A DNA stretch of 64,000 bases. Origin: an uncultured Acidobacteriota bacterium (GTDB taxonomy: Bacteria; Acidobacteriota; Thermoanaerobaculia; Gp7-AA8). The stretch covers positions 646,603 through 710,602 of the forward strand of contig CAWGEI010000005.1 of assembly GCA_963821585.1 (NCBI GenBank), in the 5' to 3' direction. The notes under the pieces are model-generated. The model was not told the DNA's origin. It ran no database searches and worked only from the letters and a program-made list of their open reading frames with translations. Shown here piece by piece: positions 1 to 64,000 of the stretch. How positions within the stretch are numbered: position 1 is the stretch's first letter; every line of letters begins with the position of its first letter. Position numbers and translations under genes: made by a program.

Positions 1-259
1 GCCGCCAGCGCCCGCTGACGTGGATCCGCTCGTCCGCGAGCAGGCGGTGCGCGATCGACGCGACATACGTCCCGATCGCGCACCGGCCCCCGAACTGCTG
101 CAGTGCCGCGTAGTCGTTCTCGATGAGCGTGAGCTTGACGTTCGCGACGAGGTCGTCCGCGTCGGCAGGCGACAAGCCTCCCCGCCGGGCGGCAAACCGG
201 GCCGCCCGCTCGATGGTCTCGAGATTCGACAGGAACAGCTCTTCAGGACTCAGATACAT
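1..259 (-). CDS. ECF/sigma-70 family sigma factor, N-terminal part (gene runs off the left edge)
   Basis: Absent from the ORF track because it leaves the window. Reverse strand from the ATG at 259 reads MYLSPEELFLSNLETIERAARFAARRGGLSPADADDLVANVKLTLIENDYAALQQFGGRCAIGTYVASIAHRLLADE..., resembling sigma region 2. Strong G/C third-position bias. Confidence 0.45.
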   Translation of the reverse strand, partial: MYLSPEELFLSNLETIERAARFAARRGGLSPADADDLVANVKLTLIENDYAALQQFGGRCAIGTYVASIAHRLLADERIHVSGRWR

Positions 260-310
260 AAGGAGGGATCGCCTGAAACGGAATCCCTACCCGGAAAGCC
301 CTTTTCGCTC

Positions 311-349
311 TTTACCCCGACTTCACGCGCGCTGCCTCTCCTCTTTTCA
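311..349 (+). promoter_or_regulatory. candidate Pho-box-like direct repeats upstream of the porin-pstS-ppx-sixA operon
   Basis: TTTACC (311-316) and TTCACG (322-327) are spaced exactly 11 bp, and TTTTCA (344-349) keeps the phase. TACACT (359-364) is a possible -10. The same motif class occurs upstream of pstS2 (20139) and of an MFS gene (12861). Confidence 0.3.
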
Positions 350-384
350 TGCGGTCCCTACACTCCGCGCAGCAAGGAGAAAGC

Positions 385-1515
385 ATGAAAGTGAAGTTGA
401 TGATCCTCGTCATCGCGCTCGCTGTGTGCGCGCCGGTCTTCGCCGACGACGCGCAGGAAGTCACCGACGAGCCGAAGGCGAAGACGCCGGAGGAAGTCGC
501 GGCGCAGGTGGAGTCGCAGGGAGAGGCGCTCACCGAGACGCGCAACGTCGTCGAGCTCCTGAATCGCCTCAAGATCACCGGCTACGTGCAGGCGCAGTTC
601 GTCGACGACGAGCGCTCGCGCGACGAGCTCGCGGCCGGCGGCACGCGCAACCTCGACCAGTTCTCGATCCGCCGCGGCCGCGTGAAGTTCACCTACCAGG
701 CCACGCCGACGTCGAAGTTCGTCCTGCAGCCGGACATCACCAGCTCCGGCGTCACCCTCAAGGACGGCTACGTCGAGCTCACCGAGCCGTGGACGCCGTG
801 GAAGCACACCCTCACCGCGGGCCAGTTCAACTGGCCGTTCGGCTTCGAGATCATGTACTCGTCGAGCAGCCGCGAAGTGCCGGAACGCTCCCGCATGATG
901 CGCACGCTCTTCCCCGGCGAGCGCGATCGCGGCGTGATGCTCTCCGGTCTCGGCCTGAGCGAGCGCTTCAGCTACCGCGTGGCGATCGTCAACGGCACGG
1001 GCACGAATTCGAGCTCGGACCTCAATCAACAGAAGGACTTTGTCGGACGCCTGGGCTGGACCTTCGGCGCGTTCGACGCCGGCGCGTCCGCGTACAAGGG
1101 CGAAGATCTCGTCGCCACATCGACGAAGGCCACCGGCGTGAACTTCGACAAGGAGCGCCTCGGCGTCGATTTCCAGTGGGCCACGCCGCTGCCGGGACTC
1201 GGCATCCGCGGCGAGTACATCACCGGCAAACAGGCGCCGGCCACGGGCACGACGCGCACGGAATCGCACGACGTCGACGGCTGGTACTTCTACGCCATCC
1301 AGAACCTCGGCACGCGCCACCAGTTCGTCCTGCGTCTCGATGAATACGATCCCGACACCGACGTCGGCGACAACGCCGTCCGCACGATCAACCCCACGTA
1401 CATCTTCCACTGGGACGCGCACAGCAAAGTCATGGCGTCCTACGAGTTGATCGAGAACGAAGCGAACGATCCCGACGACAACGTCTTCACCCTCCGCTAC
1501 CAGTTCGCGTTCTAA
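385..1515 (+). CDS. phosphate-selective porin O/P family outer-membrane protein
   Basis: ATG 385 follows AAGGAGA. Signal peptide MKVKLMILVIALAVCAPVFA. FSIRRGRVKF and GQFNWPFGFE motifs are typical of Porin_O_P. C-terminal ...RYQFAF. Directly upstream of pstS. Confidence 0.7.
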   Translation: MKVKLMILVIALAVCAPVFADDAQEVTDEPKAKTPEEVAAQVESQGEALTETRNVVELLNRLKITGYVQAQFVDDERSRDELAAGGTRNLDQFSIRRGRVKFTYQATPTSKFVLQPDITSSGVTLKDGYVELTEPWTPWKHTLTAGQFNWPFGFEIMYSSSSREVPERSRMMRTLFPGERDRGVMLSGLGLSERFSYRVAIVNGTGTNSSSDLNQQKDFVGRLGWTFGAFDAGASAYKGEDLVATSTKATGVNFDKERLGVDFQWATPLPGLGIRGEYITGKQAPATGTTRTESHDVDGWYFYAIQNLGTRHQFVLRLDEYDPDTDVGDNAVRTINPTYIFHWDAHSKVMASYELIENEANDPDDNVFTLRYQFAF

Positions 1516-1526
1516 GGAGCCTATCC

Positions 1527-2339
1527 ATGAAGAAACTTCTGCTGTCCCTCGCAATCGCTCTGCCCCTGTTCGCCGCGAAACCGATCTCGATCAAAGGCTC
1601 CGACACCATGGTCATCATGAACGCGCGGCTGGCCGAGGCGTTCATGAAGGCGAATCCCGACACCCAGATTCAGGTGACCGGCGGCGGCTCGGGCGTCGGC
1701 ATCGCCGCCCTGATCAACGGCACCACCGACATCGCCGCCTCGTCCCGCCCCATCAAGACCAGTGAGACCGACAAGCTGAAGCAGCGCTTCGCGACGACCG
1801 GTTTCGCGGTGCCGATCGCGCGCGACGGTCTGTCGGTCTATCTCAATGAGAAAAACCCGTTGAAGGAGCTGACGCTCGCGCAGATCCGCGGCATCTACAC
1901 CGGCGCGATCACGAACTGGAAGCAGGTCGGCGGCAACGACGCGCAGATCATCCTGTACTCGCGCGAGAACTCGTCGGGCACGTACACCTACTTCAAGGAC
2001 AACGTCCTCATGGGCAAGGATTTCGCGCCGCGCGCGCAGACGCTGCAGGGCACCGCGGCGGTCGTGAACGCGGTGGCGAAGGACGCGAACGGCATCGGCT
2101 ACGGCGGCGCCGCGTACGCGAAAGGGATCAAGTTCGCGGCGGTGAAGAAGGACGACAAGAGCCCGGGCGTGCTGCCGTCGCTGGAGACGGTGCGCTCGGG
2201 GGCATACCCGATCAGCCGCTTTCTCTACCTCTACACGCGCGTGAAGCCGGCTAAGGAGATGAAGGCCTTCCTCGACTGGGCCCTCGGCCCGCAAGGCCAG
2301 GACATCGTCACGAAGGTCGGCTACTTCCCCGTGAAGTAG
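1527..2339 (+). CDS. pstS: phosphate ABC transporter substrate-binding protein PstS
   Basis: AAGGAG RBS and signal peptide. IKGSDTMV, VTGGGSGVGIAALINGTTDIAASSR and YSRENSSGTY motifs. Intact frame. Confidence 0.85.
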   Translation: MKKLLLSLAIALPLFAAKPISIKGSDTMVIMNARLAEAFMKANPDTQIQVTGGGSGVGIAALINGTTDIAASSRPIKTSETDKLKQRFATTGFAVPIARDGLSVYLNEKNPLKELTLAQIRGIYTGAITNWKQVGGNDAQIILYSRENSSGTYTYFKDNVLMGKDFAPRAQTLQGTAAVVNAVAKDANGIGYGGAAYAKGIKFAAVKKDDKSPGVLPSLETVRSGAYPISRFLYLYTRVKPAKEMKAFLDWALGPQGQDIVTKVGYFPVK

Positions 2340-2354
2340 CGATAATCGCGCTCC

Positions 2355-3884
2355 ATGCCGCGCCGCCGCATCGCAGCCATCGACGTCGGAACCAACTCGA
2401 TCCACATGATCATCGTCGAGGAGCAGAAGCACGGCTACCGGGTCATCGACAAAGAGAAGGAGATGGTCCAGCTCGGGCGCGGCAGTCTGGAAGGACGGCC
2501 GCTGACCGCCGACGCCATCGAGCGCGGCGTGGAGGCCATGAAGAAAATGGCCGGCATCGCCGAGCGCTGGCAGGTGACGGAGGTGGTGGCGGTGGCGACG
2601 AGCGCGATCCGCGAGGCGCCGAACCGCCGCCGCTTCCTCACCGCGGTGCAGAAGGCCTCCGGCATCAAGGTGCGCGTGATCTCCGGCGAAGAGGAGGCGG
2701 ACTACATCTACCGCGCCGTGCGCTCGGCGATCGACTTCCACGGTGGCACCGCGCTCGCCGTCGACATCGGCGGCGGCAGCGTGGAGCTGATCGTCGGGAC
2801 GTCGGAGCAGGTCTATCTCACGTCCAGCGAGCCGGTGGGCGCGCTGCGGATGTCGCAGATGTTCACGCTCGACCGCGGGGCGACGCCGGCGATGATCGAC
2901 GAGTGCCGCGCGTACGTGACGAAGCGTCTGAAGAAACCGCTCGCGCGCATCTCCGCCCTCGGCTTCGATTTCTCCGTCGGCACCTCGGGCACGATTGTCG
3001 CCCTGGCCACGCTGGCGTCGAATGGGGACTCCATGTCGTCCGGCCTGAAGTGGCTGTCGCGCAAGCGCCTCCGTGAATTGATCGACCTGCTCACGCCACT
3101 CTCCGCGGCGGACCGCGCGAAACGCTTCGCCATCGACGAGCGCCGCGCCGAAACGATCCTCGGCGGCGCGATCGTGCTCGACGTGGTCATGCGCGGCCTC
3201 AAGCTCCAGCAGATCCGCGCCAGCGACGCCGCCCTGCGCGAGGGGATCGTCGACTCTGTGCTCGACCGCGTCCGCGAGCCGAAGGAGCGCGGCAGCGTGC
3301 GCCGCGCCTCGGTGCTGAGTCTCGTCGAGCGCAGCGATGTGGAGCGCACGCACGCGACGCACGTGGCCCGCCTGGCCCTGCGCATCTTCGACCAGACCCA
3401 GGAGCTGCACCGCTTCCGCACCGGCGAGCGCGAGCTGCTCGAGTACGCCGCGCTGCTGCACGAGGTCGGGATGCACGTGTCGTATCAGAGCCACCACAAG
3501 CACTCGTACTACCTGATCAGCCACGCCGGCCTGCGCGGCTTCACGACCGACCAGGTGGCGGTGATGGCGAACGTCGCGCGCTACTACCGCAAGGCGCCGC
3601 CGAAGGCGGAGGACGAGAACTTCGCGCCGCTCTCGGATTCACAGAAGGACGTGGTCTGCAAGCTCAGCGCGATCCTGCGCGTTGCCGATGCGCTCGACCG
3701 AGGGCGCCGCCGCGCCGTGCGGGACGTGGGCGTCGAAACGCAAGAAGGCACGGTACGTTTCCACGTGCGCCTGCGTGGCGAGGGTGACGTCGAGGTCGCC
3801 GCCGCCACGAAACGCGCGAAATACTTCGGAAAGGTGTTCGAGACCAATGTCGACATCGAAGAAAGCAGCAGCGCCGCCGCCTGA
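2355..3884 (+). CDS. ppx: exopolyphosphatase (Ppx/GppA family) with C-terminal HD-type domain
   Basis: AAIDVGTNSIHMIIVE and DIGGGSVELIV actin-like ATPase motifs. C-terminal LLHEVGMHVSYQSHHKHSYYLI region. Confidence 0.85.
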   Translation: MPRRRIAAIDVGTNSIHMIIVEEQKHGYRVIDKEKEMVQLGRGSLEGRPLTADAIERGVEAMKKMAGIAERWQVTEVVAVATSAIREAPNRRRFLTAVQKASGIKVRVISGEEEADYIYRAVRSAIDFHGGTALAVDIGGGSVELIVGTSEQVYLTSSEPVGALRMSQMFTLDRGATPAMIDECRAYVTKRLKKPLARISALGFDFSVGTSGTIVALATLASNGDSMSSGLKWLSRKRLRELIDLLTPLSAADRAKRFAIDERRAETILGGAIVLDVVMRGLKLQQIRASDAALREGIVDSVLDRVREPKERGSVRRASVLSLVERSDVERTHATHVARLALRIFDQTQELHRFRTGERELLEYAALLHEVGMHVSYQSHHKHSYYLISHAGLRGFTTDQVAVMANVARYYRKAPPKAEDENFAPLSDSQKDVVCKLSAILRVADALDRGRRRAVRDVGVETQEGTVRFHVRLRGEGDVEVAAATKRAKYFGKVFETNVDIEESSSAAA

Positions 3885-4362
3885 ACGGTTCATCGTCCTC
3901 CTCCGCCACGGGATCGCCGAAGATGCGGGACCGGACAAGAAGGACGAAGACCGCGGCCTGACCGCGGAAGGCCACGCGCGGATGAAAGAGATCGCGCGCG
4001 GCCTGGCAAACGCACTCCCGAAAGCGCAAGCCATCTACTCCAGCCCGTTGTTGCGCGCGGTGCAGACAGCGCTGTGGGTGTCGAAGGGCTACCGCTCGCG
4101 CGCGAACGTGAACACGACCGACGCACTCGCGCTGTCCGGGACGCCGAAGCAGTTCCTCGCGCTGGTGAAGTCGATCCAGGAGCGCCGCGCGGTGATCATC
4201 GGCCACGAGCCGGTGTTGACCGCCGGTCTGCACGCCCTCACGGGGGTGGAGGGTGTGGAGTTGAAGAAGGGCGGTTGTTACGGCGTGCGGTTGCGCCCGG
4301 ATGGGACGGCGTCGCTCGAATGGGTGCTCCCGCCGCGGCTTCTCCGCAAACTCGGCGAGTGA
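3847..4362 (+). CDS. sixA: SixA-like phosphohistidine phosphatase
   Basis: Lies within track ORF 3682..4362. The internal ATG 3847 gives ...RFIVLLRHGIAEDAG...LTAEGHARM...SSPLLRAVQTA (RHG catalytic motif). Overlaps the ppx end by 38 nt; the start is uncertain. Confidence 0.65.
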   Translation: MSTSKKAAAPPPERFIVLLRHGIAEDAGPDKKDEDRGLTAEGHARMKEIARGLANALPKAQAIYSSPLLRAVQTALWVSKGYRSRANVNTTDALALSGTPKQFLALVKSIQERRAVIIGHEPVLTAGLHALTGVEGVELKKGGCYGVRLRPDGTASLEWVLPPRLLRKLGE

Positions 4363-4364
4363 TC

Positions 4365-4556
4365 TGTCGCCCGCTACGCGGGCTCCCTCTTTGCGCGCCC
4401 GCCGCGTCTCCCGGCTGAAGCCGGGAGCTATTGTCTATTGCCGCCTACGGCGGCAGTCGCTCTTGCCCGCGTAGCGGGCAGCCAGAAAATAGACCCCGGC
4501 TTCAGCCGGGGGAACCGCGCGCGCCGCGCGAACGAGCCCGCGTAGCGGGCGACAGA
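4365..4556. repeat. A-type ~190-bp nested-palindrome intergenic element, copy A1
   Basis: The termini CTGTCGCCCGCTACGCGGGCTC ... GAGCCCGCGTAGCGGGCGACAG are perfect inverted repeats. Inner pair: CCCGGCTGAAGCCGGG..CTATTGTCT / AGAAAATAGACCCCGGCTTCAGCCGGGG. Central hairpins: GCCGCCTACGGCGGC and GCCCGCGTAGCGGGC. Fills the gap between two convergent stop codons. Confidence 0.9.
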
Positions 4557-4564
4557 GAGTGTGC

Positions 4565-5263
4565 TTACACATACTTCCTCCGCGCCTTTACCGACTCCAT
4601 TCGCCACTCGCCTTCGGCGAACACCGCCGCCGTGAGCGACCCCCCGTACACACATCCCGTGTCCAGCCCGAGGGCGTGCGCGTCCACCTTCGGCTCCCGC
4701 ACCGGCGTGTGCCCGTAGACGACGAACCGCTCCCCCTTCCACTTCTCCGACCACAACACGTCCCCGTTCTTGCGCTTGTCCTTCGGGATCGCTTTCCACT
4801 CCCCGTTCTTCTTCCGGATCCAGCGCAGCTCCACGATCTCGTCCTCCGCGCGCTCCACCTCCGCGGCCGTCACGCACATGTGCGGCAGAAACCCGCCGTG
4901 CACCGCGGTGATGGCGACCGAGGGGAAGTCGAGAACGACCGGCCACGACGCGATGTACCGCAGCAGATCGCCGCGCCGCAGCACGCGATCGCGCGCGAAG
5001 AAACGCAGCAGCGGATTTGCGCGCTGCAGCACCTTCACCTCGTTGTTCCCCTTCACCGCGAGGAACCCGCGCTCGCGCCACAGATCGAGACAGCGGTCCG
5101 CGGCCGGGCCCTTCGTGACGACGTCGCCGACTGAAACGATGGTGTCGCGAGGGGAAGGCTCAAGCCGCCCGAGCAGCTCCACCAGCTCCTCATAGCAGCC
5201 GTGGATGTCCCCGACGAAGATCAGCCGTCCCGGAGGCGCGTCTAGCGCGACGTACGAAGCCAC
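4565..5263 (-). CDS. metallophosphoesterase (PPP family, ApaH/PrpE-like)
   Basis: GDIHGCYEEL, GDVVTKG, GNNE and YGHTP motifs appear in the canonical order. Confidence 0.7.
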   Translation of the reverse strand: MASYVALDAPPGRLIFVGDIHGCYEELVELLGRLEPSPRDTIVSVGDVVTKGPAADRCLDLWRERGFLAVKGNNEVKVLQRANPLLRFFARDRVLRRGDLLRYIASWPVVLDFPSVAITAVHGGFLPHMCVTAAEVERAEDEIVELRWIRKKNGEWKAIPKDKRKNGDVLWSEKWKGERFVVYGHTPVREPKVDAHALGLDTGCVYGGSLTAAVFAEGEWRMESVKARRKYV

Positions 5264-6063
5264 GCCTTCCAGTACTTCCGCATTCGCGCCAACCAGGCGT
5301 CCGGCTTCTCCGCGTACACCAGCGCGGCGATCGCCTCCGCCTCCGCCACGAGCTCCGCCTGGCGCTCGTCGATCTTCTTCGCCACCGCGGGGAGCTCACC
5401 GAGAATCCCGCGCAGCACGTGCAGATCGTGATGCTCTCCGAGAGCGTGCGACAGCGTCGACAGCACCTCCGCGTACGGCTTCATCAGCTCCGGCCACACG
5501 GGACGCAGAAGCTGCGCGTGATACCAGTGCTCCTTCACCCGCTTCCGCCACTCGTGCAGGTCCTCCGGCCGCTTCCGTCCCGCGCGATACGCACGCACCA
5601 GCCCGTCCGCGATCGTGTCGAACGAATCTTCGAACACTGGCCACATCCCCAGCCGCCCCTGCGCGACCACCAGCTGATCGACGACATTCGCGATCACCGG
5701 CTCGAGCGGCGGGTGCTCCTTCCTCTGCGCGGCCAGGACCTTCTGCGCGCGCCGCTGCACAGCCCGTGGGAGCGCCAGCTTCTCCAGCGCCTCGGCCATC
5801 GCATCCGCGTCCCGCGCCGCCGCCAGGTCGCGTCCCGCGTCCCGGAACCAGGCATTCTCGTGCGCGAACTGGTCGCCGAGGGGCTTGCGGACGAGGCGGA
5901 TCAGCGCGCGCGTCTCCTTGAACCGCTTCCGCGCCTCGTGGACCCGCTTCTCCGCGGACAGCGACCCATCCACCAGCGTGTCCCGCGCCCGGACGATCTG
6001 CTCGTCCATGATGCGCAGAATGGCCGCGGGTAAAGTTTCTGTGCGCTCGATCGAGTAAGCCAT
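5242..6063 (-). CDS. CHAD domain-containing protein
   Basis: All-helical protein with repeated H..RK..K motifs (VHEARKRFKETRALIRLVR, HEWRKRVKEHWYHAQLL) characteristic of CHAD. Adjacent to ppk1. Confidence 0.7.
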   Translation of the reverse strand: MAYSIERTETLPAAILRIMDEQIVRARDTLVDGSLSAEKRVHEARKRFKETRALIRLVRKPLGDQFAHENAWFRDAGRDLAAARDADAMAEALEKLALPRAVQRRAQKVLAAQRKEHPPLEPVIANVVDQLVVAQGRLGMWPVFEDSFDTIADGLVRAYRAGRKRPEDLHEWRKRVKEHWYHAQLLRPVWPELMKPYAEVLSTLSHALGEHHDLHVLRGILGELPAVAKKIDERQAELVAEAEAIAALVYAEKPDAWLARMRKYWKAWLRTSR

Positions 6064-6086
6064 GGCCCGGCGTACGATAGCGCACG

Positions 6087-8195
6087 GTGCCTGGTGGAAA
6101 AGCGCTGCCCCTGCTGAACCGCGAGCTCAGCCGGCTCGACTACAACAGCCGTGTGCTCGAAAAGGCCCGCGATGCGAGCGTGCCCCTGATCGAGCGCCTG
6201 CGCTTCCTCACGTACTGCTCGCGCAACCTCGACGAATTCTTCATGGTCCGCGTCGGCGCGACCCGCGACCTCCTCGACGCCGGCATCACCGAGCGCTCCC
6301 CCGACGGCCTCCTGCCCTCCGAGCAGATGGCCGCGATGCGCCAGCGCACCCGCGAGCTCCTCGACGCCATGTACGGCTGCCTGATCGGCGAGCTCCTGCC
6401 CGAGCTGCGCAGGGAAGGAATCATCGTCGAGAGCTTCCGCGATCTGGGTGCCGAGGAACAGGCGCAACTGACGAAGCTCTTCATCGAGTCCGTCGCGCCC
6501 GTGCTCACCCCCCTGGCCATCGACCCCGGCCATCCGTTCCCGTTCGTCGCCAACCTCGCCCTCAACATCGCCGTGACCGTGGAGTCCGGACGCGGCGAGC
6601 ACGTCGTCCTGTTCAAGATCCCGCCGTCGCTGTCGCACTTCATCCGCGTCGCCGACCAGCGCTTCGTGCCCATCGGGTCGCTCATCGTCGCCCACCTCGA
6701 GCACTTCTTCCCCGCGCTCAAAGTCCGCGGCGCGGTGCTCTTCCGCGCCATCCGCAATTCCGAGCTGAGCATCGACCGCGACGAAGTCGAAGACCTGCGC
6801 GACTCCGTCGAGGCCGAGCTGCGGCGGCGCGAGCGGAAACAGGTCGTCTGCCTGGAGATCGACCGGCGCGCGGACGACGACATCGTGCGTCTCCTCACGG
6901 AAGGTACCCGGGCCCGCGCGGAGGACGTCTACCGCGTGCCCGGCTTTCTCAAGATCAACGACCTCGCCGCCGTCGCGGACGCCGTCGAGACGCACGGCTA
7001 TCCCGAGTTCAATCCCCGCCTTCCGCAGCGCCTCGCGTCCACGGCCGACATCTTCTCCATCGTCCGCGAGCGCGACGTCCTCCTGCACCGCCCGTACGAC
7101 TCCTTCACCGCCATCATCGAGCTGCTGCACGCGTCGGCCACCGATCCCGCGGTCGTCGCCATCAAGCAGACCGTCTACCAGACCGACGAGGAGTCGCCCG
7201 TCATCGACAAGCTCGTCCTCGCGGCGCTGAACGGCAAGCAGGTCACGGTCGTCATCGAGCTGCAGGCGCGCTTCGAGGAGAAGCGCAACATCGCCATGGC
7301 CGCGCGGCTGCAGGAGGCGGGCGCGCAGGTCGTCTACGGCCTGGTCGGGATTCAGGCGCACGCGAAGGTGTGCGTCGTCGTCCGCAGCGAAGACGACGCC
7401 CTGCGGCACTACGTCCACCTCTCGACCGGCAACTACAACGTCGACACCGCGCGCGCGTACTCGGACCTCGACCTCCTCACCGCGCACGAGGAGCTGGGTC
7501 GCGACGCGTCGCAGCTCATCAACATGCTCACCGGCTTCAGCGCCGCCAGCCTTGCCAGCGGCAAGCCGCAGTGGAAGCACTTCCTCGTCGCGCCGTTCGA
7601 CCTGCAGCGCGCGCTCATCGCCAAGATCGAGCGCGAGGCGAAGCACGCCAAAGACGGGAAGCCCGCGCGCATCGCCGGGAAGGTGAACTCGCTCGTCGAT
7701 CCAACCGTCATCGACGCCCTGTACCGCGCCGCCGACGCCGGCGTGCAGATCGACCTCGTCGTCCGCGCCATCTGCTCGCTCGTCCCCGGCGGGAACATCC
7801 GGGTAATGTCCGTCGTCGACCGCTACCTCGAGCACTCGCGCATCGTCCGCTTCGAGAACGGCGGCGCGCCCGAGGTCTATCTCTCCAGCGGCGACTGGAT
7901 GCCGCGCAACTTCACCCGGCGCGTCGAGGTGATGTTTCCTCTGCTCGACGCCACCGCCCGCGAGCACGCCGAACAGATCCTCGACCTCACCCTCCAGGAC
8001 GGCGCCTCCTCCTGGGACCTCCAGCCCGACGGCACCTGGAAGCGCCGCAGCGGCGGCCTCTCCAGCCAGCAGCGCTTCATCGACATCACCCGCGCCGAGG
8101 CTGTTTCACTGGGCGACTATGACGAGTCGATCGAGCAGGCTTCGAAGATTCGCCGGAAGGCGAAGCGGAAGAAGACGCCCGCGCGATCTCGATGA
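6087..8195 (+). CDS. ppk1: polyphosphate kinase 1 (copy a)
   Basis: 702 aa. LLNRELSRLDYNSRVLE N-terminus, RNLDEFFMVRV, and two PLD-like HxK regions (IQAHAKVCVV, LEHSRIV). Confidence 0.9.
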   Translation: MPGGKALPLLNRELSRLDYNSRVLEKARDASVPLIERLRFLTYCSRNLDEFFMVRVGATRDLLDAGITERSPDGLLPSEQMAAMRQRTRELLDAMYGCLIGELLPELRREGIIVESFRDLGAEEQAQLTKLFIESVAPVLTPLAIDPGHPFPFVANLALNIAVTVESGRGEHVVLFKIPPSLSHFIRVADQRFVPIGSLIVAHLEHFFPALKVRGAVLFRAIRNSELSIDRDEVEDLRDSVEAELRRRERKQVVCLEIDRRADDDIVRLLTEGTRARAEDVYRVPGFLKINDLAAVADAVETHGYPEFNPRLPQRLASTADIFSIVRERDVLLHRPYDSFTAIIELLHASATDPAVVAIKQTVYQTDEESPVIDKLVLAALNGKQVTVVIELQARFEEKRNIAMAARLQEAGAQVVYGLVGIQAHAKVCVVVRSEDDALRHYVHLSTGNYNVDTARAYSDLDLLTAHEELGRDASQLINMLTGFSAASLASGKPQWKHFLVAPFDLQRALIAKIEREAKHAKDGKPARIAGKVNSLVDPTVIDALYRAADAGVQIDLVVRAICSLVPGGNIRVMSVVDRYLEHSRIVRFENGGAPEVYLSSGDWMPRNFTRRVEVMFPLLDATAREHAEQILDLTLQDGASSWDLQPDGTWKRRSGGLSSQQRFIDITRAEAVSLGDYDESIEQASKIRRKAKRKKTPARSR

Positions 8196-10203
8196 ACCGC
8201 TGCTGGCTGCGGATCGCGTTCGCACGCGCCTTCCGCCGCCGGTACGTCCCGTCCGGCTGCAGCCGCCAGCCCTTCGCCTCGTCGGCCAGGCACGTGCCCA
8301 GGATCTGCAGCTCGATGCGGTCGCGCAGCTGCGGCGAGAGCACCGGCCACGTCACCTCCATCCGCCGGAAGAAGTTGCGCGGCATCCAGTCGCCGCTCGC
8401 GGCGTAGACCTCCGTCGCCCCGCCGTTGCGGAACAGGAAGATCCGCGAGTGCTCGAGAAAGCGGTCGATCACCGACAGCACGCGGATGTTCTCCCGCGGC
8501 ACGAGACAGCAGATCCCGCGGACGATCAGGTCGATCTTCACCCCCGCGTCCGCCGCGCGGTAGAGCGCCTCGATGACGGCCGGGTCGACGAGTGAGTTCA
8601 TCTTCGCGATGATCTGCGCCGGACGCTTCTCCCGCGCGTGCTTCGTCTCGCGCTCGATCATCCGCAGCGTCCACGCGTGATACTCCATCGGCGCGACCAC
8701 GAGCTTCCGCCACCGCCAGTCGCGCGAGTGGCTGGCGAAGATCTCCTGCGCAGTCTCCGCGCTGTACCCCGTGATCAGGTTCAGCAGCTGCGACGCATCC
8801 TCGGCGATCTGCGCGTCCGCCGTGAGCAGGTCGATGTCCGTGTACAGCCGCGCCGTCTTCGCGTTGTAGTTGCCCGTCGAGAGATGGACGTAGCGCCGCA
8901 GCTCGCCTCCTTCGCGACGAATGACCAGGCAGATCTTCGAGTGCGTCTTGATGCCCACCAGGCCGTACACCACCTGCACTCCGGCCTCCTCGAGGCGCCG
9001 CGCCCAGGCGATGTTGCGCTCCTCGTCGAAGCGGGCCTGCAGCTCGACGATGGCCGCAACCTGCTTCCCTTTCTCGGCCGCGCGCGCCAGTGCTTCGACG
9101 ACCACCGAGCCCGGCTCCGTGCGATAGAGCGTCTGCTTGATGGCGATGACGTCCGGATCGTCCGCCGCGCTCTGCACGAACTCGACGACCGCCGTGTACG
9201 CGTCGTACGGCCGGTGTAGCAGGATGTCGCCGGCGCGAATGATCGAGAAGATGTCGTCGCGCGTCGCCAGCTCCGCGGGGATGCGCGGGTTGAACGGCTC
9301 GTCCTTCAGCGAGCCGTCGATACGCCCGTGGATCTCGATGAGATCGCCGACTTTCGGCAGCGCGGGGGTGAGGAAGACGTCGTCGCGCACGACGTCGAGC
9401 TCGCGCTGCAGCAGCGCCAGCATCTCGTCGCTGGCGGTCTTCGCGACCTCCATCCACACCACTTCCTTCCGCTCGCGCATCCGCAGCTCGGTCTCGACGG
9501 ACTTGAGCAGGTCCTGGACCTCGTCTTCGCGCAGGGCGATGTCGGCGTTGCGCATCACGCGGAACGGCACGACCTCGCGCACGTCCAGTCCGGGAAAGAA
9601 ATACGACGCGTGCAGGCGGATCACCTCTTCGACGGGCACGAAGCGCCGCGGGGCGATGGCCACGAAGCGCGGCAGCGACTTCGGGATCTTGATGAATGCG
9701 GTGTACGTCTCGACGCCGCTGGCCAGCCTCACCGCGAGGTTGAGCGAGCCGCTGGCGAGGAACGGCAGCGGATGCCCTGGATCGACCGCGAGCGGCGTGA
9801 GGATCGGCGCCACCCGCGTCTGGAACTCCTCGGCGATCGCCGCCTGCTGCTTCTTCGTCAGCGCGCTGGCGGGGACGATGCGCACGCCCGCGGTCTCGAG
9901 CCGCGGCAGCAGCACGTCCAGGACGCGGTACATGTCGCGCTGCAGCGCCTTCACCTTCTCGCGGATGGCCTTGAGCTGCTGCTTCGGCGTGAGGCCGTCC
10001 ATGGAGCGCTCGCGGATGCCGTTGTCGATCAGCCGCCGGATGCCGCCCACGCGCACCATCAGGAACTCGTCGAGGTTCATGGCGGTGATGCTGAGAAACT
10101 TCGCCCGCTCCAGCAGCGGCACATCCCCACTCTCCGCCTCGGCCAGCACCCGGCGATTGAACTCGAGCCAGCTCAGCTCGCGATTGAAGAGAGGGAGGTC
10201 CAC
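8086..10203 (-). CDS. ppk1: polyphosphate kinase 1 (copy b, diverged paralogue)
   Basis: Track ORF 8086..10257. A GTG at 10203 (VDLPLFNRELSWLEFNRRVLAE) avoids reading through hairpin E1. By eye, about half the residues are identical to copy a. The 3' end overlaps copy a by 110 nt. Confidence 0.9.
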   Translation of the reverse strand: MDLPLFNRELSWLEFNRRVLAEAESGDVPLLERAKFLSITAMNLDEFLMVRVGGIRRLIDNGIRERSMDGLTPKQQLKAIREKVKALQRDMYRVLDVLLPRLETAGVRIVPASALTKKQQAAIAEEFQTRVAPILTPLAVDPGHPLPFLASGSLNLAVRLASGVETYTAFIKIPKSLPRFVAIAPRRFVPVEEVIRLHASYFFPGLDVREVVPFRVMRNADIALREDEVQDLLKSVETELRMRERKEVVWMEVAKTASDEMLALLQRELDVVRDDVFLTPALPKVGDLIEIHGRIDGSLKDEPFNPRIPAELATRDDIFSIIRAGDILLHRPYDAYTAVVEFVQSAADDPDVIAIKQTLYRTEPGSVVVEALARAAEKGKQVAAIVELQARFDEERNIAWARRLEEAGVQVVYGLVGIKTHSKICLVIRREGGELRRYVHLSTGNYNAKTARLYTDIDLLTADAQIAEDASQLLNLITGYSAETAQEIFASHSRDWRWRKLVVAPMEYHAWTLRMIERETKHAREKRPAQIIAKMNSLVDPAVIEALYRAADAGVKIDLIVRGICCLVPRENIRVLSVIDRFLEHSRIFLFRNGGATEVYAASGDWMPRNFFRRMEVTWPVLSPQLRDRIELQILGTCLADEAKGWRLQPDGTYRRRKARANAIRSQQRFIEIARASSSASPSGESSKPARSTRHSRPVKQPRRG

Positions 10204-10220
10204 GCCGGAGAAGCATAACG

Positions 10221-10304
10221 GTTGACAGTTGGCAGTTGACAGTCGACAGGAGATCAACTTCAGCGCGCTCCTCTCCTGTCAACTGCCAACTGTCGACTGT
10301 CAAC
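10221..10304. repeat. heptamer-armed hairpin E1 (CAGTTGR family)
   Basis: Left arm GTTGACAGTTGGCAGTTGACAGTCGACAGG. Right arm CCTGTCAACTGCCAACTGTCGACTGTCAAC. Lies between the divergent ppk1b and MFS starts. Confidence 0.85.
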
Positions 10305-10339
10305 TATCCAGGGCCTACATCGTGCAAAATGCGCCGCCA

Positions 10340-11842
10340 ATGCTCGTAATGTCTTCGCGACGCCGCTGGTTCGTGACCGCCGGCGTCATGACCGGAATGC
10401 TCCTCGCCGCGCTGGAGGCGACCGTGGTCGGTACGGCCATGCCGACCATCGTCGCGGCCCTCGGCGGTCTCGCTCACTACAGCTGGGTGTTCTCCGCGTA
10501 TCTGCTCACCTCGACCGTGACCGTGCCGGTGTGGGGCAAGCTGTCGGATCTCTTCGGGCGCCGGCGCCTGTTCCAGATCGGCGTGGCCGTGTTCCTGATC
10601 GGTTCGGCCGCGTGCGGCCTGGCGCAGACGATGACCCAGCTCATCCTCGCGCGCGCCTTCCAGGGCCTCGGCGCCGGCGCGCTCGTGCCGCTGGCCATGA
10701 CCATCATCGGCGACATCTTCACGCTGGAGGAGCGCGCGAAGATGCAGGGCTTCTTCAGCGGCGTGTGGGGCATCTCCAGCGTCTTCGGCCCGCTCGTCGG
10801 CGGCTTCATCACCGATCAGCTTTCGTGGCGCTGGGTGTTCCTTCTGAACCTGCCGGTGGGCATCGCCGCGGCGATCATCATCGGCGTGGCGCTGAAGGAG
10901 CCGCCACGGCACGAGGCCCCGTCGATCGACTACCTCGGCGCGACGGTGCTCACGCTCGCGGTCACCATCCTGCTGCTCGTGCTCGGGGCGACGACCATCG
11001 TCACGCCGCGCAATCTCGTGCTCATCGCGCTCGTGATCGGCGCGCTGTTCTGGTTCATCCACATCGAGCGGCGGGCGAAGGATCCGATGGTGCCGCTGGG
11101 TCTGTTCCGCAATCGCGTCGTCGCGGTGGCGGTGGGGGTGGGTTTTCTCGCTGGCATCGCCATGTTCGCCGCGATCACGTTCGTGCCGCTCCTCGCGCAG
11201 GGCGTCCTCGGCGCGACCGCCACGGAGGCGGGCTCGTTCCTCACGCCGCTGATGTTGTCGTGGGTGACCGTGTCCATCATCGGCGGACGGCTCCTGCTGC
11301 GCTTCGGCACGCGCATCCTCGTGGTCGTCGGCCTGGTGCTGATGTGCGGCGGCTTCGCCGCGCTGGCGACGTTCACGCGCACCACGCCGCGCATGCTCAT
11401 GGTCTTCGAGCTGATCCTCATCGGCTCGGGACTGGGCCTGGTGATGCTGACGCTGTTGATCGCGTCACAGCACTCCGTGCCGCGTGAACAGCTGGGTATC
11501 ACGACCTCGCTCAACCAGTTCTCCCGCTCCATCGGCGGCGCCCTCGGCGTGGCCATCCTCGGCGCCATGCTCGCCGCCGGCCTCGCGCAGTTCTCGCAGG
11601 ACCCGAACGCGCTCGTGAACCCCGAGGCCCGGGCGCACATCGCGCCCGCGGAGCTCGCGCAACTGCAGGGCGCCCTCGAAGGCACCCTCCGCAATATCTT
11701 CTGGGCCTGCACCGCCGTCGTCGCCCTCTCCATCGCCGGCGCCCTCACCCTCCCCGGCGGCAGAATGGGCGAGGCCCACGGCGAGCGCATGGTCCACGCG
11801 GAGATGACCAACATCGACCCCAAACACGAGCCGGAGGGATAG
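10340..11842 (+). CDS. MFS transporter, DHA2 (EmrB/QacA-like, 14-TMS) family
   Basis: MLLAALEATVVGTAMPTIV and GKLSDLFGRRRLF motifs with many hydrophobic segments. The ATG at 10340 was chosen because the track ORF start lies inside hairpin E1. Confidence 0.8.
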   Translation: MLVMSSRRRWFVTAGVMTGMLLAALEATVVGTAMPTIVAALGGLAHYSWVFSAYLLTSTVTVPVWGKLSDLFGRRRLFQIGVAVFLIGSAACGLAQTMTQLILARAFQGLGAGALVPLAMTIIGDIFTLEERAKMQGFFSGVWGISSVFGPLVGGFITDQLSWRWVFLLNLPVGIAAAIIIGVALKEPPRHEAPSIDYLGATVLTLAVTILLLVLGATTIVTPRNLVLIALVIGALFWFIHIERRAKDPMVPLGLFRNRVVAVAVGVGFLAGIAMFAAITFVPLLAQGVLGATATEAGSFLTPLMLSWVTVSIIGGRLLLRFGTRILVVVGLVLMCGGFAALATFTRTTPRMLMVFELILIGSGLGLVMLTLLIASQHSVPREQLGITTSLNQFSRSIGGALGVAILGAMLAAGLAQFSQDPNALVNPEARAHIAPAELAQLQGALEGTLRNIFWACTAVVALSIAGALTLPGGRMGEAHGERMVHAEMTNIDPKHEPEG

Positions 11843-12062
11843 GGGAGCAGGCGGCGTGAGCAGGCGCGCAACTAGGGCGCCGGTTGCGCGCGAAGGCGCG
11901 CTTTCCAATCTAGCCCCGGGCTCCTGCCCGGGGTAGGCGAGGTCGTGTTTCGACGCGGCCGCGAAGGCGGCCGCTACAGGAGTTTGCGTGCGAGTTCGAG
12001 CGGCGTTCCCCAGGCGGAGCTCCGGGCCGAGCCCCATACGCATTAACTTACGAAGGCGTCCT

Positions 12063-12223
12063 GACGGAGCGCTGGCGTCTCGCCGGCTGTTCGGGCGGCG
12101 TCCCCGCCGCCCGGGCACTCGGGAGAACGGAGTCTCTCGCGTAGTGCCACTCTCCTCCGCCCACCCAAGTGGCGGCGCGGGACGCCGCCACGACAGCCGG
12201 CGGGGACGCCAGCGCTCCATTGG
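12063..12223. repeat. C-type palindromic element, full copy C1
   Basis: Termini GGAGCGCTGGCGTCTCGCCGGCTGT ... ACAGCCGGCGGGGACGCCAGCGCTCC are inverted repeats. The inner GGCGTCCCCGCCGCCCGGGCACTCGGGAG block is shared with 14268-14356 and, in reverse complement, with 41955-42129. Confidence 0.85.
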
Positions 12224-12376
12224 GGCTCGAGGAAGCGCCGCCACATTGGGTGAGCGGAGGTCGTAGGCTCTACCCCAGCCGGCGCGCCGTCAGCGGACGC
12301 ACCTCCGCGATCCGTTGCTGTCCGATTCGTTCCTGTCCGCTGCGTGCGGCTGCACTCTTATCGAGGAGCCAGCCTC

Positions 12377-12595
12377 TTACCGCCACATCTCCTCCGAGGC
12401 GAGAACGGAAATGTCCACGCGCCCGGCAAGCTGTTGCAGGTAGCGGCGCTGATTCGCTGCTCTGCGTTCATCCGCGCCGCCGGCTACTCGACGCAAGGCT
12501 ACTTCGACGGCACCGCGAGAGGTGGTCTCGCCGAGAGCCTCCCGCGCCCGTTCCACGAGCTCTTCGTCGATTTCGATCGTCGTGCGCCTGGTCAC
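12377..12595 (-). CDS. type II antitoxin, VapB-like (DUF2191-type)
   Basis: The 72-aa sequence MTRRTTIEIDEELVERAREALGETTSRGAVEVALRRV is typical of this antitoxin family. No toxin ORF follows; repeat C1 occupies that position. Confidence 0.55.
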   Translation of the reverse strand: MTRRTTIEIDEELVERAREALGETTSRGAVEVALRRVAGGADERRAANQRRYLQQLAGRVDISVLASEEMWR

Positions 12596-12628
12596 GAGAT
12601 CACATTAACCCTACTCGGTCGGCGTGTT

Positions 12629-12808
12629 CTACTGGTCCTTCCCGTCCGTGCGCCGCGGTTCGCGGTCGGGCATCCGATAGTCCACAGCGATGAGCCGGCC
12701 TTCCCGGTCGTAGATCAGTGTCGCCTTCTCGAATCCCCCGTCCCGGTCCACCCGCCAGCGATAGTCGACACGCCCTTCCTTCGGAGCTTCTTTTCTGGGC
12801 GTCATCAT
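12629..12808 (-). CDS. hypothetical small protein
   Basis: Track ORF 12629..12961, trimmed to the internal ATG 12808 because the upstream part reads through hairpin E6. No recognisable family. Confidence 0.25.
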   Translation of the reverse strand: MMTPRKEAPKEGRVDYRWRVDRDGGFEKATLIYDREGRLIAVDYRMPDREPRRTDGKDQ

Positions 12809-12860
12809 GGCCGGCAAGTATGGGTTGTAACCCGTTCCACGCAACGCATCGCACGCCCGG

Positions 12861-12899
12861 TTTACATCGAATTTACGCGGACTGCGCTTCCGCTTTACA
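12861..12899 (+). promoter_or_regulatory. candidate Pho boxes upstream of MFS gene 13007
   Basis: TTTACA (12861-66), TTTACG (12872-77) and TTTACA (12894-99) fall on an exact 11-bp grid, in the same orientation as the downstream gene. Confidence 0.35.
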
Positions 12900-12901
12900 C
12901 C

Positions 12902-12971
12902 GCCGTTGCCCGTTGCCCGTTGCCCGTCTGTCCAGGCCACGGGCCACGGGCCACGGGTCACGGGTCACGAC
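12902..12971. repeat. heptamer-armed hairpin E6 (CCCGTTG / CCACGGG family)
   Basis: CCGTTGCCCGTTGCCCGTTGCCCGTCTGTCC - AGG - CCACGGGCCACGGGCCACGGGTCACGGGTCACGAC. The arms pair with one or two mismatches per heptamer. Confidence 0.8.
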
Positions 12972-13006
12972 ACCCGAGCCGCCGCGCTGTACCATTCCCG
13001 AGCTCG

Positions 13007-14269
13007 ATGAACGCCGAGTCACGGAAGATCCAGCGGATCTATCTCCTCCTGCTGCTGCTCCACACGCTGGCGGCGTCGTTCATCTGGGGCATCAACACGC
13101 TCTTCCTGCTCGACGCGGGCATGAGCAACGCCCAGGCGTTCGCGGCGAATGCGTTCTTCACCCTGGGCATGATGCTGTTCGAGATCCCGACGGGCGTCGT
13201 GGCCGACACCCGCGGCCGGCGAGCGTCGTACCTCCTCGGCACGCTCACCCTGACGATCTCGACCCTCTTCTACCTGTGGATGTGGCGGGTCTCAGCGCCG
13301 TTCTGGGCGTGGGCCGTGACGTCGGTCTTCCTCGGCCTCGGGTTCACGTTCTTCTCCGGCGCGTTCCAGGCTTGGCTGGTCGACGCGCTGAAGCACACCG
13401 GCTTCGACGGCCCGCTGGAGCCGGTCTTCGCCAAAGGGGAGATCGTGGAAGGCGTGGCCATGCTCGGCGGGTCTCTCGCTGGCGGATTGCTGGCGCAGAC
13501 CTTCAACCTCGGCGTCCCCTACATCGTGCGCGCGGTCATCCTGGCGATCAGCTTCGTGCTCGCCTTCATCCTCATGCGCGACGTCGGCTTCACTCCGCAG
13601 CGGGGCAAGACGCCCATCCAGGAAGTGAAGAAGGTCCTGCACGGCGCGGTGAAACACGGCCTCGGCAATCGCCCGGTGCGCTGGATCATGCTGGCCGCGC
13701 CGTTCACGGACGGCCTGACGATCTACGCCTTCTACGCGATGCAGCCTTACCTGCTGGAGCTGTACGGCAATCCGAACGCATACGGCATCGCCGGACTGGC
13801 CGCGGCGATCGTTGCCGGCGCGCAGATCGCCGGCGGCCTCGCGGCCCCATACCTGGCGCGCGTCTTCCGGCGCCGCACCACCGTGCTGCTGACCGCGACA
13901 CTGGCCAGCGCGGTCATCCTCGCGTTGATCGGACTCTTCCCGCACTTCTGGACCGCCGTGAGCCTGCTCGTGATCTGGGCACTGATGTTCGCCGCGGTCG
14001 TTCCCGTGCGCCAGAGCTACCTCAATTCGCTCATCCCCTCCGAGCAGCGCGCCACCGTGCTCTCCTTCGACTCCCTCCTCGGGTCGAGCGGCGGCGTGGT
14101 GATCCAACCGGGTCTCGGCAGGGCCGCCGACGTCTGGGGCTACCCGGCGTCCTACCTCGCCAGCGCCGCCGTACAACTGCTGGCGGCCCCCTTCGTCTGG
14201 CTGGCCCGCCGCGAGAAAGCACCGGAGGACGCGATGGATACGAACGGAGACGCCACGAAGGCAGTTTGA
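13007..14269 (+). CDS. MFS transporter
   Basis: MNAESRKIQRIYLLLLLLHTLAASF... with FEIPTGVVADTRGRRASYL (motif-A-like) and about 12 hydrophobic segments. Confidence 0.75.
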   Translation: MNAESRKIQRIYLLLLLLHTLAASFIWGINTLFLLDAGMSNAQAFAANAFFTLGMMLFEIPTGVVADTRGRRASYLLGTLTLTISTLFYLWMWRVSAPFWAWAVTSVFLGLGFTFFSGAFQAWLVDALKHTGFDGPLEPVFAKGEIVEGVAMLGGSLAGGLLAQTFNLGVPYIVRAVILAISFVLAFILMRDVGFTPQRGKTPIQEVKKVLHGAVKHGLGNRPVRWIMLAAPFTDGLTIYAFYAMQPYLLELYGNPNAYGIAGLAAAIVAGAQIAGGLAAPYLARVFRRRTTVLLTATLASAVILALIGLFPHFWTAVSLLVIWALMFAAVVPVRQSYLNSLIPSEQRATVLSFDSLLGSSGGVVIQPGLGRAADVWGYPASYLASAAVQLLAAPFVWLARREKAPEDAMDTNGDATKAV

Positions 14270-14356
14270 CGGAGCGCCGGCGTCCTCGCCGGCTGGTCGG
14301 GCGGCGTCCCCGCCGCCCGGGCACTCGGGAGGACGGAGCCTTTCGCGTCGTGCCAC
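14268..14356. repeat. C-type element, half copy C2
   Basis: GACGGAGCGCCGGCGTCCTCGCCGGCTGGTCGGGCGGCGTCCCCGCCGCCCGGGCACTCGGGAGGACGGAGCC...GTGCCAC matches the left half of C1. It starts at the MFS stop codon. Confidence 0.8.
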
Positions 14357-14692
14357 ACTGAACTCGATGGGTTCGCGCTTGAGCTCGATCTCTTCGCCCG
14401 AAATTGCACGGACAAATCAACCGTTAACTTCTTTGGGATGTATATTGAGGTTGCCTGTTGGTGGGTGAACGTCGGCCTCGCGCCGTGTGTTCTGGTCCGA
14501 TAGGGTCAGAGCCTAGCTCACCGCGGGCAATAACTTCGATGAGTCGATCGGCTTCGTTGCCGATCCTCGGTACCACGCGCCTCCCGGCTGCGACCGCGTG
14601 TCATCGACACCATGGTAAAGCGTTGAGGCAGCAGCGCTGATCCGCCTGTTCAGGCTCGCCCGCGACCCGGCATTGTGAGATCGTAACCACAC

Positions 14693-15133
14693 ATGAAACC
14701 GCTGGCGAAGGGTCTGCTCACCGGCTGCATCGTTCTGCTCGTCGTGGCGGCGATCGCCGTGTTCGCGGGCGTGCGATGGCTGAATGCCAACAAAGGCCGC
14801 CTCCGCGCACAGGCAGATCAGGCCCGGGCGGAAGGGCGGGAGTTTGGCCACTCCGCGACGGCATCCGCATGCGTTGCGAAGGCCATTGAGACCTATCGCG
14901 GCGACATGTCGTTCATCGGCGAAGCACGCGCGCGGGTGTGGCTGAACGGCTGCCTCGGGAGCAGCACTCCGGAGAGCGCGTTCTGCGCGCAGGTCCCGCC
15001 CAAGGACGAGATCATGCGCACGGTGACCTGGCGTCTCGGCGAGTGCTCGCGTCTCGGGCTGGACGCTGACAAAGGCTGCACGCGGATCCTGCAGGAAGTG
15101 CAGGCGTACTGTGAGGCGCGGGCGCGGCGCTGA
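14693..15133 (+). CDS. hypothetical membrane-anchored Cys-rich protein
   Basis: N-terminal TM segment LLTGCIVLLVVAAIAVFAG. GC3-biased ORF with no recognisable family. Confidence 0.45.
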   Translation: MKPLAKGLLTGCIVLLVVAAIAVFAGVRWLNANKGRLRAQADQARAEGREFGHSATASACVAKAIETYRGDMSFIGEARARVWLNGCLGSSTPESAFCAQVPPKDEIMRTVTWRLGECSRLGLDADKGCTRILQEVQAYCEARARR

Positions 15134-15140
15134 CGAAGCG

Positions 15141-16262
15141 ATGGCCGATACGCTCAAGGGGTTCTTCTCGCCCGCGCTCGTGCGCCGTCTCGCACGGGAG
15201 ATCGCCCGCGTCCATCCGCGGTTTCCGGAGCGCGCGTTCGTGAAGAGCGCGACGGCCGGACTCGACGCGCTGGAGTTGCTCGACCGCGGCAGGCACATCA
15301 CCCGTGCGCTCGCGGAGCATCTGCCGAAGGAGTATCCGCAGGCGGTCGACGTGCTGCTGCGCTCCCTCGGTCCGGAGCACGCGACCGGTGAGCTCCTCGG
15401 CGCCGGGATGGAGCCGTTCTTCTATTACCCGCACACTGTCTTCGTCGCGGAGCACGGACTCGCACATTTCGATCTGTCGATGCGCGCGCAATACGAGCTG
15501 ACGAAGCGCTTCAGCGCGGAGTCGAGCATTCGCCCGTACATCGCGCACGATCCGGAGCGGACGTTCGCCGTCCTTCGGGAGTGGACGGCCGACGCGAACC
15601 CGCACGTGCGGCGCCTGGTGTCCGAGGGGACGCGGCTGCGCCTGCCGTGGGCGATGCGTGTCGCGTGGCTCGACGCGAATCCGAAGCGCGTGCTCGCGCT
15701 CCTCGAACTGCTCAAGGACGATCCCTCCACGCTCGTCCGGCGCAGCGTCGCCAACAACCTCAACGACCTCGGCAAGGTGCATCCGGAGCTGCTCGCAAAG
15801 ACGTGCGCCGCCTGGCTGAAGCGCGCGACTCTCGAGCGCCGCGCGCTCGTCGAGCACGCGCTGCGCAGCGCGATCAAGCGCGGCGACCCCGCCGCGTTGC
15901 GTCTCCTCGGCTACGGAGATACGGCGCGGGTGTCCGTGGAGGACGTTCGCTTCGAGCCTCCGCGCGCCGCGATCGGAGGGCGCGTCGCGATGCAGTTCGT
16001 GCTGCGCAACAAGTCGGCGAGCTCGCAGGAGCTCCTCGTCGACGTGGCCGTGCACTTCGTGCAGGCGCGCGGCACGTCACGCAAGGTGTTCAAGGTCCAG
16101 CGCGTGACCCTGCCGCCGCGTGGACGCGTCGCGCTGTCCGCCCGCTTCTCGCTCGCGGTCCACACCACGCGCGTACCGCGTCCGGGCACGCACGCCGTCG
16201 ACGTCGTCGTCAACGGCGTGAGTCATCCGGCCGGTTCGTTCGAGGTGACGGCGGGCGCATAG
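15141..16262 (+). CDS. DNA alkylation repair protein (AlkD-like HEAT-repeat family)
   Basis: EWTADANPHVRRLVSEGTRLRLPWA and DDPSTLVRRSVANNLNDLGK motifs. Length fits the ~370-aa family. Confidence 0.7.
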   Translation: MADTLKGFFSPALVRRLAREIARVHPRFPERAFVKSATAGLDALELLDRGRHITRALAEHLPKEYPQAVDVLLRSLGPEHATGELLGAGMEPFFYYPHTVFVAEHGLAHFDLSMRAQYELTKRFSAESSIRPYIAHDPERTFAVLREWTADANPHVRRLVSEGTRLRLPWAMRVAWLDANPKRVLALLELLKDDPSTLVRRSVANNLNDLGKVHPELLAKTCAAWLKRATLERRALVEHALRSAIKRGDPAALRLLGYGDTARVSVEDVRFEPPRAAIGGRVAMQFVLRNKSASSQELLVDVAVHFVQARGTSRKVFKVQRVTLPPRGRVALSARFSLAVHTTRVPRPGTHAVDVVVNGVSHPAGSFEVTAGA

Positions 16263-17545
16263 CGCTGCGCGAGCAGCCGGTACGCCTTCGTGCGCCGCGC
16301 CAGCGTCGTCACCGTGAGACCCACCAGGCCCGCGGTGATGAACACGAGCGCGATCCCGCGTCCGGTGCCCGTTCCGAACCAGCCGCCGATCAGTTCCACG
16401 CCCCGGCCCGTCGTCATGAAGGGGATGAAGATGAACTGCGCGAGCGGGCCGATGAAGAACGCGGTGAGCGGAGAGGCCGACTGCTCGATGCTGTGGGCGA
16501 AACCGAAGACGCGGCCGAGGCGCTCCGGCGGAACGACCTTCTGAAAGATCGTCTGTTCGACGGCCTCGATGAACGGGAAGAAGAACATCCACAGAAAGAC
16601 CCCCGCGACCAGCAGCGCGATCGACGGCTGAATCGTGAAGAAGACGCACACCGTCCAGATGACGGTGTTGACCCGGAAGAGCATGCGCAGCGGATTCGCG
16701 CCCAGTCCGCGCCGCGAGATGAACAGGCCGCCGAGGATCATGCCCAGGCTGAGGAACCCCCACAGGATGCCCCACACCTGCACCGAGACCATGGAGAGGC
16801 CGTACGCATCCATGAGCGCGAAGAACACTCCGCCCAGGAAGTTGTTGAACGTCGTGAAGAAAATGAGCGCGAACAATCCGGGGATGCTGCGCACCGCCTG
16901 GATCGTTCCGCGGAGATCGACCTTTTTCTTCTGTTCCGTTCCGGCGGCAGGCGCCGGCCGGCCCTCCTCCACGGAAATCAGCGACAGCGCGACGATCGCG
17001 ACAAGGGTCGCCGCGATCGCGATCAGCAGTACGAGCCGCATTCCGCCGAACGCCAGGACCAGACCGCTGGCCACGGAAGTGATGCCGAAGGCGATGCCGA
17101 TGACCGTGCCGAACAGGCCGTTGGCGCGGTCGCGGCGGTCTTCGGGAACGATGAACGCGACCAGCGTGGGGATGGCGATGTTGTAGATGCTTCCCGTGAT
17201 CGTGCCGCCGAGCAGGACCAGGGCGAAGAGCCAGAGACGCGGACTGCCGACCGATGTGAACGCCGACGCCGGTGTCGACTGGAACAGCGCGAGCCCGCCG
17301 ATGAACAGGAGCAGCGTCGCCACCGACGAGCCGAGCATGACGAGCTTTTTCCGGTTGTGGTCCACGATGGAGCCGAACCACACGCCCGATGCCATCGCCA
17401 TCACCAGAAATGCGCCGGCGAGGGTGGACGTGGAGATCACCGAGTGCGTGCTGAGGTAGGCCCAGAACGTGAGCGCGAACCACACGAAGTTGTTGGTGGT
17501 CACGACCAGCAGCGCGACCGCCAGCAGTTTGTAGAAAGTCCTCAT
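16223..17545 (-). CDS. MFS transporter
   Basis: Track ORF 16223..18802 is an over-extension. ATG 17545 gives MRTFYKLLAVALLVVTTNNFVWFALTFWAY... with GSIVDHNRKKLVMLGS and 12 TM-like segments. Confidence 0.75.
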   Translation of the reverse strand: MRTFYKLLAVALLVVTTNNFVWFALTFWAYLSTHSVISTSTLAGAFLVMAMASGVWFGSIVDHNRKKLVMLGSSVATLLLFIGGLALFQSTPASAFTSVGSPRLWLFALVLLGGTITGSIYNIAIPTLVAFIVPEDRRDRANGLFGTVIGIAFGITSVASGLVLAFGGMRLVLLIAIAATLVAIVALSLISVEEGRPAPAAGTEQKKKVDLRGTIQAVRSIPGLFALIFFTTFNNFLGGVFFALMDAYGLSMVSVQVWGILWGFLSLGMILGGLFISRRGLGANPLRMLFRVNTVIWTVCVFFTIQPSIALLVAGVFLWMFFFPFIEAVEQTIFQKVVPPERLGRVFGFAHSIEQSASPLTAFFIGPLAQFIFIPFMTTGRGVELIGGWFGTGTGRGIALVFITAGLVGLTVTTLARRTKAYRLLAQRYAPAVTSNEPAG

Positions 17546-17550
17546 GGCGT

Positions 17551-18024
17551 CTACGGTAGCGTGTACTCGAACTTGTAGGCGTGGTCGCCTCCCTCGATCA
17601 CGATCTCCATCGTTCCCGTCAGCCCCGCGAGCTCGCCGGTTCCGGAGTCGGGCACGACGCGGATGGTCATGCTGAACTCGCCGCCGCGCCGCATCGTCCC
17701 GTTGTGGACGAGCGCGAAGGAGCCTTTCCGCCCGCCGAGGGAGCCGGTGACGCGCTCGATCGCGACGTAGGCGCCCGATCCCTCGACCTCGCCTCCGACG
17801 CTCATCATCTCGCCGTCGCTGGTCGCATCGAGATCGCCACGAAACGTCTTCTTCAGCTTCAGCCGCGGAAAGGCCTCGGCGGTCAGGGGCTCCATCTTCA
17901 CCTCGAACGATCCGTTCGCGCGTTGGGACATCGGTTTTCCTTTCTCTTCCGCGTTCGCGGACGGCAGCGTGACACAGAGCAGCGACAGGAGCAGCAGGCC
18001 TCGCGTTCGGTTCATGGAGCGCAA
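17551..18024 (-). CDS. DUF3224 domain-containing protein (secreted)
   Basis: Signal peptide, then GSFEVKMEPL...KKTFRGDLDATSDGEMM...GSGAYVAIERVTGSLGGRKGSFALVHNGTM...VVPDSGTGELAGLTGTMEI, which matches the DUF3224 consensus. Confidence 0.7.
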   Translation of the reverse strand: MRSMNRTRGLLLLSLLCVTLPSANAEEKGKPMSQRANGSFEVKMEPLTAEAFPRLKLKKTFRGDLDATSDGEMMSVGGEVEGSGAYVAIERVTGSLGGRKGSFALVHNGTMRRGGEFSMTIRVVPDSGTGELAGLTGTMEIVIEGGDHAYKFEYTLP

Positions 18025-18079
18025 TGTTAGGCTCCGGGGACGGACGGGGATTGAAAGAACGCGACATGGTTACGGTGAA

Positions 18080-18886
18080 ATGGTCACGGTAAAGCACGAC
18101 AAGCCGCGGGGGATCCTCAACGTGCGCGCGTCCGAGGGACTGCGGGGGTACTGGCCGTCGGAGGAGGTGGCACCCTTCGTCGAGCACTACTGGATCGTCC
18201 GGTGGGACATCGCCGAGCCCGTGACTGCGGAGACGCTTCCGCATCCCTCGGTCCACATGGTGCTGGAGAGGCAGCGGTCGGAAGTCGTGGGCGTGATGCG
18301 GGGCCGATTCACGAGGACGCTCGAAGGCGCCGGCCGCGTGATCGGAACGAAGTTCCGTCCCGGCGCTTTCCGCGCGTTCGTCGACGCCCCGGTCGCGTCG
18401 CTGAGCGACCGGCGATGGCCGCTGCGCGAGCTGTTCGGCGCGCGCGCCGCGGGGCTCGATGCTGAGGCCCTCGATCATGAGGAGGACGCGGAGTCGGTTG
18501 CCGTCGTCGAGTCGTTCCTGCGTTCGTTCCAACCCGAATTCACCGCGTCGATGGAACTGGCGGGACGGGTCGCCGCGCGCATCGCGGACGATCGCGCCAT
18601 CACGAAGGTCGAGCAGCTCGTCGACGAATTCGCGATCGACACGCGCCAGTTGCAACGGCTCTTCCGCGAATGCGTCGGCGTGACACCGAAGTGGGTCATC
18701 CAGCGCTACCGCCTCATCGAGGCCGCCGAGCGGCTCGCCGCCGGCGCCGCGAACGATCTCGCCGGCCTCGCTCTCGACCTCGGCTACGCCGACCAGGCGC
18801 ATTTCATCCGCGATTTCCGCAAGCTCGTGGGACGTCCGCCGGCGGGCTACGCGCAGTATCTGCGCGCTGTCGGCGCGGAGGCTTAA
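18080..18886 (+). CDS. AraC family transcriptional regulator
   Basis: The N-terminal FVEHYWIVRWD region is typical of AraC N-terminal domains. C-terminal HTH: QLQRLFRECVGVTPKWVIQRYRL ... GYADQAHFIRDFRKLVGRPP. Confidence 0.75.
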   Translation: MVTVKHDKPRGILNVRASEGLRGYWPSEEVAPFVEHYWIVRWDIAEPVTAETLPHPSVHMVLERQRSEVVGVMRGRFTRTLEGAGRVIGTKFRPGAFRAFVDAPVASLSDRRWPLRELFGARAAGLDAEALDHEEDAESVAVVESFLRSFQPEFTASMELAGRVAARIADDRAITKVEQLVDEFAIDTRQLQRLFRECVGVTPKWVIQRYRLIEAAERLAAGAANDLAGLALDLGYADQAHFIRDFRKLVGRPPAGYAQYLRAVGAEA

Positions 18887-18915
18887 CCGCGCTGTTTCGG
18901 CGATACTTGTCGCAC

Positions 18916-19341
18916 ATGGACAGGACAGCCGAGGTGCTGGTGCGGTTGCGCGAGCAGCGGGCGCGGCTCCAGGGGGAGCTCGCCGGCGTGGAGAGCGCGA
19001 TCGCCGCGCTGGAAGAGACGACGAAAAAGCCGGAGCCGGCTCCCGCGCCGCCGCCTCCTGTTTTCGTGATGCCTGCCCCGCCGCCTCCGGGGCCGTACCA
19101 AGGCGTCGAGTTCTTCGAGGCAGTCGCTCACTATCTGAAGGAAGCGGGGGAACCGAAAGGGGCTGGGGACATCGCCAAGGCCCTGCTTGCCGGAGGCTAT
19201 TTCACCCAATCCGGAAACTTCCAGGCGGTCGTCCGCGCGACGATGAGCAGAGCGATGAACGTGTGGCCTTTCGGGATCCGCGGGAAAGGGGACGGCTTGT
19301 ATTGGTGCGAGCCGGAGCCCGATCCGGACGCGAGCTCGTGA
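18916..19341 (+). CDS. small coiled-coil protein with Pro-rich linker and HARE-HTH/winged-helix-like C-terminal domain
   Basis: MDRTAEVLVRLREQRARLQGELAGVESAIAALEE (coiled coil), a PEPAPAPPPP linker, then FFEAVAHYLKEAGEPKGAGDIAKALLAGGYFTQSGNFQAVVRATMSRA...GDGLYW. This fits the HARE-HTH pattern by eye only. Confidence 0.5.
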   Translation: MDRTAEVLVRLREQRARLQGELAGVESAIAALEETTKKPEPAPAPPPPVFVMPAPPPPGPYQGVEFFEAVAHYLKEAGEPKGAGDIAKALLAGGYFTQSGNFQAVVRATMSRAMNVWPFGIRGKGDGLYWCEPEPDPDASS

Positions 19342-19428
19342 CGCGCGAGGGCAGGTGAGCGCTTGCCGGCCGTAACGGAGTGCCTCGATCGGCCGGCTGC
19401 ACGGGAGATGAGCGCGACGACGTGCTTC

Positions 19429-19869
19429 CGGAGCGTGACCAGACGATTTCGGAGCGCAACGACATGCCCCGGAAGCGGACGGCGTGCCCGCGGAGGGCGA
19501 CAGCACCCTCTAGGAGCGTAACAACACGCCCTTTGAGCGTAACAGCGCGCCTTTTGAACGTGATGTTACGCCTGTGGAGCGTAACGTTACGCCCGCGGAG
19601 CGTAGCGTTACGCCTGAAAGGCGTGTTGTTACGCTCGAAGGGCGTGTTGTTACGCTCAAAAGGTGTGGTGTTACGCTCAAAGAGCGTGTTGTTACGCTCC
19701 GGAGGCATGTCGTTGCGCTCGAAAGGTACGGAATCACGCCCGCGGAGCCTGCACACGTGCCCGGGAAACGTGCGGTTACGCCCGCGGGGCACGGACTCGC
19801 GCCCGATTCGCGTGGAGTTGCGCCCGCCGGCGACGGACTCCCGCCCAAATCGCGCGTGCGCGTCCGCCG
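19429..19869. repeat. array of 21 tandem ~21-bp units with GCGTAAC|GTTACGC core, globally an imperfect dyad centred at 19584/19585
   Basis: Unit starts: 19429, 19450, 19471, 19491, 19512, 19533, 19555, 19575, 19596, 19619, 19640, 19661, 19682, 19701, 19723, 19743, 19764, 19785, 19807, 19828, 19849. Left units are GAGCGTAACAACACGCC type and right units are its reverse complement. Five track ORFs in different frames run through it. Confidence 0.9.
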
Positions 19870-19942
19870 CGGCGGAATCGATGCTGTCGTCGTGGCCGTG
19901 AAGTGATGGAAAGATCAGAGGACAGGCACGCCGGTGCGATTT

Positions 19943-20131
19943 CTGTCGCCCGCTACGCGGGCTCATTTTCTTACTCCGCCACGCGTCCCCCGGCTGAAGC
20001 CGGGGTCTATTGTCTGTTGCCGCCTACGGCGGCTCCGTGTGCCCGCGTAGCGGGCTGCAGAAAATAGACCCCGGCTTCAGCCGGGGAACCGGGAGCGCCG
20101 CGCAGAACGAGCCCCGCGTAGCGGGCGACAG
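19943..20131. repeat. A-type element, copy A2
   Basis: Same termini and inner blocks as A1 (CTGTCGCCCGCTACGCGGGCTC ... GAGCCCCGCGTAGCGGGCGACAG). Confidence 0.9.
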
Positions 20132-20138
20132 GCCTCCC

Positions 20139-20155
20139 TTTACACCGAATTTACA
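20139..20155 (+). promoter_or_regulatory. candidate Pho box (TTTACA-N5-TTTACA) upstream of pstS2
   Basis: TTTACACCGAATTTACA lies 45 nt before ATG 20200. The downstream CACACTCCGCGC resembles TACACTCCGCGC upstream of the porin gene. Confidence 0.4.
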
Positions 20156-20199
20156 TCCTCTGCCCCTTCCCACGACACCCAACCCCCACACTCCGCGCC

Positions 20200-21057
20200 A
20201 TGAAGCGTTTCGCCCGAATTGTCTCTACGCTCATCCTCTCTCTCTCGCTCGCCGCCTGCGGCGGCCGCGAGCAGCAGCAGACCCGTTCCAGCAACAAGCC
20301 CCTGACCATCAAAGGCTCGGACACGATGGTCATCCTCGCGCAGCGTCTGGCGGAGGAGTACATGACGAGGCCATCCCGGGCGAGGTCGTGCAGGTGAACG
20401 GGGGGGGCAGCGGTACGGGGATCGCCGCGCTGATCAACGGCAGCATCGATCTGGCGCATGGCCTCGCGTCCGATGAAGGACGACGAGAGGGCGCAGGCGG
20501 CCAAGAGCCGTGGCGCGGAGGTCATGGAGCATGCCGTCGCGCTGGACGGCCTGGCGTTTTCGTCAACGAGAACCAACCCGATGCAGCACCTCACCATCGC
20601 CCAGCTTCGGGACATTTTCCAGGGCAAGACGAAGAACTGGAGCGAGATCGGCGGGTCCGAACGCGCAGATCATGCTCTACGGCCGCGAGAGCTCGTCGGG
20701 CACGTTCGACTACTTCCGCGAGCACGTGCTGGAGAAGGGCGATTTCGCGCCGCAGCGTGCAGACGCTGCAGGGCACGGCGGCGATCATCAACGCCATCGG
20801 CCATGACAAGAACGGCATCGGCTACGGCGGCATCGCCTACGCGAAGGACGTGCGGCCGCTGGCGATCGCCGGCCGAGGGTGCGCAGCCCATCGCGCCGTG
20901 CGAGGCGACGGTCGCCGACGGCACCTATCCGCTGAGCCGCAAGCTGTTCTTCTACTTCCCGCCAACGCGCCCGAGCGCGTGACGAAGTTCGCGCGTGGGC
21001 GCTGACGCCCGAAGCGCAGGCGCTGGTGACGAAGGTCGGCTATTTCCCGCTGACCAA
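20200..21057 (+). pseudogene. pstS: second pstS, disrupted by about 9 frame shifts (or local sequence errors)
   Basis: Pieces collinear with PstS1 are scattered over track ORFs 20200..20397, 20010..21005, 20458..20982, 20510..20806 and 21026... The pieces are KPLTIKGSDTMVILAQRLAEEYM / VQVNGGGSGTGIAALINGSIDLA / ASRPMKDDE... / NAQIMLYGRESSSGTFDYF / VQTLQGTAAIINAIGHDKNGIGYGG / TVADGTYPLSRKLFFY / VTKVGYFPL. There is no in-frame stop before pstC. Confidence 0.8.
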
Positions 21058-22014
21058 CCCGCCGACCACATCGAAGCCGCGCGGCCGGAAGGTCAGAAAC
21101 GCGCTGATGACCGGCGTCTTCTCCGTCGCCGGCTGGGTGGCGATCGTCTTCATTTTTCTGATCTTCCTCTTCACGTTCAAGGAGACGATCCCCATCTGCA
21201 CCGACGCGGAGGTCGAAGCACGTGGCCAACATGCAGAAGTTCTTCCTCGAGGCCCAGGACGGCCCGACGCTGATGGAGCGCTTCGTGTGGCAGCCGACGT
21301 CCGACGTCCCGAAGGCTGTTCTGGTCCCGATCATCCTCGGCACGCTCAAGGCCACGCTGGTGGGGCTGCTGTTCGCCTGTCCGGTCGGCGTGGCGGCGGC
21401 GGTGTTCTCCTCCGAGTTCGCGCCGGCGCGTCTGCGCGAGATCATCAAGCCACTCATCGAGCTGCTGGCCGGCATCCCCTCGGTGGTGATGGGCTTCTTC
21501 GCGCTGATCATCCTGGCGACGTGGCTGCAGAACGCGTTCGGCTTCACCTATCGCCTGAACGCGATCAACGCCGGGCTGGCTCTCGGATTCGCGCTGCTGC
21601 CGATCATCTACACGATCTCCGAGGACGGGCTCTCGGCCGTGCCGCGCTCGTATCGCGAGGCGTCGTATGCCCTGGGCGCGACGAAGTTCCAGACCGCGCG
21701 CACCGTGGTCCTCCCGGCCGCCGCCCCGGCCGTGTTCGCCTCGTTCGTGCTGGCGTTCGGACGGGCCATCGGCGAGACGATGATCCTGCTGATGGCGGGC
21801 GGCAACGCGGCCATCACCTCCTTCTCGCTGCTCGATCCGCTGCGCACGCTCTCCGCCACGATCGCCGCCGAGATGGGCGAGGTGGTGGTGGGCAGCGAGC
21901 ATTATCGGCGCGCTCTTCTTCATGGGCACGCTGCTCTTCGTCATCACCTTCATCAGCAATTCGTTCGGCCAGTGGATCATCCGCGGGATGCAGCGACGGA
22001 TGCAGGGGGCGTAA
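21058..22014 (+). pseudogene. pstC: pstC permease, at least 2 frame shifts; start unclear
   Basis: KPRGRKVRNALMTGVFSVAGWVAIVFIFLIF (ORF 21026), then LVPIILGTLKATLVGLLFACPVGVAAAVF...EASYALGATKFQTARTVVLPAA (ORF 21222), then a third frame for ...FVITFISNSFGQWIIRGMQRRMQGA-stop at 22012-22014. Confidence 0.8.
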
Positions 22015-23037
22015 TGACAACCGATCCCTGCCCCCGCAACGGCATGTCGACCGGCGAACCGCCGCGTCGGCGACAAGATCGCCGTCATCCTTCTCGGGTC
22101 GAGCGTCGTACTGATCGTGCTCATCCTGCTGGTGATCGTCGGCAACATCGTCATCCACGGCGCGGCCGCGGTGACGTGGGAGTTCATCACCCAGCCGCCT
22201 CGCGCAGGGCTGACCGAGGGCGGGATCATGCCGGCCATCGTCGGCACCGCCGCGCTGGTGATCCTCATGTCGATCGTGGCGGTGCCGCTCGGCGTCGCCA
22301 CCGCGATCTACCTGCACGAGTACACGCCGGCCGAGGGACTCGACGCTGGCGTGGAGGCGCTTCCGCGTATCGAAGGGACGCCCCGGACGGCGCAAGCTCT
22401 GTTCTTCCGCGCCCTGTCCGCGTTGCTCGCGTCGGTGACGCGCAGCGCCGTGGCGAATCTGGCCGGCGTGCCGTCGATCGTCTTCGGCCTCTTCGGCCTC
22501 GGCTTCTTCATCCAGTTCATCGGCCGCAACATCGACCGTGTCACGCAGCCGCCGGGCGAGGTGTTGTGGGGACAGGGCTCGCTGCTCTGGGCGGCGTGCA
22601 CGCTGGCGCTGCTGACGCTGCCGACCGTGATCGTCGCGACGGAGGAGGCGCTGCGGACCGTGCCGCATGACCTGCGCGAGGCCTCGCTCGCGCTCGGCGC
22701 GACGCAGTGGGAGACGATCCGCCGGGTCGTGTTGCCGGGCTCGCTCTCCGGCATCATGACCGGCGCGATCCTCGGCATCTCCCGCGGCGCCGGCGAGGTC
22801 GCGCCGATCCTCTTCACCGGCGCCGCGTACTACCTGCCGTTCCTCCCCGGCGACGTCACCGATCAGTTCATGCACCTCGGCTATCACGTGCTGATCCTGT
22901 CGACGCAATCGCCCGACGTCGAGGCCACGAAGCCGCTGCTGTACGGCACGGTGTTCGTGCTGCTCGCGCTGACGTTCCTGCTCAATCTGACGGGCGTGAT
23001 CATCCGCGCGCGCACGCGTTCGAGACTGCAGCGATGA
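22014..23037 (+). pseudogene. pstA: pstA permease, one frame shift near the 5' end
   Basis: ATG 22014 overlaps the pstC stop (TAATG) but is in a different frame from the long ORF 22117..23037 (…REASLALGATQWETIRRVVLPG…). The shift lies near 22065-22075. Confidence 0.8.
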
Positions 23038-23877
23038 CGACGATGGAATGTCACAGCGACTCCTGCAACCGAGACGTGACCCCGCCGTCCGCCCCGCCGC
23101 GATCACCGCACCGCCGTCGACGGTGAAGATCGAAGTCCGCGACTTCAACTTCTATCTACGGCGAGAGCAAGGTGCTGCACGGAATCACCCTCGACATCCC
23201 GGAGAACCAGGTCACCGCGCTGATCGGCCCGTCGGGTTGCGGCAAGTCGACGTTCCTCCGCTCCATCAACCGGATGAACGACATCATCCCGGGCGCGCGC
23301 GGCGAGGGCCGGATCGCCATCGGCGGGCAGGACGTCTACGCGCCCGGCGTCGACGTCGTGCGCGCTGCGCCGCCGCGTGGGGATGGTCTTCCAGAAGCTC
23401 CAACCCGTTCCCGAAGTCGATCTACGAGAACGTCGCCTACGGACTGCGCATCGGCGGCGACGAAGGACCGGCGCGTCCTCGACGAGACCGTCGAGCGCTC
23501 GCTGCAGCCGCGCGGCGTTGTGGGACGAGGTGAAGGACCGCCTCAACGCCAGCGCGCTCGCGCTCTCCGGCGGCCAGCAGCAGCGCCTCTGCATCGCGCG
23601 CGCACTGGCGGTCGACCCCGACGTCCTGCTGATGGACGAGCCGGCGTCGGCGCTCGACCCGATCGCCACGCAGAAGATCGAGGAGCTGGTCTACGAGCTC
23701 AAGGACAACTACACGATCGTGATCGTCACCCACAACATGCAGCAGGCCGCGCGCGTCTCCGACCGCACCGCCTTCTTCATGCTCGGCAAGCTCGTGGAGT
23801 ACGACGAAACGCGTACGATCTTCATGAATCCGAAGCAGAAGCTGACCGAGGATTACATTACGGGAAGGTTTGGCTGA
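23034..23877 (+). pseudogene. pstB: pstB ATPase, at least 5-6 frame shifts
   Basis: Segments follow ORF 23048 -> 23172 -> 23377 -> 23048 -> 23172 -> 23377, which is five successive +1 shifts. The segments are [10 protein letters not shown] / [30 protein letters not shown] / VGMVFQK / [15 protein letters not shown] / [12 protein letters not shown] / ALWDEVKD...[16 protein letters not shown]... Confidence 0.85.
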
Positions 23878-23881
23878 ACAA

Positions 23882-23964
23882 GTCCTGAGTGCTGAGTCCT
23901 GAGTGCTGAGTCCCGCCCACCCGGGGACTCTTACTCAGGACTCAGGACTCAGGACTCAGGACTA
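23882..23964. repeat. heptamer-armed hairpin E5 (TCCTGAG/TGCTGAG family)
   Basis: AGTCCTGAGTGCTGAGTCCTGAGTGCTGAGTCCC - GCCCACCC - GGGGACTCTTACTCAGGACTCAGGACTCAGGACTCAGGACT. Lies between the pstB stop and the phoU start. Confidence 0.85.
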
Positions 23965-23969
23965 ATTGA

Positions 23970-24639
23970 ATGCGCCATTTCGACAGAGAAATCGAACACC
24001 TCAAAGAGCTCCTGCTGCGCATGGGAGCGATGGTCGAGGACTCAGATCAACGAGTCCATCCGGGCGCTGCTCGAGCGCGACACGGCGGTGGCGCAGCGCG
24101 TCATCGACGGCGACACGGCCATCGACCAGATGGAGCTGGAGATCGACCAGCACACCATCGAGCTCATCGCCATGATGCAGCCGGCCGCGGTCGACCTGCG
24201 CTTCGTGGCCGCGGCCATGAAGATCACGCCGGAGCTGGAGCGCGATCGCCGACCTGGCCGTCGACGTCTGCGAGCGCGCCATCGAGCTCAATCGCGAGCC
24301 GCCGCTCAAGCCGCTGCATCGACATCCCGCGCCTCGCGCGCATCTCGCAGGACATGGTGCGGCCAGGCGCTCGACGCCTTCGTCCGCCGCGATGCCGTGC
24401 TGGCGCGCGAAGTCATCGCCCGCGACGACGAGGCCGACCTGCTCACCGAGCAGTCGTTCCGCGAGCTGCTGACGTACATGCTCGAAGACTCGCGCAACAT
24501 CTCCCGCGCCATCCGCCTCACGTTCATCGGCAAGTACTTCGAGCGGATGGCCGACGGCGCCACCAACATCTGTGAGATGGTCGTCTACCTCGCCGAAGGA
24601 AAAGTGATCAAGCACAGCGGTGATCGAGTACAACCATGA
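23970..24639 (+). pseudogene. phoU: phoU, four +1 frame shifts
   Basis: MRHFDREIEHLKELLLRMGAMVED (ORF 23970), then INESIRALLERDTAVAQRVIDGDTAIDQMELEIDQ (ORF 24088), then IADLAVDVCERAIELNREPP (third frame), then IDIPRLARISQDMV (ORF 23970), then QALDAFVRRD...FIGKYFERMADGATNICE (ORF 24088). Confidence 0.85.
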
Positions 24640-25321
24640 GCCGGCCTGAGCTACGTGTCGCGGTGATCGAGGACGACGCGGACATCGCGTTCACGATCCG
24701 CGTCAACCTGGAGCGCGAAGGCTACGCCGTCCGCGTCGTACCAGAACGGCCACGAGGGCCTGCTCGCCGTGCAGCAGGGCGGCTTCGACTTCCTGATCCT
24801 CGATCTGAATCTTCCCGACCTCGACGGCTTCACCATCTGCCGCGAGCTGCGCCGCCATCCCGCGACGTCCAAGCTGCCGATCCTCATGCTCACCGCGCGG
24901 ACGTCCGAGGCGGACCGGATCATGGGACTGGAGCTCGGGGCGGACGACTACCTGGTGAAACCGTTCAGCGTCCGCGAGCTCCTGGCGCGCGTCGCCGCGA
25001 TCCTCCGCCGCGCCAAAGGCACCGAGGCCGACCCCGCCGTCTACGACGACGGCCACCTCCGCATCGACGGCCGCACGCATGCGCGTGTACGTCGAAGGCG
25101 AGGAAGTGAAGCTGGCCAAGAAAGAGCTGGAGCTGTTGTGGATGCTCGTCCGCAACCGCCCCGCGGTCGTCTCGCGCGACCGCATCCTGTCCGAGGTGTG
25201 GCAGGTGGCGGAGGACGTGGAGACCCGGACCGTCGACGCGCACATCCGCAACCTGCGCAAGAAGATCGGCAAGGATCGGATCCAGACGGTGATCGGCTAT
25301 GGTTACCGGTTCGAAGAGTAG
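24636..25321 (+). pseudogene. phoB: phoB-type OmpR-family response regulator, two +1 frame shifts
   Basis: [26 protein letters not shown] (ORF 24636), then [23 protein letters not shown]...LMLTARTSE...[10 protein letters not shown] (ORF 24769), then [14 protein letters not shown]...[15 protein letters not shown]...GYGYRFEE (ORF 25079). Confidence 0.85.
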
Positions 25322-25413
25322 TTGCAGTTACAGTTGGCAGTTACAGCTAGAGCTATTCAGCAAGCCCTTGTCGGCTTCCTCGGTAGCTGTACAACTGCCA
25401 ACTGTCATACTGC
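25321..25413. repeat. heptamer-armed hairpin E2 (CAGTTRC/CAGTTGG family)
   Basis: GTTGCAGTTACAGTTGGCAGTTACAGCTA ... TAGCTGTACAACTGCCAACTGTCATACTGC. Lies between the phoB stop and the phoR start. Confidence 0.8.
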
Positions 25414-25434
25414 TCACAGCTGAACAGTCCTCCC

Positions 25435-26738
25435 ATGCACCCCCTGCGCGTCCTCCTCTACGCCTCGCTCGTGCTCGCCATCGCGGTCGCGTGGGGCTGT
25501 TGGCTGCGGCGTTGCTGAAGCCGGCATGCCGCACTCGGCCGCGACCTGCTGGCGGGGCGCGTTCGTCGTGTTCCTGCTGCCGTGGACGGGGGTGTTCCTC
25601 TGGGCGTCCGCCGTGCGTCCGATCTCGACGAGCTCACCGACGCGCGTGCGCGTGAGAGGCTGGGCGCCGATCGCCGACCGCACGTATCACGGCGAGCTGG
25701 ACGACCTCGCGCGCTCGATCGAGGAGTTGCGGGCCACGATCGCAGGCGGCGCCTGCGCCGCGCCACGAGAGCACCGCGCCGCGATGGACGAGATCGTCTG
25801 CGCCCTCGGCGAAGGGTTGCTCGCGGTGAGCCCGAGGGGCGGGTCGGCGTTCGCGAACCGCCGGTTGGCCGAGATGTTCGGCGGTGAGCCGGGAGATGGT
25901 CGGCCAGTCGGTCCTGGAGGTCGTGCGCAAGCAGTCCGTCGCGGCGGCGCATCGAACAAGGCGCTGCACGGGGAGACGTCGACGGAGCGCGTGACGTACG
26001 ACGACCGGAAGATCGAAGTCCGCGCGTTCCCGGCCGTCGCGTCGCCGGACATCGCGGCGGTCGCGCTCTTCATCGACGTCACGCGCATCGAGCGGCTGCA
26101 GCAGCGTGCGGAAGGAGTTCCTCGACGACTTCTCGCACGAGGTGCGCACGCCGCTGGCGGGACTCAAGTCGGCCGCCGAGACACTCGAGCACGGCGGCCT
26201 GACCCGCGAGCACGAGCAGCAACTGCGTCACGTCATGCAGCGGCAGATCGTGCGCATCGAGCGCCTGGTGAGCGACCTCTCGGAGCTGAACCAGATCGAG
26301 ATCCGGCGAGCTCGTCCTGCAGCGCCGCGAGGTGAACCTGCGCGACCTGATGCTCGAGCTGTGCGAGGACTTCAGGCAGCCAGGTCGAAGCGCGCCGGCG
26401 GCCGCGTCATCGACCTCGAGCCCGCGCGCAGCAGATCTTCACGAACCTCCTCGACAACGCCTGCAAGCACGGCGGCGCGGCGGGTGCGGTGTCGGTGGAG
26501 CTGGCCTCCGAAAACGGCGATGCGGTCGTGCGCGTGTCGGACGAGGGGCCGGGCATCCCGCCGCACGAACTGGAGCGGGTCTTCAACCGCTTCTATCGCG
26601 TCGACCGCAGCCGCTCGCAGCCCGGCACCGGCCTCGGCCTCGCGATCGCCAAGCACCTCGTCGTGGCCCACGGCGGCTCGATCCGGGCGTTCAACCGGTC
26701 AGGGAAGGGGCGCGACGTTCGAGGTCAGGCTTCCGTAG
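25435..26738 (+). pseudogene. phoR: phoR-type sensor histidine kinase, about 8-10 frame shifts
   Basis: The TM segments, HAMP-like GELDDLARSIEEL, a PAS-like part, the H-box FLDDFSHEVRTPLAGLKSAAETL (ORF 26106) and HATPase motifs NLLDNACKHG ... SDEGPGIP...RFYRVDRSRS..GTGLGLAIAKHLV (ORF 26489) lie in different frames. It ends GKGATFEVRLP-stop at 26738. Confidence 0.8.
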
Positions 26739-26762
26739 CGATGGCGTAGAATGCGCCGCTTC

Positions 26763-27388
26763 ATGGCGGCGCTTCAGTTCTCTGATTCCCCGCGAAGAAA
26801 AGTTCTACGACGACTTCAAGCTGTTCGCGGATCAGCTCAAAAAGGGCGCACGCCTGCTCGAGCAGATGCTGGCCGCGGATCCGCCGGAGTGGGACAAGGC
26901 CTATGAGATCAAGGAAGTCGAGCACCAGTGCGACTTCCTGACCCACGAGATCATCCAGCGCCTGAACAAGACCTTCGTCACGCCCATCGACCGCGAGGAC
27001 ATCCATTCGCTCGCCAAGACGCTGGACGACGTCATGGACGAGATGGACAACGCCGCCCACCTGATCCCCCTCTACAAGATCGAGAAGATCCGCGGCGGGG
27101 CGCGGGAGCTGGTCCGGGTGATCCTCGAGCAGAGCGACGAGATCCGCCGGGCGGTCGAGGCGCTGGAGATCCGCGAAAGGCGTGCTCGAGCGTACGATCG
27201 AGATCAACCGCCTCGAAAACGAGGCCGACCGCATCCATAAGGCCGCCATCGGGCTCCTCTTCGACGAGGAGCGGGACCCGATCTCGGTCATGAAGTGGAA
27301 AGAGATCCTGGACGTCCTCGAACGGGCCACCGACCGGTGCGAGGACGTGGCGAACCTGCTGGAGAACGTGGTGGTGAAGCACTCCTGA
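26763..27388 (+). pseudogene. DUF47 (PhoU-related, Pit-accessory-like) protein, at least two +1 frame shifts
   Basis: ATG 26763 is in one frame. SSLIPREEKFYDDFKLFADQLKKGARLLEQML...TPIDREDIHSLAKTLDDVMDEMD is in ORF 26332. GVLERTIEINRLENEADRIHKAAIGLLF...DRCEDVANLLENVVVKHS is in ORF 27182. Confidence 0.75.
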
Positions 27389-27392
27389 CCGG

Positions 27393-27489
27393 AGTTGGCA
27401 GTTGACAGTTGGCGGTTGACAGGAGAGCCCGCCACCCACGGGGAGAGGGCGGGGGCCTCCTGTGAACTGCCAACTGCCGACTGTCAACT
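27393..27489. repeat. heptamer-armed hairpin E3 (CAGTTGR family)
   Basis: AGTTGGCAGTTGACAGTTGGCGGTTGACAGG ... CCTGTGAACTGCCAACTGCCGACTGTCAACT with an inner GC-rich hairpin. Upstream of rpmE. Confidence 0.85.
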
Positions 27490-27547
27490 AACCCCCCAGA
27501 ATTTTTCCCTTATACTGCCCGTTCCTACGCCACCGAAGGATCTAGCA

Positions 27548-27748
27548 ATGAAACCAGAAATCCATCCGAAGTATCAGCAGGTCACCGTCCATTGTGCGTG
27601 CGGCGAGGGCTGGACCACCGGCTCCACCCGCAAGGAACTGCGCGTCGAGATCTGCTCCAAGTGCCACCCCTTCTTCACCGGCAAGCAGAAGCTCGTCGAC
27701 ACGGCCGGCCGCATCGACCGCTTCCAGAAGAAGTACGGGAAGAAATAA
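27548..27748 (+). CDS. rpmE: 50S ribosomal protein L31
   Basis: [64 protein letters not shown], a canonical zinc-ribbon L31. Confidence 0.9.
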
Positions 27749-28782
27749 TGGCCTCCCTCTGGCGTGGCTCGGCCCGGATCATCGCGGGCGCCTTCGGGGC
27801 GTTTACGAATGGACTGACGTCTGCCATGCCGAGCGATCGCAAGGTCGCAGGGAGCGCCAGGCCCGACAAGAACGTCGACATGCTCATCGGTGGCCAGGCG
27901 GTCATCGAGGGCGTGATGATGCGTTCGCTGACCGGCTACTCCGTGGCCGTCCGCCAGCCGGACGGGGGCGTGAGCATCCGCAAGGACAAGCTCACGTCCG
28001 TCACGCAGAAGTACCCGTTCCTCAAGATCCCCGTCCTCCGCGGCTCGGTCGTGCTGATCCAGTCGTTGATCCTGGGCATGCGCGCGCTGAACTACTCGGC
28101 GAGCGTGGCCTCGGCGGGTGAGGAAGGGGAAGAGGAGATGTCGAACTGGGCCATCGCCGGCTCGATGGGCCTCGCGCTCGTCCTCGGCGTCGGTCTGTTC
28201 ATCCTGGCCCCCCTCGGCCTGACGAACCTGATCCGGCACTACCTGCTGCCGGAGATGGGGAACTTCGCCTACAACGCCATCGACGGCGTGATCCGGGGGA
28301 TCTTCTTCTTCGTGTACGTCTGGTCCATCTCCATGATGGAAGACATCCGCCGCGTGTTCCAGTACCACGGTGCGGAGCACAAGACGGTCTACACGTTCGA
28401 GGCGAATGAGGACCTCACGGTCGACAACGCCCGCGGGAAGTCGACGCTGCACCCGCGCTGCGGGACGAGCTTCCTGATGTTCGTCATGGTCATCTCGATC
28501 GTCGTGTTCTCGCTGGTCCCGTCGACGGCGCCGTTCGCGGTGAAGTTCGGCGCGCGCGTGGTGCTCATCCCGCTCATCGCCGGCCTCGCGTACGAGATCA
28601 TCCGCTTCTCCGCGCGGCACCTGGCCAACCCGGTCTGCAAGGTGCTGGTCCGCCCCGGCATGTGGCTGCAGCGGATCACGACCAAAGAGCCGGACGACAA
28701 GCAGCTCGAGATCGCGATCATCGCGCTCAAAGAAGCGCTGCTCTACGACGCGGTCGAGCCCGAACAAGCCGCCGTCGCTTAG
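27748..28782 (+). CDS. DUF1385 domain-containing membrane protein
   Basis: ATG overlaps the rpmE stop (TAATG). [12 protein letters not shown] and [11 protein letters not shown] hallmark motifs. rpmE-DUF1385-prfA synteny is common. Confidence 0.8.
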
Positions 28783-28852
28783 CGACGCTTCTGTCATCCT
28801 GAGCCGCGTAGACGGCGAAGGATCCTCTCCATTCCTTGGGAGCGCTGCGCGT

Positions 28853-29923
28853 ATGTACGACAAACTCGACGAAATCGAACAACGCTACGAAGAGCTTCAG
28901 CGGAAGATCGAAGATCCCTCCGTCGTGACGGACGTGTCCGCGTACCGCAAGACCATGAAGTCGATCGCCGAGATCGAAGAGGTCGTGGCGAAGTACCGCC
29001 AGCTCCGCGACATCCGCAAGCGGATCGCCGAGGCGAAGGAGATGGCCCGCGCCGACGACGACATGCGCGAGCTCGCGGAGATGGAGCTGAGCGAGCTCGA
29101 GCCGCAGGAGCCGGGCCTCGAGTCGCAGCTGAAAGTCCTCCTCCAGCCCCGCGACCCGAACGACGAGAAGAACGTCTTCGTCGAGATCCGCGCCGGCACG
29201 GGCGGCGACGAGGCCTCCCTGTTCGCCGCCGAGATCATGCGCATGTACATCCGCTACGCGGAGATGAAGCGCTGGAAGGTGGAGATCACGGACGCCAACT
29301 ACTCGTCCGTCAACGGCATCAAGGACGCCACGCTGCAGATCGAGGGCGACAAGCCGTACTCGCGCCTGAAGTTCGAGCCCGGCGTCCACCGCGTGCAGCG
29401 CGTGCCCGCCACCGAAACGCAGGGGCGCATCCACACGTCCGCGATCACCGTGGCCGTGCTGCCCGAGGTCGAGGACATCGACATCCAGATCAACGAGAAG
29501 GACCTGCGCATCGATACGTTCTGCTCGTCCGGACCTGGTGGGCAGTCGGTCAACACCACCTACTCCGCCGTCCGCATGACCCACCTCCCCTCGGGCGTCG
29601 TGGTGTCGTGTCAGGACGAGAAGTCGCAGATCAAGAATCGCGCGAAGGCGCTCAAAGTGCTGAAGGCGCGCCTCTACGACATCGAGCGCCAGAAGCGCGA
29701 AGCCGAGCTGTCCGCGACCCGCAAAGGCATGATCGGCTCCGGCGACCGCAGCGAAAAGATCCGCACCTACAACTTCCCCCAGGACCGCGTCACCGACCAC
29801 CGCATCGGCCTCACCGTCCACAACCTCCCCGACGTCATGAACGGCTACATCGACGTGTTGATCGAGCCGTTGAACGCCCACTTCCAGGCGGAGAAGCTCC
29901 GCGAGGCGGTGGAGGCGCGGTAA
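28853..29923 (+). CDS. prfA: peptide chain release factor 1
   Basis: PAT-type recognition region ([14 protein letters not shown]) and [11 protein letters not shown] (GGQ motif). Confidence 0.95.
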
Positions 29924-29952
29924 GGGTTAGGCTCCGAGGTACACTCGGTGCC

Positions 29953-30300
29953 GTGGCACGTACACTCGACGACGTTTTCCACGACGCGCTGCGGCTCTCG
30001 CTCGAAGATCGCGCGCAACTCATCCAGCTCCTCCACGGCAGCCTCATGACGGCGGAGGAACGCGAGATCGAGCAGGCGTGGATCGAAGAATCTGAGCGCC
30101 GCGTCCGTGAGGTCGAAGCGGGAACGGCGAAGACGATTCCTGGCGAGGAGGTTTTCCGCAAGCTGCGCGAGAAATATCGCGACAGGTCCGGGTGGCGAGA
30201 TGCGTGGGTGAGTGAAGTCGAGCGTAGAAAGCAGCGACTCGACAGCGGCGAGGCTCGGGAGCTCTCCATCGAAGAGTTCTTCGCGGATGAAGGCGATTAG
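29953..30300 (+). CDS. putative addiction-module antitoxin component (TIGR02574-like), orphan
   Basis: GTG 29953 gives LSLEDRAQLIQLLHGSLMTAEEREIEQAWIEESERRVREVEAGTAKTIPGEEVFRKLRE. A second partial copy of the AW..E.ERR....SG motif follows (DAWVSEVERRKQRLDSGEARELSIEEF). No toxin gene lies downstream; the start is uncertain. Confidence 0.5.
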   Translation: MARTLDDVFHDALRLSLEDRAQLIQLLHGSLMTAEEREIEQAWIEESERRVREVEAGTAKTIPGEEVFRKLREKYRDRSGWRDAWVSEVERRKQRLDSGEARELSIEEFFADEGD

Positions 30301-30310
30301 ACCAATCGCC

Positions 30311-30705
30311 CTGTAGCTTCAGTCGCAAAGGCGCTCACTTTAGGCGAGCGCGCCCCTCATCCGCCTTCGGCACCTTCTCCCCTCACTGAGGGGAGAAGGG
30401 CGAGGAAACGTGCATCTCGCAAGAAAGAAAATGGATAGCCTGTCTCTCGCGAGAAGGAACCTGGTCATCCCCTCTCCCCGTGCGTGAGCGCGGGGAGAGG
30501 GTGGCCGAAGGCCGGGTGAGGGGCGCGCTCGCCTAAAGTTAACGCCATTTCGGCTTCAGCCGGGAACGCGCGAGATCAGGGTTGCCGCTCACTACCGCGG
30601 GCATCCTCATATGTCCGCGTAGCGGACTACAGAAAATAGACCCCGGCTTCAGCCAGGGGAACGCGCGCGCGGCCGTGGGAACGAGCCCGCGTGAGCGGGC
30701 GACAG
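30311..30705. repeat. A-type element copy A3 (left arm truncated) carrying the B1 insertion
   Basis: The right part (…TGTCCGCGTAGCGGACTACAGAAAATAGACCCCGGCTTCAGCCAGGGG…GAGCCCGCGTGAGCGGGCGACAG) is collinear with A1. The left part is reduced to CTGTAGCTTCAGT. Confidence 0.75.
30324..30552. mobile_element. B-type palindromic MITE-like element, copy B1, flanked by 8-bp direct repeats
   Basis: Termini CGCAAAGGCGCTCACTTTAGGCGAGCGCGCCCCTCA... / ...TGAGGGGCGCGCTCGCCTAAAGTTAACGCCATTTCG. Flanks GCTTCAGT (30316-23) and GCTTCAGC (30553-60). Confidence 0.75.
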
Positions 30706-30731
30706 CCATTCCCCGCTAGAATCCCCAGCGC

Positions 30732-31373
30732 ATGAAAGACCGTATCGACGCCATCCTGCGCCGCAATCAGGCGGAGTATCTCGATTCACTGTTGCCCGCG
30801 CGCGACGCGCTGCTGGAGCACATGGAGAAGTTCGCGGAGGAGAACGACCATCCGATCGCGGATCCGGAGGTCGCGCAGCTCATGCGGGGGCTGGTGCGGA
30901 TGAAGAGGCCGCGGCGGGTGCTGGAGGTCGGGACGAACATCGGCTACTCCGTGATCGTCCTCGGACGCGAGTGCGGGCCGGAGGCCGTGGTCGAGACGAT
31001 CGAGATCGATCACAACACGCTGAGCACGGCGCGGCGTTTCGTGGCCGAGGCGGGGCTGCCTTGCCGGGTGGTGTTCCACGAGGGGGCGGCGCTGGATGTC
31101 CTGCCGCGCCTCACCGGTCCGTTCGACTTCGTCTTCATCGACTGCGTGAAGACCGAGTACGAGGACTACCTGGATGCGCTCCTGCCGAAGCTGGAGGCCG
31201 GCGCGGTGATCGTGTGCGATAACCTGCTGTGGAAGGGGCGTGTCGCGGCGGGTGAGCACGATGGACCCACGGATGCGCTGCGCGCGTTCAACAAGCGCAT
31301 CGCGACGGACGACCGGCTGATCACGTCCGTGCTGCCGGTAGGCGACGGGACGGGCGTGTCGGTGGTGCTCTGA
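30732..31373 (+). CDS. class I SAM-dependent O-methyltransferase (caffeoyl-CoA OMT-like)
   Basis: VLEVGTNIGYSVIVL (SAM motif I), FDFVFIDCVKTEYEDY and VIVCDNLLWKG are typical of Methyltransf_3. Confidence 0.75.
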   Translation: MKDRIDAILRRNQAEYLDSLLPARDALLEHMEKFAEENDHPIADPEVAQLMRGLVRMKRPRRVLEVGTNIGYSVIVLGRECGPEAVVETIEIDHNTLSTARRFVAEAGLPCRVVFHEGAALDVLPRLTGPFDFVFIDCVKTEYEDYLDALLPKLEAGAVIVCDNLLWKGRVAAGEHDGPTDALRAFNKRIATDDRLITSVLPVGDGTGVSVVL

Positions 31374-31378
31374 AACAA

Positions 31379-31402
31379 AGCGGCGGGCCGAAGCCCGCCG
31401 CT
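31379..31402. terminator. hairpin between convergent genes (better as a minus-strand intrinsic terminator)
   Basis: AGCGGCGGGC-CGAA-GCCCGCCGCT. On the minus strand it is followed by TTTGTTTCA. Confidence 0.55.
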
Positions 31403-31427
31403 GGCGTTGGAATCGTGGGGAAGCGAC

Positions 31428-32492
31428 TTACGACGCGGCCTTGATCGTGCCCTTGACCGGGATCACGACCGTCGGCTTCGCGGTGTCGTTGGTGTAGACC
31501 GTGACGTTGCCGTCGACGGCGCCCGGCTTGGCGTCCTTCGCCACCTGCAGCGTGACGGAGAACTCGCCCGGCTTGTCGGTCGGCGCGACGTTGGCGGTGA
31601 CGCCCGCAACGCCCGACTCGACCTTCGTGACCGAGAACGTGCCCGGGGTCTTCAGGTTGTTCGAGCGGATCGAGATCGTGCGCGTGGCGGCGGAGTCGCT
31701 CGGCGCGACTTCACCGAAGTTGACGCCGGTCGGCTCGACGCGGAACGCCGGGCGGACGACACCGGCGATGCTCACCCAGTACTCCGGTTGGTGCTTGGAG
31801 TTCGTGGTGATGCGGACCTTCTCGGCCAGCGGGCCGACCTTCGCATCCGGGCCGCCGACGGTGACGTCGAGCTTGTACTGGTTCGCGCCCTTGCGGCCGA
31901 TGGACGGGACGAGCGCGGCGCCTTCCAGCTTCGCGGTCTCGACCTTGATCCACTCCTGCGGGGAGTCGACCTTGAGGATCTCGAACGGCGCGTCCTCTTC
32001 GGTGTAGATCGTGACGCTCTGCTTCTCGACGTCGCCCTGCAGCATGTTGAAGCGGACGTAGCCGACCGGGTAGGCCTCGACGTACGGCTTCACGATCGCG
32101 GAGATCGTGACCTGCGCGTTCGGCGTGTTCGGGTCGTTGGTCTCGAGCGTGACGGCCTTCGAGATCGGGCCGGCGAAGGCCGTCGTGTCGACGTGCGCCG
32201 TGACCTTGCCGGTCTGGCCCGGCTTGATGACCTTGTCGAAGTCGGCGACGGTGCAGCCGCACGCCGGCTTGGCCGCGAGAATCTCGAGATCGGCGGAGCC
32301 GGTGTTCTTGATCTCGAACGACCAGTCGATCTTTTCACCCTTCGGAACGGTTCCGAAATCCTTGAGCGGCTCGACCAGTGTCAGGCGCGGGGCCTTGGTC
32401 GCGTCCGTTGCCTTCTTGTCCTGCGCGCTGGCAACCGATGCCGTGAGCGTCAGGGCGAGGGCGAGAGTCATCGAAAACAATCGCTTCGACAT
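31428..32492 (-). CDS. DUF1573 repeat protein (secreted)
   Basis: ATG 32492 follows GGAGGA. Signal peptide MSKRLFSMTLALALTLTASVASA. Repeated FGTVPKGEKIDWSFEIKNTGSADLEI..AKPACGCT-type DUF1573 modules. Confidence 0.75.
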   Translation of the reverse strand: MSKRLFSMTLALALTLTASVASAQDKKATDATKAPRLTLVEPLKDFGTVPKGEKIDWSFEIKNTGSADLEILAAKPACGCTVADFDKVIKPGQTGKVTAHVDTTAFAGPISKAVTLETNDPNTPNAQVTISAIVKPYVEAYPVGYVRFNMLQGDVEKQSVTIYTEEDAPFEILKVDSPQEWIKVETAKLEGAALVPSIGRKGANQYKLDVTVGGPDAKVGPLAEKVRITTNSKHQPEYWVSIAGVVRPAFRVEPTGVNFGEVAPSDSAATRTISIRSNNLKTPGTFSVTKVESGVAGVTANVAPTDKPGEFSVTLQVAKDAKPGAVDGNVTVYTNDTAKPTVVIPVKGTIKAAS

Positions 32493-32615
32493 GCGGGAAA
32501 TCCTCCTGAGATTGAACCTGAATCGTTGACTGTTGGTTTCGAACAGCCCCACCGGAGGGGCCATTCCTCGGCTTTTGGGGTCAAAGAGCACGAAATTTGC
32601 GACACTACGCCGCGA

Positions 32616-34055
32616 ATGCCTCACCTGAAAGAACTACCGGACGTACGAAGAGTCTATCTGATCGGAATCGGCGGCACCGCCATGGCCTCGCTCGCCGGGA
32701 TGCTCCAGAAGCGCGGTTACGAAGTCGCCGGTTCGGATGAGCACGTCTATCCGCCCATGTCGACATACCTCGAACGACTCGGGATCCCCGTGCTCGAGGG
32801 GTATACGAAACAGCACCTGGAGACGTTCCGCCCCGACCTCGTGGTGATCGGAAATGTTGCGGCTGTAACAAATGCCGAAGCGGCCGCGACCCTGGAGCTG
32901 GACCTGCCGTACACATCCATGCCCGAGGCCATCTACCACCTGTTCATCCGAGGGAAGCACTCCGTCGTGGTGACCGGGACTCATGGCAAAACCACGACGA
33001 CGTCGCTGATGGCCTGGTTGCTCGAGTCCGCGGGACGCGATCCCGGGATGGTCGTCGGCGGCATTCCCCTCAACTTCAATCAGAACTTCAAGCTCGGCGA
33101 GGGGCCGGAGTTCGTCATCGAAGGCGACGAGTACAACACGGCCTTCTTCGACAAGGGTCCGAAGTTCCTGCACTACCACGCCAACACGCTGCTGGTGAAC
33201 AACATCGAATTCGACCACGCCGACATCTACGCCGACCTGGAGGCCATTCTCAGCGCGTTCCGCAAGGCCGTGCAGCAGATGGCGCCGGACGACGTGATCG
33301 TCGCGAACGGCGACGACGCGAACGTGATGTCGCTGCGCGGCGAGGCACGCGCGCGTTGGGTGACGTTCGGGTGGGACCGCAAGTGCGACACCTTCGCGAC
33401 CGACGCGGTGGAGGGCCCCGAGGGGACGGAGTTCACGGCGTGGTGGGAAGGGAAGGAGTGGGCGCGTTTCCGCACGACGCTCTCCGGGAGCCACAACGTG
33501 CTGAACGCGCTCGCGGACGCGGTCATCGCGCGCCTGCGCGGCGTCTCCGCGGAGGAGATCCAGAAAGGGCTGGAGACGTTCCGTGGCATCAAGCGAAGGA
33601 TGGAAGTGCGCGGCGTGGAGCGCGGCGTGACGGTCATCGACGACTTCGCCCATCACCCTACGGCCATCGCCACGACCATGGCCGGCGCGCGCAAGCGTTA
33701 TCCCGGCCAGCGCATCTGGGCGCTGTTCGAGCCGCGCTCGATCTCGTCGTCACGGAAGGAGTTTGAGAGCGGCTACATCGACGCCTTTCACGGCGCGGAC
33801 CGCGTGATCATCGGCCCGGTGTTCCACCGCGACCGCTACGAGACCCGGTACGGGCTCGACAAGATGATGTCGGTGGAGACCATCAACGACCGGCTGAACA
33901 CGGACGGCATCCCCGCCGAACAGATCGACGACGTCGACGCCATCGCGGCGAGGGTCGCGAGAGATGCGGCGGATGGGGATGTCATCCTGGTGATGTCCTC
34001 CGGCGCGTTTGGCGGCGTCCACGAGAAGATCCTCGAACGGTTGCGCACGGAATAG
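32616..34055 (+). CDS. mpl: UDP-N-acetylmuramate:L-alanyl-gamma-D-glutamyl-meso-diaminopimelate ligase
   Basis: RRVYLIGIGGTAMASLAGMLQKRGYEVAGSDEHVYPPMSTYLERLGI and VVVTGTHGKTTTTSL. The first ~400 codons of track ORF 31407..34055 are antisense of the DUF1573 gene. Confidence 0.85.
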   Translation: MPHLKELPDVRRVYLIGIGGTAMASLAGMLQKRGYEVAGSDEHVYPPMSTYLERLGIPVLEGYTKQHLETFRPDLVVIGNVAAVTNAEAAATLELDLPYTSMPEAIYHLFIRGKHSVVVTGTHGKTTTTSLMAWLLESAGRDPGMVVGGIPLNFNQNFKLGEGPEFVIEGDEYNTAFFDKGPKFLHYHANTLLVNNIEFDHADIYADLEAILSAFRKAVQQMAPDDVIVANGDDANVMSLRGEARARWVTFGWDRKCDTFATDAVEGPEGTEFTAWWEGKEWARFRTTLSGSHNVLNALADAVIARLRGVSAEEIQKGLETFRGIKRRMEVRGVERGVTVIDDFAHHPTAIATTMAGARKRYPGQRIWALFEPRSISSSRKEFESGYIDAFHGADRVIIGPVFHRDRYETRYGLDKMMSVETINDRLNTDGIPAEQIDDVDAIAARVARDAADGDVILVMSSGAFGGVHEKILERLRTE

Positions 34056-34116
34056 CGTCCCGGCGCCTGCGGTTGATCGCGACTCAACCGAGTTTCCAAC
34101 TCAACAGGGGAGAACC

Positions 34117-34275
34117 ATGCCCGAGAACAAAGCCCACGAGCTTCTGCGGAAGCACAACCTGACCGTCGACGACGTGAAGGATCGCCGTGCCACGCTCCAT
34201 CACCTTCGCCACATCGTCCATGCCGAGCAGCTTCCGTTCGACGTGTTCAAGGCGCTGGTGAAGATGCGCCGGTAG
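34117..34275 (+). CDS. hypothetical small protein (52 aa)
   Basis: GGGGAG RBS 5 nt before the ATG. MPENKAHELLRKHNLTVDDVKDRRATLHHLRHIVHAEQLPFDVFKALVKMRR. No family recognised. Confidence 0.4.
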   Translation: MPENKAHELLRKHNLTVDDVKDRRATLHHLRHIVHAEQLPFDVFKALVKMRR

Positions 34276-34281
34276 TCCATC

Positions 34282-34370
34282 GACAGTTCACAGTTGGCAA
34301 TTGTCAGGAGAGCCGGGCTGAGCCCGGCTCTTTCATTTTCCTGCCAACTGCCAACTGCCGACTGTCAACG
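34282..34370. repeat. heptamer-armed hairpin E4 (CAGTTSR family) enclosing an intrinsic terminator
   Basis: CGACAGTTCACAGTTGGCAATTGTCAGG ... CCTGCCAACTGCCAACTGCCGACTGTCAAC. The inner AGAGCCGGGC-TGA-GCCCGGCTCT plus TTCATTTT (34308-34340) looks like a Rho-independent terminator. Confidence 0.85.
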
Positions 34371-34390
34371 GTTGTCATAGAATCCACCCG

Positions 34391-36464
34391 ATGCCGTTCC
34401 GCGAAGATGCGAATGCACTGATTCAGCAAAAGAAGTTCGACGATCTCGAGGCCCTCTGGCTCGATCAGATCGAAAAGGACCCCACCGACGCCGACACGTT
34501 CATCAACGCGGCGAAGGCTCTGCGCAAGGCCGAGCAGCGCACGCAGTCGGACACGCTCCTCGGTCTCCTCGCCGACACCCTCAAGGAGCGCAAGCTCTGG
34601 CCACAGCGGCTGCACGTGCTCAAGGAGATCGGCCGCCTCTCGAAGCATCCCGCCACCCTCCGCCCGCAGATCGAAGAAGCTCTCCGCAAATCCCTCGGGG
34701 AGCACAAGAGCTTCGCGCGCACCTTCAAGTTCGCGAACTACGGCGACCCCCAGAGCAATCCCGTCGAGCGCGCCGACAAGATCGAGACCTGGCTCACGTA
34801 CGACGAAGGGGAGTGCTTCTTCATGACCGGCCGCGGCGCGGGACGGGTCACGGAGCTGAATCCGGAGCTCGGCATCTGCCGCCTCGATTTCGAGAACGAC
34901 AAGCGCGTCTCCGTCCCCCTCGGCGCCGCTGCGAAGTACCTCATCCCGCTGCCCGAAGGCCACGTCCTGCGCGAGAAGTTCACCGATCCCGAGGGCGCGA
35001 AGAAGCAGGCGAAAGACTCGCCATCCGAATTCTTCGCGCGCATCCTCCAGAGCTTCGGACGTCCGATGGTGATGCCCGAGGTACGCGACTCCGTCATCGG
35101 CATCGTGCCGGAAGGGAAGTGGAGCACGTGGTGGACGAACGCGCGGAAGAACCCGCAGATCGTCACCAGCGGCACCGGCGCCAAGGCCACCTACGCGTTC
35201 GCGGGATCGAGCTCCGACGCCGAGGCCGTGATCCGGCGCGACTTCGAGCGCGCGGACGTCAAGGCCAAGCTCGACCTCGCGCGGAAGCACTCCGGCCGGA
35301 ACCAGGCCCTCGCAGACACCTTCGCGTCCGCGCTCGCCGGTGAGGCCGGACGCCTGGCGCGCACGGACGCGTCCACCGCGTGGCAGATCCTCGCGACCCT
35401 CGAGTCGCTGCCCGGCAACTTCGAAGCGCCGTTCGAATCCAACGCTCTGCTCATGGGGCCCACGGCCTCGCGCACGGTCTCCGGCATCAACGACAAGGCC
35501 CTGCGCGAGCGCGCGCTCGCGGTCGTGCGTGAGGTCCACGAAGACTGGCCGAAGGTGTACAGCGAGGCGTTCTTCCTCGAATCCGAGCCGCGCTTCCTCA
35601 CCAACATCGTGACGGCCCTCGAAGAAGCGGGCCGTCCGGAGATGCGCGACCGCCTGGTCGACATGACTCTCCGCTACCCGCGGCGCTACCCGCACGCGTT
35701 CTACTGGTACGCGAAACGCCTCGCGGACGACGAGTCGCTCGGCGAGCGCGCGAACTACGCGCTCCTCTTCCAGATCCTCGACGCGCTCACGCACGACGAA
35801 TTCTCCGGAAGCCGCGCGCGGCTCAAGGAGATGTTCGAGAAGGGCGGCCTCGCGGTGCGCATCGTGATGCGCGAGGACAACGAGGAGCAGGCCCGCAAGC
35901 TCGTCGACACGCTCGAACGCTACGGCGCGCTCGAGGAGTACCGCCGCGACATCGTCCGTCAGGCGGCGCTGATGAAGTTTCCGACGCTGCGCGAGCCGCA
36001 GCAGGAGCCGGTGTACGCGACCGCGGAGTCGCTGGAGAAGAAGCGCGGCGAGCTCCAGCACCTCAAGAACGTCGAGATCCCGGCGAACTCGAAGGCGCTG
36101 CAGGCCGCGCGGGAGATGGGCGATCTGCGCGAGAACTTCGAGTACAAGGCCGCGCGGACGCGGGCCGAGTTCCTCTCCGCGCGCGTCGGCGAGCTGGCCT
36201 CCGAGATCTCCCGCGTGCGGGTGCTCGACGCGTCGCAGCTCGATGCGAGCGTCGTGCGCGTCGGGACGAAGGTCGAGCTCTCGAACGGCGACGCCCGCCG
36301 CGAAGTCACGATCCTCGGGCCCTGGGAGTCCGACCCCGAGCGCGGCGTGTACTCGAATCAGTCCGAGGTGGCCGGGCAAGCTCATGGGCCACGCTTCGGG
36401 GGACATCGTGACCTTCATGGGGAACGATTACCAGATCGAGTCCATCCGGAAGTGGAACGAGTGA
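34391..36464 (+). CDS. long GreA/GreB-domain protein (~690 aa) with one +1 frame shift near the 3' end
   Basis: C-terminal GDLRENFEYKAARTRAEFLSARVGELASEISRVRVLD (Gre coiled coil). After a shift at about 36377 (extra G in GCCGGGCAAG) it continues in ORF 36243 frame as KLMGHASGDIVTFMGNDYQIESIRKWNE. The ~560-aa N-terminal region is unassigned. Confidence 0.65.
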
Positions 36465-36509
36465 CGTAAAATGGCGCCCCCTTGACGGGTGCCGGAGGAA
36501 TCGTCCGAG

Positions 36510-36776
36510 ATGACCTATGTGATTGCAGAACCGTGCGTGAACACGAAAGATACCGCCTGCGTCGACGTCTGTCCGGTCGACTGCATCCATCCCCGCAAGG
36601 ATGAGTCGGACTTCGAGTCCTACACCATGCTCTACATCGACCCCGAGGTCTGCATCGACTGCGGGGCGTGCGAGCCGGCGTGCCCGGTCCAGGCCATCTT
36701 CCCGGCCGACCTGGTGCCTGACCAGTGGAAGCACTACACCGAGATCAATGCGGACTGGTACAAGGCCAAAACGTGA
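36510..36776 (+). CDS. ferredoxin (7Fe-type, [3Fe-4S][4Fe-4S])
   Basis: MTYVIAEPCVNTKDTACVDVCPVDCIH ... CIDCGACEPACPVQAI. GGAGGA RBS. Confidence 0.85.
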   Translation: MTYVIAEPCVNTKDTACVDVCPVDCIHPRKDESDFESYTMLYIDPEVCIDCGACEPACPVQAIFPADLVPDQWKHYTEINADWYKAKT

Positions 36777-36858
36777 AAATGTGATCGGGCTCACGTTTTG
36801 GTCCGGGGTCGTGGTATAGATTCGCCCTCGGGTTTGAGACAGCGCCGGAAACGGCAAC

Positions 36859-36885
36859 AAAGGGGCGTAGTGCCCCTTTTCTTTT
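36859..36885 (+). terminator. Rho-independent terminator
   Basis: AAAGGGGC-GTAG-TGCCCCTTTTCTTTT. Confidence 0.7.
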
Positions 36886-36889
36886 GGTA

Positions 36890-37084
36890 GTACAGCTCTT
36901 TGAGACGTCGATCGAGACCCTTCAGTTTGCGCCCACCTCGGACCCAACCACGGAAGAGCGGGCGAATGGGCGTGCCTCCGTGGAATTGCTGAAGCTACCT
37001 CTCTCTCTCTGCAACGCGAGCCGGAGGGTCTCGATGGGCGTCTGAAACAAAGGCGGGCTTAACGGCCCGTCCTTTTTTGTTTTA
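36890..37084 (+). ncRNA. candidate structured small RNA bracketed by two terminators
   Basis: GAGACGTCGATCGAGACCCT (36902-21) pairs with AGGGTCTCGATGGGCGTCTG (37025-44). Inner helices: CTTCAG/CTGAAG and CCACGGA/TCCGTGG. Unpaired CCTCTCTCTCTCT stretch at 36998-37010. Ends in GGCGGGCTTAACGGCCCGTCC plus TTTTTTGTTTT. No family recognised. Confidence 0.3.
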
Positions 37085-38633
37085 CCGTCCCTTCAACATC
37101 CCGAAGATCCCCCGCACGATCTGCTGCGTCACCGTCCGGGTCGCCTGGCGCGCGACGTTGTTCATCGTCCGCTCCAGCACGGTCGTCCGCGGCCGGGCAG
37201 GTGCCGCCCTTCGTCGCGGTGCGCGCGACGTCTGCCGCCACTCGAAATCGTCCGAGCTCGCCGGCTCCGGTTTTTCTTCCGCCGCCGCGGCCGCCGCGCT
37301 CTCGAGCTTCTTCTGCAGGATCTCGTGCGCGCTCTCGCGGTTGATCGCCGTCGCGTACTTCGGCGCGATCGGCGACGCCGACATCGTCCGCGCGTACTGC
37401 GCGTCGTCCACCGCGGTCATCGCCGCCGACGGAGCCAGGATCTGCACCGCGGCGACCGGCGTCGGGATGCCTTTCGGATCGAGCACGGTCACCAGCGCCT
37501 CGCCGATGCCGAGGGTCGTCAGGCTCTCGGCGACGTTCACGTAAGGGCTCTGCGGGAACGTCGACGCCGTGGCCTTGACGTTCTTCGCGTCCTTCGGCGT
37601 GAACGCGCGGATCGCGTGCTGCACGCGGTTGCCGAGCTGCGCCAGCACGTCCTCGTCGACGTCCTTCGGCGTCTGGGTGATGAAGAAGACGCCGATGCCC
37701 TTCGAGCGGATCAGCCGCGCCACCTGCTCGATGTGCTGCACGAGCGCGGACGACGCGTCGTCGAAGAGCTGGTGCGCCTCGTCGAAGAAGAACACGAGCT
37801 TCGGCTTGTCCGCGATCCCCCACCTCGGGCATCCGATAGTAGAACTGCCCGAGGAGCCACATGAGGAAGGTGGAGTAGAGGCGGGGCTTGTCCTGCACGT
37901 CGGCCAGCGAGAGGATGTTCACCACGCCCTTGCCGTTCACCACGCGCAGCAGGTCGTTCATGTCCAGCTCCGGCTCGCCGAAGAACTTCGACGCGCCCTG
38001 CTGCTCCAGCTCGACCATCTTCCGCACCAGCACGCCGACCGTCGCGGACGACATCCCGCCGTAGTTCTTCAGGTCTTCCTTGCCGTCGGTGGTGAGGTAG
38101 TTCAGCACGCCGCGGAGGTCGTCGAAGTCGAGGAGCGGCATCTTCCGGTCGTCGCAGTATTTGAAGACCATCGCCAGCACGCTCTGCTGCACCTCGGTCA
38201 GATCCAGGACCTTGCCGAGGAGAATCGGCCCGAAGGACGAGATGGTCGCGCGCAGCTGAATGCCGCGATTGCCGGTGAGGCTGAAGAACTCGGCCGGGAA
38301 CGACTCCGGCGTGTGCGTACGGCCGACCGCGGCCGCGCGCTGTACGAGCCGCTCGCTCGCCTCGCCCGCGATGCTCATGCCGGCGAGATCGCCCTTCACG
38401 TCGGCGAGGAACACCGGCACGCCCGCACGCGAGAGTCCTTCCGCGAGGAGCTGCAGCGTGCGCGTCTTACCCGTGCCCGTCGAGCCGGCGATCATCCCGT
38501 GCCGGTTCATCATCCGCAGCGGAATGCGGATCGGCAGCTCGCCCGTGGGGCTCCCGTCGCGCAGCACATAGCCGACGTCGATGGCGGGCTCGGGGAAGCC
38601 GTAGGCGGATTTGTAGGTCTCGTCGAAGGTCAT
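37082..38633 (-). CDS. HerA-like ATPase (DUF853/YjgR family), one +1 frame shift
   Basis: N-terminal part from ORF 37059..38633 (NRHGMIAGSTGTGKTRTLQLLAEGLSRAGVPVFLADVKGDLAGMS). C-terminal part in ORF 37082..37795 (FFFDEAHQLFDDASSALVQHIEQVARLIRSKGIGVFFITQTPKDV). Junction near 37800-37830. Confidence 0.75.
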
Positions 38634-38645
38634 GCGGTGATTAAA

Positions 38646-38747
38646 CCCCGAGCGAGCGAAGCGAGTCGAGGGGTCGGCTTAGCACCTGCGAAGCGCGCGC
38701 GGCGTAAATGCTAAGCTGGCCCCTCGACTCGCTCCGCTCGCTCGGGG
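38646..38747. repeat. ~100-bp near-perfect palindrome in a divergent promoter region
   Basis: CCCCGAGCGAGCGAAGCGAGTCGAGGGGTCGGCTTAGCA ... TGCTAAGCTGGCCCCTCGACTCGCTCCGCTCGCTCGGGG. Confidence 0.85.
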
Positions 38748-38761
38748 CTGATTGAGGGCGT

Positions 38762-39635
38762 ATGAAGATCGGATTCATCGGACTGGGCGCCATGGGCTAC
38801 CCGATGGCGCGCCATCTCGCGAAGGAGCACGAAGTCGTCGTCTGGAACCGGACGCGCGAGAAAGCGGAGCGCCACGCGCGCGAGCACGGAACGACGCTGG
38901 CGAACGACCTCGCCGCCGTTGCGGATGCGGAGGTCATCATCACGATCCTGCCGACGTCGAAAGAGGTCGACGAGATCGTCGGCCAGCTCGAGCCGCACCT
39001 GAAGAAAGGCACGCTCTGGATCGACGCGACGAGCGGCGATCCGAACGTGAGCCGCGAGACCGCGTGCCGCCTGGCCGGGAAGGGCGTGGAGTTCGTCGAC
39101 GCACCGGTTACGGGCGCGGTGGTCGGCGCGGAGAACGCGACGCTGACGATCATGATCGGCGGGACGCCGGAGAACTTCGAGCGCGCTCGCGAGATCCTGC
39201 AAACTGAATGGCAAGACGCTCATCCACGTCGGCCCGGTCGGCGCCGGCCACGCGATCAAGGTCCTGACGAACACGATCATGGGCGCCACGGTCTGGATCA
39301 CCTCGGAGTGCCTGCTCCTCGCGAAGCAGTTCGGAATCGACATGAAGACGGCGCTGGAAGTGACGAACGCCGGCAGCGGACGCTCGAACGCCAGCGAGAA
39401 CCTCCTGCCGATGCGCCTGCGCGACGGCAAGTGGCCGCTGGTATTCAAGCTGCTCCATCACGACAAGGACATCCGCATCGCCGCGTCGCTGTCGCATCAG
39501 CAGCACGCCGCGACGCCGATGCTCGCGCTGACGCAGCACCTCTTCTCGGGCGCGCTGAATCAGCTCGGCGACGGCGCGGATTACATCGAGGTGGCGAAGA
39601 TCGTGGCGCAGATGAACGGCACGAGCTGGGATTGA
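38762..39635 (+). CDS. NAD(P)-dependent oxidoreductase, 3-hydroxyisobutyrate dehydrogenase family, one +1 frame shift
   Basis: MKIGFIGLGAMGYPMARHL... continues to about 39200. It resumes as NGKTLIHVGPVGAGHAIKVLTNTIMGATVW... in ORF 39279 frame, ending at 39635. Confidence 0.75.
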
Positions 39636-39655
39636 GCGACAATGAACCGTCTTCG

Positions 39656-40477
39656 ATGAGTCCTCGCGTCACCGTCATCATCGCGACGTACAACTGGAGC
39701 TCGGTGCTCCCGTACTCGATCGGGAGCGTGCTCGGGCAGACCTTCTCCGATTTCGAGCTGCTGGTGATCGGTGACGGCTGTACGGACGATTCGGAGGAGG
39801 TCGTCCGCGGCATCGGCGATCCGCGCGTGCGGTGGATCAACATCCTCCGCCACGGCCACCAGAGCGGTCCGAACAACGAGGGGATCCGCGTCGCGCGCGG
39901 TGAGCACATCGCCTACCTCGGCCACGACGATCTCTGGCTGCCGCACCATCTCGAAGTGCTCGTGCCGGCGCTCGACGCCGGTGCGGATGTCGCGCACTCG
40001 ACGATCGCTCTCGTCTGGCCGGACGGCAAGCGGCAGGCCGCAACGCTGTTTCCGTCAGGGACGATGCATCGCCGCTCGATGATCGACGTCGCCGGCGGCT
40101 GGCGCGACTACCGCGCGATCAAGGTCTTTCCGGAGTGGGATCTCTGGCAACGCGCGCGGGAAGCCGGCCTGCGGTTCACGTTCGTGCCGCGGCTGACCGG
40201 AATCAAGCTCTCGGCGGGGGCGCGCCGAGGGGTCTATCGGGAGCGTCCGTCGCACGAGCAGGCGGCGTGGCTGGCGCGCATCCGGTCCGAGCCGGATCTG
40301 GAGATGACGGAGCTGGTGAGCATGGCCATGCGCGAGATCCGCCCGACGATTCCGGAGCGGCTCCTGCGGCTGATGGTGCAGCCGTGGCGGCTGCCGGGCG
40401 TGGTGTGGCGGCGCATCCGGCCGCAGAAAGGCGCTCTCGTCCGGCAGCTTCAGCGTTACAAGGGAGTTCGCGGCTGA
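39656..40477 (+). CDS. glycosyltransferase family 2
   Basis: VTVIIATYNWSSVLPYSIGSVLGQTFSDFELLVIGDGCTDDS and YLGHDDLWLP (DxD-type). Confidence 0.8.
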   Translation: MSPRVTVIIATYNWSSVLPYSIGSVLGQTFSDFELLVIGDGCTDDSEEVVRGIGDPRVRWINILRHGHQSGPNNEGIRVARGEHIAYLGHDDLWLPHHLEVLVPALDAGADVAHSTIALVWPDGKRQAATLFPSGTMHRRSMIDVAGGWRDYRAIKVFPEWDLWQRAREAGLRFTFVPRLTGIKLSAGARRGVYRERPSHEQAAWLARIRSEPDLEMTELVSMAMREIRPTIPERLLRLMVQPWRLPGVVWRRIRPQKGALVRQLQRYKGVRG

Positions 40478-40498
40478 CGAGTGGTTGAGGAGAAAGTG

Positions 40499-41059
40499 AT
40501 GCTTCAAGGTGCACAGAAAGACCCGCAGATCGTCACCAGTGACTGGCAGAAGATCGGCTCCGGCATCGACGGTGTGGTGATGCGCGAAGTGCTGCACGTC
40601 CCGCGCGACCACGGCATCATCACCGAGTCCTACCGGCGCGAATGGGACCCCACCGGCCTGCCGGTCGTCCACATCTACCAGTCCCGCCTGTTCCCCGGCG
40701 CGATCGGCGCGTGGAGCTGCCACATGAAATCGGTCGACCGCCTGTTCGTCAATCAGGGACACCTGAAGGTCGTGCTCTACGACGGCCGCGACGAGAGCCC
40801 GACGCACGGCATGCTGAAGGAGTATCACGTCGGCGACGCGCGCCCGACGTTCATCGTCCTCCCGACCGGCATCTGGCACGGCCTCCAGAACCTCGGCACG
40901 AGCGACGCCCTGGTGCTCAACTTCCCGACAGCTGGCCTACGACTACGAAGACCCCGACCACTGGCGATTGCCGTACGACTCGGACCAGATCCCGTACGCA
41001 TGGCACGCGTCGGAGGGGACGAGGTTCAGGGCGGACGCAAAGCGGGGCGTCGTAACGTA
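40499..41059 (+). CDS. RmlC-like cupin (dTDP-4-dehydrorhamnose 3,5-epimerase-like), one +1 frame shift near the 3' end
   Basis: GAGGAG RBS. GAWSCHMKSVDRLFVNQGHLKVVLYDGRDESPTHG...LPTGIWHGLQNLG. After about 40925 the frame continues as QLAYDYEDPDHWRLPYDSDQIPYAW... to the TAG at 41057-59. Confidence 0.65.
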
Positions 41060-41165
41060 GGGCGTGGCTTCAGCCCGCCCCTCGGGCGAACGGACCCTTC
41101 ACGTGAACCGTACCGGCGCACCCGGGGGGCGGGCTGAAGCCAGGGGCTGAAGCCACGCCCTACGT
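41055..41165. repeat. D-type palindrome between convergent gene ends
   Basis: ACGTAGGGCGTGGCTTCAGCCCGCCCC ... GGGGCGGGCTGAAGCCAGGGGCTGAAGCCACGCCCTACGT. Overlaps both stop codons. Confidence 0.8.
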
Positions 41166-41938
41166 CAGTACCCCCGATACTGCCCGCCGTCCACCAGCAC
41201 GGAGCTGCCCGTGACGAACGACGCGCGCTCGCTGCAGAGGAACGCGACGACGTCCGCGAGCTCGCTGGGCTGGCCGTAGCGGCCCAGGGGGATCGCGGTC
41301 ACGGCTTTGTCGGAGGTACTGCTGGGGGGTGATGCCCTGGTCTTTCGCGCGGATCTCGCTGAGCTGCTTCTGGCGGTCGGTGAGGAAGTGGCCGGGGAGG
41401 ACGGCGTTGACGAGGATGCCGTCCTTCGCGACCTGGTCGGCGAGCGTCTTGGTGAGGGCGGAGATGCCGGCGCGCAGCGTGGAGCTGACCGTGAGCAGCT
41501 CGGTCGGCTGCTTGGCGACGAACGACGTCAGGTGGACGATGCGTCCCCACTCCGCGCTGCTGCATGCCGGGGATGACGATCCGGCAGAGGCGTACGACGT
41601 TCAGCAGCGTCGAGTCGATGCCGCTCGGCCCACTGTTCCTCGGTCAGTTTGAGGAACGGCGCCGCGGGTGGGCCGCCGGTGTTGGTGACGAGGATGTCGA
41701 CCTGGCCGAAGCGCTCGATGGTGGCGTCGTACCAGCGCTGCAGGTCTTCGGCCTTCGAGACGTCGCAGGCGACGGACAAGGTCATCGCCGAGGGAGGGCG
41801 GACGGGCTCGAGGGGTCGGGAGCGCGAGCAGACCGACAGCCTGCACCCCTCGGCCGCCAGCGCCTCGGCGATCGCACGCCCGAGGCCCTTCGAGGCGGCG
41901 GCGACCATGGCGACGCGGTCGTTGATTCCGAGGTCCAT
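41165..41938 (-). pseudogene. SDR family oxidoreductase with at least 3 frame shifts
   Basis: MDLGINDRVAMVAAASKGLGRAIAEALAAEG... (ORF 41528..41938). Later segments ([50 protein letters not shown]; [41 protein letters not shown]) are read in other frames. Confidence 0.7.
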
Positions 41939-41954
41939 CGGGCTTGGACGATAT

Positions 41955-42129
41955 CATTGGAGTGCGGCGCCCACAGGACCGCCGCCGTCCCGGCGGCTGA
42001 TGTGGCGGCGTCCCGCGCCGCCACCTGGGTTGGGCGGGGGCGCGTGCCACGATGCGAGAGGCTCCGTTCTCCCGAGCGCCCGGGCGGCGGGGACGCCGCC
42101 CGAACAGCCGGCGGGACGCCAGCGCTCCG
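41955..42129. repeat. C-type element, full copy C3 (inverted relative to C1)
   Basis: The reverse complement aligns to C1 along both halves (…CGGAGCGCTGGCGTCCCGCCGGCTGTTCGGGCGGCGTCCCCGCCGCCCGGGCGCTCGGGAGAACGGAGCC…). Confidence 0.85.
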
Positions 42130-42188
42130 GCCGGCGTGGCGCCGGCACCACTTTTGAGACACACTCCTCCCACGCCACCGCACTCCCT

Positions 42189-42407
42189 ATGAACTGTCCC
42201 AATTGCAGCTCCGAGCGCACCCGCCGCGGCGGGAACGCCATCTGGCTCGTCTATCTCGTGCTGGTGGCCCTGGCCATCCCGGCCGTCCTGGTCTTCAAAA
42301 TGAACGCCGCGCTCGTGGCCGGGGTGATGATCGCCGTGGTCGTTCTGGCGCATCTCGTCCTGAATCAGCGGGTCTGCCTCGACTGCGGCCACCAGTGGAA
42401 GGGATGA
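42189..42407 (+). CDS. small zinc-ribbon membrane protein
   Basis: MNCPNCSS...two TM segments...CLDCGHQWKG (CxxC...CxxC). Confidence 0.5.
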   Translation: MNCPNCSSERTRRGGNAIWLVYLVLVALAIPAVLVFKMNAALVAGVMIAVVVLAHLVLNQRVCLDCGHQWKG

Positions 42408-42443
42408 CAATCTGAGGTATTCGTGTTAATTGGCCCGCGACTC

Positions 42444-44241
42444 ATGCCCGAGCCTTCAAAAATCCGTAATTTCTCGATCATCGCGCACATCGATCACGGC
42501 AAGACCACCTTGTCCGATCGCCTGCTGCAGATGACCGGCGCCGTCGAACAGCGGGAGATGCACGAGCAGATGCTCGATGACATGGACCTCGAGCGCGAGC
42601 GCGGCATCACCATCAAGGCCCGTGCGGTGATGCTCAAGTACCGGACGAAGGACGGGGAGGAGTACACCTTCAACCTCATCGACACCCCGGGCCACGTCGA
42701 CTTCACCTACGAAGTCTCGCGCAGCCTGGCGGCGTGCGAAGGGGCCATCCTGGTCGTCGACGCGACGCAGGGCGTCGAGGCCCAGACCCTCGCCAACAGC
42801 TACCTGGCCATCAACAACAACCTGGCCATCCTCCCGGTCATCAACAAGGTCGACCTTCCCTCGGCGGAGCCGGAGCGCGTCCGCGAGCAGATCGAGAACG
42901 TCATCGGACTCGACGCCCACGACGCCGTGCTGGCCTCGGCCAAGGCAGGCATCGGCGTCGCAGAGATCCTCGAGAAGATCATCACCCACATCCCGGCGCC
43001 GTCCGGGAATCCCGCGGGGGAGACGCGCGCGCTCCTGTTCGACTCCTGGTACGACCCGTATCGCGGCGTCGTCTGCATGGTGCGCGTGGTGGACGGCGAG
43101 CTGCGCAAGGGGCATGAAGGTCGTGTTCATGTCCACGGGCCGCGAGTACGAGGTCGCGGAGCTGGGCATCTTCACGCCGAAGCCGAAGGTCGTCGACTCC
43201 CTCGGCGTCGGCGAGGTCGGTTTCTTCTTCGCGAACATCCGCGACATCGTCCAGGCCAAGATCGGCGACACCATCGCCCAGGTGCGGCAGAACCCCGTGC
43301 CGCTGCCCGGCTTCCAGGAAGTGAAGCCGATGGTGTTCGCGGGCCTCTTCCCGATCAACACCGAGGACTACGAGAACCTCCGCGACGCGGTGGCGAAGCT
43401 GAAGCTCAACGACGCGTCGTTCTCCTACGAGCCCGAGAACTCCGTCGCCCTGGGCTTCGGTTTCCGCTGCGGCTTCCTCGGCCTCCTGCACATGGAGATC
43501 ATCCAGGAGCGGCTGGAGCGGGAGTTCAATCTCGAGCTGCTGACCACCGCGCCGGGCGCGCGCTACCGGGTGACCCTCACGGACGGCGAGGTCATCGAGG
43601 TCGAGAACCCGCAGAAGCTGCCCGACCCGTCGTACATCGCGATGATCGAGGAGCCGTTCTTCGAGGTCACGATCCTGAGCACCGACGAATTCGTCGGACC
43701 GATTCTCGCGCTGGCCATCGACCGCCGCGGCATCCAGAAGAAGCTGGAGTACGTCGCCGCGAACCGCGTGATGATCGTGTACGACATGCCGCTCAACGAA
43801 GTCATCCTCGACTTCTTCGACAAGCTCAAGTCGATCTCGCGCGGCTACGCGTCGCTCGACTATCAGTTCATCGGCTACCGCGAGAGCGATCTCGTGAAGA
43901 TGGACATCCTGGTCAACGGCGAGCCGCTGGACGCGCTGTCGCTGATCGTCCACAAGGACAAGGCTTTCCCGCGCGGCAAGATGCTCGTCGAGAAGATGAG
44001 GGAGTTCATCCCCCGCCAGATGTTCGAGGTCGCGCTGCAGGCGGCGATCGGCAACCGCATCGTCGCCCGCGAGACCGTGAAGGCGCTGCGCAAGAACGTC
44101 CTCGCGAAATGCTACGGCGGCGACATCTCCCGCAAGCGCAAGCTCCTCGAGAAGCAGAAGGAAGGCAAGAAGCGCATGAAGCGGGTGGGAAAAGTCGAGA
44201 TTCCGCAGGAAGCGTTCCTCGCGGTTCTGAAGATCGATTAG
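42444..44241 (+). CDS. lepA: translation elongation factor 4 (LepA), one +1 frame shift in a G run
   Basis: [22 protein letters not shown]...DTPGHVDF...NKVDLP (ORF 42423). At about 43105 (AAGGGGCATGAAG) the frame moves to ORF 43114 ([13 protein letters not shown]...[23 protein letters not shown]). Confidence 0.9.
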
Positions 44242-44248
44242 CGGCGCT

Positions 44249-44442
44249 CTGTCCTGCCGCCCGCTACGCGGGCTCATTCCCTCGCACCGCATGCGTTCCC
44301 CCGGCTGAAGCCGGGGTCTATTCCCTCGTGCCGCCTACGGCGGCGAGAGCTTCGCCTGCGTAGCAGGCTTCAGACAATAGACCCCGGCTTCAGCCGGGGA
44401 ACGGCGCGTCCCCAGCATGCAAGCCCGCGTAGCGGGCGACAG
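44249..44442. repeat. A-type element, copy A4
   Basis: CTGTCCTGCCGCCCGCTACGCGGGCTC ... AAGCCCGCGTAGCGGGCGACAG with the same inner blocks. Starts 8 nt after the lepA stop. Confidence 0.9.
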
Positions 44443-44584
44443 AGGTGAAACGCCCCGCCCCGGTCCCTCACTACATAGTGAGCCGTGACGCGCATCACGT
44501 TCATCAGAATCACTGGCACAGTTTCGGCTCAACGAAAAATTCGACGCCGCACGCGAAACGCGGCGTGAATGCGAGGGCCGACAC

Positions 44585-45235
44585 ATGAAATCCTCGAAGC
44601 TGTTCTTCGCGATCATTGCAGTCATCACACTGATCCACGCCGCGGCGGCCACTGCCGCGGGCATCGACATGGACAATCCGCGCCGCGCTCTGGGACGCGC
44701 GGGCGACGTCCGCATCGACGCCCAGCTCGGCCGCGAGACCGTCTCTCCCGGCGCTCCCATCGGGATCACCTATCAGATCCAGAACCTCTCCACCTCCACC
44801 GTTGCCATCGCCGCGAAAGTGAGCGACGCGAGCTACGACGCCGACACGCGCACGATCACCGTCGCGGTCGGTTCTGAAGTTCCGCCTGACGGCAACATGC
44901 CGCAGATGGTCCTCATCGCGCCGGGGGAGAAGAAGGTCCTGCAGGCCATGGCCACGCCGAAGCTCTCCGCGCAGGCGATGCGCAGCTCGTTCGCGGTGAC
45001 GCCGCGCTTCGTGCAGGTGAAGGTCGCGATCATGCGCAACGTCGAGCCGTTCTCCGCGCTCATCCAGGCGCAGGACGGCCGCACGAAGCGGCCCCTCTCG
45101 GACGAGCTGTTCGAGAAGTGGTTCGAGTGCAACGACACGATCTTCCTCAACAGCGTCCCCGTGCAGTTCGTCCCCTCGCCGGCAGCCGGCGGCGGCGCCG
45201 AAAGCGCCAGCGCCCGCGCGGTGGGCCGCTTCTGA
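44585..45235 (+). CDS. hypothetical secreted protein (paralogue 1 of a tandem pair)
   Basis: Signal peptide MKSSKLFFAIIAVITLIHAAAA. Collinear with the next gene (…VRIDAQLGRE..PGAPIGITYQIQN…TITVAVGSEVP…IAPGEKK…NSVPVQ). Confidence 0.55.
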   Translation: MKSSKLFFAIIAVITLIHAAAATAAGIDMDNPRRALGRAGDVRIDAQLGRETVSPGAPIGITYQIQNLSTSTVAIAAKVSDASYDADTRTITVAVGSEVPPDGNMPQMVLIAPGEKKVLQAMATPKLSAQAMRSSFAVTPRFVQVKVAIMRNVEPFSALIQAQDGRTKRPLSDELFEKWFECNDTIFLNSVPVQFVPSPAAGGGAESASARAVGRF

Positions 45236-45291
45236 TCGGAGCAATAATCGTCGCGCAGGGGGACGTTGCTCCGCTCACAGGAGGACGTCTC

Positions 45292-45921
45292 TTGACCCGG
45301 ATTCGCTCATCAGTCCTTGTGCTGCTCCTGACCGCGTGCGCGTCGTCGGCGGTCGACATGTCCGAGCCGCGACGCGTGGTCGGCACCGAGAGCTCGGTGC
45401 GGGTCGACGCGGAGATCGGCGAGGCCGCGCGTCCCGGCGCCCCCATCGCCATCACCTACGAGATCACCAACCAGCGCACGACCGCGATCGCCGTCGCGGA
45501 CATCCTCCCGGAGACCACGTTCGATCGCGAGACCCGCATCGTCACGGTGAGTATCGGGTCCGAGGTGCCGGGGACGACCATCCTGCCGCGGCTGGTGAAG
45601 ATCGGGCCGGGGGAGAAGAAGAGCTTCACCACCAACGCGCGCCTCACCCTCATGCCCACGCAGTCCGCCGATCCGCGCGCCAGCTCGAGCACGCTGCTGC
45701 GCCTGAAAGTGAACTTTCTCGGCGACACGGAACCGTTCGCGGAGCTGATCGACATCCCGGAGAAGGGCATCGCCGATGCGAAACGCGCGGACGAGCTCTT
45801 CGCGGTGTGGCTCGAGAAGAACGAGGCGGTCTACACCAACGCGGTGCCGGTGCAGACGACGGGGCGGTCGACGACGGAAGGCGACGCGTCGCAGCGCTCG
45901 CCGCGACGCGGGCGGGGGTGA
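45292..45921 (+). CDS. hypothetical lipoprotein (paralogue 2)
   Basis: TTG 45292 lies 7 nt after GGAGGA. Lipobox LLLTAC. …VRVDAEIGEA.RPGAPIAITYEITN…IVTVSIGSEVP…IGPGEKK…NAVPVQ. Confidence 0.55.
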   Translation: MTRIRSSVLVLLLTACASSAVDMSEPRRVVGTESSVRVDAEIGEAARPGAPIAITYEITNQRTTAIAVADILPETTFDRETRIVTVSIGSEVPGTTILPRLVKIGPGEKKSFTTNARLTLMPTQSADPRASSSTLLRLKVNFLGDTEPFAELIDIPEKGIADAKRADELFAVWLEKNEAVYTNAVPVQTTGRSTTEGDASQRSPRRGRG

Positions 45922-45926
45922 GCATG

Positions 45927-45987
45927 CAGGGCGGGCTTGAGGCCCGCCCTGCGAGATCCCTGGGCGGCTGAAGCCACGCCCTACGTG
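45927..45987. repeat. hairpin plus D-type half element between convergent genes
   Basis: CAGGGCGGGCTTGAGGCCCGCCCTG followed by GGCGGCTGAAGCCACGCCCTACGTG (same end as D1). Confidence 0.7.
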
Positions 45988-46323
45988 CTAGAAGCTGCGG
46001 ACCGCTTCCGCTTCGTTGTCGTACACCTCGAACACGGTGATGAGCTGCGTGACGTGCAGCAGCTCGTTCAGCTTGTCCGGGAGGTGCAGCAGCTTGAGCT
46101 TGCCGCCGCGGTTCGTCACGGTCGTGTACGAGCCGACCAGCTCGCCGATGCCCGACGAGTCGATCGTCGTGACGCCGGAGAGGTCGAGGAGGATGTTCGA
46201 CTTGCCGCCGTTGATGGCGTTCGTGATCACCTCGCGCAGTTGCGTGTCGCCGGAGCCGATCGTGATCTTCCCCTGCAGGGTGATGATCTCGACGTTGTCG
46301 ACGGTGCGGGTTGTGGCCTTCAT
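45988..46323 (-). CDS. STAS-domain anti-sigma-factor antagonist
   Basis: …ITLQGKITIGSGDTQLREVI…ILLDLSGVTTIDSSGIGELVGSY… (conserved phosphorylatable Ser context DSSGIG). Confidence 0.8.
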   Translation of the reverse strand: MKATTRTVDNVEIITLQGKITIGSGDTQLREVITNAINGGKSNILLDLSGVTTIDSSGIGELVGSYTTVTNRGGKLKLLHLPDKLNELLHVTQLITVFEVYDNEAEAVRSF

Positions 46324-46346
46324 GGTTCGTTTCTCCTTCTTTGAAT

Positions 46347-46802
46347 CTACGCTTTCGTGCTGGCGATGCCGTTGCCCTTCGACAGGTTCTTCGTCATGAC
46401 CAGCGACGTACCGCCGCCGGGGTTGAACGAATAGTGGACCTGATCCATGAATGTCTTCATGTAGAAGATGCCGCGGCCGCTGGTTTTCATGAGGTTCTGC
46501 GGGTTGAGCGGATCGCTCACTTTCTCGGGGTCGAATCCTGATCCTTCGTCGGAGATCGTGATCTCCAGCTCCAGTCCATCCAGTTCAAACGTCGCGAAGA
46601 CCTTTTTGTGGACGTCGAGCTTGTTGCCGTGCTTGATCGCGTTCGCGACCGCCTCCCGGACCGCCATGCCGATCCAGTGAGACCCATCCTCGTCGACACC
46701 CGCGTTCTCGCACAGGTGTTCAGCGATCACCTGGACCAGTTCGATATTCTCGAAGCGGCTGCTGATCGTGATCTCGATACGCTCGGTGTCGCCGCTCTGC
46801 AT
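46347..46802 (-). CDS. anti-sigma regulatory factor / Ser-protein kinase (RsbW/SpoIIAB-like, HATPase_c)
   Basis: …AVREAVANAIKHGN… and …DEGSGFDP…SGRGIFYMKTFMD…. Confidence 0.8.
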   Translation of the reverse strand: MQSGDTERIEITISSRFENIELVQVIAEHLCENAGVDEDGSHWIGMAVREAVANAIKHGNKLDVHKKVFATFELDGLELEITISDEGSGFDPEKVSDPLNPQNLMKTSGRGIFYMKTFMDQVHYSFNPGGGTSLVMTKNLSKGNGIASTKA

Positions 46803-46867
46803 GGGCTGAGTCGCCGCGCATTCTAAGGGAACGGAATGGCTGGCGTAAACGTCGGGTTGCGCAGCGC

Positions 46868-47992
46868 ATGATTCGGCGCCGCCCCGCTCGTCTGCTGTTT
46901 GTTTTCCTGCTGACCTCCTGCGCGAACGCTTCCCCCCTCGCGCCGGGCATGAAAGCGGTCGAGCAGATCCGTGGCCGGAAGTTCGTCAGCGACGTCCGAA
47001 ACGTCAGCATCGACCGTTCGGATCTTTCCAAACACCTCAAGCAGCAGATGGAGCATTCCACCCCCTATTCACTGCAGGACTGGGGCCGGGTCCTCCGCGC
47101 GCTGCAGCTGGTGGACGTCCAGCCGAACGAGATCCTGCCGAAGCTCCTCTCCCTCTACGAGTCGCAGGTCCTGGCCTTCTACGACCCGCAGTCGCACACC
47201 TACTACTCCATCAAGCAGCTCCCCAAGCTGCCGCCCGAGGCGGCCAAGCTCGTCGATCCCAAGACCCTGGAAGAGACCGTCATGGTCCACGAGCTCACCC
47301 ACGCGCTCCAGGACCAGCACTTCAATCTGGGCGCCAAAGAGAAGGCGCTCATGACCGATACCGACGCCAACCTCGCGTACCACGCGGTGCTCGAAGGCGA
47401 GGCGGTGCTGGTGATGGTCGCCCACATGCTCCAGAAGTCGGGCATCGACATCGACGAGGTCGTCAAGGACGACGCGATGCTCGGCATGATCTCCTCGGCC
47501 GCCCAGGCCGAGCAGATGATCGATCCGTCCACGCCGCGCTACTTCGCGGACATGCTGAAGTTCCCGTATCTCGAAGGCCTGAAGTTCGTCGTCGCCGCCT
47601 ATCGCCGCGGCGGCTGGGCCGAGATCGACAAGATCCACGCGAACCCTCCGCGCACGACGCGCGAGGTGCTCCACCCCGAGGAGTACTTCGGCGGTACGTT
47701 CAAGCCCCGTCCGTTCAGTGCGGCCAAGCCCGCCGGCGCGATCGCCACCGAGCATCTCGGCGAGTTCCACTGGCGCCATCTCGTCGGCCAGGACGCGTCG
47801 CAGGGATGGGTGAACGACCGCGCCATCGTCTTCAACGACCGCCGCGTGCAGATCGAGACGGAGTGGGAGAGCGAGCAGCGCGCGGAAGCGTTCGCGAGCG
47901 CCTACGAGTCGGTCCTCACCAAACGCGGCCTCGCGCCGAAGATCGTGCGCAACGGCGTCAAGGTCGGCGCGACCTACACCGCGAACCCATGA
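46868..47992 (+). CDS. putative zinc metalloprotease lipoprotein (HExxH)
   Basis: Lipobox FLLTSC. VMVHELTHALQDQHF motif. First gene of a five-gene overlapping operon that includes selD. Confidence 0.5.
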   Translation: MIRRRPARLLFVFLLTSCANASPLAPGMKAVEQIRGRKFVSDVRNVSIDRSDLSKHLKQQMEHSTPYSLQDWGRVLRALQLVDVQPNEILPKLLSLYESQVLAFYDPQSHTYYSIKQLPKLPPEAAKLVDPKTLEETVMVHELTHALQDQHFNLGAKEKALMTDTDANLAYHAVLEGEAVLVMVAHMLQKSGIDIDEVVKDDAMLGMISSAAQAEQMIDPSTPRYFADMLKFPYLEGLKFVVAAYRRGGWAEIDKIHANPPRTTREVLHPEEYFGGTFKPRPFSAAKPAGAIATEHLGEFHWRHLVGQDASQGWVNDRAIVFNDRRVQIETEWESEQRAEAFASAYESVLTKRGLAPKIVRNGVKVGATYTANP

Positions 47993-48261
47993 ACATCGAC
48001 TACGACACGCTCGAACAGGACGTCGAGGACGGCACCTTCCGGCAGCGCCTCGAAGAAGAGCTGACCCTGGGCTTCCGCCAGATCGACGCCGCCGGCGAGC
48101 GCCTCCCCCTCGCGTCCTACTACGCCGCCCAGATCGCGGAGATCGTCAACCGCGATGTCTCGCTCTCCGAGGAGCTGAAGTACTACCTGTACCAGGAGAT
48201 CCTCCTCGCCTGCGAGAATGCGCGCGCGGCGGTGCTCGGCGAAGATAAACTCCCTTCGTGA
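47989..48261 (+). CDS. hypothetical acidic small protein
   Basis: ATG overlaps the upstream stop (ATGA). MNIDYDTLEQDVEDGTFRQRLEEELTLGF... No family recognised. Confidence 0.45.
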   Translation: MNIDYDTLEQDVEDGTFRQRLEEELTLGFRQIDAAGERLPLASYYAAQIAEIVNRDVSLSEELKYYLYQEILLACENARAAVLGEDKLPS

Positions 48262-49313
48262 AGCACTCGTTGCGCCGTTATCCCGCCCTCTCGTCGTTCG
48301 CGACGACCGGCGGCTGAGCGTGCAAGCTGGGTCAGGATGACCTGCGCTCGATCCTCGCCAAACTCCCCTCCAACGAAGGGGTCGGGGATCTTCTTGTCGG
48401 AAATTCGACCTGCGACGACGCGGCCGTGATCCGCATCGCGGGCGATACTGCGATCGCGCAGACCGTCGACTTCTTCACGCCCATCGTCGACGACCCGTAT
48501 CTCTTCGGCCAGATCGCCGCGGCTAATTCGATCTCCGACATCTACGCCATGGGCGCGACGCCGATCCTCGGCCTCGCCATCGCGGGCTTCCCGACCGACA
48601 AGCTCCCGCTCGACGTGCTCGAAGAGATCCTGCGCGGCGGTGCGGACAAAGCGATCGAGGCGGGATTCCCGGTCGCCGGCGGTCACACGATCATCGACGA
48701 CGTGCCGAAGTACGGGCTCGTCGTCACCGGCGTCGTCAGCGTCGACAAGCTCGTGCGCAATTCCACGGGGCGCGTGGGAGACGTGCTGTATCTCACCAAG
48801 CCGATCGGCAATGGCATCCTGGTCACCGCGAACCGCTCGAACAAGCTGTTCCATCAGAAGCCGCCGCTCGACGAGGCCATCCGCTGGATGACGATGCTCA
48901 ATCGCGATGCGGCGGCGGCGATGGTCGAGACCGGCGCGAGCGCGGCGACGGACGTCACCGGCTACGGGCTCATCGGCCATCTGCTGGAGATGTGTGAAGG
49001 CGCCGGCGTCGGCGCCGACATCAGTGTCAGCGCCGTGCCCGTGCTCGAACGCGTGCGCGAGACGCTGGCGCAGGGCTTCCGCTCCGGGGGGACCATGCGG
49101 AACGTGAAGACATTCCAGGACCGCGTCCGCTTGAATGTCCCCGAATCCGAATTCACTTTGATGTGTGACGCGCAGACTTCCGGAGGACTCCTCATCGCGA
49201 TCGGCCCGGAAAAGGCCGGCGCGCTGGAGAGCCGGCTGCGCGAGAGCGGCCTGTTCTATGCAAAGGTTGGAGTGCTGACCCCGGACCGGGGTCGCATCAC
49301 TCTGAATGCGTGA
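48258..49313 (+). CDS. selD: selenide, water dikinase SelD, with in-frame UGA (selenocysteine) at 48315-48317
   Basis: The track ORF begins only at 48426. The same frame is open back to GTG 48258 (GTGA overlap with the upstream stop) except for one TGA. This gives VKHSLRRYPALSSFATTGG-U-ACKLGQDDLRSILAKL, aligning with the E. coli GAGCGCK active-site loop (Cys17/Lys20). Downstream motifs: DDAAVIRI, VDFFTPIVDDPYLFGQIAAANSISDIYAMG. Confidence 0.8.
48315..48347 (+). promoter_or_regulatory. Sec-UGA plus candidate SECIS stem-loop
   Basis: UGA GCGUGCAAGCUGGGUCAGGAUGACCUGCGCUC. GAGCG pairs with CGCUC, with an inner GGUCA-GGA-UGACC helix. Folded by eye only. Confidence 0.4.
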
Positions 49314-49320
49314 AGGAGCA

Positions 49321-49704
49321 ATGATGGCGGACTCGAATCAGGGATATCCCGACGATGTGAACACGGTGCCGGCCGAGGACGGCACGACCTGGGTCGAGAT
49401 CGCGAGCATGGGGACGGAAGACGAGGCCAGGCTCATGCAGGGCTTCCTCGAGGCGGAAGGCATCCCGGCGCAGGTGGAGAACGTGACGTTCTCGATGGAG
49501 CCGGTGACGTTCGGCATGATGGGCGAGATCCGCGTGTACGTCGGCTCCGAGGACGAACCGCGCGCGCAGGAACTGCTGCGCTCGCGCGATCGTCAGGCGG
49601 AGAATCTCGACGACGACGAAGAGACGCTCGTTACGGATGAGGGGCCCGCGCTGATCGACGAGAACGCGCAGGCCGTGCGCGATGACGGATCATCCCAGTC
49701 CTGA
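49321..49704 (+). CDS. DUF2007 (putative signal-transducing) domain protein
   Basis: AAGGAG lies just upstream. WVEIASMGTEDEARLMQGFLEAEGIPAQVEN...IRVYVGSEDEPRAQELL fits the DUF2007 pattern. Acidic tail. Confidence 0.6.
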   Translation: MMADSNQGYPDDVNTVPAEDGTTWVEIASMGTEDEARLMQGFLEAEGIPAQVENVTFSMEPVTFGMMGEIRVYVGSEDEPRAQELLRSRDRQAENLDDDEETLVTDEGPALIDENAQAVRDDGSSQS

Positions 49705-50257
49705 GCAACCGTCCGAGCCGTCGGGCATGCCGCGATGGGTGCCGGTGCTGATCGGCGCCATCCTCGTGGGCATGGCCGCACTCGCGGTCTACACCGGATT
49801 GCGCAGCCGCAACGAGGGCACGATCCTCGCGCACGTGCGCCCGCAGCACCAGCAGCAGGCCAATGCGCCCGCGCCCCCGGGCGAGCCGGGCGCCGGCGAG
49901 TCGCTCGTCGTCCACGGCGACGAAGGGGAGACCGCGCCCGCGGCGAACGAGCCCGTGCGCGGCCAGTCGCGCGCGGTGGTGACGGGCGGGCCGGGCGGTG
50001 TCAGCGCGGTCGTGCGCATCTGGGCGCGCCGCGGCATGGTGCTCAACATCCTGCCCGAGGACACGATGATCTACGTCAACGACCTGCCCATCGGCCAGGC
50101 CAAGCAGTTCAACACGATGGACGAAGCGTACGAGTTCGCCGCGGCAGGAAGCTACAACGTGAAGCTCGTCGCCCCGAACGGCGTGGAGAAGATGTACGTC
50201 GTGACCGCGAGCGACGACGCGCAGCAGGACGTAGCGCGCATCTCCGCGCAACTGTAG
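49682..50257 (+). CDS. hypothetical membrane-anchored protein
   Basis: One TM segment (WVPVLIGAILVGMAALAVYTG). C-terminal beta-rich domain (MIYVNDLPIGQAK...YNVKLVAPNGVEKMYVV). Overlaps the upstream gene by 23 nt. Confidence 0.5.
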   Translation: MTDHPSPEQPSEPSGMPRWVPVLIGAILVGMAALAVYTGLRSRNEGTILAHVRPQHQQQANAPAPPGEPGAGESLVVHGDEGETAPAANEPVRGQSRAVVTGGPGGVSAVVRIWARRGMVLNILPEDTMIYVNDLPIGQAKQFNTMDEAYEFAAAGSYNVKLVAPNGVEKMYVVTASDDAQQDVARISAQL

Positions 50258-50272
50258 GGCGCCGTAAATCGC

Positions 50273-50438
50273 CGCAATGGCGTTCACTTTAGGCGAGTGG
50301 GCCCCTCACCCGGCCTTCGGCTATCTTGGTGTTCCTTCTCGCGAGAGGGAAACCGGACTGTCCCCTCTCCCCGCGCGTGAGCGTGGGGAGAGGGTGGCCG
50401 AAGGCCGGGTGAGGGGCGCGCTCGCCTAAAGTGAACGG
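50273..50438. mobile_element. B-type palindromic element, copy B2 (short form, right end degenerate)
   Basis: CGCAATGGCGTTCACTTTAGGCGAGTGGGCCCCTCACCCGGCCTTCGGC ... GCCGAAGGCCGGGTGAGGGGCGCGCTCGCCTAAAGTGAACGG. Confidence 0.8.
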
Positions 50439-50463
50439 TCACCACCGCCCCGCCACCGCACTC

Positions 50464-51570
50464 CTAAACTCGCTTGATCACCGCGATGGACACGTCGTCG
50501 TCCGGCACGACCGTGCCGATGAACATGCGCCACTCGCCGAGGATTGAGTCGATCAGCGATTGCGCGGTCGCCTCGGGGTGCCAGCCGGCGATCACGTCGA
50601 GGTAGGTGTCGCCGAACTCGTTCTCCTGGAGGTTGCGGGCCTCGGTGAGGCCGTCGGAGTGCAACAAAATGCGCTCGCCGGAGGCCAGCGTGCCGGAAGT
50701 GCTCTCCCAGTCGAGATTCGCTTTCACGCCGAGGGGGTAGGCACCGCGGCCGATGCGCTCGACGACGCGGCCGGAGGCGTCGATCTTCAGCACCGGCGGA
50801 TGGCCGGCGATCGTCGCGACGTACGAGCCGTCCGGCTCGAGCAGGAAGTAGCAGCACGAGAAGAACGACCGCGAGCCGCCGGTGCGGCAGAGGATGCGGT
50901 TGAGCGACGCGACGATGCTCCCCGGCGACGGATCGACTTCGAGCTGCGTGCGGAACGCGGCGTGCGCGACCGCCATCACCAGGCCCGCGGCCATGCCGTG
51001 CCCCGAGGCGTCGCCGAACAGCACCGCCAGCCGGCCGTCGGGGAGCGGGACGAAATCGTAGATGTCGCCGCCGACCGTGTTCGCGATGCGGTTGAACGCC
51101 GCGATCTCCCACGGCTCCGTCCGCGGCATCTCGTGCGGGATGAGGCTGGCCTGCAGGTCCCGCGCGAGCTGCAGCTCGTCGCGGTACTTCACCTTGTCGA
51201 TCAGCTCCATCGCCAGGAGCAGCACCATCAGCAGGAACGTCGCCGCGACCTCGATGAACGTCCAGAGCGGCGGGTTGGCCGTCTGTGTGAAGAGCGAGAA
51301 CAGGCAGACGAAGAAGAAGACGAAGCCGAGGCCGAACAGAATCCGGCGCTGTGGCGCGAGGCGTTTGGCCAGGCCGTAGAAGATCGCGCTCACCGACCGG
51401 ACCCAGCGGCGGACGCGCCGCGGGTCCTTCTCGATGGACGCGCTGTGCTCGGCCATCAGGATCTTCTTCGTCTCCGGCCACTCGAGCGCGTACAGATTCG
51501 TCATGTCCGCCGAGGTCAGGGACGTGAAGGTGTTCTTGCCGAGATTCAGCCAATCGCGAAGACGAGCCAC
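50464..51570 (-). CDS. membrane-bound PP2C-type (SpoIIE/RsbU-like) serine phosphatase
   Basis: Two or three TM segments, then [34 protein letters not shown] and LHSDGLTEA motifs. Confidence 0.8.
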
Positions 51571-51623
51571 ACGCGGATTGTACGGATCGCGGGGATGCGA
51601 GTTGCGAGTTGTACACTCCCGGA

Positions 51624-54600
51624 ATGCGCCGGTGGCTCCTCCTCGTGTCGCTCGCGACGGTAGCTCTCCGGGCGCAGGAGCTGCCGTTCACCCACTTCAC
51701 GACCGACGACCTCCTCCCCTCCGAAAGCGTCCAGAAGATCATCCAGGACCACCAGGGCTTCATCTGGCTCGGCTTCTACTCCACCGGCGTCGCCCGCTAC
51801 GACGGACGGACCATGGAGAGCTACGGCGTCGCCGACGGCATCGCCGATCCCACCGTGCGCGAGATCGTCGAAGACCGCACCCATCGCCTCTGGATCGGCA
51901 CCGAGGCGGGGCTGGTCGTGTCGGAGCGGCCGCTCGACGGCTACGCGCCGGGCGCGCGCGTGCGCTTCGTCGACAAGGGACTGACGCGGTCGCGCATGCG
52001 CCGCAACTGCGTCGTGGCGGCGCCCGACGGATGGGTCTGGGCGGGGACCCAGGACGGCATCGTGCGCTACCGCTTCGAAGGCACGCGGCTCCGCAGCCAG
52101 ACCATCGACCTGAGCGCCGTCGAGACGCCCGTCGCCGCGCTGGCCATGCTCGTGCGCCGCGACGGCTCCGTGCTCGTCAGCCTCGCGGCGGGAACGATCG
52201 TCGCCGTCGATCCCCAGGGAAAGGTCCAGCGCGTGATCACACGCAGCACGCCCGCGACCTTCTCCCTCGCGGAGACGCCCGACGGCACGCTCTGGGGCGG
52301 CATGGTCAACGGCGCGGTGTGGCGCCTGGACAACGGCGTGACGCGCGTCGTGAATCACGAGCTCCGGGAGCGCGTCGTCGCCCTTCTCGTCACCCGTGCG
52401 AACGAGCTCTGGGCCGCGAGCCTCGGCAGCGGCATGGTACGGATCAACCTCCGGGACGACTCCGCGCTGCGCGTCACCCGCGCGAACGGCCTCCTCACCG
52501 AGACCCTCTGGTCCATGCTCGAGGATCGCGAGCACAACCTCTGGTTCGGCCAGAACGGCGGCCTCTCCCGCCTGCGCAAGGGCTACCACGCGTTCCACGC
52601 CTGGACCCCGCGCACCCGTCCCGGGCTGCCCGATCTGTCGACGTTCGCGGTCCTGCCGCTCGACGGCGCGATCTGGGCGGGCACCGGGGACGGGCTGGCG
52701 AGGCTGATGCCCGGCGGCACGACCACCACGTGGCGCACGACCGACGGACTCCCCTCGAACCAGGTCTACCGCATCGCCCGCGCCGCCGACGGCACCATGT
52801 GGGTCGCGACGTCGGGAGGCATAGCCTCCGTGTCCCGCGACGGGGTCGTGACCGCGCACGGCCTCGACACTACCTACGCGATCCTGATTCAGGACACGAT
52901 GACCTGCTTCGCCGGCATCTTCGGCGTGGCCTGCCACGCCGGCGGTAAGTGGTCGAAATTCGGGCGCGAGAGCGGACTCTCGCCCGCGGGCGCGACCAGC
53001 ATCGCCTTCGACGGCGAAGGACATCTCTTCGTCGGCAGCATCGACCGCGGTGTGTACCGCTCCACCACGCGCCTCGCGCCGGACACTCCGGGCCCGAAGT
53101 TCGTGCGCGTCTGGAGCCGCGAGAACGGTGCGCCGTCCGACAGCGTCCGGTCCCTGCTCTACCACGACGGCAGGCTCTGGATCGGCACCGGCGCCGGGCT
53201 CTCCGTCCTCGGCGGCAGGACCATCTTCCGGGGACGTCCCGCGATCGGCATGACCGCCGCGGGCAATCGCATCTGGGTGAGCAACAACGCCGGCATCGTC
53301 GAAGTCGACCCGGCCGCGCAGCGCGTCGTGTCGCAGGTCTCCCGGGCCGACGGCCTCCTCAAGGATGAAGTCTGGGCGTACGGCCCGATCGCCACCGACC
53401 CGCAGGGGCGCATCTACCTCGCGACGCCGCGGGGACTCTCCGTCTTCGATCCCGCGAAGCGCGAGTGGAACACGCTGCCGCCGCTCGTGCGCCTGCGCCG
53501 CATCGAGCACGGCGAGGACAACGAGATCGGCTTCGAGTACGCGGCGCTGACGTTCGCCGCCGAGTCGCGCGTCCGCTACCGCACCCGCCTCGGCGGCTTC
53601 GACCGCGACTGGTCGGCCGAGACCACGGACGCGAAGATCCGCTACACGAACCTCCCCGCGTACCTCTTCACGCGCAGCTACGATTTCCAGGTCAAGGCGC
53701 GCAACGCCGACGGCTACTGGTCCGAGCCGCTGTCCTATCGATTCACCGTCGCGCCGCCGCTCTGGCTGCGCTGGTGGGCGGCGCTCGCGTACCTCGTGGT
53801 CATCGTCGCCGCCGCGTGGGCGATCAACCGCTGGCGCATGCGCCAGCTCCAGCGCAAGAACCGCGTCCTCGAAGACCTCGTCTTCGCGCGCACCGACGAG
53901 ATCCGCTCCCAGGCGCGCGAGCTGGAGACGCTCGACCGCATCGTCGAGATGATCAACCGCGAAGTGAAGCTCGAGGACGTGCTCAAGAGCATCCTCGAGC
54001 AGGGGATGAAGCTCTTCCCGAACGCGGAAAAGGGCGTCTTCCTGATGTTCGATCCTGAGACCCGGCGCACCGAGGTCGTCGGCGCCTCGGGGTACGATCC
54101 GGACCTCTTCCGCGGCGTATCGCTCTCCTACGAAGAAGCGATGCAGCGCTACTCCGGCCGCGCGGAGCAGCTCGGCGAGGGCGTGTACCTGATCCGCTCC
54201 GCCGACTTCCCGCACCTCGCGGCCGCGGAGAAGATCAGCCACTTCCCGAAGCCGAAGGCGATGCTCACCATGGCCGTCACTCTTGGCGGGCGCATGGAAG
54301 GCTTCCTCATCTTCGACAACTTCTCGAACGAGGATGCGTTCGGCCCGGCGGACCTGGAGAAGCTCGCCCGCGTGCGCGAGCACGCCGTCTCCGCCATCGC
54401 CAAGGCGCGCATCCTGCGCGAGCTGCAGCTGCGCAATGAACAGGCCGAGGATGCGAACCGGGCGAAGTCGATCTTCCTGGCGAACATGAGCCACGAATTA
54501 CGCACGCCGATGAACGCGATCATCGGCTTCTCCGAGATCCTCGTCGAGCGGCTGCAGGACAAGGTCGAGCCGAAGTACACCGGCTTCCTCCGCTCCATCC

Positions 54601-55409
54601 TCCAGTCCGGCCAGCACCTCCTCGGCATCATCAACGACATCCTCGATCTCTCGAAGGTCGAGGCGGGGAAGATGGAGATCTATCCCGAGACCTTCCCGGT
54701 GCGCCCGGCGATCGAGAGCGTCTGCCAGGTGATGAAGGGGCTCTCCGCGAAAAAGGGCATCACGTTCGAGGTCGACGTCGCGTCCGACGCGCGCGACATC
54801 GAGACCGATCACGCGAAGTTCAAGCAGATCCTCTACAACCTGCTGTCGAACGCGGTGAAGTTCTCGAAGCCGAACGCCGTGGTGACGGTGCGCGCGCGGG
54901 TGAAGGGCGACATGCTCGTCGTGACGGTGATCGACCACGGCATCGGCATCGCCGCGCAGTACCGCGACGTGATCTTCGCCGAGTTCCGCCAGCTCGACAC
55001 CGCCGCGAGCCGCGCGCACGGCGGGACGGGGCTGGGGCTGTCGCTGGTGAAGAAGTTCGTCGAGCTGCAGCGCGGCACGGTGTCGGTGCAGAGCGTCGTC
55101 GGCGAGGGGAGCGAGTTCACGTTCACCCTGCCACTGCGCTTCGGCGGGCGCGTGCTCATCGTGGAGAGCGAGGACGAGATCTTCGACACGTACAGCGCCT
55201 ACCTGCGCTCGGCGGGCTACGTGCCGATCCGCGCACGCTCGGGCGACGAGGCCGTGGATCGCGCACGCGTGATGACGCCGCGTGCGATCCTGGTCGACGG
55301 CAACCTGGACGCCACGGGCCTGCGCGACATGACGATCCCGGTGATCGTCTTCTCGCCCGCCGAGAACCGCGAGCTGCTCCTGCGCCGGCTGGCGGAGGTT
55401 ACGCGATAA
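51624..55409 (+). CDS. hybrid sensor histidine kinase with periplasmic two-component-regulator propeller/Y_Y_Y domains, GAF, HisKA, HATPase and a receiver-like C-terminus
   Basis: Signal peptide [17 protein letters not shown]. Repeated ...LWIGT/WVAT... propeller blades. TM segment [19 protein letters not shown]-box [39 protein letters not shown]. Confidence 0.85.
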
Positions 55410-55417
55410 GGGGCTCT

Positions 55418-55764
55418 CTGTCGCCCGCTACGCGGGCTCGTTCCGCAGCCGCACCCGGTCCCCGGCTTCAGCCGCAATGGCGTTCACTTTAGGCGAGTGG
55501 GCCCCTCACCCGGCCTTCGGCCACCCTCTCCCCGCTGACGCGGGGCGAGGGCTATCGTGAGGTTCCTTCTCGCGAGAGATTGGCTATCAATTTTTGTTTC
55601 TTGCGAGAGGGAAACCGGATTGTCCCCTCTCCCCGCGCGTGAGCGTGGGGAGAGGGTGGCCGAAGGCCGGGTGAGGGGCGCGCTCGCCTAAAGTGAACGC
55701 CATTGCGGCTTCAGTCGGGGGACCGCGGCGGTCGCAGCATCTGAGCCCGCGTAGCGGGCGACAG
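55418..55764. repeat. A-type element copy A5 (short variant) carrying the B3 insertion
   Basis: CTGTCGCCCGCTACGCGGGCTC...CCCCGGCTTCAGC [B3] GCTTCAGTCGGGGG...GAGCCCGCGTAGCGGGCGACAG. Lies between convergent genes. Confidence 0.85.
55472..55707. mobile_element. B-type palindromic MITE-like element, copy B3, flanked by 8-bp direct repeats
   Basis: Termini CGCAATGGCGTTCACTTTAGGCGAG... / ...CTCGCCTAAAGTGAACGCCATTGCG. Flanks GCTTCAGC (55464-71) and GCTTCAGT (55708-15). Confidence 0.8.
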
Positions 55765-55767
55765 AAC

Positions 55768-56691
55768 CTATCGCGCGCCGTCGATCTTCTGCCGGTACCG
55801 CTCCACGTCCGGCGTGACCTCGATGAACGGCAGGACCGCGGTCAGCTCGCGCTTGGCCTGGTCGTATTGACCGTTCTCGTAATACGCCACGGCGATGTAG
55901 TAGCGGTAGGCCTCTTCGCCGGGACGGAGGGTGCCGACGTGCTGGAACGCGGTCAGCACTCCCGCGAAATCGCGCGCCCGGTACAGTCCCTCGGCCACCC
56001 GAATCCACGTCGCATGATCGTGCCCCCCGGCCTCGAGCAGCTCGCGATAGATCTTGCGGGCGTCGGTGAGGTTCCCGCCGAGCAGCGTCCGCTCGCCGGC
56101 GGTGAGGCGCGCGGGGACGTCGAGGGCGGGCTTCTTCGGCGCGGGCGGGGTGGGTTTGGGGGGAGCCTTCGCGGGAGGAGTCGCCGCCGGCTTCTCGTCG
56201 ACTTGTCGACTCGTCGGCCGGACCTCTGCCTTCTTCGGCGTATCGACCTGCGGCGGTGGCGCGGCTTTCTTCACCGGTGCCGCGGGCGGCGCCAATAAGG
56301 AGGTCGCATCCGCCGCCGGAAGCAGCTTCTTCGCCGACGTCGTGAACGCCGCGCGGATCTCGTCCGGCAGACTCAGCGATGCGAACTTCCGCTCCACCTT
56401 CTCGGCCGCCAGAATCCGCAGCGCCGCCTGGCGCGCCGGCTCGCTCTGGTTCAAGCGGTCCAGTGCGACGACCAGATACGCCTGCGCGGTCTGGTAGTGC
56501 TCGACCGAGTCGATCAGCCCGAAAGCCGCGAGACGCAACGGCGTCACCGCTGATTCATTGCGCCCGGCTTCGACCTCGGAAACGCCACGCCGCAGCAGCT
56601 CGACGTAGAAGTCGGTTGCGGTCGCCGCGGCCACCGGCATGCACGTCGAAATCGCGACGAGAAGAAGCGCCCACTTACTGAGTTTTCGCAT
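55768..56691 (-). CDS. hypothetical secreted protein with Pro/Ala/Lys-rich linker and TPR-like C-terminal region
   Basis: Signal peptide MRKLSKWALLLVAISTCMPVAAA. APPAAPVKKAAPPPQ...KAPPKPTPPAPKKP linker. C-terminal YYIAVAYYENGQYDQAKREL. Confidence 0.5.
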   Translation of the reverse strand: MRKLSKWALLLVAISTCMPVAAATATDFYVELLRRGVSEVEAGRNESAVTPLRLAAFGLIDSVEHYQTAQAYLVVALDRLNQSEPARQAALRILAAEKVERKFASLSLPDEIRAAFTTSAKKLLPAADATSLLAPPAAPVKKAAPPPQVDTPKKAEVRPTSRQVDEKPAATPPAKAPPKPTPPAPKKPALDVPARLTAGERTLLGGNLTDARKIYRELLEAGGHDHATWIRVAEGLYRARDFAGVLTAFQHVGTLRPGEEAYRYYIAVAYYENGQYDQAKRELTAVLPFIEVTPDVERYRQKIDGAR

Positions 56692-56801
56692 GAGACGTTT
56701 TGGACGCTTTCCGAGAACACGGAAGGTGCCGAAGCAATTCTGACCCTGCCGGATTCTGCCATAGCCCGGCTAGACGCAGTGTGGGAAATGGCCTGTGGGA
56801 A

Positions 56802-58172
56802 ATGCGGTACCATCCCCGCTCATCCGTGGCTAAAAACGTCGTGATCGTCGGAGGCGGGCTTGCTGGTCTCGCGGCGTCCATCTACCTCGCGCGCGCCGGG
56901 CGTACGGTGACGGTGTTCGAGAAGCGCCGCTCCCTCGGCGGCCGCGCCATCACGCAGCTTCGCAAGGGGTATCGCTTCAACCTCGGCGCGCACGCGTTCT
57001 ACCGGCTGGGTCCGGCAGCGCGGGTGTGCAAGGAGCTCGGCGTTCCCGTCCCCGGCGTGGTGGCGAAGCCGAAGGCGATTGCCCTGCTCGACGGCCAGGA
57101 GCGCACGCTGCCGACGTCGATCCTCTCGCTGCTCACGACGTCGCTCCTCTCGATCGGCGGCAAGGTGCAGCTCGCATCGGTGCTCTGGAAGATCCGCCGC
57201 GGCGTGGACGCGGGCGCGATGACGCTGCGCGAATGGCTGGACGCGAATCTGAGCGACACGCGCGCGCGGCAGGTGCTGGCGTCGCTGATCCGGCTCGCGA
57301 CGTACTCCGATCACGCCGAGTCCGCGAGCGCCACGCTCTCGCTGGCACAGATGAAGGTCGCGTTGCGCGGGGCGGTGTACGTCCACGAGGGCTGGCAGCG
57401 CATCATCGATTCGATGCACAGCACCGCGATCTCCTCGGGCGTGAATTTCGTGAGCAGCTCGCGCATCGTGGCCATCGATCACGATGAGAACGGCGTGCAG
57501 GCCATCCGCCTCGGCGGTCTGGAGGTCGACGCGGATCGCATGGACACGTTGTCGATTGCGTATCCGGAGATGTCGCCGGAGCAGGTCGACGGGGCGCGGC
57601 TGCCCGCGGGGACGGTGATTCTCGCGGTCGATCCGGCGTGCGCCGCGGAGCTGGTGGGCGACGCCGGGAAGGCGTGGGCGAATGCGCGTCCGGTGACCGC
57701 GGCGTGTCTCGACGTCGCACTGAGCACGCTGCCGAAGCCGAAGCGCACCTTCGCCCTCGGAGTCGACGAGCCGGTCTACTACGCCGTGCACTCCGCGTTG
57801 GCGCAGCTCGCGCCGAAAGGCGGTGCGCTCATTCACACGGTGAAGTACCGCCGCGAGCAGACGGCGACGGACGTCGAGATCGAGAACGACCGTACGCGCC
57901 GCGACGCGGCGGCAGCCGCGGATGAGCGCGCGCTCGAAGCGCTCCTCGACCGCATGCAGCCCGGCTGGCGCGACGTCCTCGTCCACCGCCGCTTCCTGCC
58001 GTCGATGACCGTGTCGAACGCGCTCGTCACGCCGTCCGCGCCGCGCCCGTCCGTGAAGACGAGCGTCCCCGGCCTCTACCTCGCCGGCGACTGGGTCGGC
58101 GACGAGGGCCTGCTGTCGGACGCCGCGCTCTCCAGCGCCCGCGCCGCCGCCCGCGCAGTGCTGGAGACGTAA
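56802..58172 (+). CDS. FAD-dependent oxidoreductase (phytoene desaturase / amine oxidase-like)
   Basis: NVVIVGGGLAGLAASIYLARAGRTVTVFEKRRSLGGRA dinucleotide-binding motif. C-terminal LYLAGDWVG. Start uncertain (ATG 56802). Confidence 0.7.
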   Translation: MRYHPRSSVAKNVVIVGGGLAGLAASIYLARAGRTVTVFEKRRSLGGRAITQLRKGYRFNLGAHAFYRLGPAARVCKELGVPVPGVVAKPKAIALLDGQERTLPTSILSLLTTSLLSIGGKVQLASVLWKIRRGVDAGAMTLREWLDANLSDTRARQVLASLIRLATYSDHAESASATLSLAQMKVALRGAVYVHEGWQRIIDSMHSTAISSGVNFVSSSRIVAIDHDENGVQAIRLGGLEVDADRMDTLSIAYPEMSPEQVDGARLPAGTVILAVDPACAAELVGDAGKAWANARPVTAACLDVALSTLPKPKRTFALGVDEPVYYAVHSALAQLAPKGGALIHTVKYRREQTATDVEIENDRTRRDAAAAADERALEALLDRMQPGWRDVLVHRRFLPSMTVSNALVTPSAPRPSVKTSVPGLYLAGDWVGDEGLLSDAALSSARAAARAVLET

Positions 58173-58240
58173 CCGCGGTTTCGCGGTCATCCGCAAGAAA
58201 CGTCAAGACGCCTCCACCCTGCCCGCGCTACTCTCGAACC

Positions 58241-58666
58241 ATGAGAACGAACGACATTCGATGGGGCGCGGCGTTCGGCGGGATGCTCCTGGCCGAGGTT
58301 GCGACGATCGCCGCCGCCTTCGCCTGGGTCGCCTTCTACAGCTACCTCGTTCATCCGGGGGAGACGCCGGCCTTCTACCAGCGCTACGCCGAGGTGGCGA
58401 GTCCGTGGGTGTCGGTGCTGGCGGGAGGCCCGATCTTCTATGGGATCTGCCGCTGGATCGTTTCGCGGGCTCGTGCCAGCGCCTGGCCCACCGCGATGGC
58501 CCTCTTCGGCATGTTCGTCATCCTCGACCTGGCGCTGGTGTTCGCCGCGGGCGGGCCTTCGTCACGGATCGTCGGGTTCCTGGCCGCCAGCTATTTCGTG
58601 AAGTTCCTGGCGTGCCATCTCGCAGGCCGAAGGGCTGCCGGGAACAGGGTCGCGGAGCCTGCGTGA
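58241..58666 (+). CDS. hypothetical integral membrane protein
   Basis: Four hydrophobic segments. GC3-biased. The stop overlaps the next start (GTGA). Confidence 0.5.
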   Translation: MRTNDIRWGAAFGGMLLAEVATIAAAFAWVAFYSYLVHPGETPAFYQRYAEVASPWVSVLAGGPIFYGICRWIVSRARASAWPTAMALFGMFVILDLALVFAAGGPSSRIVGFLAASYFVKFLACHLAGRRAAGNRVAEPA

Positions 58667-59529
58667 CGGGGGACTGGGAGACGCTCCTCCCGCTGCTGGT
58701 TCACATTCAGGCCCACCTGGATGAAGACCTGAGTCTCGCAGCACTCAGCCGGAAGGCGGGGCTTTCGCCGTTCCACCTGCAGCGCCGGTTCAAGGAGTCG
58801 ATCGGGGAGACGCCGAAGGCCTACACCTCGCGCCTCCGCCTGGAGCGCGGCGCCTTCCGCCTCCTGGTGCAGGACTCGAACGTGCTCGACATCGCCCTGG
58901 AGTGCGGCTTCCAAACCCACGAGACCTTTCTCCGCGCCTTCCGCCGGCGCTTCGGTCGCGCGCCGGCCGACTACCGGGAGTGGGTGCGCGAGCAGCTGTC
59001 GGCGTGGCACGAGGCCGGGCCTGAGGACTGCGCCGAGGGAGCACCGGCTTTCGAGATCTCGGCGACGAAGGTGATCCCCCTGCGGCCCGTGCACCTGGCC
59101 TTTCGGCGGCACCTGGGACCGTACGACCTGGTCCCGGAGAGCCTCTTCGACGACCTGGAAGCCTGGGCAGACCGGCACCGGCTGCCGGGTCCCCGGGTCT
59201 GGATGGGGATCGGGCACGATGCCCCCGGGACCACGCCACCCGAGCGGCTCCGCTTCGACGCGGCACTCGTCGTGCCGGGTCCATTCACCGCCGAAGGGAA
59301 CATAGGCTACGAGCTCCTCCCCGGCGGCCCCTTCGCCGTCACCACCCACGCGGGACCGTATGAGACGCTCCCCGCCGCCTATGGCGCGATCTTCCCGCGC
59401 CTTTTAACCCTGCCCGGCTACCAGCTGGTCGGCCTGCCGGCGGTCGAGATCTACCACACGACCCGGGTGAACGTGCGGTACCGGCTGAACCATACGGATT
59501 TGTGCTTGCCGGTGGATGCGGGAGGGTGA
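58663..59529 (+). CDS. AraC-family regulator with GyrI-like effector-binding domain
   Basis: LSLAALSRKAGLSPFHLQRRFKESIGETPKAYTSRLRLERG...GFQTHETFLRAFRRRFGRAPADYR, followed by a GyrI-like C-terminal half. Confidence 0.75.
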   Translation: MTGDWETLLPLLVHIQAHLDEDLSLAALSRKAGLSPFHLQRRFKESIGETPKAYTSRLRLERGAFRLLVQDSNVLDIALECGFQTHETFLRAFRRRFGRAPADYREWVREQLSAWHEAGPEDCAEGAPAFEISATKVIPLRPVHLAFRRHLGPYDLVPESLFDDLEAWADRHRLPGPRVWMGIGHDAPGTTPPERLRFDAALVVPGPFTAEGNIGYELLPGGPFAVTTHAGPYETLPAAYGAIFPRLLTLPGYQLVGLPAVEIYHTTRVNVRYRLNHTDLCLPVDAGG

Positions 59530-59532
59530 GGA

Positions 59533-60495
59533 TCAGAGCCCCTTCACCCGCACCCCGCCGCCCGAGCTGCGCAGCACGAGCCTTGGGCCGCCGCCGTTGA
59601 TCTTCCCGCGCAGCGAGTCTTCCTCCTGCCGTCCCTGCACGGTGATCGGCACGTCCGAGCTCACGCCGCCGCCGCTCGCCTCCGCGTCCAGGTCCACCGC
59701 GATCGACGGCGCGAGCGTCACCACCACGCCGCCGCCCGAGGTCGAGAGCTTCGAGTCGCCCTTCGGCTGACGGGAGATCTGCGCGTGGATCGAGCCACCC
59801 GAGGTGGAGGCGTCCACGCTGCCGGCCGCATCCTCGATGCGGATATTGCCGCCCGACGTCCGCGCGACCACTTCCCCCGACACCCGGCCGAGCCGGATCG
59901 AGCCACCGGAAGTCTTCGCTTCGACCGTGCCGGTCGTGTCGCCGATCTCGATCGAGCCGCCCGACGTGTGCGCCGTCAGCTCCGCCGCCGCGCCGTCCAC
60001 GTTGATGCTCCCGCCGGACGTCTTCAGCGACGATTTGCCGCCCAGGCGGCCGGTGCGGATGCTGCCGCCCGAAGTGCGTGCGTCGACCGTGCCCGCGATC
60101 TCGTCGATCTCGATCGAGCCGCCCGAGGTCTCGGCGTCCACGTTGTAGTGGTCCGGGACGCGGATGTTCCACTGCACGTCGTAGTCGTCGTCGCCCCAGC
60201 TGAACCAGCGGACCCGGTCCTTGCCGTCGGAATCGCTGTCGATCACGACGTCGTTGCCCCGCTGCTCGAACGTGATCTTGTGCTCGGCCAGGCGGCGCTC
60301 GGCGCTGCGGCCTCGCGCTTTGCGCGTGACCTCGACCGCCACGCCGCTGCCGCCGGTGACGATCTTGATGTTGCCGTAAGCCCCTTCCAGGTGCAGCGTC
60401 CCGCCGTCGGCGACGGTGAAGCCCTTCTTGATGACGTCGGCGAAAGCGGTAGAGGAGAAGACGAGAGCGAGAGTGAGTATGGCCAGTCGGCGCAT
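59533..60495 (-). CDS. DUF4097 (putative adhesin) beta-repeat protein
   Basis: ATG 60495 follows GGAGGA. Signal peptide MRRLAILTLALVFSSTAFA. More than 10 repeats of the T/SSGGSI..... motif. Confidence 0.75.
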   Translation of the reverse strand: MRRLAILTLALVFSSTAFADVIKKGFTVADGGTLHLEGAYGNIKIVTGGSGVAVEVTRKARGRSAERRLAEHKITFEQRGNDVVIDSDSDGKDRVRWFSWGDDDYDVQWNIRVPDHYNVDAETSGGSIEIDEIAGTVDARTSGGSIRTGRLGGKSSLKTSGGSINVDGAAAELTAHTSGGSIEIGDTTGTVEAKTSGGSIRLGRVSGEVVARTSGGNIRIEDAAGSVDASTSGGSIHAQISRQPKGDSKLSTSGGGVVVTLAPSIAVDLDAEASGGGVSSDVPITVQGRQEEDSLRGKINGGGPRLVLRSSGGGVRVKGL

Positions 60496-60563
60496 GAAGC
60501 AGTCCTCCGTTTGCAGCTTCATACGCCGCGGTTGGCGAAAAGTTTGAAGTAAGATCCGCCCCC

Positions 60564-61037
60564 ATGATCGACGACGCCCAGTTCAAGCTGGCCATGTCGC
60601 ACTTCGCCAGCGGCGTCACCGTGGTGACGACCGAGCACGAGGGCACGCCCTACGGCATGACCGTGGCGTCGTTCGCGTCGCTGTCCCTGAATCCGCCGCT
60701 CGTGCTCGTCTGCATCGAGCAGAACATCCGGACGCACGACGCGCTCGTTTCGGCGGAGAAGTTCGGCGTCAGCATCCTCGCCCAGTCGCAGGCGGACCTG
60801 TCGGGCCGGTTCGCCTCGAAGAAGATCGACGACAAGTTCTCCGGGGTCGCGGTCACTCCTGGCGAGCTCCTCGGCGTCCCACTCCTGGATGGCGCGATCT
60901 GCGCACTGGAGTGCCGCGTGCATAGCGCGCTGCCCGGAGGGGATCACACCATCTTCGTCGGCGAGGTCGTCAGCGCGCGGGTGGGCGACGAGGCTCCGCT
61001 CGTCTATTTCCGAAGTGGGTACAGACAACTTGCGTGA
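60564..61037 (+). CDS. flavin reductase family protein
   Basis: FKLAMSHFASGVTVVTTEHEGTPYGMTVASFASLSLNPPLVLVCI is typical of Flavin_Reduct. Confidence 0.8.
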   Translation: MIDDAQFKLAMSHFASGVTVVTTEHEGTPYGMTVASFASLSLNPPLVLVCIEQNIRTHDALVSAEKFGVSILAQSQADLSGRFASKKIDDKFSGVAVTPGELLGVPLLDGAICALECRVHSALPGGDHTIFVGEVVSARVGDEAPLVYFRSGYRQLA

Positions 61038-61038
61038 A

Positions 61039-61866
61039 ATGAGTGACACCCTGCGCGCGACCTTCCGTCGCGTGCTCCGGCTTCCCAACCGCCGCGCCGC
61101 CATCCGCCACGGCCGCATCGAGCACATCAGCGGCTTTACGTCGCAGATCCTCGGCAACGCGCGGGAGATCGCGGTCTACCTGCCGGCAGGCTACGACGAG
61201 CGGACGGACACCCGTTACCCCGTGCTCTACATGCAGGACGGGCAGAACCTGTTCGATCCGAATCGCGCGTACATCCCCGGCAATCACTGGCGTTTGCAGG
61301 ATGCCGCGGACGCCGCGATCGGCGAGCGCACGGCGCGGCCGATGATCATCGTCGGCGTCGACCACGCCGGTCCGGGCCGCGCGGACGAGTACACGCCGGT
61401 GGAGGACCCGAGGCACCACAACGGCGGGCACGCCGCGGACTACGCGCGGTTCCTGATCGAGGAGCTGAAGCCGGCGATCGACGCGCGGTTCCGCACGCGG
61501 CCGGACGCGGAGAACACCGCGGTCGGGGGCTCGTCCCTCGGCGGGTTGGTCTCGCTGTATCTCGCGCTGAAGCACCCCGACGTCTTTCGTTACGCCGCAG
61601 TGATGTCCCCCTCGGTGTGGTGGGGCAACCGCGCCATCCTTGATGACGTCGAAGCGTTCGCCGGTCCTCCGCCGCGGATGTGGATCGACATCGGGGGCCG
61701 CGAAGGGGCCAATGCTCTGCGCGATGCCCGTGAGCTGCGCGACCGCGTTACGGCGAAAGGCTGGAACGATTTCCGGTACTACGAGGATCAGCGTGGCGAT
61801 CACAGCGAGCGTGCCTGGTCCCGGCGCACCCGGCAGGCGCTGGAGTTTTTGTTCCCACCGGCGTAG
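61039..61866 (+). CDS. alpha/beta hydrolase, putative esterase (enterochelin esterase-like)
   Basis: [32 protein letters not shown] and [21 protein letters not shown] (GxSxG). Confidence 0.75.
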
Positions 61867-62887
61867 TTTCGCCGCAGAGTGCTCCGTCGATACCCTCGGA
61901 CGCCCGCCGCGCGACCTCCGCATCTCGGTCACGGACCGCTGCAATTTCCGCTGTCCGTACTGCATGCCGAAGGAGATCTTCGGGCGCGACTTCGCGTTCC
62001 TGCACCGCGAAGAGCTGCTGACGTTCGAGGAGATCGCGCGGCTCGCGCGGCTGTTCGTGGGCCAGGGCGTGGAGAAGGTGCGCCTCACGGGAGGCGAGCC
62101 GCTGCTCCGCCGCGACCTGGAGCGGCTCGTCGGGCAGCTCGCCGCGATCGAGGGCCTGAAGGACATCGCCCTCACGACCAATGGCTCGCTGCTGACGCGG
62201 GAGAAGGCGCTGGCGCTCGAGGCCGCGGGCCTGCGCCGCGTGACGGTCAGCCTCGACGCGCTCGATGACGCGATTTTCCGGGCGATGAACGACGTCGGCT
62301 TCCCGGTCGCGAAGGTGCTGGATGCCATCGATGCCGCGGCCGAGGCGGGACTGACGCCGGTGAAGATCGACTGTGTCGTGAAGCGGGGCGTGAACGAGCA
62401 CGAGATCGTCGCGCTCGCGCGGCGCTTCCGCGGCACGGGCCACATCGTCCGCTTCATCGAGTTCATGGACGTCGGCAACACCAACGGCTGGCGCATGCAG
62501 GACGTCGTCCCCGGCCGCGAGGTCCTGGAGACCCTGCAGCGCGAATGGCCGCTGGTCCCCGCCGGCCCGGACTACTACGGTGAAGTCGCCGAGCGCTGGC
62601 GCTACGCCGACGGCGCGGGCGAGATCGGCATCATCACCTCCGTCACCCAGCCCTTCTGTGGCACCTGCACCCGCGCCCGCCTGGCCGCCGACGGCAAGAT
62701 GTACCTCTGCCTCTTCGCCGGCACCGGCCACGACTTCCGCGCCCTCCTCCGCGGCGGCGCGTCGGACGAAGACATCTCCCGCGCGATCGCCACCATGTGG
62801 GGCACCCGCGACGACCGCTACTCCGACCTCCGCAGCGAAGCAACGCCATCGCTGAAGAAGGTAGAGATGTCCCACATCGGCGGGTGA
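61811..62887 (+). CDS. moaA: GTP 3',8-cyclase MoaA (radical SAM); start uncertain
   Basis: [18 protein letters not shown] (CxxxCxxC), GGEPLLR, and C-terminal [21 protein letters not shown]. There is no ATG/GTG/TTG in frame between 61814 and the conserved core at about 61886. GTG 61811 would overlap the esterase gene by 56 nt. Confidence 0.8.
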
Positions 62888-62897
62888 ATCAAGTGGG

Positions 62898-63082
62898 CTG
62901 TCGCCTGCTACGCAGGCTCGTTGTTGGGTCGCACTGCGTTCCCACGGCTGAAGCCGTGGGCTATTTCCTGCCGCCCGCTTCGCGGGCTTTCTGCTGCCGT
63001 AGGCAGCTTCAGGCAATAGACCCCGGCTTCAGCCGGGGACGGGTGCGTCGCAGGAGATCCAGCCCGCGTCAGCGGGCGACAG
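62898..63082. repeat. A-type element, copy A6
   Basis: CTGTCGCCTGCTACGCAGGCTC ... CCAGCCCGCGTCAGCGGGCGACAG with diverged but collinear inner blocks (compensatory changes within the small hairpins). Confidence 0.85.
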
Positions 63083-63110
63083 AGAGGGAAATCCCTTTAC
63101 AGCCAACCCC

Positions 63111-63290
63111 TCACCCCTCCTCCCGCCCTCCGTTGTACTTCTCCTTGGACGAGCTGGGCACGGTCGACAGGTCCACCGCGTTCTTCGTGCTCAGGTTGGA
63201 CTTGGGGCCGAAGGGCTGGACGCGGCCGGAGTAGACGCGCTCGCGCATGGCGCGGCCTTCTTTGATCTGCTGGATCTGGCTCTTCTTCAT
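63111..63290 (-). CDS. hypothetical small basic protein (59 aa)
   Basis: MKKSQIQQIKEGRAMRERVYSGRVQPFGPKSNLSTKNAVDLSTVPSSSKEKYNGGREEG. The ATG lies 4 nt after the upstream stop. Confidence 0.4.
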   Translation of the reverse strand: MKKSQIQQIKEGRAMRERVYSGRVQPFGPKSNLSTKNAVDLSTVPSSSKEKYNGGREEG

Positions 63291-63294
63291 GCCG

Positions 63295-63945
63295 TCAGAA
63301 TTGCGACAGTCGGGCCATTCCGTCAACGAAAAGGTTTTTGCCGCCCTGGGAAGGGTGGCGGACTTTGTCGTGCGCGATGTCCATCTTGGTCAGGGAGGCG
63401 GAGGCGTGGTTGCCGATGGCGACGATGCGCTCGAAGGCGAACAGGCGGAGCAGGCGGGCGATGAAGCGCTCGCCGATGGCCAGTTCGGCGGACGTCGGCG
63501 CGCGGTTGGAGTCGGGATCGCCGGCGTGGAAGGGGTGGAAAGGAAACGCGTTCCAGAGGAGGGGCAGGGGCCGGATGCCGCGGATGGTGGACCACACCAT
63601 GGTCGCGCTGGCCTCGGTCGACAGGCGTGGCCCGGCGGTGGCTTTGCGGTAGCCGTGGCCGGCGCCGAGCACGGGGCCGTCGCGGGTATCGACGCCGCCG
63701 AGCATGACGCTCTCGTTGACGAACGCGATTCCGGTGAGGCGTCCGCCGCGATAGCTCACGGCCTCCCCGATGAGCAGCATGCGCGGGCCGATTGCGTCGA
63801 GCTGCCCGAGGTAGAGGCGGAGGTTGCGGCGGCGGATGGCGTTCTCGCGGAGGTCGCCCGTCAGGCACGAGAACTGGTTGCACGCGCGCTCGGAGAGCTC
63901 GACGGAGGCGAGATCGTTGATGAGCGGATCGAAACGCCTCACCAC
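63295..63945 (-). CDS. uracil-DNA glycosylase superfamily protein
   Basis: LLIGEAVSYRGGRLTGIAF (GEA..G motif A) and VRHPSQGG (HPS motif B). GTG start. The frame stays open upstream to the window edge, so the start is uncertain. Confidence 0.6.
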   Translation of the reverse strand: MVRRFDPLINDLASVELSERACNQFSCLTGDLRENAIRRRNLRLYLGQLDAIGPRMLLIGEAVSYRGGRLTGIAFVNESVMLGGVDTRDGPVLGAGHGYRKATAGPRLSTEASATMVWSTIRGIRPLPLLWNAFPFHPFHAGDPDSNRAPTSAELAIGERFIARLLRLFAFERIVAIGNHASASLTKMDIAHDKVRHPSQGGKNLFVDGMARLSQF

Positions 63946-64000
63946 CCGCCGCCGCCTCCGCCGCCCGAGCTCGAACCGCCACCTCCGCCGCCTCCGCCAC
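63939..64000 (-). CDS. 3' end of a gene with a Gly/Ser-rich C-terminal tail (partial, runs off the right edge)
   Basis: The reverse strand reads ...GGGGGGGGSSSGGGGGGGW-stop (TGA at 63941-63939). Such tails occur in TPM/YgcG-type proteins. Very little sequence is available. Confidence 0.25.
   Translation of the reverse strand, partial: GGGGGGGGSSSGGGGGGGW

Follow-up and report, generated by a model that had tools for sequence, protein, structure and literature searches.

To our knowledge, heptamer repeats of the STRR type have been catalogued since about 1990, and no accepted origin or function of them is known to us. Hairpins made of such 7-bp tandem repeats are described as 'not unusual in filamentous cyanobacteria', for example at hupS-hupL, and hairpin-forming repeats of this type have also been described upstream of hoxW (PMC2670836). 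In Nostoc PCC 7120 the sequence ttgtcagttgtcagttgtca (unit CAGTTGT) occurs 44 times (PMC2408588). Arrays of TAACTGA (equivalent to CAGTTAT) occur in marine Beggiatoaceae, some Cyanobacteria and Bacteroidetes and, in the sections of that article drawn on here, are proposed as binding sites for a translational regulator (MacGregor 2015, PMC4679880). The same sections describe prokaryotic LSSR with units of 5-11 nt, heptamers being the most abundant, for which polymerase slippage was proposed (Mrazek 2007 in PMC4679880). For REP/BIME/REPIN elements the cited part of the literature names mRNA stabilisation and termination as proposed roles (PMC3733652), and a heptanucleotide SSR in the Haemophilus influenzae hmw 5'-UTR acts, according to the section of the source used here, with an RNase III-targeted RNA element (PMC12721329).

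The stretch of 64 kb that was analysed here (the window) belongs to a soil Acidobacterium. The best matches of its PPK are Thermoanaerobaculia MAGs at 86-96% identity and it carries an Acido-Lenti-1 RNA, and hence the host is not a filamentous cyanobacterium. Thermoanaerobaculia are a new host lineage for a known class of heptamer-repeat hairpins; the window holds no new kind of element, since such repeat hairpins were described in filamentous cyanobacteria decades ago. A first-pass annotation of this DNA knew of no described REP or MITE class of this kind; that the class is undescribed is contradicted by the STRR repeats (PMC2670836), the CAGTTGT arrays (PMC2408588) and the TAACTGA arrays, as described in the cited part of PMC4679880. 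From comparison of sequences the hairpins appear to be labile, lineage-specific simple-sequence-repeat palindromes and neither one conserved element nor a regulator site, because the same junctions in relatives hold unrelated units, a plain terminator or nothing.

Repeat hairpins in the window

Gene identities were anchored by Pfam and tblastn; GC3 failed to separate the frames in this 67% GC DNA. All seven repeat elements fall among the phosphate genes of the 10-34 kb region; the other 40 kb yielded none. They are given here together with two features of the fourth CAGTTGR-type locus.

10221 to 10304, no strand assigned: hairpin 1, in the 145-nt spacer between the divergent starts of ppk (GTG, 10203, minus strand) and an MFS gene (ATG, 10349); left arm GTTGACA GTTGGCA GTTGACA GTCGACA, centre GGAGATCAACTTCAGCGCGCTCCTCTCC, right arm TGTCAAC TGCCAAC TGTCGAC TGTCAAC; RNA fold dG -51.9 kcal/mol, z -10.4.
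12903 to 12969, no strand assigned: heptamer-armed hairpin with another unit, about 40 nt upstream of the second MFS gene; arms (CCGTTGC) x3.6 and (GGCCACG/GGTCACG) x5 round a 5-nt loop, also given as GCCCGTT / CACGGGC; 6 of 7 positions per unit pair; RNA dG -42.9 kcal/mol, z -3.3.
19479 to 19727, no strand assigned: two 21-nt tandem arrays in inverted orientation, with an AraC-family gene on one side and the pst operon on the other; about 5 units of GAGCGTAACAACACGCCCTTT are followed by about 5 of the reverse complement; the arms, 102-114 nt long, are 71-75% complementary in several registers; DNA fold -80.9, z -13.1.
23881 to 23963, no strand assigned: heptamer-armed hairpin of the pstB/phoU junction (pstB stop TGA, 23875-23877; phoU start ATG, 23970); left arm alternating AGTCCTG/AGTGCTG (14-nt super-unit), right arm ACTCAGG x4.4; RNA dG -61.8 kcal/mol, z -8.8.
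25321 to 25413, no strand assigned: hairpin 2, at the phoB/phoR junction (phoB stop TAG, 25319-25321; phoR start ATG, 25435); degenerate arms AGTTGC AGTTAC AGTTGGC AGTTAC ... CAACTGC CAACTGT, the first unit containing the phoB stop codon; RNA fold dG -44.8 kcal/mol, z -5.7.
27393 to 27489, no strand assigned: hairpin 3, downstream of the DUF47 (PhoU_div) stop (27386-27388) and upstream of the promoter and start of rpmE (ATG, 27548); left arm AGTTGGC AGTTGAC AGTTGGC GGTTGAC, right arm GAACTGC CAACTGC CGACTGT CAACT, GC-rich inner hairpin; RNA fold dG -73.1 kcal/mol, z -10.2.
34282 to 34370, no strand assigned: hairpin 4, between a small-ORF stop (TAG, 34273-34275) and the GreA-like gene (ATG, 34391); degenerate left arm CAGTTCA CAGTTGG CAATTGT CAGG, right arm CTGCCAA CTGCCAA CTGCCGA CTGTCAA; RNA fold dG -53.6 kcal/mol, z -8.2.
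34307 to 34340, plus strand: inner intrinsic-terminator-like hairpin inside hairpin 4, GGAGAGCCGGGCTGAGCCCGGCTCTTT plus CATTTTC, with 12 pairs, 8 of them GC, and a T-rich tail.
34378 to 34383, plus strand: TAGAAT, a -10-like box abutting the right arm of hairpin 4 and ending 7 nt before the GreA-like ATG.

The first-pass annotation had reported hairpins 1 to 4 as intergenic elements of shared architecture, and all four were found where it had placed them: in the divergent ppk/MFS spacer, between the response regulator (phoB) and HisKA kinase (phoR) genes, between DUF47 and rpmE, and between the small ORF and the GreA-like gene. With at most one mismatch CAGTYGRCAGTYGR has 17 matches, every one inside these loci; the expected number is 0.45, and none of 100 shuffles gave more than 2. 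The description of the arms as tandem heptamers needs correcting for locus 2 and the left arm of locus 4, which are degenerate, mix 6- and 7-nt units and were left unpaired by a strict detector. Likewise the inner bracket CAGGAGA...TCTCCTG, given for three loci, is exact at locus 1 alone and has variant right halves at locus 3 (CAGGAGA...CCTCCTG) and locus 4 (CAGGAGA...TTTCCTG). The order of heptamer variants does differ between the two arms, as had been noted. The set of four was incomplete, the hairpins at 12903-12969 and 23881-23963 and the 21-nt version at 19479-19727 being present as well; the latter repeats the same architecture at period 21 (3x7). Nor do the four copies make up a single sequence family, as had been thought, the unit being interchangeable between genomes and within the window.

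As in STRR-type repeats, the units are tandem 7-mers (at least about 2.5 copies; TRF and period scan), and period-7 runs number 6 in the window against 0.15 expected, with none at periods 8-12. The copies are dispersed, six heptamer hairpins in 64 kb, all of them between genes, and all six are predicted to fold (dG -43 to -73 kcal/mol, z -3.3 to -10.4). For loci 1-4, for which an RNA folding check had been suggested, the folds range from -44.8 to -73.1 kcal/mol (z -5.7 to -10.4) and were equalled by 0 of 200 shuffles. The proposal that the arms can pair in several registers was borne out too: an arm shifted by +/-7 nt still pairs with -22 to -43 kcal/mol, whereas a shift of +/-3 nt is energetically unfavourable (hairpin 4 excluded, its left arm being degenerate), and slipped registers are predicted to be thermodynamically accessible. 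CAGTTGR is one base off the catalogued Nostoc PCC 7120 unit CAGTTGT. For CCTGAGT and GCCCGTT no matching unit was found in the literature covered, and a literature text search with the exact repeat strings returned unrelated primer matches only.

At gathering thresholds no Rfam family falls on any hairpin of the window; the sole match at gathering score is an Acido-Lenti-1 RNA at 62941-62988. The terminator scan called no heptamer stem, these having no T-tract and loops of 4-85 nt, and the heptamer stems themselves are not intrinsic terminators. The inner hairpin at 34307-34340 alone has the features of an intrinsic terminator, which agrees with the first reading of locus 4. A sigma-70 consensus scan of 23-35 kb called no promoter, TAGAAT at 34378-34383 included. 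A role of the repeats as promoter donors was dropped, since, relative to the neighbouring -10-like boxes, the -35-like TTGACA of the GTTGACA units has the wrong strand or the wrong spacing. The TACAAT/TAGAAT box at the GreA-like gene is kept in about 30 relatives whatever the spacer contains; the box is context and lies outside the repeat. Frameshifted genes adjoin three window copies, and the window PhoU copy is itself frameshifted. An exact-sequence look-up with this PhoU gave no match because of the frameshift.

Comparison with known repeat systems

The window arrays resemble the cyanobacterial STRR repeats in being intergenic tandem 7-bp units with many dispersed copies, hairpin-capable and situated between co-transcribed genes (PMC2670836). 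They differ in the host, which here is an Acidobacteriota lineage (Thermoanaerobaculia) of 65-69% GC, in the use of many unrelated units and in the prevalence of inverted pairs. In Thermoanaerobaculia DNA 82 of 126 period-7 arrays are paired, whereas direct arrays dominate in cyanobacterial and other loci (34 of 394 paired, in a set that was picked by its direct-array pattern). The CAGTTGR pattern as such is abundant in Microcoleus, Richelia, Rivularia and Calothrix among the matches listed.

With the TAACTGA repeats, as presented in the cited part of PMC4679880, the window arrays share the heptamer core, an intergenic position that is often just upstream of starts and a patchy occurrence across phyla, and locus 2 holds CAGTTAC units. 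However, the Beggiatoaceae genome treated there has 169 direct sets and one inverted set, of 2-6 copies, whereas the window arrays are paired into hairpins (PMC4679880). The likeness to LSSR lies in the period spectrum, with 7 far above 8 and then 9, yet the description in the same part of that article is of direct tandem tracts, and systematic complementary pairing round a centre does not appear in it (PMC4679880). The REP/BIME/REPIN elements, within the part of PMC3733652 used here, are similar in that they are intergenic, hairpin-forming, genome-specific families with orthologous spacers filled differently in relatives. In contrast to a REP, which is a single conserved 20-40 bp palindrome with a GTAG or CGTC head, the window arms are arrays of interchangeable 7-mers round locus-specific centres, and the Pfam scan of 30 window ORFs found no RAYT. 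Correia-type MITEs are about 100-150 nt long, intergenic and co-transcribed, with inverted ends, RNase III processing and possible promoter boxes. Such elements are mentioned in PMC4853749. A MITE has constant ends, a constant interior and a target-site duplication, whereas the window elements have arms of variable length, locus-specific centres and no duplication. In the text of PMC12721329 considered here, the hmw tract is also a heptamer tract between promoter and start, the length of which alters 5'-UTR structure and RNase III targeting, but it is a single direct phase-variation switch of a pathogen, while the window hairpins have paired arms.

The same junctions in relatives

The variation in copy number and variant order that had been predicted for related genomes is indeed seen, and the junctions themselves are filled, filled in another way or empty. 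The ppk-MFS spacer, 145 nt in the window, measures 51 nt in relative L122 and 40 nt in L123 (empty sites); L121 has an expanded, duplicated hairpin with 5+3 left units against 4 in the window, and L120 the right arm only. The L121 centre fits that of window hairpin 1 better when flipped (ungapped, 26/32 identical, score 20 vs 9). Between pstB and phoU the unit is CCTGAGT in the window, GGGATGA in L138 and GGTTGCT in L141, and between phoB and phoR it is CAGTTRS, GAGAATT and CTGGTTG in the same order. In L124, which is among the closest relatives found, stop and start overlap at the first of these junctions (ATGA) and abut at the second (TAG directly followed by ATG), whereas the window has 92-113-nt inserts; neither phoU nor phoR has a Shine-Dalgarno sequence after the insert. 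Survival of the hairpins in dead operons only was rejected as an idea, because pstB, phoU, phoB and phoR are intact beside hairpins in L138 and L141. Between DUF47 and rpmE most relatives have a roughly 1-kb Pit-like gene, L124 has a CTGGTTG-type armed hairpin and L138 a 50-nt spacer.

At the small ORF/greA-like junction, where the window unit is CAGTTGG, orthologous hairpins use CGGTTGG (L137/L165) and GCAGAGG (L179) and are also present in L154/155, but most of about 30 relatives have a bare 19-25-nt spacer or a plain terminator. This terminator, GCCGGG...CCCGGC with a T-run, is armless in L124, L138, L142, L145 and L147 and armed in L137. It is orthologous to the 34307-34340 hairpin, which appears to be ancestral local sequence that was enclosed by heptamer arms. 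The GC-rich centres are local sequence, at locus 4 a pre-existing terminator, and no part of the repeated element. Filled and empty versions of the ppk-MFS, pstB/phoU and phoB/phoR sites show no target-site duplication beyond what the stop and start codons need, and the ends of the element differ between alleles at these three junctions.

In 1.12 Mb of DNA from Thermoanaerobaculia relatives we counted 41 paired heptamer hairpins (38 distinct). Paired complementary arrays of other periods were far rarer, with 8 distinct ones of period 8, 2 of period 9 and none of periods 5, 6 and 10-12. A strict search for CAGTYGR arms on both sides recovers 3 of 119 loci among the matches listed from the genome collection; a unit-agnostic detector and looser inspection were used beyond it. 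The relatives' hairpins employ more than 20 different units and are also found at many non-pho sites. The 38 distinct hairpins have a median of 4.4 copies per arm and near-perfect stems with a median of 33 bp. Sites within one genome share a unit in 9 of 23 pairs, compared with 7.9% between genomes (reached in 5 of 5000 permutations), an excess that is carried by two genomes, the window and L169. Three L169 sites have the common unit GGCGGAT/GCAGATG and two L141 sites CTGGTTG, and L138, L149 and L164 have a different unit at each site. Variant order is shuffled between L149 and L187, and copy numbers are unequal among L127, L129 and L149.

Origin and persistence of the hairpins

Taken together, arm units of 7 nt are far commoner than those of 8 and then 9 nt, with 21 nt seen once. 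The additions at junctions are lineage-specific: close relatives have them, lack them or have others in their place. The unit sequence can be exchanged and the architecture comes back, each arm varies on its own in copy number and variant order, and the arms at locus 4 surround a terminator that was already there. In some genomes, the window's included, several sites share one unit. We hold it to be somewhat better than an even chance that these are STRR-type non-coding intergenic palindromes, in which arrays made by slippage were mirrored by hairpin-templated strand switching and were tolerated when they folded back. Replication slippage in steps of 7 nt, the dominant length class of prokaryotic long SSRs, would create the arrays and lengthen them, and the 14-nt super-unit in the left arm only at 23881 is a sign of independent slippage of the arms. 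An array beside a hairpin, or beside its own inverted copy, might then be mirrored to the other side by strand switching in the form of quasi-palindrome correction or fold-back synthesis, both templated by the hairpin. Recombination between short arms could spread or homogenise the unit among sites and could also flip a centre.

Tight junctions would tolerate only insertions that fold back. The stems begin 0-6 nt past the stop, and 6-10 nt separate their end from the following start codon or -10-like box, so that the insert would loop out in the transcript and leave stop and start adjacent; this fold-out argument disregards that the terminating ribosome unwinds part of the left arm. The predicted stems of 25-50 bp would probably have side effects such as RNase III-type processing, pausing of RNA polymerase or ribosomes, or 3'-end protection. 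Slippage and template switching are suggested by the patterns in the arrays, and gain as opposed to loss at the empty sites would follow by parsimony, argued without a rooted tree. Purely local slippage leaves both the common CAGTTGR arms and CAGGAG inner unit of the four loci and the recurrence of CAGTT-NN across phyla unexplained, and hence a spreading process or a sequence preference is still needed.

The hairpins could also be non-autonomous mobile elements, MITE- or REPIN-like, with one family per genome and the arms as TIRs or as sites recognised in trans by a transposase or RAYT-type enzyme, which would place copies in further intergenic positions. The presence/absence polymorphism with clean empty sites would suit this explanation, as would the arms and inner CAGGAG...CTCCTG common to the four window loci, the units shared by three L169 and two L141 sites and the AT-shifted composition of the arms (GC 0.51 vs 0.635 for the genome). 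CAGTTGR also occurs in many phyla among the matches listed, as MacGregor noted for TAACTGA in the cited part of PMC4679880. We nevertheless consider mobile elements rather unlikely. Target-site duplications are missing when filled and empty sites are compared, the centres are locus-specific, and the interior at the small ORF/greA-like junction is the resident terminator of armless relatives, which means that arms were added on both sides and speaks against a one-piece insertion. Moreover, L138, L149 and L164 have a different unit per site, arm lengths and variant order are irregular, and the Pfam scan of 30 window ORFs revealed no transposase domain.

Another explanation, which we judge unlikely, is that the intercistronic stem-loops are selected RNA elements that set the relative expression of the neighbouring cistrons by RNase III cleavage, 3'-end protection of the upstream message, pausing or attenuation, or by holding stop and start close for re-initiation. 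They would resemble REP/BIME and Correia elements and the proposals made for the cyanobacterial STRR hairpins. The stems are located precisely between stop and start of co-directional genes and coexist with intact operons, and phoU and phoR lack a Shine-Dalgarno sequence after the insert. Hairpins built from unrelated units are found repeatedly at the same junctions, which would mean that structure is kept and not sequence. The near-perfect stems, with their median of 33 bp, have the length of an RNase III substrate. For cyanobacteria, transcript stability and translational coupling are proposed in the literature (PMC2670836). However, L124 is without these hairpins, as are most relatives where the greA-like junction is concerned, and they are thus not required; one copy lies in a divergent promoter spacer, where it does not have to be transcribed, and three window copies flank frameshifted genes. 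Wobble pairs show no strand asymmetry (G-U vs A-C, 17 vs 14 of 40) and so lend no support to selection at the RNA level.

It is quite improbable, in our estimate, that the CAGTT-NN arrays of Cyanobacteria, Beggiatoaceae, Bacteroidota, Armatimonadota, Planctomycetota and Acidobacteriota derive, together with the sharing of units inside genomes, from dedicated machinery that writes or spreads arrays at hairpins, possibly a horizontally transferred enzyme or mobile system, and that the Thermoanaerobaculia pairs were adopted as interchangeable intercistronic RNA modules. If this were true, the modules would separate genes that are coupled in translation and determine the ratio of their expression, through dsRNA processing or through re-initiation beyond the stem.

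That the repeats are arrays of protein-binding sites, in particular Pho boxes, is very improbable. They are grouped among genes of the pho regulon (ppk, pst, phoU, phoB, phoR, DUF47), and the unit CTGTCAA resembles the E. coli PhoB half-site CTGTCAT. Pho boxes are made of 7-bp direct repeats with 11-bp phasing, but here the units follow every 7 nt and no 11-nt phasing is seen. Relatives with near-identical PhoB (C-terminus 96-100% identical) have unrelated units at the same junctions and hairpins at many non-pho sites, and the CAGTTGR unit is also found at the greA-like junction and, among the matches listed, in cyanobacteria, Bacteroidota and others. Phasing and unit turnover led to the rejection of the Pho-box reading. 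That the hairpins are ordinary intrinsic terminators, or an artefact of assembly, is hardly credible: the inner hairpin of locus 4 is terminator-like and the frameshifted window genes could hint at sequence errors, but no heptamer stem has a T-tract or was called in the scan, two stems separate genes that abut or overlap in L124 and hence look co-transcribed, and the same architecture in dozens of independent JGI, ENA and NCBI assemblies shows that it is no artefact of this assembly.

With STRR-type palindromes as the preferred reading, the class is extended to Acidobacteriota, and what recurs is the pairing together with a period of 7, or now and then of 8, 9 or 21, while the unit sequence is largely irrelevant. 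For annotation it matters that these elements yield spurious ORFs and may be taken for terminators or regulator sites. In this lineage one junction can be compared among many close relatives in its filled, otherwise filled and empty states, a series that is not reported for the cyanobacterial examples in the literature covered. It includes arms round a resident terminator and a hairpin that splits an overlapping stop/start pair in an intact operon. With such a series of junctions, the origin and symmetry of the arrays and their relevance for expression become tractable problems for comparative and experimental work.

Results

The four hairpins with arms of tandem heptamers (CAGTTGR type) are present at the positions and with the layout that the first-pass annotation gave them, as read directly from the sequence, and their gene context was confirmed by Pfam and tblastn. 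A two-unit degenerate pattern, CAGTYGRCAGTYGR, matched the window 17 times with at most one mismatch (0.45 expected; at most 2 among 100 dinucleotide shuffles), and 17/17 matches lie within these loci. Period-7 tandem runs number 6 against 0.15 expected, the sole enriched period class; at periods 8-12 the period scan of the window found none. RNA folding, proposed as a check, gave -44.8 to -73.1 kcal/mol (z -5.7 to -10.4) for the four loci. The proposal that the arms pair in several registers was borne out for three hairpins, hairpin 4 with its degenerate left arm lying outside this result. A shift of +/-7 nt retained -22 to -43 kcal/mol in these three (hairpin 1: -35.3 kcal/mol shifted by 7 nt vs -37.6 in register), and a shift of +/-3 nt was unfavourable. 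Locus 2 likewise has degenerate arms. The CAGGAGA...TCTCCTG bracket, described for three loci, is exact at locus 1 and inexact at the others.

Tandem Repeats Finder and direct reading added two heptamer-armed hairpins with unrelated units. Together with an inverted pair of 21-nt arrays they make the set larger and more varied than the original four.

Paired-array elements of the window
10221-10304: heptamer hairpin 1, ppk-MFS spacer
12903-12969: heptamer hairpin, GCCCGTT vs CACGGGC, -42.9 kcal/mol
19479-19727: inverted pair of 21-nt tandem arrays, ~5 units then ~5 reverse-complement units
23881-23963: heptamer hairpin between pstB and phoU, AGTCCTG/AGTGCTG vs ACTCAGG, -61.8 kcal/mol
25321-25413: heptamer hairpin 2, between phoB and phoR
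27393-27489: heptamer hairpin 3, between DUF47 and rpmE
34282-34370: heptamer hairpin 4, between a small ORF and the greA-like gene

The element at 19479-19727, flanked by an AraC-family gene and the pst operon, has arms of 102-114 nt with several pairing registers and forms a ~100-bp imperfect palindrome (DNA fold -80.9 kcal/mol, z -13). Several open frames run through it, yet their codon third positions are not GC-rich.

The polyphosphate kinase beside hairpin 1 matches homologues labelled Thermoanaerobaculia at 86-96% identity. Our comparison set comprised four ppk contigs (L120-L123) and 80 soil-metagenome loci chosen around a cyanophycin-synthetase-like gene (L124-L203). A unit-agnostic detector, which calls pairs of neighbouring tandem arrays that share a period and have arms at least 75% complementary, was run on 1.12 Mb of DNA from this lineage. 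It returned 41 paired hairpins at period 7 (38 distinct), 8 distinct ones at period 8, 2 at period 9 and 0 at periods 5, 6 and 10-12. More than 20 different units occur, among them AACTGYC, GAATGTT, CCTCAGT, GGCGGTT, AATTCTT, GGCGGAT, CTGCATT, AAGAGTG, GGGATGA, CTGGTTG and CCCGCCG. The Thermoanaerobaculia hairpins are a general architecture rather than a sequence family. Typically an arm has ~4.4 copies and the median number of paired bases is 33; loops span 4-85 nt, with a median of 18.5 nt, and the arms are AT-shifted (GC 0.51 vs 0.635 for the genome). Since octamer-armed hairpins also occur in relatives (L169 3183-3350 and 17328-17419; L175 3670-3829; L152 22008-22102), the architecture is not strictly heptameric; CATGAGCC is an octamer-arm example with ~17 repeats within one arm.

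Orthologous junctions were anchored by tblastn of terminal peptides. The arm units at pstB|phoU are CCTGAGT in the window, GGGATGA in L138 and GGTTGCT in L141, and those at phoB|phoR are CAGTTRS, GAGAATT and CTGGTTG, respectively. In L124, which shares the PhoB tail of the window at 100% identity, both junctions are free of inserts: an ATGA overlap joins pstB to phoU, and the phoR ATG comes immediately after the phoB TAG. Between the small ORF and the greA-like gene every state is represented among ~30 relatives.

States of the small ORF|greA-like junction
State 1: bare 19-25-nt spacer, with a TACAAT/TAGAAT box alone inside
State 2: plain GC-rich terminator and T-run
State 3: heptamer arms with differing units (window, L137, L165, L179, L154/155)

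The arms of the window and L137 surround a GCCGGG...CCCGGC terminator that relatives carry without arms. The inner hairpin of locus 4, annotated as a canonical terminator, is thus terminator-like, but it belongs to the resident sequence rather than to the repeat. The GreA-like ORF itself (34391-36469, 692 aa) has its GreA/GreB N- and C-terminal domains confined to residues 542-662; its N-terminal extension of ~540 residues has no Pfam match.

The ppk-MFS spacer is empty in L122 (51 nt) and L123 (40 nt). In L121 (GCA_035705925.1, a 94%-identical relative) the hairpin at 9820-9985 is expanded and partly duplicated, with an internal tandem duplication of ~46 nt spanning arm and centre, and its centre fits that of the window better if flipped, so it appears inverted. 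L120 retains the right arm alone, adjoining a rearrangement. The window has two full-length polyphosphate kinase paralogues, 6087-8195 (+) and 8086-10203 (-), convergent with a 3' overlap of ~110 nt; this pair is also called in L120 and L121. Between DUF47 (PhoU_div) and rpmE most relatives (L125, L127, L133, L141 and others) have a ~1-kb Pit-like phosphate transporter gene that starts in a TGATG overlap. It is absent from the window (27386-27548), L124 and L138, and the window and L124 have hairpins instead, with differing units. Comparison of related strains, also proposed earlier, revealed differences in copy number and variant order among close relatives (L127/L129/L149; L149/L187). These differences, and a 14-nt super-unit confined to the left arm at 23881, argue that the two arms slip independently.

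At 23100-26750 of the window pstB, phoU (1 shift), phoB (2) and phoR (at least 3) switch frame relative to the intact L124, L138 and L141 orthologues; the cause is pseudogenisation of the pho regulators or sequence error, local in either case. The ppk, MFS, cyanophycin-synthetase-like and GreA-like genes of the window are intact. L138 and L141 have full-length single-frame pstB, phoU, phoB and phoR with hairpins still present, which shows that an operon with hairpins can be intact; that hairpins are tolerated only in dead genes is thereby ruled out.

A CAGTTGRCAGTTGRCAG scan over 185,579 species genomes gave at least 119 loci. Those listed come mostly from filamentous cyanobacteria, and also from Bacteroidota, Armatimonadota, Planctomycetota, Chloroflexota and Thermoanaerobaculia. 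Among them direct arrays predominate (at least 360 lone arrays); at least 17 heptamer-armed hairpins with various units show that the architecture crosses phyla. Hairpins at period 8 number at least 3 in the listed loci, and those at period 6 number 0. One contig of 66% GC labelled as a Streptomycetaceae MAG (L003), a label that may be a binning error, has several different heptamer arrays (500-640 and elsewhere) and a CAGTTGG/CAAACTG hairpin adjoining start codons.

Discussion

The hairpins are best read as simple-sequence-repeat palindromes of the STRR type in a new lineage. Hairpins of 7-bp STRRs are "not unusual in filamentous cyanobacteria", for example in the hupS-hupL spacer; their function is unknown, with stability, translational coupling and termination proposed (PMC2670836). 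In Nostoc PCC 7120, ttgtcagttgtcagttgtca is tabulated with 44 copies (PMC2408588), and MacGregor's TAACTGA repeats read CAGTTAT on the opposite strand. Heptamers are the commonest long simple-sequence repeat according to MacGregor's summary of Mrazek 2007, with polymerase slippage proposed. The arrays would originate through slippage, and their symmetry might arise by hairpin-templated strand switching, selection for self-folding, or both.

Recombination may occasionally spread or homogenise the arrays. Within a genome, hairpins from separate sites have a common unit (at most one mismatch) in 9/23 pairs vs 7.9% of pairs between genomes, a level reached by 5/5000 permutations, which suggests that some homogenising or spreading process exists, though not a universal one. 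The window, with 4 loci, and L169, with 3, account for this signal; in L138, L149 and L164 the unit differs at each site. We consider a trans-mobilised MITE- or REPIN-like element unlikely.

A selected intercistronic RNA element would be compatible with STRR-type palindromes, and we regard it as rather improbable. Stability is roughly equal on both strands (+ stabler in 17/40, - in 14/40). Between the stop codon and the stem lie 0-6 nt, and between the stem and the following start codon or -10-like box 6-10 nt, so that folding would keep the flanking signals adjacent. From this position of the stems we infer that hairpins are tolerated at tight junctions by folding out. In all of ~30 relatives a TACAAT/TAGAAT box precedes the GreA-like ATG by 7-11 nt (window 34378-34393); the ppk GTG, where a Shine-Dalgarno sequence is absent, has TATGCT 8 nt upstream (window 10203-10217). 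Such box positions without Shine-Dalgarno sequences suggest leaderless or very-short-leader transcripts in the lineage. A promoter scan of 23-35 kb of the window found no sigma-70 consensus promoter, and an Rfam search of the window returned a single family.

62941-62988, + strand: Acido-Lenti-1 RNA (RF01687), 44.7 bits vs a gathering score of 37

All seven elements of the window lie at 10-34 kb amid phosphate-related genes, with zero in the remaining 40 kb. Pho boxes are a hardly credible explanation. Equally so is a terminator or an artefact; T-tracts are missing from the heptamer stems, none of which was called by the terminator scan.

The heptamer hairpins are thus confirmed as an observation, while the suggestion of an undescribed class is not upheld: the kind is already known as 7-bp STRR hairpins (PMC2670836). 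It is poorly understood, and the comparative series of filled, empty and differently occupied junctions is useful.

Follow-up and report, generated by a model that had tools for sequence, protein, structure and literature searches.

A small gene for a predicted DNA-binding protein and a convergent array of 21-bp repeats inherited as a unit

Comparison of related loci shows that a small gene and the array of 21-bp repeats directly downstream of it are inherited together as a unit of ~1 kb, in unrelated genomic contexts. The period of 21 bp, a CGNAAC core and a convergent arrangement of two arms are kept in these comparisons; the number of units and the remaining positions turn over fast. We analysed this unit in a stretch of 64,000 nucleotides from an uncultured Acidobacteriota bacterium, which is called the window below. 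The gene and the array probably constitute a self-contained cassette, in which a DNA-binding protein is encoded next to a phased array of its own putative binding sites. The link of protein to array is drawn from their co-inheritance and from the predicted fold of the protein, whose best Foldseek match has an E-value of 0.13. A preliminary description of this DNA, made from its sequence, knew of no described element with this sequence, and we likewise find no known family in Pfam, NCBIfam or Rfam that matches the protein or the array.

Period, arms and symmetry of the array

The array spans 19407-19868 (~460 bp) and, when printed in a 21-nucleotide register, consists of 22 head-to-tail units with one register slip of a single nucleotide, between the units at 19491 and 19512. 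The preliminary description had recognized a tandem period of ~21 bp and counted 21 units in 441 bp at 19429-19869; the period stands, and the extent and unit number are revised to those given here. Support for the period comes from TRF, which calls arrays of period 21, 42 and 63 within 19514-19854, from a repeat search that returned a 9-copy family with a spacing of 21 nucleotides, and from autocorrelation over 19429-19869 (0.612, 0.581 and 0.537 at lags of 21, 42 and 63, with 0.345 at the next best lag). Over all 420-nucleotide segments of the window, lag-21 identity has a mean of 0.327 and a standard deviation of 0.035. Its top value, 0.626, is reached at 19406, all other regions are at or below 0.45, and the 64-kb window holds a single array. 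GC content is 0.56 in the array core (19500-19720) versus 0.67 in the whole window, as had been remarked of the block and its surroundings, and the minimum for the region is 0.55. The units are contiguous, and the unique spacers of similar length that mark CRISPR arrays are lacking. The earlier view was that the block is not typical of terminators or MITEs; it is indeed not a terminator, and within this window it is not multi-copy.

The units form two arms that flank a pair of central units. The gene-proximal arm (19407-19574) comprises eight units of 21 nucleotides, including the register slip, and carries the motif GAGCG(T/C)(A/G)AC on the + strand; in alignments, its outer units are orthologous to those of loci L121, L123 and L132. 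Unit orientation switches in the central units (19575-19616), which contain full palindromes, GCGTAACGTTACGC at 19579-19592 and GCGTAGCGTTACGC at 19600-19613, the second being a copy of the first with one mismatch. The first is the perfect central palindrome noticed in the preliminary description; the unit chosen there as the best has the sequence reported, but its coordinates are 19576-19596 rather than 19575-19595. In the distal arm (19617-19868), twelve units carry the motif on the - strand (GTTACGCTC on the + strand), and the outermost seven are decayed to a GC-rich form (...GCGCCCG). The array ends at ~19868, as does homology to L121; the two sequences are alignable up to this point and divergent beyond it. 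GAGCGYAAC occurs 10 times in the window versus 1.7 times expected, and nine of the ten occurrences are inside the array: the + strand has four of them, within 19452-19585, and the - strand has five, within 19628-19720.

Inverted repeats of 81-114 nucleotides, with 71-80% complementarity, have centres between 19585.5 and 19617. In a complementarity profile the dyad centre is broad, with several centres 10.5 nucleotides apart that score alike, and these equivalent centres rule out a single sharp one. Unit variants are mirrored between the arms, with GCGCAAC at the sixth and GCGTGAY at the seventh unit out from the centre. However, the ungapped complementarity of the arms is only 50-61%, and L121 has different unit variants in its two arms. 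The block had been described as one giant dyad, which is accurate as to the opposite and conserved orientation of the arms, but not as to a precisely paired hairpin. Of the individual pairings proposed, 19512-19532 does have a mirrored partner, although its true place is 19639-19659 (19 of 21 positions) and not 19637-19657 (7 of 21); the pair 19450-19470 and 19701-19722, put at about 19 of 21, measures 18 of 21.

An alternative reading of this symmetry is that the array acts as a nucleic-acid structure, an RNA or DNA hairpin, rather than as duplex binding sites. In the RNA version, the transcript of the small gene would carry in its 3' portion a long imperfect hairpin, which would serve as RNase III substrate, as stabilizer or terminator, or as the protein's RNA partner. 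In the DNA version, a cruciform or single-strand hairpin would serve recombination or mobility of the cassette. A giant hairpin is indeed predicted, with a minimum free energy of -302.7 kcal/mol as RNA (z-score -15.3) and -165.8 as DNA (z-score -10.7), and long-range pairs are predicted in all five of the other complete arrays tested. However, these z-scores say nothing about selection, because any two inverted arms of similar units fold. Besides the mirrored variants, some of the changes between the window and L121 appear by eye in both arms, short-read contigs often break in the array, and the non-significant fold matches of the small protein include winged helices of the Z-alpha type, binders of structured nucleic acid. 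The array also follows the stop codon and precedes the first terminator-like hairpins on the + strand (19948 and 19988), and an RNA role is conceivable given its place downstream of the gene and possibly within the gene's transcript.

Several observations fit such a structure poorly, in addition to the low ungapped complementarity. Spacer positions agree between the arms at only ~50-67% in a hand count, and L121 has ~16 copies of one proximal unit type, an amplification with no matching change in the distal arm. In six arrays, both strands fold about equally and have similar G-U counts, with no consistent asymmetry, which favours a DNA-level feature over a strand-specific RNA. The strict 21-nucleotide period and the conserved core of 6-9 nucleotides fit recognition by a protein, and a helix would need neither. 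At the gathering score, Rfam 15 has no match in the array, and its sole match, to a plant miRNA precursor model at 82.6 bits versus a threshold of 268, is a generic long-hairpin artefact. Taken jointly, the RNA and DNA versions appear unlikely.

The small gene and its pairing with arrays

The upstream edge of the module (18900-18915, + strand) contains the invariant sequence GCGATACT (18900-18907), with a -10-like GATACT, which lies 9 nucleotides before the ATG in an alignment of the window with L121, L123, L132 and L125. There is no Shine-Dalgarno sequence at 18900-18915, and a scan of these positions for the sigma-70 consensus found nothing. Together, the invariant -10-like element so near the ATG and the lack of a Shine-Dalgarno sequence suggest that the small-gene transcript is leaderless or near-leaderless, if the element is, as we infer, part of a promoter.

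The small gene (18916-19341, + strand) encodes a protein of 141 amino acids, the presumed binder of the array. Its AF2 model (pLDDT 75) has an N-terminal helix (residues 3-36), a disordered proline-rich linker (38-60, with disorder also cited as 38-53) and a C-terminal winged helix (64-131) built of helices 64-77, 83-92 and 102-111 and a beta-hairpin (121-131). Winged-helix DNA binders make up all of the best Foldseek matches, of which none is significant and the first is the DNA-binding domain of Rok (5zuz; E-value 0.13, probability 0.92, TM 0.39/0.51, 16% identity). A profile search of PDB sequences indicated that the N-terminus resembles designed coiled coils, and it did not return Rok. In Pfam-A and NCBIfam, HTH and HARE-HTH models included, the window protein matches no family at E<=0.01, and scans of all ten members gave only weak HTH matches, each to a single member (FaeA 0.0016, HTH_20 0.038, HTH_11 0.1). 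One protein search found 10 homologues, and a wider family search found 946 clusters at E<=1e-3, 64 at <=1e-10 and 15 at <=1e-30. Homologues conserve the predicted recognition helix, F..(A/S)(V/T).R(T/A)M(L/M).R.

From the stop codon to the first clear unit extends a spacer (19342-19406, + strand) that contains an inverted repeat, GCCGGCCG...CGGCCGGC (19365-19372 and 19390-19397), and degenerate unit-like sequence. Among close relatives it is better conserved than the array, being nearly invariant in the window, L121, L123, L132 and L125 (alignment columns 45-115).

An array with a period of 21 nucleotides follows the gene directly in all 12 loci where a homologue of at least 37% identity has readable downstream DNA. 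The co-occurrence test proposed in the preliminary description, which had placed the array directly downstream of the coiled-coil/winged-helix gene at 18916-19341, thus supports a tie between the two, in unrelated contexts. Loci listed as carrying an array are the window, L121, L122, L123, L124, L057, L126, L127, L128, L132, L133, L136, L137 and L138. The arrays start within ~70 nucleotides of the stop codon or overlap it, have 18 to >37 units in 0.4-0.8 kb, and range in GC content from 56 to 70%. Common to them is the CGNAAC core (CGTAAC, CGCAAC, CGGAAC, GTGAAC, CGCATC), and the motif flanks and the type of palindrome differ by lineage; sequences of this series include GGAACTAGTTCC for L122, GCATCGAT in L137 and GTGAACCAAAC in L138. 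The arms converge in each of the seven clearly readable two-arm loci (window, L121, L057, L127, L128, L133, L136), with the proximal-arm motif on the gene's strand and the distal-arm motif on the opposite strand. Register slips of one nucleotide occur elsewhere too, in L133 at 2383 and in L137 at 5587. Four more distant homologues with 30-40% identity (L129, L130, L131, L139) were checked and have no array, which makes the array a trait of a subfamily. Scanning genome contigs for GTTACGC three times at 21-nucleotide spacing gave at least 119 matches, almost all of them unrelated 21-nucleotide tandem repeats and many of them coding; among the matches listed, L057 is the sole related locus, found independently by this DNA pattern scan plus blastn.

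Sequence homology between loci is limited to the region from ~25 nucleotides before the ATG through the array end, with nothing alignable further upstream, and the flanking genes are unlike one another in every locus. In the window the cassette has DUF3224, AraC and pstSCAB genes as neighbours. Flanking genes elsewhere are TIR and pentapeptide genes (L123), SymE/XRE (L124), MqsA-like (L132), NPCBM (L133), a methyltransferase (L134), DinB (P0008 contig) and beta-helix/AprE (L136). Because each locus has other flanking genes, the pst/Pho neighbourhood is incidental, and a link to the Pho block or to PhoB, whose binding had been proposed for testing, is not supported. A Pho-box/PhoB link is rejected, since pst genes flank the window copy alone, and the array is probably not a regulator of the pst operon. 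Neighbouring genes across the loci yielded no cellular function, and inspection of the alignments by eye for terminal inverted repeats or target-site duplications at the cassette ends found nothing convincing.

This turnover could also be that of a functionless, slippage-prone satellite that hitch-hikes with the gene. Consistent with this are the range in unit number, the homogenized inner and decayed outer units, and an approximately neutral rate of change at non-motif positions, where 36% of columns vary versus 31% at the gene's third positions. However, a neutral satellite would be expected to be lost or to drift in period, whereas neither a fall in protein identity from 100% to 37% nor a change of context has altered the period, the CGNAAC core, the orientation of the arms or the array's place directly after the gene, and no close homologue without an array was found at >=37% identity. 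We regard a functionless satellite as very improbable.

Coding potential of the array

The preliminary description took the block to be non-coding, as opposed to a conserved ORF with third-position-biased change. A minus-strand frame reading GAG CGY AAC is nevertheless stop-free through all six complete arrays (window, L121, L057, L127, L133, L136), over 476-783 nucleotides; for L121, this covers 28 of 30 units. Other frames without stops inherent in the unit usually hold one to three sporadic stops, and the matching + frame holds zero to six. The minus strand of the array might accordingly encode, in a gene convergent with the small one, a heptad-repeat protein that would read ...ERNxxxx... 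in the distal and ...xxVVTLx... in the proximal arm. The 21-nucleotide period equals seven codons, a minus-strand ORF of 156 amino acids is called in L121 in the JGI annotation, and coding repeats with dyad symmetry have a precedent in PARCELs, which are palindromic protein-coding repeats (PMC2996958).

The pattern of substitutions is at odds with such a protein. In orthologous proximal units, 9/25, 10/25 and 8/25 columns vary by codon phase, whereas in the neighbouring small gene, used as a control, 21, 28 and 44 of 141 vary by codon position. Between the distal arms of the window and L121, the open minus frame differs at 9/54 first, 20/53 second and 14/53 third positions, so that the second position is the most variable. 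The same two loci differ by 24 replacement versus 8 synonymous codons, and the neighbouring protein is 74% identical there. Third-position entropy is not in excess either. Because the substitutions lack third-codon-position bias, the array encodes no conserved protein, and by these comparisons it does not evolve like protein-coding sequence.

Other features of the minus-strand frame point the same way. Single-nucleotide indels, found in L133 and in the outer arm of the window's array, shift the repeat register, with the result that the frame of the "protein" changes relative to the repeat, and the peptides of different lineages are unrelated except where the DNA motif is translated (NTPF, PMIP, DPIPS, YGVK). 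GC3 of the ORF is 0.63-0.85 versus ~0.9 in real genes, and the ORF overlaps the 3' end of the small gene by 42-225 nucleotides, with neither its start nor its end conserved. Searching a 254-amino acid minus-strand ORF against 5.8 billion protein sequences gave no match, its own ORF included, three array ORFs have no match in Pfam or NCBIfam, and the NCBI assembly record behind L136 has no gene called over the array. PARCELs are likewise tandem repeats with DNA-level dyad symmetry that can be read as an ORF. However, their unit is a protein motif of 25 residues (75 nucleotides), described by a protein-level HMM and often found with membrane-targeting sequences, whereas the unit here is 21 nucleotides long and has no protein-level conservation or coding substitution pattern. 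A heptad-repeat protein is therefore very improbable, although the cassette model leaves the stop-free minus frame of the six complete arrays unexplained. ORFs called across arrays by some annotation pipelines are probably spurious, and knowledge of the family aids the annotation of soil metagenome-assembled genomes.

A putative docking array and related systems

Given the pairing in 12 of 12 loci, the array is most likely the protein's own docking array. We propose that the C-terminal winged helix would read a CGNAAC half-site and that the N-terminal coiled coil would form dimers or higher oligomers. Because 21 bp correspond to two turns of B-DNA, successive sites would share one face of the helix, and neighbouring bound proteins could contact each other and coat the array of 0.4-0.8 kb cooperatively, perhaps with the central full palindromes as the likeliest nucleation sites. 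The one-nucleotide slips in the window, L133 and L137 break strict helical phasing over the whole array. Since the two arms point towards each other, DNA-binding domains linked by coiled coils and carried on flexible linkers might also bridge from arm to arm, in the manner of H-NS or Rok, and thereby compact the array as a folded nucleoprotein body.

The DNA-binding domain of Rok is a winged helix (PMC6212790), and a review of DNA-bridging proteins, Rok among them, gives their domain order as coiled coil, linker and winged helix (PMC6936261). [quoted passage not shown] However, Rok of Bacillus subtilis binds AT-rich DNA genome-wide via the minor groove and prefers AACTA/TACTA, whereas the protein here would be dedicated to one GC-rich array with a CGNAAC core.

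The array was initially likened to iteron or parC-type arrays, and it might be a partition centromere (parC, sopC or tubC type) or the iteron block of an integrated plasmid-like element. Like the cassette, the F sopB-sopC, R1 ParR-parC and TubR-tubC systems have a gene for a small DNA-binding protein beside a tandem array of presumed sites, whose phasing suggests cooperative coating, and TubR is a winged-helix protein. The order of a gene and then a downstream array is known in sopB-sopC and P1 repA-incA. Iterons of theta plasmids (P1 repA-incA, F repE-incC) are repeats of ~19-22 bp, about two helical turns apart, that winged-helix proteins bind, and one iteron block is downstream of the rep gene; they therefore resemble the array in repeat length and spacing, in the winged helix and in position. 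The surroundings of the cassette are moreover variable regions, with toxin-antitoxin and defence-type genes next to it.

As class membership, however, this likeness does not hold. By Pfam, no ParA, ParM, TubZ or Rep gene is present in the window or in ten related loci with gene calls, and the lack of a partition NTPase, the partner in par systems, or of a Rep gene places the array outside both families. The locus is chromosomal, with the window copy of the protein recorded on a 1.97-Mb contig, and tblastn of the protein against 72,556 plasmids and 50,697 phages gave no match, as did viral contigs. Origin features are lacking; there is no AT-rich unwinding region, as GC content never falls below 0.55. 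The unit is 21 bp long versus 11-12 or 43 bp in par centromeres, and 18 to >37 units stand in two convergent arms here versus direct-repeat blocks there; relative to iterons, too, the units are many more and the arms inverted. No homology to ParR, SopB or TubR is detectable in the protein, which also lacks a Rep-type Pfam match and combines a single predicted winged helix with a coiled coil in 141 amino acids, whereas Rep initiators are ~30 kDa and have two winged-helix domains. A centromere or iteron block is quite improbable.

REP and BIME elements, and palindromes with 21-nucleotide units in Amycolatopsis, are also intergenic imperfect palindromes, and the Amycolatopsis elements share the design of the array, with three units of 21 nucleotides followed by three to four inverted copies. 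However, all of these are ~130 bp or less and occur at many loci per genome, whereas the array occurs once in 64 kb and measures 0.4-0.8 kb across loci. We know of no tie between such elements and a specific adjacent gene, unlike the array, which is always attached to one gene family (12 of 12 loci at >=37% identity).

The pair of array and protein is an undescribed module that matches no described family. It is quite possible, although we would not presume it, that the pair represents an undescribed class of autonomous cassette, in which a coiled-coil/winged-helix protein and a 21-bp-phased convergent CGNAAC array of 0.4-0.8 kb would form a folded nucleoprotein body, and which would relocate as a unit of ~1 kb without a recognizable recombinase, NTPase or initiator. 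Were this so, Thermoanaerobaculia-type Acidobacteriota would possess a new kind of chromosomal element, architectural or mobile, and the scattered palindromes of Amycolatopsis genomes, with their 21-nucleotide units, may work on the same principle. As for the cellular role, our best guess, of low certainty, is that the array marks the chromosome structurally or topologically, as a roadblock, insulator or anchoring point; it may also be a titration sink for the protein.

Nothing we have seen accounts for the movement of a cassette that has sharp boundaries and no recombinase, yet changes context between close relatives. Should the protein indeed coat the array next to its gene, a single 15-kDa protein plus a single block of repeats would make up a minimal two-part system for a large, sequence-addressed nucleoprotein structure, and the different lineages, each with its own protein-array pair, would already offer a series for the study of specificity around the CGNAAC core. 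Contigs assembled from short reads often end within the array, and arrays of this kind break short-read assemblies.

A phased, two-armed repeat array

The array consists of 22 head-to-tail units of 21 nucleotides (19407-19868) and lies directly downstream of an ORF encoding 141 amino acids (18916-19341, + strand). TRF reports periods of 21, 42 and 63 nucleotides in this block, a repeat search finds a nine-copy family at 21-nucleotide spacing, and autocorrelation peaks at lags of 21 (0.61), 42 (0.58) and 63 (0.54), with all other lags at or below 0.35. Across the 64 kb, lag-21 identity in 420-nucleotide windows averages 0.327 (standard deviation 0.035) and reaches 0.626 at the array only. TRF, autocorrelation and the lag-21 scan thus bear out the tandem units of ~21 bp proposed in a preliminary description, with a count of 22, although some of its coordinates were 1 to 2 nucleotides off. 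The lower GC content reported there also holds (0.56 in the array core versus 0.67 in the whole window).

A single unit is an imperfect palindrome, GGAGCGTAAC-G-TTACGCYCC. Its left half is kept in the proximal, gene-side arm, where GAGCGYAAC occurs on the + strand at 19452, 19514, 19535 and 19577, and its right half in the distal arm, with GAGCGYAAC on the - strand at 19628-19720. Nine of the ten copies of GAGCGYAAC in the window are inside the array (1.7 expected by chance). The expected 14-bp palindromic core is present as a perfect copy, GCGTAACGTTACGC, at 19579-19592, and with one mismatch at 19600-19613. Inverted repeats of 81-114 nucleotides (71-80% complementarity) were detected, and unit variants are mirrored: the sixth unit from the centre is GCGCAAC and the seventh GCGTGAY in both arms. 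The giant dyad described earlier is real, but it lacks a single sharp centre, since the complementarity profile gives several centres of near-equal score, 10.5 nucleotides apart.

Upstream of the array are also a DUF3224 gene (- strand) and an AraC/DUF6597 regulator gene (+ strand). Downstream, a REP/MITE-like block of nested inverted repeats (19940-20135) with terminator-like stems separates the array from pstS, pstC, pstA and pstB. Within this block, 19943-19961 and 20113-20131 are 100% complementary and 19985-20033 and 20041-20089 are 84% complementary; terminator-like hairpins occur at 19948-19962 (+), 19988-20005 (+) and 20086-20069 (-). In the region 20200-22114, the high-GC3 frame shifts inside pstS (~20400-20900) and pstC (~21880), and each gene is broken into several ORFs. 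These changes are frameshifts: either the phosphate transporter genes are decaying into pseudogenes or the assembly carries indel errors.

Pairing of gene and array across loci

DNA was fetched around a sample of homologues of the 141-amino-acid protein. Wherever the homologue was at least 37% identical and enough downstream DNA was available, a 21-nucleotide-period array lies directly 3' of the gene (12 of 12 loci), a co-occurrence that the preliminary description had put forward for checking. Among loci with closer proteins, L121 (74% identity to the window's protein) has ~30 units at 1150-1780, consisting of 16 copies of GGAGCGTGACGACGAGCCCGC followed by GGCGCGTTGTTACGCTC-type units; L123 and L132 (72% and 81%) have window-like units in a proximal arm that runs to the contig end; and L133 (56%) has at least 37 units of CGCAACT / AGTTGCG. 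More distant proteins are accompanied by GAGCGTAAC-type units in L057, which is also L126 (41%, 985-1590), GACGCAAC-type units in L124 and L127 (44% and 41%; 4441-5007 in L127), ACGCAAC-type units in L128 (43%, up to the contig end), GCGCAACTG / CAGTTGCGC in L136 (44%, 5416-5920), ACGCATCGATCC in L137 (46%, proximal arm only), CGGAACTAGTTCCG in L122 (47%, up to the contig end) and GTGAACCAAACTTTGGTCC in L138 (37%, about 5380-5800). L057 was recovered independently of the protein search, by a DNA pattern scan followed by blastn. The array was absent from all four loci checked for remoter homologues (30-40% identity).

Three loci were left out as uninformative because their contigs stop less than 100 nucleotides from the gene. 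Among them is a contig from a short-read assembly of the same genome as the window, from which it follows that the array breaks such assemblies. Metagenome or short-read (Logan) contigs likewise stop inside or just before the array in L120, L122, L123, L124, L125, L132 and L137. The array is a systematic assembly breakpoint, and because contigs repeatedly end there, short-read assemblies probably miss part of the family.

The gene and its phased array form a co-inherited cassette with sharp boundaries. Among close relatives, nucleotide homology begins ~25 nucleotides 5' of the ATG and stops at the array end; the REP-like block is missing from L121 and therefore lies outside the cassette. Neighbouring genes are different at every locus (AraC and pst; TIR and pentapeptide; SymE/XRE; MqsA-like antitoxin; NPCBM; a methyltransferase; DinB; beta-helix/AprE). 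Since the flanks differ and homology ends with the array, the Pho/pst context is incidental. The cassette is apparently mobile; searches of plasmid, phage and viral collections gave no match to the protein.

In close relatives, an invariant GCGATACT with a -10-like GATACT lies 9 nucleotides 5' of the ATG, and there is no Shine-Dalgarno sequence 5' of the gene, which together suggest a leaderless-type transcript. The 65-nucleotide spacer after the stop codon (19342-19406) is better conserved among these relatives than the array units. It contains an inverted repeat, GCCGGCCG (19365-19372) / CGGCCGGC (19390-19397). In L121, a 1-nucleotide deletion abolishes the stop codon and lengthens the called protein to 180 amino acids.

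Coding and base-pairing explanations

A protein encoded by the array itself would account for the minus-strand frame reading GAG CGY AAC (ERN), which is free of stops through all six complete arrays (the window's, at 19202-19966, and those of L121, L057, L127, L133 and L136); other frames lacking unit-inherent stops mostly contain 1-3 sporadic ones. Substitutions, however, argue against coding. Counted by phase, 9/25, 10/25 and 8/25 columns are variable in orthologous proximal units of four close relatives, whereas the neighbouring gene varies at 21, 28 and 44 of 141. In the distal arm, window and L121 differ at 9/54, 20/53 and 14/53 sites by codon position, second positions being the most variable, with 24 replacement and 8 synonymous codons. 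No array has a third-position excess in codon-position entropy, and in both the window and L133 the repeats slip out of register at 1-nucleotide indels. The putative peptides are unrelated across lineages except at the DNA motif, and the ORF, which overlaps the 3' end of the small gene to a variable extent, has lower GC3 than real genes (~0.9 for true genes in the window). A collection of 5.8 billion sequences holds no protein similar to the array ORF, nor the ORF itself, yet includes the 141-amino-acid protein of the same assembly; the NCBI record behind L136 calls no gene across its array. We regard a coding array as very improbable. The block does not encode a conserved protein, in agreement with the earlier view that it is non-coding, against which a conserved ORF with third-position-biased substitutions would have spoken.

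Alternatively, the array might act as a structured RNA or DNA (hairpin or cruciform). Such a role is possible given that the array follows the stop codon but precedes the first terminator-like hairpins and that unit variants are mirrored between arms. The window array also folds into one giant hairpin (z of -15.3 as RNA and -10.7 as DNA), but this alone proves little because any inverted pair of arms folds likewise. Moreover, ungapped complementarity of the arms is just 0.50-0.61, neither strand folds better than the other, G-U counts being similar, and L121 has expanded one proximal unit type with no matching change in its distal arm. Three features persist family-wide: a 21-bp period, a CGNAAC core common to the motifs of all arrays, and the convergent orientation, the proximal motif lying on the strand of the gene and the distal motif on the opposite one in all seven loci whose arms are both clearly readable. 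This is the pattern expected of duplex DNA recognised by a protein, not of base pairing. We consider a structural role unlikely, and a neutral satellite extremely so.

The 141-amino-acid protein and comparable systems

Pfam and NCBIfam contain no family for the protein. Searching 1.84 billion cluster representatives with a profile retrieved 946 homologous clusters at E<=1e-3, 64 at <=1e-10 and 15 at <=1e-30. In an AF2 model from a ten-sequence alignment (pLDDT 75), a long helix at the N-terminus (3-36) is followed by a Pro-rich linker, predicted to be disordered, and then by a winged helix of three helices and a beta-hairpin, whose predicted recognition helix is conserved among homologues. A profile search of the PDB pairs the N-terminal helix with designed coiled coils. 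The top Foldseek matches are all winged-helix DNA binders, none significant; the best is the Rok DNA-binding domain (E 0.13, probability 0.92), a domain characterised previously (PMC6212790), followed by the RNA polymerase delta HTH, Z-alpha domains and DtxR/Fur. The predicted domain order is that of the bridging proteins H-NS, MvaT, Lsr2 and Rok, in which an oligomerisation part, a flexible linker and a DNA-binding domain follow one another (PMC6936261).

The array is probably a binding array for the adjacent protein. The winged helix would read CGNAAC, and the N-terminal coiled coil would produce dimers or oligomers. With a spacing of two helical turns, sites would share one DNA face, so that 18 to more than 37 units could be coated cooperatively, perhaps with the full palindromes in the array centre as nucleation points. 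The convergent arms could then be bridged in the manner of H-NS/Rok-type filaments, yielding a compact nucleoprotein body. Such a body could act as an insulator or roadblock, as an anchor or as a titration sink, or the cassette could be a selfish element.

In its mode of working, the array would be closest to centromere or iteron arrays and to bridging nucleoid proteins, although it fits neither in full. The cassette has no NTPase or Rep gene and is not on a plasmid; membership in the iteron or parC type, as once suggested, is not supported, and a true centromere or iteron array is very unlikely. The protein has no significant homology to Rok, and its presumed target, the array, is not AT-rich. 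Membership tests also ruled out PARCEL, CRISPR arrays and Rfam families; a REP/BIME element is improbable, the 64 kb containing a single array. DNA-binding proteins with cognate repeat arrays are a known general kind, but a literature search found no description of such a protein-plus-array module; what sets it apart is an exact period of 21 bp, the very high number of units, the convergent arms, its autonomy and its apparent mobility.

Intergenic palindromes of ~130 bp in Amycolatopsis, with many loci per genome among the matches listed (L005, L006, L015, L018, L020, L023-L025, L027, L034, L035, L038, L088, L089, L091, L103, L107, L110, L113 and L119), share the 21-nucleotide unit and two inverted arms, but are short and dispersed. 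They comprise three copies of TGATTGAAGGCGTAACTCGCG and then three to four of its reverse complement GTTACGCCTTCAATCACGCGA, and often begin directly after a stop codon. An acidobacterial 21-nucleotide-period array, dyad-organised from GTTACGCCACGACGAAATGGC and its complement, occurs in a Pyrinomonadaceae MAG (JBJMGQ010000035; L106:546-800). Elsewhere in the window, a hint of an origin in Acidobacteriota of the Thermoanaerobaculia type, to which the taxonomy of the related loci also leads, comes from positions 62941-62988: they match the Acido-Lenti-1 sRNA with 44.7 bits, where the gathering score is 37.

Follow-up and report, generated by a model that had tools for sequence, protein, structure and literature searches.

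The window analysed here is a stretch of 64,000 nucleotides from an uncultured soil bacterium of the Thermoanaerobaculia (Acidobacteriota), with a G+C content of 66.8% across its length and the character of ordinary chromosomal DNA. The genes that it carries include a number of housekeeping functions (a pstS-like gene, ppx, two ppk1 paralogues, prfA, a Mur ligase gene, a greA-like gene, lepA and moaA), and none of the 36 window proteins scanned is a transposase. No pair of long inverted repeats in the window encloses a transposase-like unit; one inverted pair at 6.2-10.1 kb, considered as a transposon-like unit, was rejected because it consists of the two ppk1 paralogues. The window also contains two palindromic repeats, here called A and B, and at two places B lies inside A. 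One of these two places is at 55418-55764, where the protein adjoining the B copy has its nearest named relatives in metagenome-assembled genomes (MAGs) of Thermoanaerobaculia.

A full copy of A is a palindrome of approximately 190 bp made of hairpins. An outer arm (CTGTCGCCCGCTACGCGGGCTC) is followed by a spacer, a CCCGGC-TGAA-GCCGGG hairpin, small inner hairpins, a CCCCGGC-TTCA-GCCGGGG hairpin, a second spacer and the other outer arm. Intact full copies are found at 4364-4555, 19943-20131, 44254-44442 and 62898-63082; in the first three of these the TGAA and the TTCA hairpin are both unoccupied and thus represent empty target sites for B. The left hairpin unit of the fourth (62941-62988) scores as the Rfam family Acido-Lenti-1 (RF01687), with 44.7 bits against a gathering threshold of 37 bits, and it is the only A copy to do so. 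The other copies gave no match to this family at E <= 1 when the whole window was scanned, nor was the family matched in a 281-nt scan around the copy at 44254-44442. The TTCA hairpin occurs intact nine times inside A copies of the window and is interrupted by B twice. Given this hairpin layout, what a preliminary description of the window had called the GGCTTCAGCC core of A is more precisely a hairpin with a 4-nt loop.

The A copy that hosts the B element at 55 kb (A5) is of a short form, which consists of an outer arm, a single hairpin and an outer arm. Its left outer arm (55418-55464) comprises CTGTCGCCCGCTACGCGGGCTC, a spacer and a CCCCG stem, and is kept at the orthologous locus of relatives; its right outer arm (55716-55764) comprises a CGGGGG stem, a spacer and GAGCCCGCGTAGCGGGCGACAG. 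Removal of B and of one copy of the repeat that flanks it leaves a 104-nt palindrome with a GCTTCAG loop at the apex and a predicted folding energy of -46.1 kcal/mol (z = -9). The A copy that hosts the B element at 30 kb is partial and has a degenerate left stem. To the right of that element lies a partial A array (30553-30705), in which the right half of the broken hairpin and a degenerate outer arm are followed by a further unit made of an inner hairpin, a TTCA hairpin and an outer arm and ending at GCGGGCGACAG.

A copies also occur in tandem, spaced by 11-17 nt, and at one orthologous locus A differs module by module between relatives. In its extragenic location, its richness in GC, its short hairpins of alternating orientation, its tandem clusters and its modular variation, A resembles REP and BIME repeats as well as REPINs, although the A unit exceeds the 35 nt of classical REPs and combines more parts. 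The 36 window proteins scanned included no RAYT (Y1 transposase), and no target duplication was seen around the A copies of the window. The appearance of A is that of a REP/BIME-like mosaic of hairpin modules, which fits these features better than a transposon with defined ends. The preliminary description had spoken of nested MITEs; in view of the missing target duplication and the modular variation at an orthologous locus, that term is kept here for B and given up for A.

B is recognised by the terminus GCGTTCACTTTAGGCGAG, which, with three mismatches or fewer, is found at six sites in the window (30331+, 30528-, 50280+, 50421-, 55480+ and 55683-). These form three inward-facing pairs, where dinucleotide shuffles lead one to expect 0.05 sites and none of 100 shuffles reaches six. 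The three copies first described, B1, B2 and B3, are real. B3 (55473-55707) is a complete element of 235 bp, bounded by 25-bp terminal inverted repeats (CGCAATGGCGTTCACTTTAGGCGAG; 55473-55497 and 55683-55707). Its interior holds two inverted 35-nt GC modules (55501-55536 and 55645-55680) on either side of an AT-richer centre, and the whole is a near-perfect palindrome of 235 nt with a predicted DNA folding energy of -116.6 kcal/mol (z = -20). B1 (30324-30552) is an older and diverged copy of 229 bp with a left GC module of type CCCCTCATCCGCCTTCGGCACC. B2 (50273 to about 50440) is a short copy that lies outside any A element; like B3, it is located between convergent genes. It has lost its interior and part of its right terminus, which reads ...GTGAACGG followed directly by TCACC in place of ...GTGAACGCCATTGCG, and a flanking duplication is absent. 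Over their shared parts B2 and B3 are 98-100% identical, whereas B1 is only 76-79% identical to the others, and these levels of identity suggest successive insertions.

Across the window and three other genomes, copies of B range in size from 155 to 363 bp. The largest open reading frames inside B3 encode only 20-44 amino acids, and the element holds no transposase gene. Among the four genomes (the window, CAZLGP01, DASUSN01 and DASVSV01) the 25-nt termini are conserved and the interiors differ; this combination is what an element requiring nothing but its ends in cis should show. The 35-nt GC module of the interior is an independent repeat that is very abundant in soil metagenomes, and where metagenome contigs align to B at high depth they cover this module and not the B termini. 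Likewise, in a BLAST comparison of B with plasmids the GC module alone matches, in intergenic DNA of Rhizobium, Sinorhizobium and Azospirillum, and the termini gave no match. A literature search for the B terminus sequence, or for transposable elements of Thermoanaerobaculia, found nothing relevant.

The distribution of B beyond the window was surveyed in one genome per species with the pattern CGYTMACTTTAGGCGAG, which returned 89 stretches. When these were checked for paired termini, true B elements outside the window were found only in CAZLGP01, DASUSN01 and DASVSV01, all of them MAGs of Thermoanaerobaculia; the hits outside this class were chance matches in coding sequence and were discarded. 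The census of B accordingly comprises the window and 8-kb blocks from these three incomplete MAGs, all loci outside the window having been ascertained through B. Along a 2.9-kb stretch of housekeeping DNA, CAZLGP01 and the window share approximately 85% identity. Many CAZLGP01 contigs end within B, as is expected for a multi-copy repeat.

Within the window, B1 and B3 each interrupt the CCCCGGC-TTCA-GCCGGGG hairpin of an A repeat inside its 4-nt loop. B3 is preceded by GCTTCAGC (55465-55472, one base to the right of the 55464-71 first given), which is made up of 2 bp of stem, the 4-nt loop and 2 bp of stem, and is followed by GCTTCAGT (55708-55715), which is identical to the left copy at 7 of 8 positions. 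B1 has GCTTCAGT on its left (30316-30323) and GCTTCAGC on its right (30553-30560). For both elements the flanks match at 7 of 8 positions as direct repeats and at 5 of 8 as inverted repeats, in agreement with the direct repeats first reported for two of the three B copies, within the A core; apart from the one-base shift, the coordinates given for these repeats hold. Two of the three B copies in the window fall within loops of this hairpin, which account for about 0.14% of its length, and chance is excluded as the cause of this placement. Taking all four genomes together, 33 B ends abut a CC(C)GGC-TTCA/TGAA-GC half-hairpin, 29 of them in the three genomes other than the window, and most of the remaining ends lie within two further hairpin or palindrome families. 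Because the scan selected on the terminus and not on the flank, this recurrent abutment is no artefact of ascertainment.

The orientation of the flanking repeats could be assessed in 11 complete, hairpin-borne copies. Eight have direct flanks (7-8 of 8 positions matching), one (L017) has a 5-nt loop and a direct match at 7 of 9 positions, and two (L020 and L063) have flanks that are perfectly inverted; the probability of at least 9 direct pairs in 11 under random orientation is 0.033. The hairpin is almost self-reverse-complementary, and the two central bases of the loop alone separate direct from inverted flanks. In L020 and L063 the inner arm of A is present on both sides of B, and a further copy (L035b) has hybrid flanks, one from each of two hairpin families. 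We infer that the flanks of these three copies are the product expected of recombination between two B copies. The flanking duplications anticipated in the preliminary description are seen in most hairpin-borne copies; L020, L063 and L035b deviate in the ways just given, and B2, outside the hairpins, has no duplication. The same description had named a contrary possibility, that the duplicated GCTTCAG is simply part of a larger palindrome; this predicts inverted flanks, which are seen in just 2 of the 11.

The length of the duplication at palindromic sites is formally ambiguous, in that 8 bp is the maximum and 6 or 4 bp fit equally. This ambiguity arises because the target is palindromic and the 2 bp beside the termini are self-complementary, such that termini taken as 1-2 nt longer leave 6 or 4 bp. 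Other targets indicate that the duplication is real and about 7-8 bp long. In L028, B occupies a different hairpin (CCCCGGGC-TCAT-GCCCGGGG) and GCTC(A)TGC flanks it on both sides. In DASVSV01, a sister subfamily with the termini GGCATACGCGCTAACTTTAGGCGAG has three sites with unrelated duplicated sequences, the direct repeats being CGTGCGG (7 of 7 positions, L051), GGTCAG (6 of 7, L024) and CACCCAC (L068, if the terminus is assumed to have lost 1 nt). Five non-A sites likewise have a C immediately outside CGCAATGG. A 4-bp duplication with termini starting GCCGCAATGG was considered as the sole reading and fails on the 7-bp repeats of the sister subfamily. The 8-bp duplication originally reported is therefore best regarded as the maximum reading at the A sites, where 4 or 6 bp fit too, and its counterpart in the sister subfamily is 7 bp.

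The orthologous locus of B3, which lies between a histidine-kinase gene and a TPR gene, was compared in three relatives. The MAG contig DASSVT010000300 (L094, to which a Logan contig, L095, is identical) shares 94% identity with the window along the kinase gene and onward through the left arm of A. Its locus consists of an outer arm, a TGAA hairpin, an inner part and an intact CCCCGGCTTCAGCCGGG, up to the TPR stop codon, without B. In a soil-metagenome contig of 899 nt (X4), position 55463 is joined to 55775 through CGGCTTCAGCCGGGG and 12 nt, leaving the left arm and an intact hairpin, again without B. In the third relative (run X1) A and B are both absent, and 15 nt stand in the place of 55414-55767. 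The B-free, intact hairpins at this locus indicate that B was inserted into a pre-existing hairpin in the lineage of the window. The proposal that A copies serve as empty sites is likewise upheld, both by these relatives and by the nine intact hairpins of the window. The A modules around the L094/L095 and X4 sites also differ, and for this reason the empty sites are not perfectly clean; at the loci of B1 and B2 the relatives show large replacements and hence no clean empty sites.

The conserved termini, the direct flanks, the recurrent use of the same half-hairpin and the B-free orthologous hairpins mark B as an element of MITE type with a preference for hairpin apices. B very likely represents miniature DNA transposons (MITEs) of Thermoanaerobaculia, a family that is non-coding and non-autonomous and integrates at the apices of hairpins with duplication of the target. 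The core of the preliminary description, insertion of a non-autonomous inverted-repeat element, with target duplication, at a recurring site within another repeat, is borne out by the termini, the direct flanks and the B-free orthologous hairpin. In the mechanism proposed, a transposase supplied in trans would bind the conserved 25-bp terminal inverted repeats and integrate the element through cuts staggered by 7-8 bp. These would be placed symmetrically about the apex of a GC-rich hairpin or palindrome from another intergenic repeat family. Insertion into the CCCCGGC-TTCA-GCCGGGG loop in the window would thereby split the hairpin and duplicate GC-TTCA-GC. The enzyme would be a DDE-type transposase, possibly IS1-like, and it may read its target either through the symmetry of the duplex sequence or as a hairpin that has been extruded, both of which fit the sequence data; recombination between B copies would account for the few that have mismatched flanks. 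DDE transposases typically use targets that are symmetric and end in GC (discussion of Tn5 in PMC1525189).

The range of targets extends beyond A. A second target is a hairpin flanked by CCAATTGTGG (L028, L035b and most flanks in run X4), and a third, used by the DASVSV01 subfamily, is the centre of the 'C' palindromes (ACGTAGGGCGTGGCTTCAGCCCGCCCC...), of which the window has copies at 41045-41175 and 45930-45985. B termini also occur at non-hairpin sites. The common target is apparently the apex of a GC-rich hairpin or palindrome, with the duplication symmetric around the apex, and the preference for it is strong. The sequence-specific target of the preliminary description is retained to the extent that one A hairpin site is used recurrently; with two other families in use, the target is better described as a hairpin apex. 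It is conceivable, though rather unlikely, that the transposase of B reads DNA structure, namely the apex of an extruded hairpin or cruciform, and not sequence, and that subfamilies with different outer terminal sequences have been retargeted to different palindromic repeats. Ends of the CGCAATGG type would then be directed to the A or the CCAATTGTGG hairpin and ends of the GGCATACG type to the centre of the C palindromes. If this were true, B would be a parasite of other selfish repeats and could be a natural system for structure-directed integration, possibly representing a divergent IS1-like lineage in Acidobacteriota.

An alternative to transposition, which we consider improbable, is that A and B are modules of a single mosaic repeat system of BIME or RIME type, brought together at hairpins by recombination, template switching or a single-strand mechanism of the HUH/RAYT type, with the apparent duplications arising as by-products of palindromic architecture. 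The genome is full of modular palindromic repeats, A copies stand in tandem, and the GC module of B is itself an independent repeat. The forms found at the orthologous locus of B3 also have a mosaic appearance (outer arm and hairpin; outer arm, hairpin, inner part and hairpin; outer arm, hairpin interrupted by B, and outer arm), and the two B copies with perfectly inverted flanks are as this explanation would have them. However, a pure palindrome model predicts inverted flanks, whereas 8-9 of the 11 hairpin-borne copies have direct ones. The 7-bp direct repeats of the sister subfamily are of unrelated sequence, and the same termini are found in three hairpin families as well as at non-hairpin sites, both of which argue against a common mosaic. 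Insertion of the HUH/IS200 type (IS200/IS605 family) is not known to produce a target duplication.

Less probable still is that insertions of B into A hairpins were limited to one or a few events and that the resulting A::B composite then multiplied together with A, which would have inflated the apparent target preference. Ascertainment of all loci outside the window through B is compatible with such a history. So are the composites L006, L083 and perhaps L005, found in one MAG, which resemble one another in their arms, including the outer and inner arm spacers, and share one orientation of B; these may be a duplicated composite and not separate insertions. Nevertheless, the insertions occupy left as well as right hairpins and also short A copies, and B points in either direction with respect to the A arms (e.g. 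L017 versus L046); this variety of orientation and position implies several independent insertion events. Amplification of one composite is also at odds with the spread of the insertions over three B subfamilies and four genomes, with arm spacers of A that are otherwise unrelated, with the entirely different contexts of the two composites in the window and with the use of other hairpin families. It is highly improbable that B serves mainly as a structured element with a function of its own, such as an RNA gene, a terminator acting in both directions or a binding site for a protein, and that selection accounts for its distribution, since the location of B3 and B2 between convergent genes and an extremely stable predicted structure are set against the finding of no Rfam family matching B at E <= 1, no promoter-like or terminator-like sites in a scan around B3, conservation between genomes of the termini and not of the interior, and the absence of B from the orthologous loci of close relatives.

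The preferred reading of B as a MITE implies a partner that supplies the transposase. An autonomous copy, in which B termini enclose a transposase gene, had been envisaged in the preliminary description; a search that covered the window, 27 Thermoanaerobaculia loci, the genome collection and viral contigs returned none. The 27 loci have no long repeated segment in common, and the scan of viral contigs for B termini yielded nothing. A scan of metagenomes with GCAATGGCGTTMACTTTAGG, a terminus specific to the window type, gave two hits, both of which were discarded as chance matches in AT-rich coding DNA. When aligned from their tips without a shift of register, the end of IS1A from E. coli and the B terminus share 13-14 of 25 positions (xGxAATGxC...AACTT), with a shuffle p of about 0.001-0.003 that is uncorrected for the choice of IS1 from approximately 30 families. 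IS1 generates duplications of 8-9 bp, close to the 7-8 bp of B. A tblastn search with InsA and InsB found no homologue in the window or in the other loci examined, and one hit, in L052, was spurious, being antisense to fmt/rsmB. A kinship of B with IS1 may serve as a lead, the evidence for it, a 25-nt end compared across phyla, being weak and not amounting to a family assignment.

Elements of this kind insert where harm is small. B also breaks assemblies, with many MAG contigs ending inside it, and insertions of the B type are precise markers of strain-level evolution. Should the partner transposase be found, its near-exclusive choice of a 4-nt loop could serve as a model of target selection.

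Among known systems, B shows, apart from a cognate insertion sequence, each of the sequence features by which MITEs are recognised (Delihas 2011, PMC3184786): size, lack of a transposase gene, inverted termini, direct repeats, and filled as opposed to empty sites. MITEs are usually smaller than 200 bp and reach about 400 bp (PMC3184786), a range into which the 155-363 bp of B fall. With Nezha of cyanobacteria and the Correia element, B shares small size, inverted termini, target duplication, the lack of a transposase gene, a stable stem-loop, multiple copies and filled and empty sites (PMC3184786). Nezha has a cognate insertion sequence, ISNpu3, with the same termini, whereas the searches made here found none for B. 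Most described MITEs have a short sequence preference such as TA; in contrast, B is almost confined to the hairpin apices of other repeats.

In this respect B is more reminiscent of the insertion sequences that target REPs. ISRm22, assigned to the IS4 family by Tobes and Pareja (2006, PMC1525189), inserts at the axis of palindromy of Sinorhizobium meliloti REPs with 6-bp direct repeats, and some of its copies have hybrid repeats that were ascribed to recombination between copies. Other elements with REP targets are IS1397/ISKpn1 and ISPsy8 of the IS3 family, and IS621, ISPpu9, ISPpu10 and ISPa11 of the IS110 family (PMC1525189). As in these elements, nearly every copy of B lies in an extragenic palindromic repeat and at the same point within it. 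The features that define REP-recognising elements of type 1 (Tobes and Pareja 2006), a constant insertion point in palindromes and an intact target that can be reconstructed, are both found in B. ISRm22 appears to be the closest functional match to the behaviour of B, the two sharing insertion at the palindrome axis, short direct repeats, an intact palindrome on removal of the element and one repeat, and some hybrid repeats. The duplications themselves differ in length, with 7-8 bp for B, 6 bp for ISRm22, 3 bp for ISPsy8, 2 bp for ISPpu9 and ISPpu10, and none for ISPa11. B further differs from the REP-targeting insertion sequences in being non-autonomous, at 155-363 bp and without a transposase gene, in its use of several unrelated hairpin families, and in its hosts, which belong to Thermoanaerobaculia (Acidobacteriota), whereas theirs are Proteobacteria. 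Homing to extragenic palindromes is already known from the IS3, IS110, IS4, IS256 and IS5 families of Proteobacteria; what is new here is palindrome homing by an element that is non-autonomous, in a class of Acidobacteriota that is uncultured and has received little study. B is a clean natural case of target-specific MITE insertion, one that introduces no new mechanism and leaves the view of transposition unchanged.

The small MITE-type element B, which is bounded by 25-bp inverted termini, carries a 35-nt GC module (CCCCTCACCCGGCCTTCGGCCACCCTCTCCCC), a palindromic unit that exists independently of B and is very widespread. The module occupies 55501-55536 and 55645-55680 in the copy B3 (55473-55707) and is also present within B1 (30324-30552) and B2 (50273-~50440). 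In four soil and freshwater metagenomes, contig depth for the module reaches 500-1100, compared with 0-20 for the B termini, and the sequences that flank it in these datasets are diverse. The module also has matches, at 80-88% identity, in the intergenic regions of replicons from Rhizobium, Sinorhizobium and Azospirillum. On a contig from another MAG (DASUSN010000211; locus L065, 2830-3235), a single B-like terminus and the GC module pass straight into a tandem array (GCCCACCGGCTGGGCGAGTTTGCCAGCCGG..TGACCAGTGTT) with a period of roughly 60-70 nt, and a second B-like terminus is absent from this stretch.

Within each terminus of B lies an ATG that faces inward (CGCA-ATG-GCG-TTC-ACT...), and in B3 the two ATGs open mirror-image reading frames of 27 and 38 aa that start MAFTLGE (55477-55560 on the + strand and 55587-55703 on the - strand). 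The ATG is conserved because it is located inside the terminus, and the reading frames themselves are probably without meaning. At the site of the truncated copy B2 (50250-50470), contigs from relatives in two metagenome runs, X1 and X4 (the latter from soil), instead have another terminator-like hairpin, GGAGTGCGGAGGC-AACG-CCTCCGCACTCC, of which only the right arm can be discerned in the window. B2 may also have been inserted into a hairpin, with a deletion afterwards. A further palindromic family, C (ACGTAGGGCGTGGCTTCAGCCCGCCCC ... GGGGCGGGCTGAAGCCACGCCCTACGT; 41045-41175 and 45930-45985), likewise includes GGC-TTCA-GCC hairpins, and in the Thermoanaerobaculia MAG DASVSV01 a subfamily of B is inserted at the centre of C-type elements.

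Other repeats also occur in the window. Its longest inverted repeat is formed by two full-length ppk1 (polyphosphate kinase) paralogues that lie tail to tail at 6087-10257 with a DNA identity of 72-78%. Copies of another family (GGAGCGCTGGCGTC..CGCCGGCTGTTCGGGCGGCGTCCC...; 12079-12218, 14271-14359 and 41968-42136), in both direct and inverted orientation, flank an MFS transporter gene on either side, and the family recurs at 42 kb. A 37-nt repeat, CTCCTGTCAACTGCCAACTGTCGACTGTCAAC, is found at 10273-10309, 27457-27493 and 34338-34374 with 81-92% identity and could represent a shared promoter, operator or leader. For two of its three copies, the start of a + strand ORF (27592 and 34391) follows no more than about 100 nt downstream; the third is situated just inside the longest MFS ORF (10229-11842), the true start of which may be downstream. 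Finally, a dense block of tandem and inverted repeats built of GGGCGTGTTGTTACGCTC units (19479-19713) is directly upstream of the copy at 19943 of A, the GC-rich intergenic hairpin repeat that serves as host to B.

A itself behaves like a hairpin array that grows and shrinks. At the orthologous intergenic site (55418-55764 in the window, 2531-2687 on a relative's MAG contig, DASSVT010000300, and contigs of X4 and X1), A varies from one relative to the next by whole modules or is wholly missing, and tandem copies spaced 11-17 nt apart are found in metagenome contigs. A-derived sequence also reaches into a reading frame: the stop codon of an antitoxin-like ORF (29608-30300; Pfam Unstab_antitox) falls within it at 30296-30300, where 'attagacc' matches the A spacer 'aatagacc', and the end of the reading frame is therefore supplied by the A repeat.

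One copy of A resembles a described RNA motif. The stretch 62941-62988, which consists of the left hairpin and the inner hairpin unit of that copy, scores 44.7 bits against the Rfam Acido-Lenti-1 RNA (RF01687), for which the threshold is 37 bits; none of the remaining A copies matches this family at E <= 1. In this lineage, the Acido-Lenti-1 motif may not mark an sRNA gene but instead represent a REP-like DNA repeat unit.
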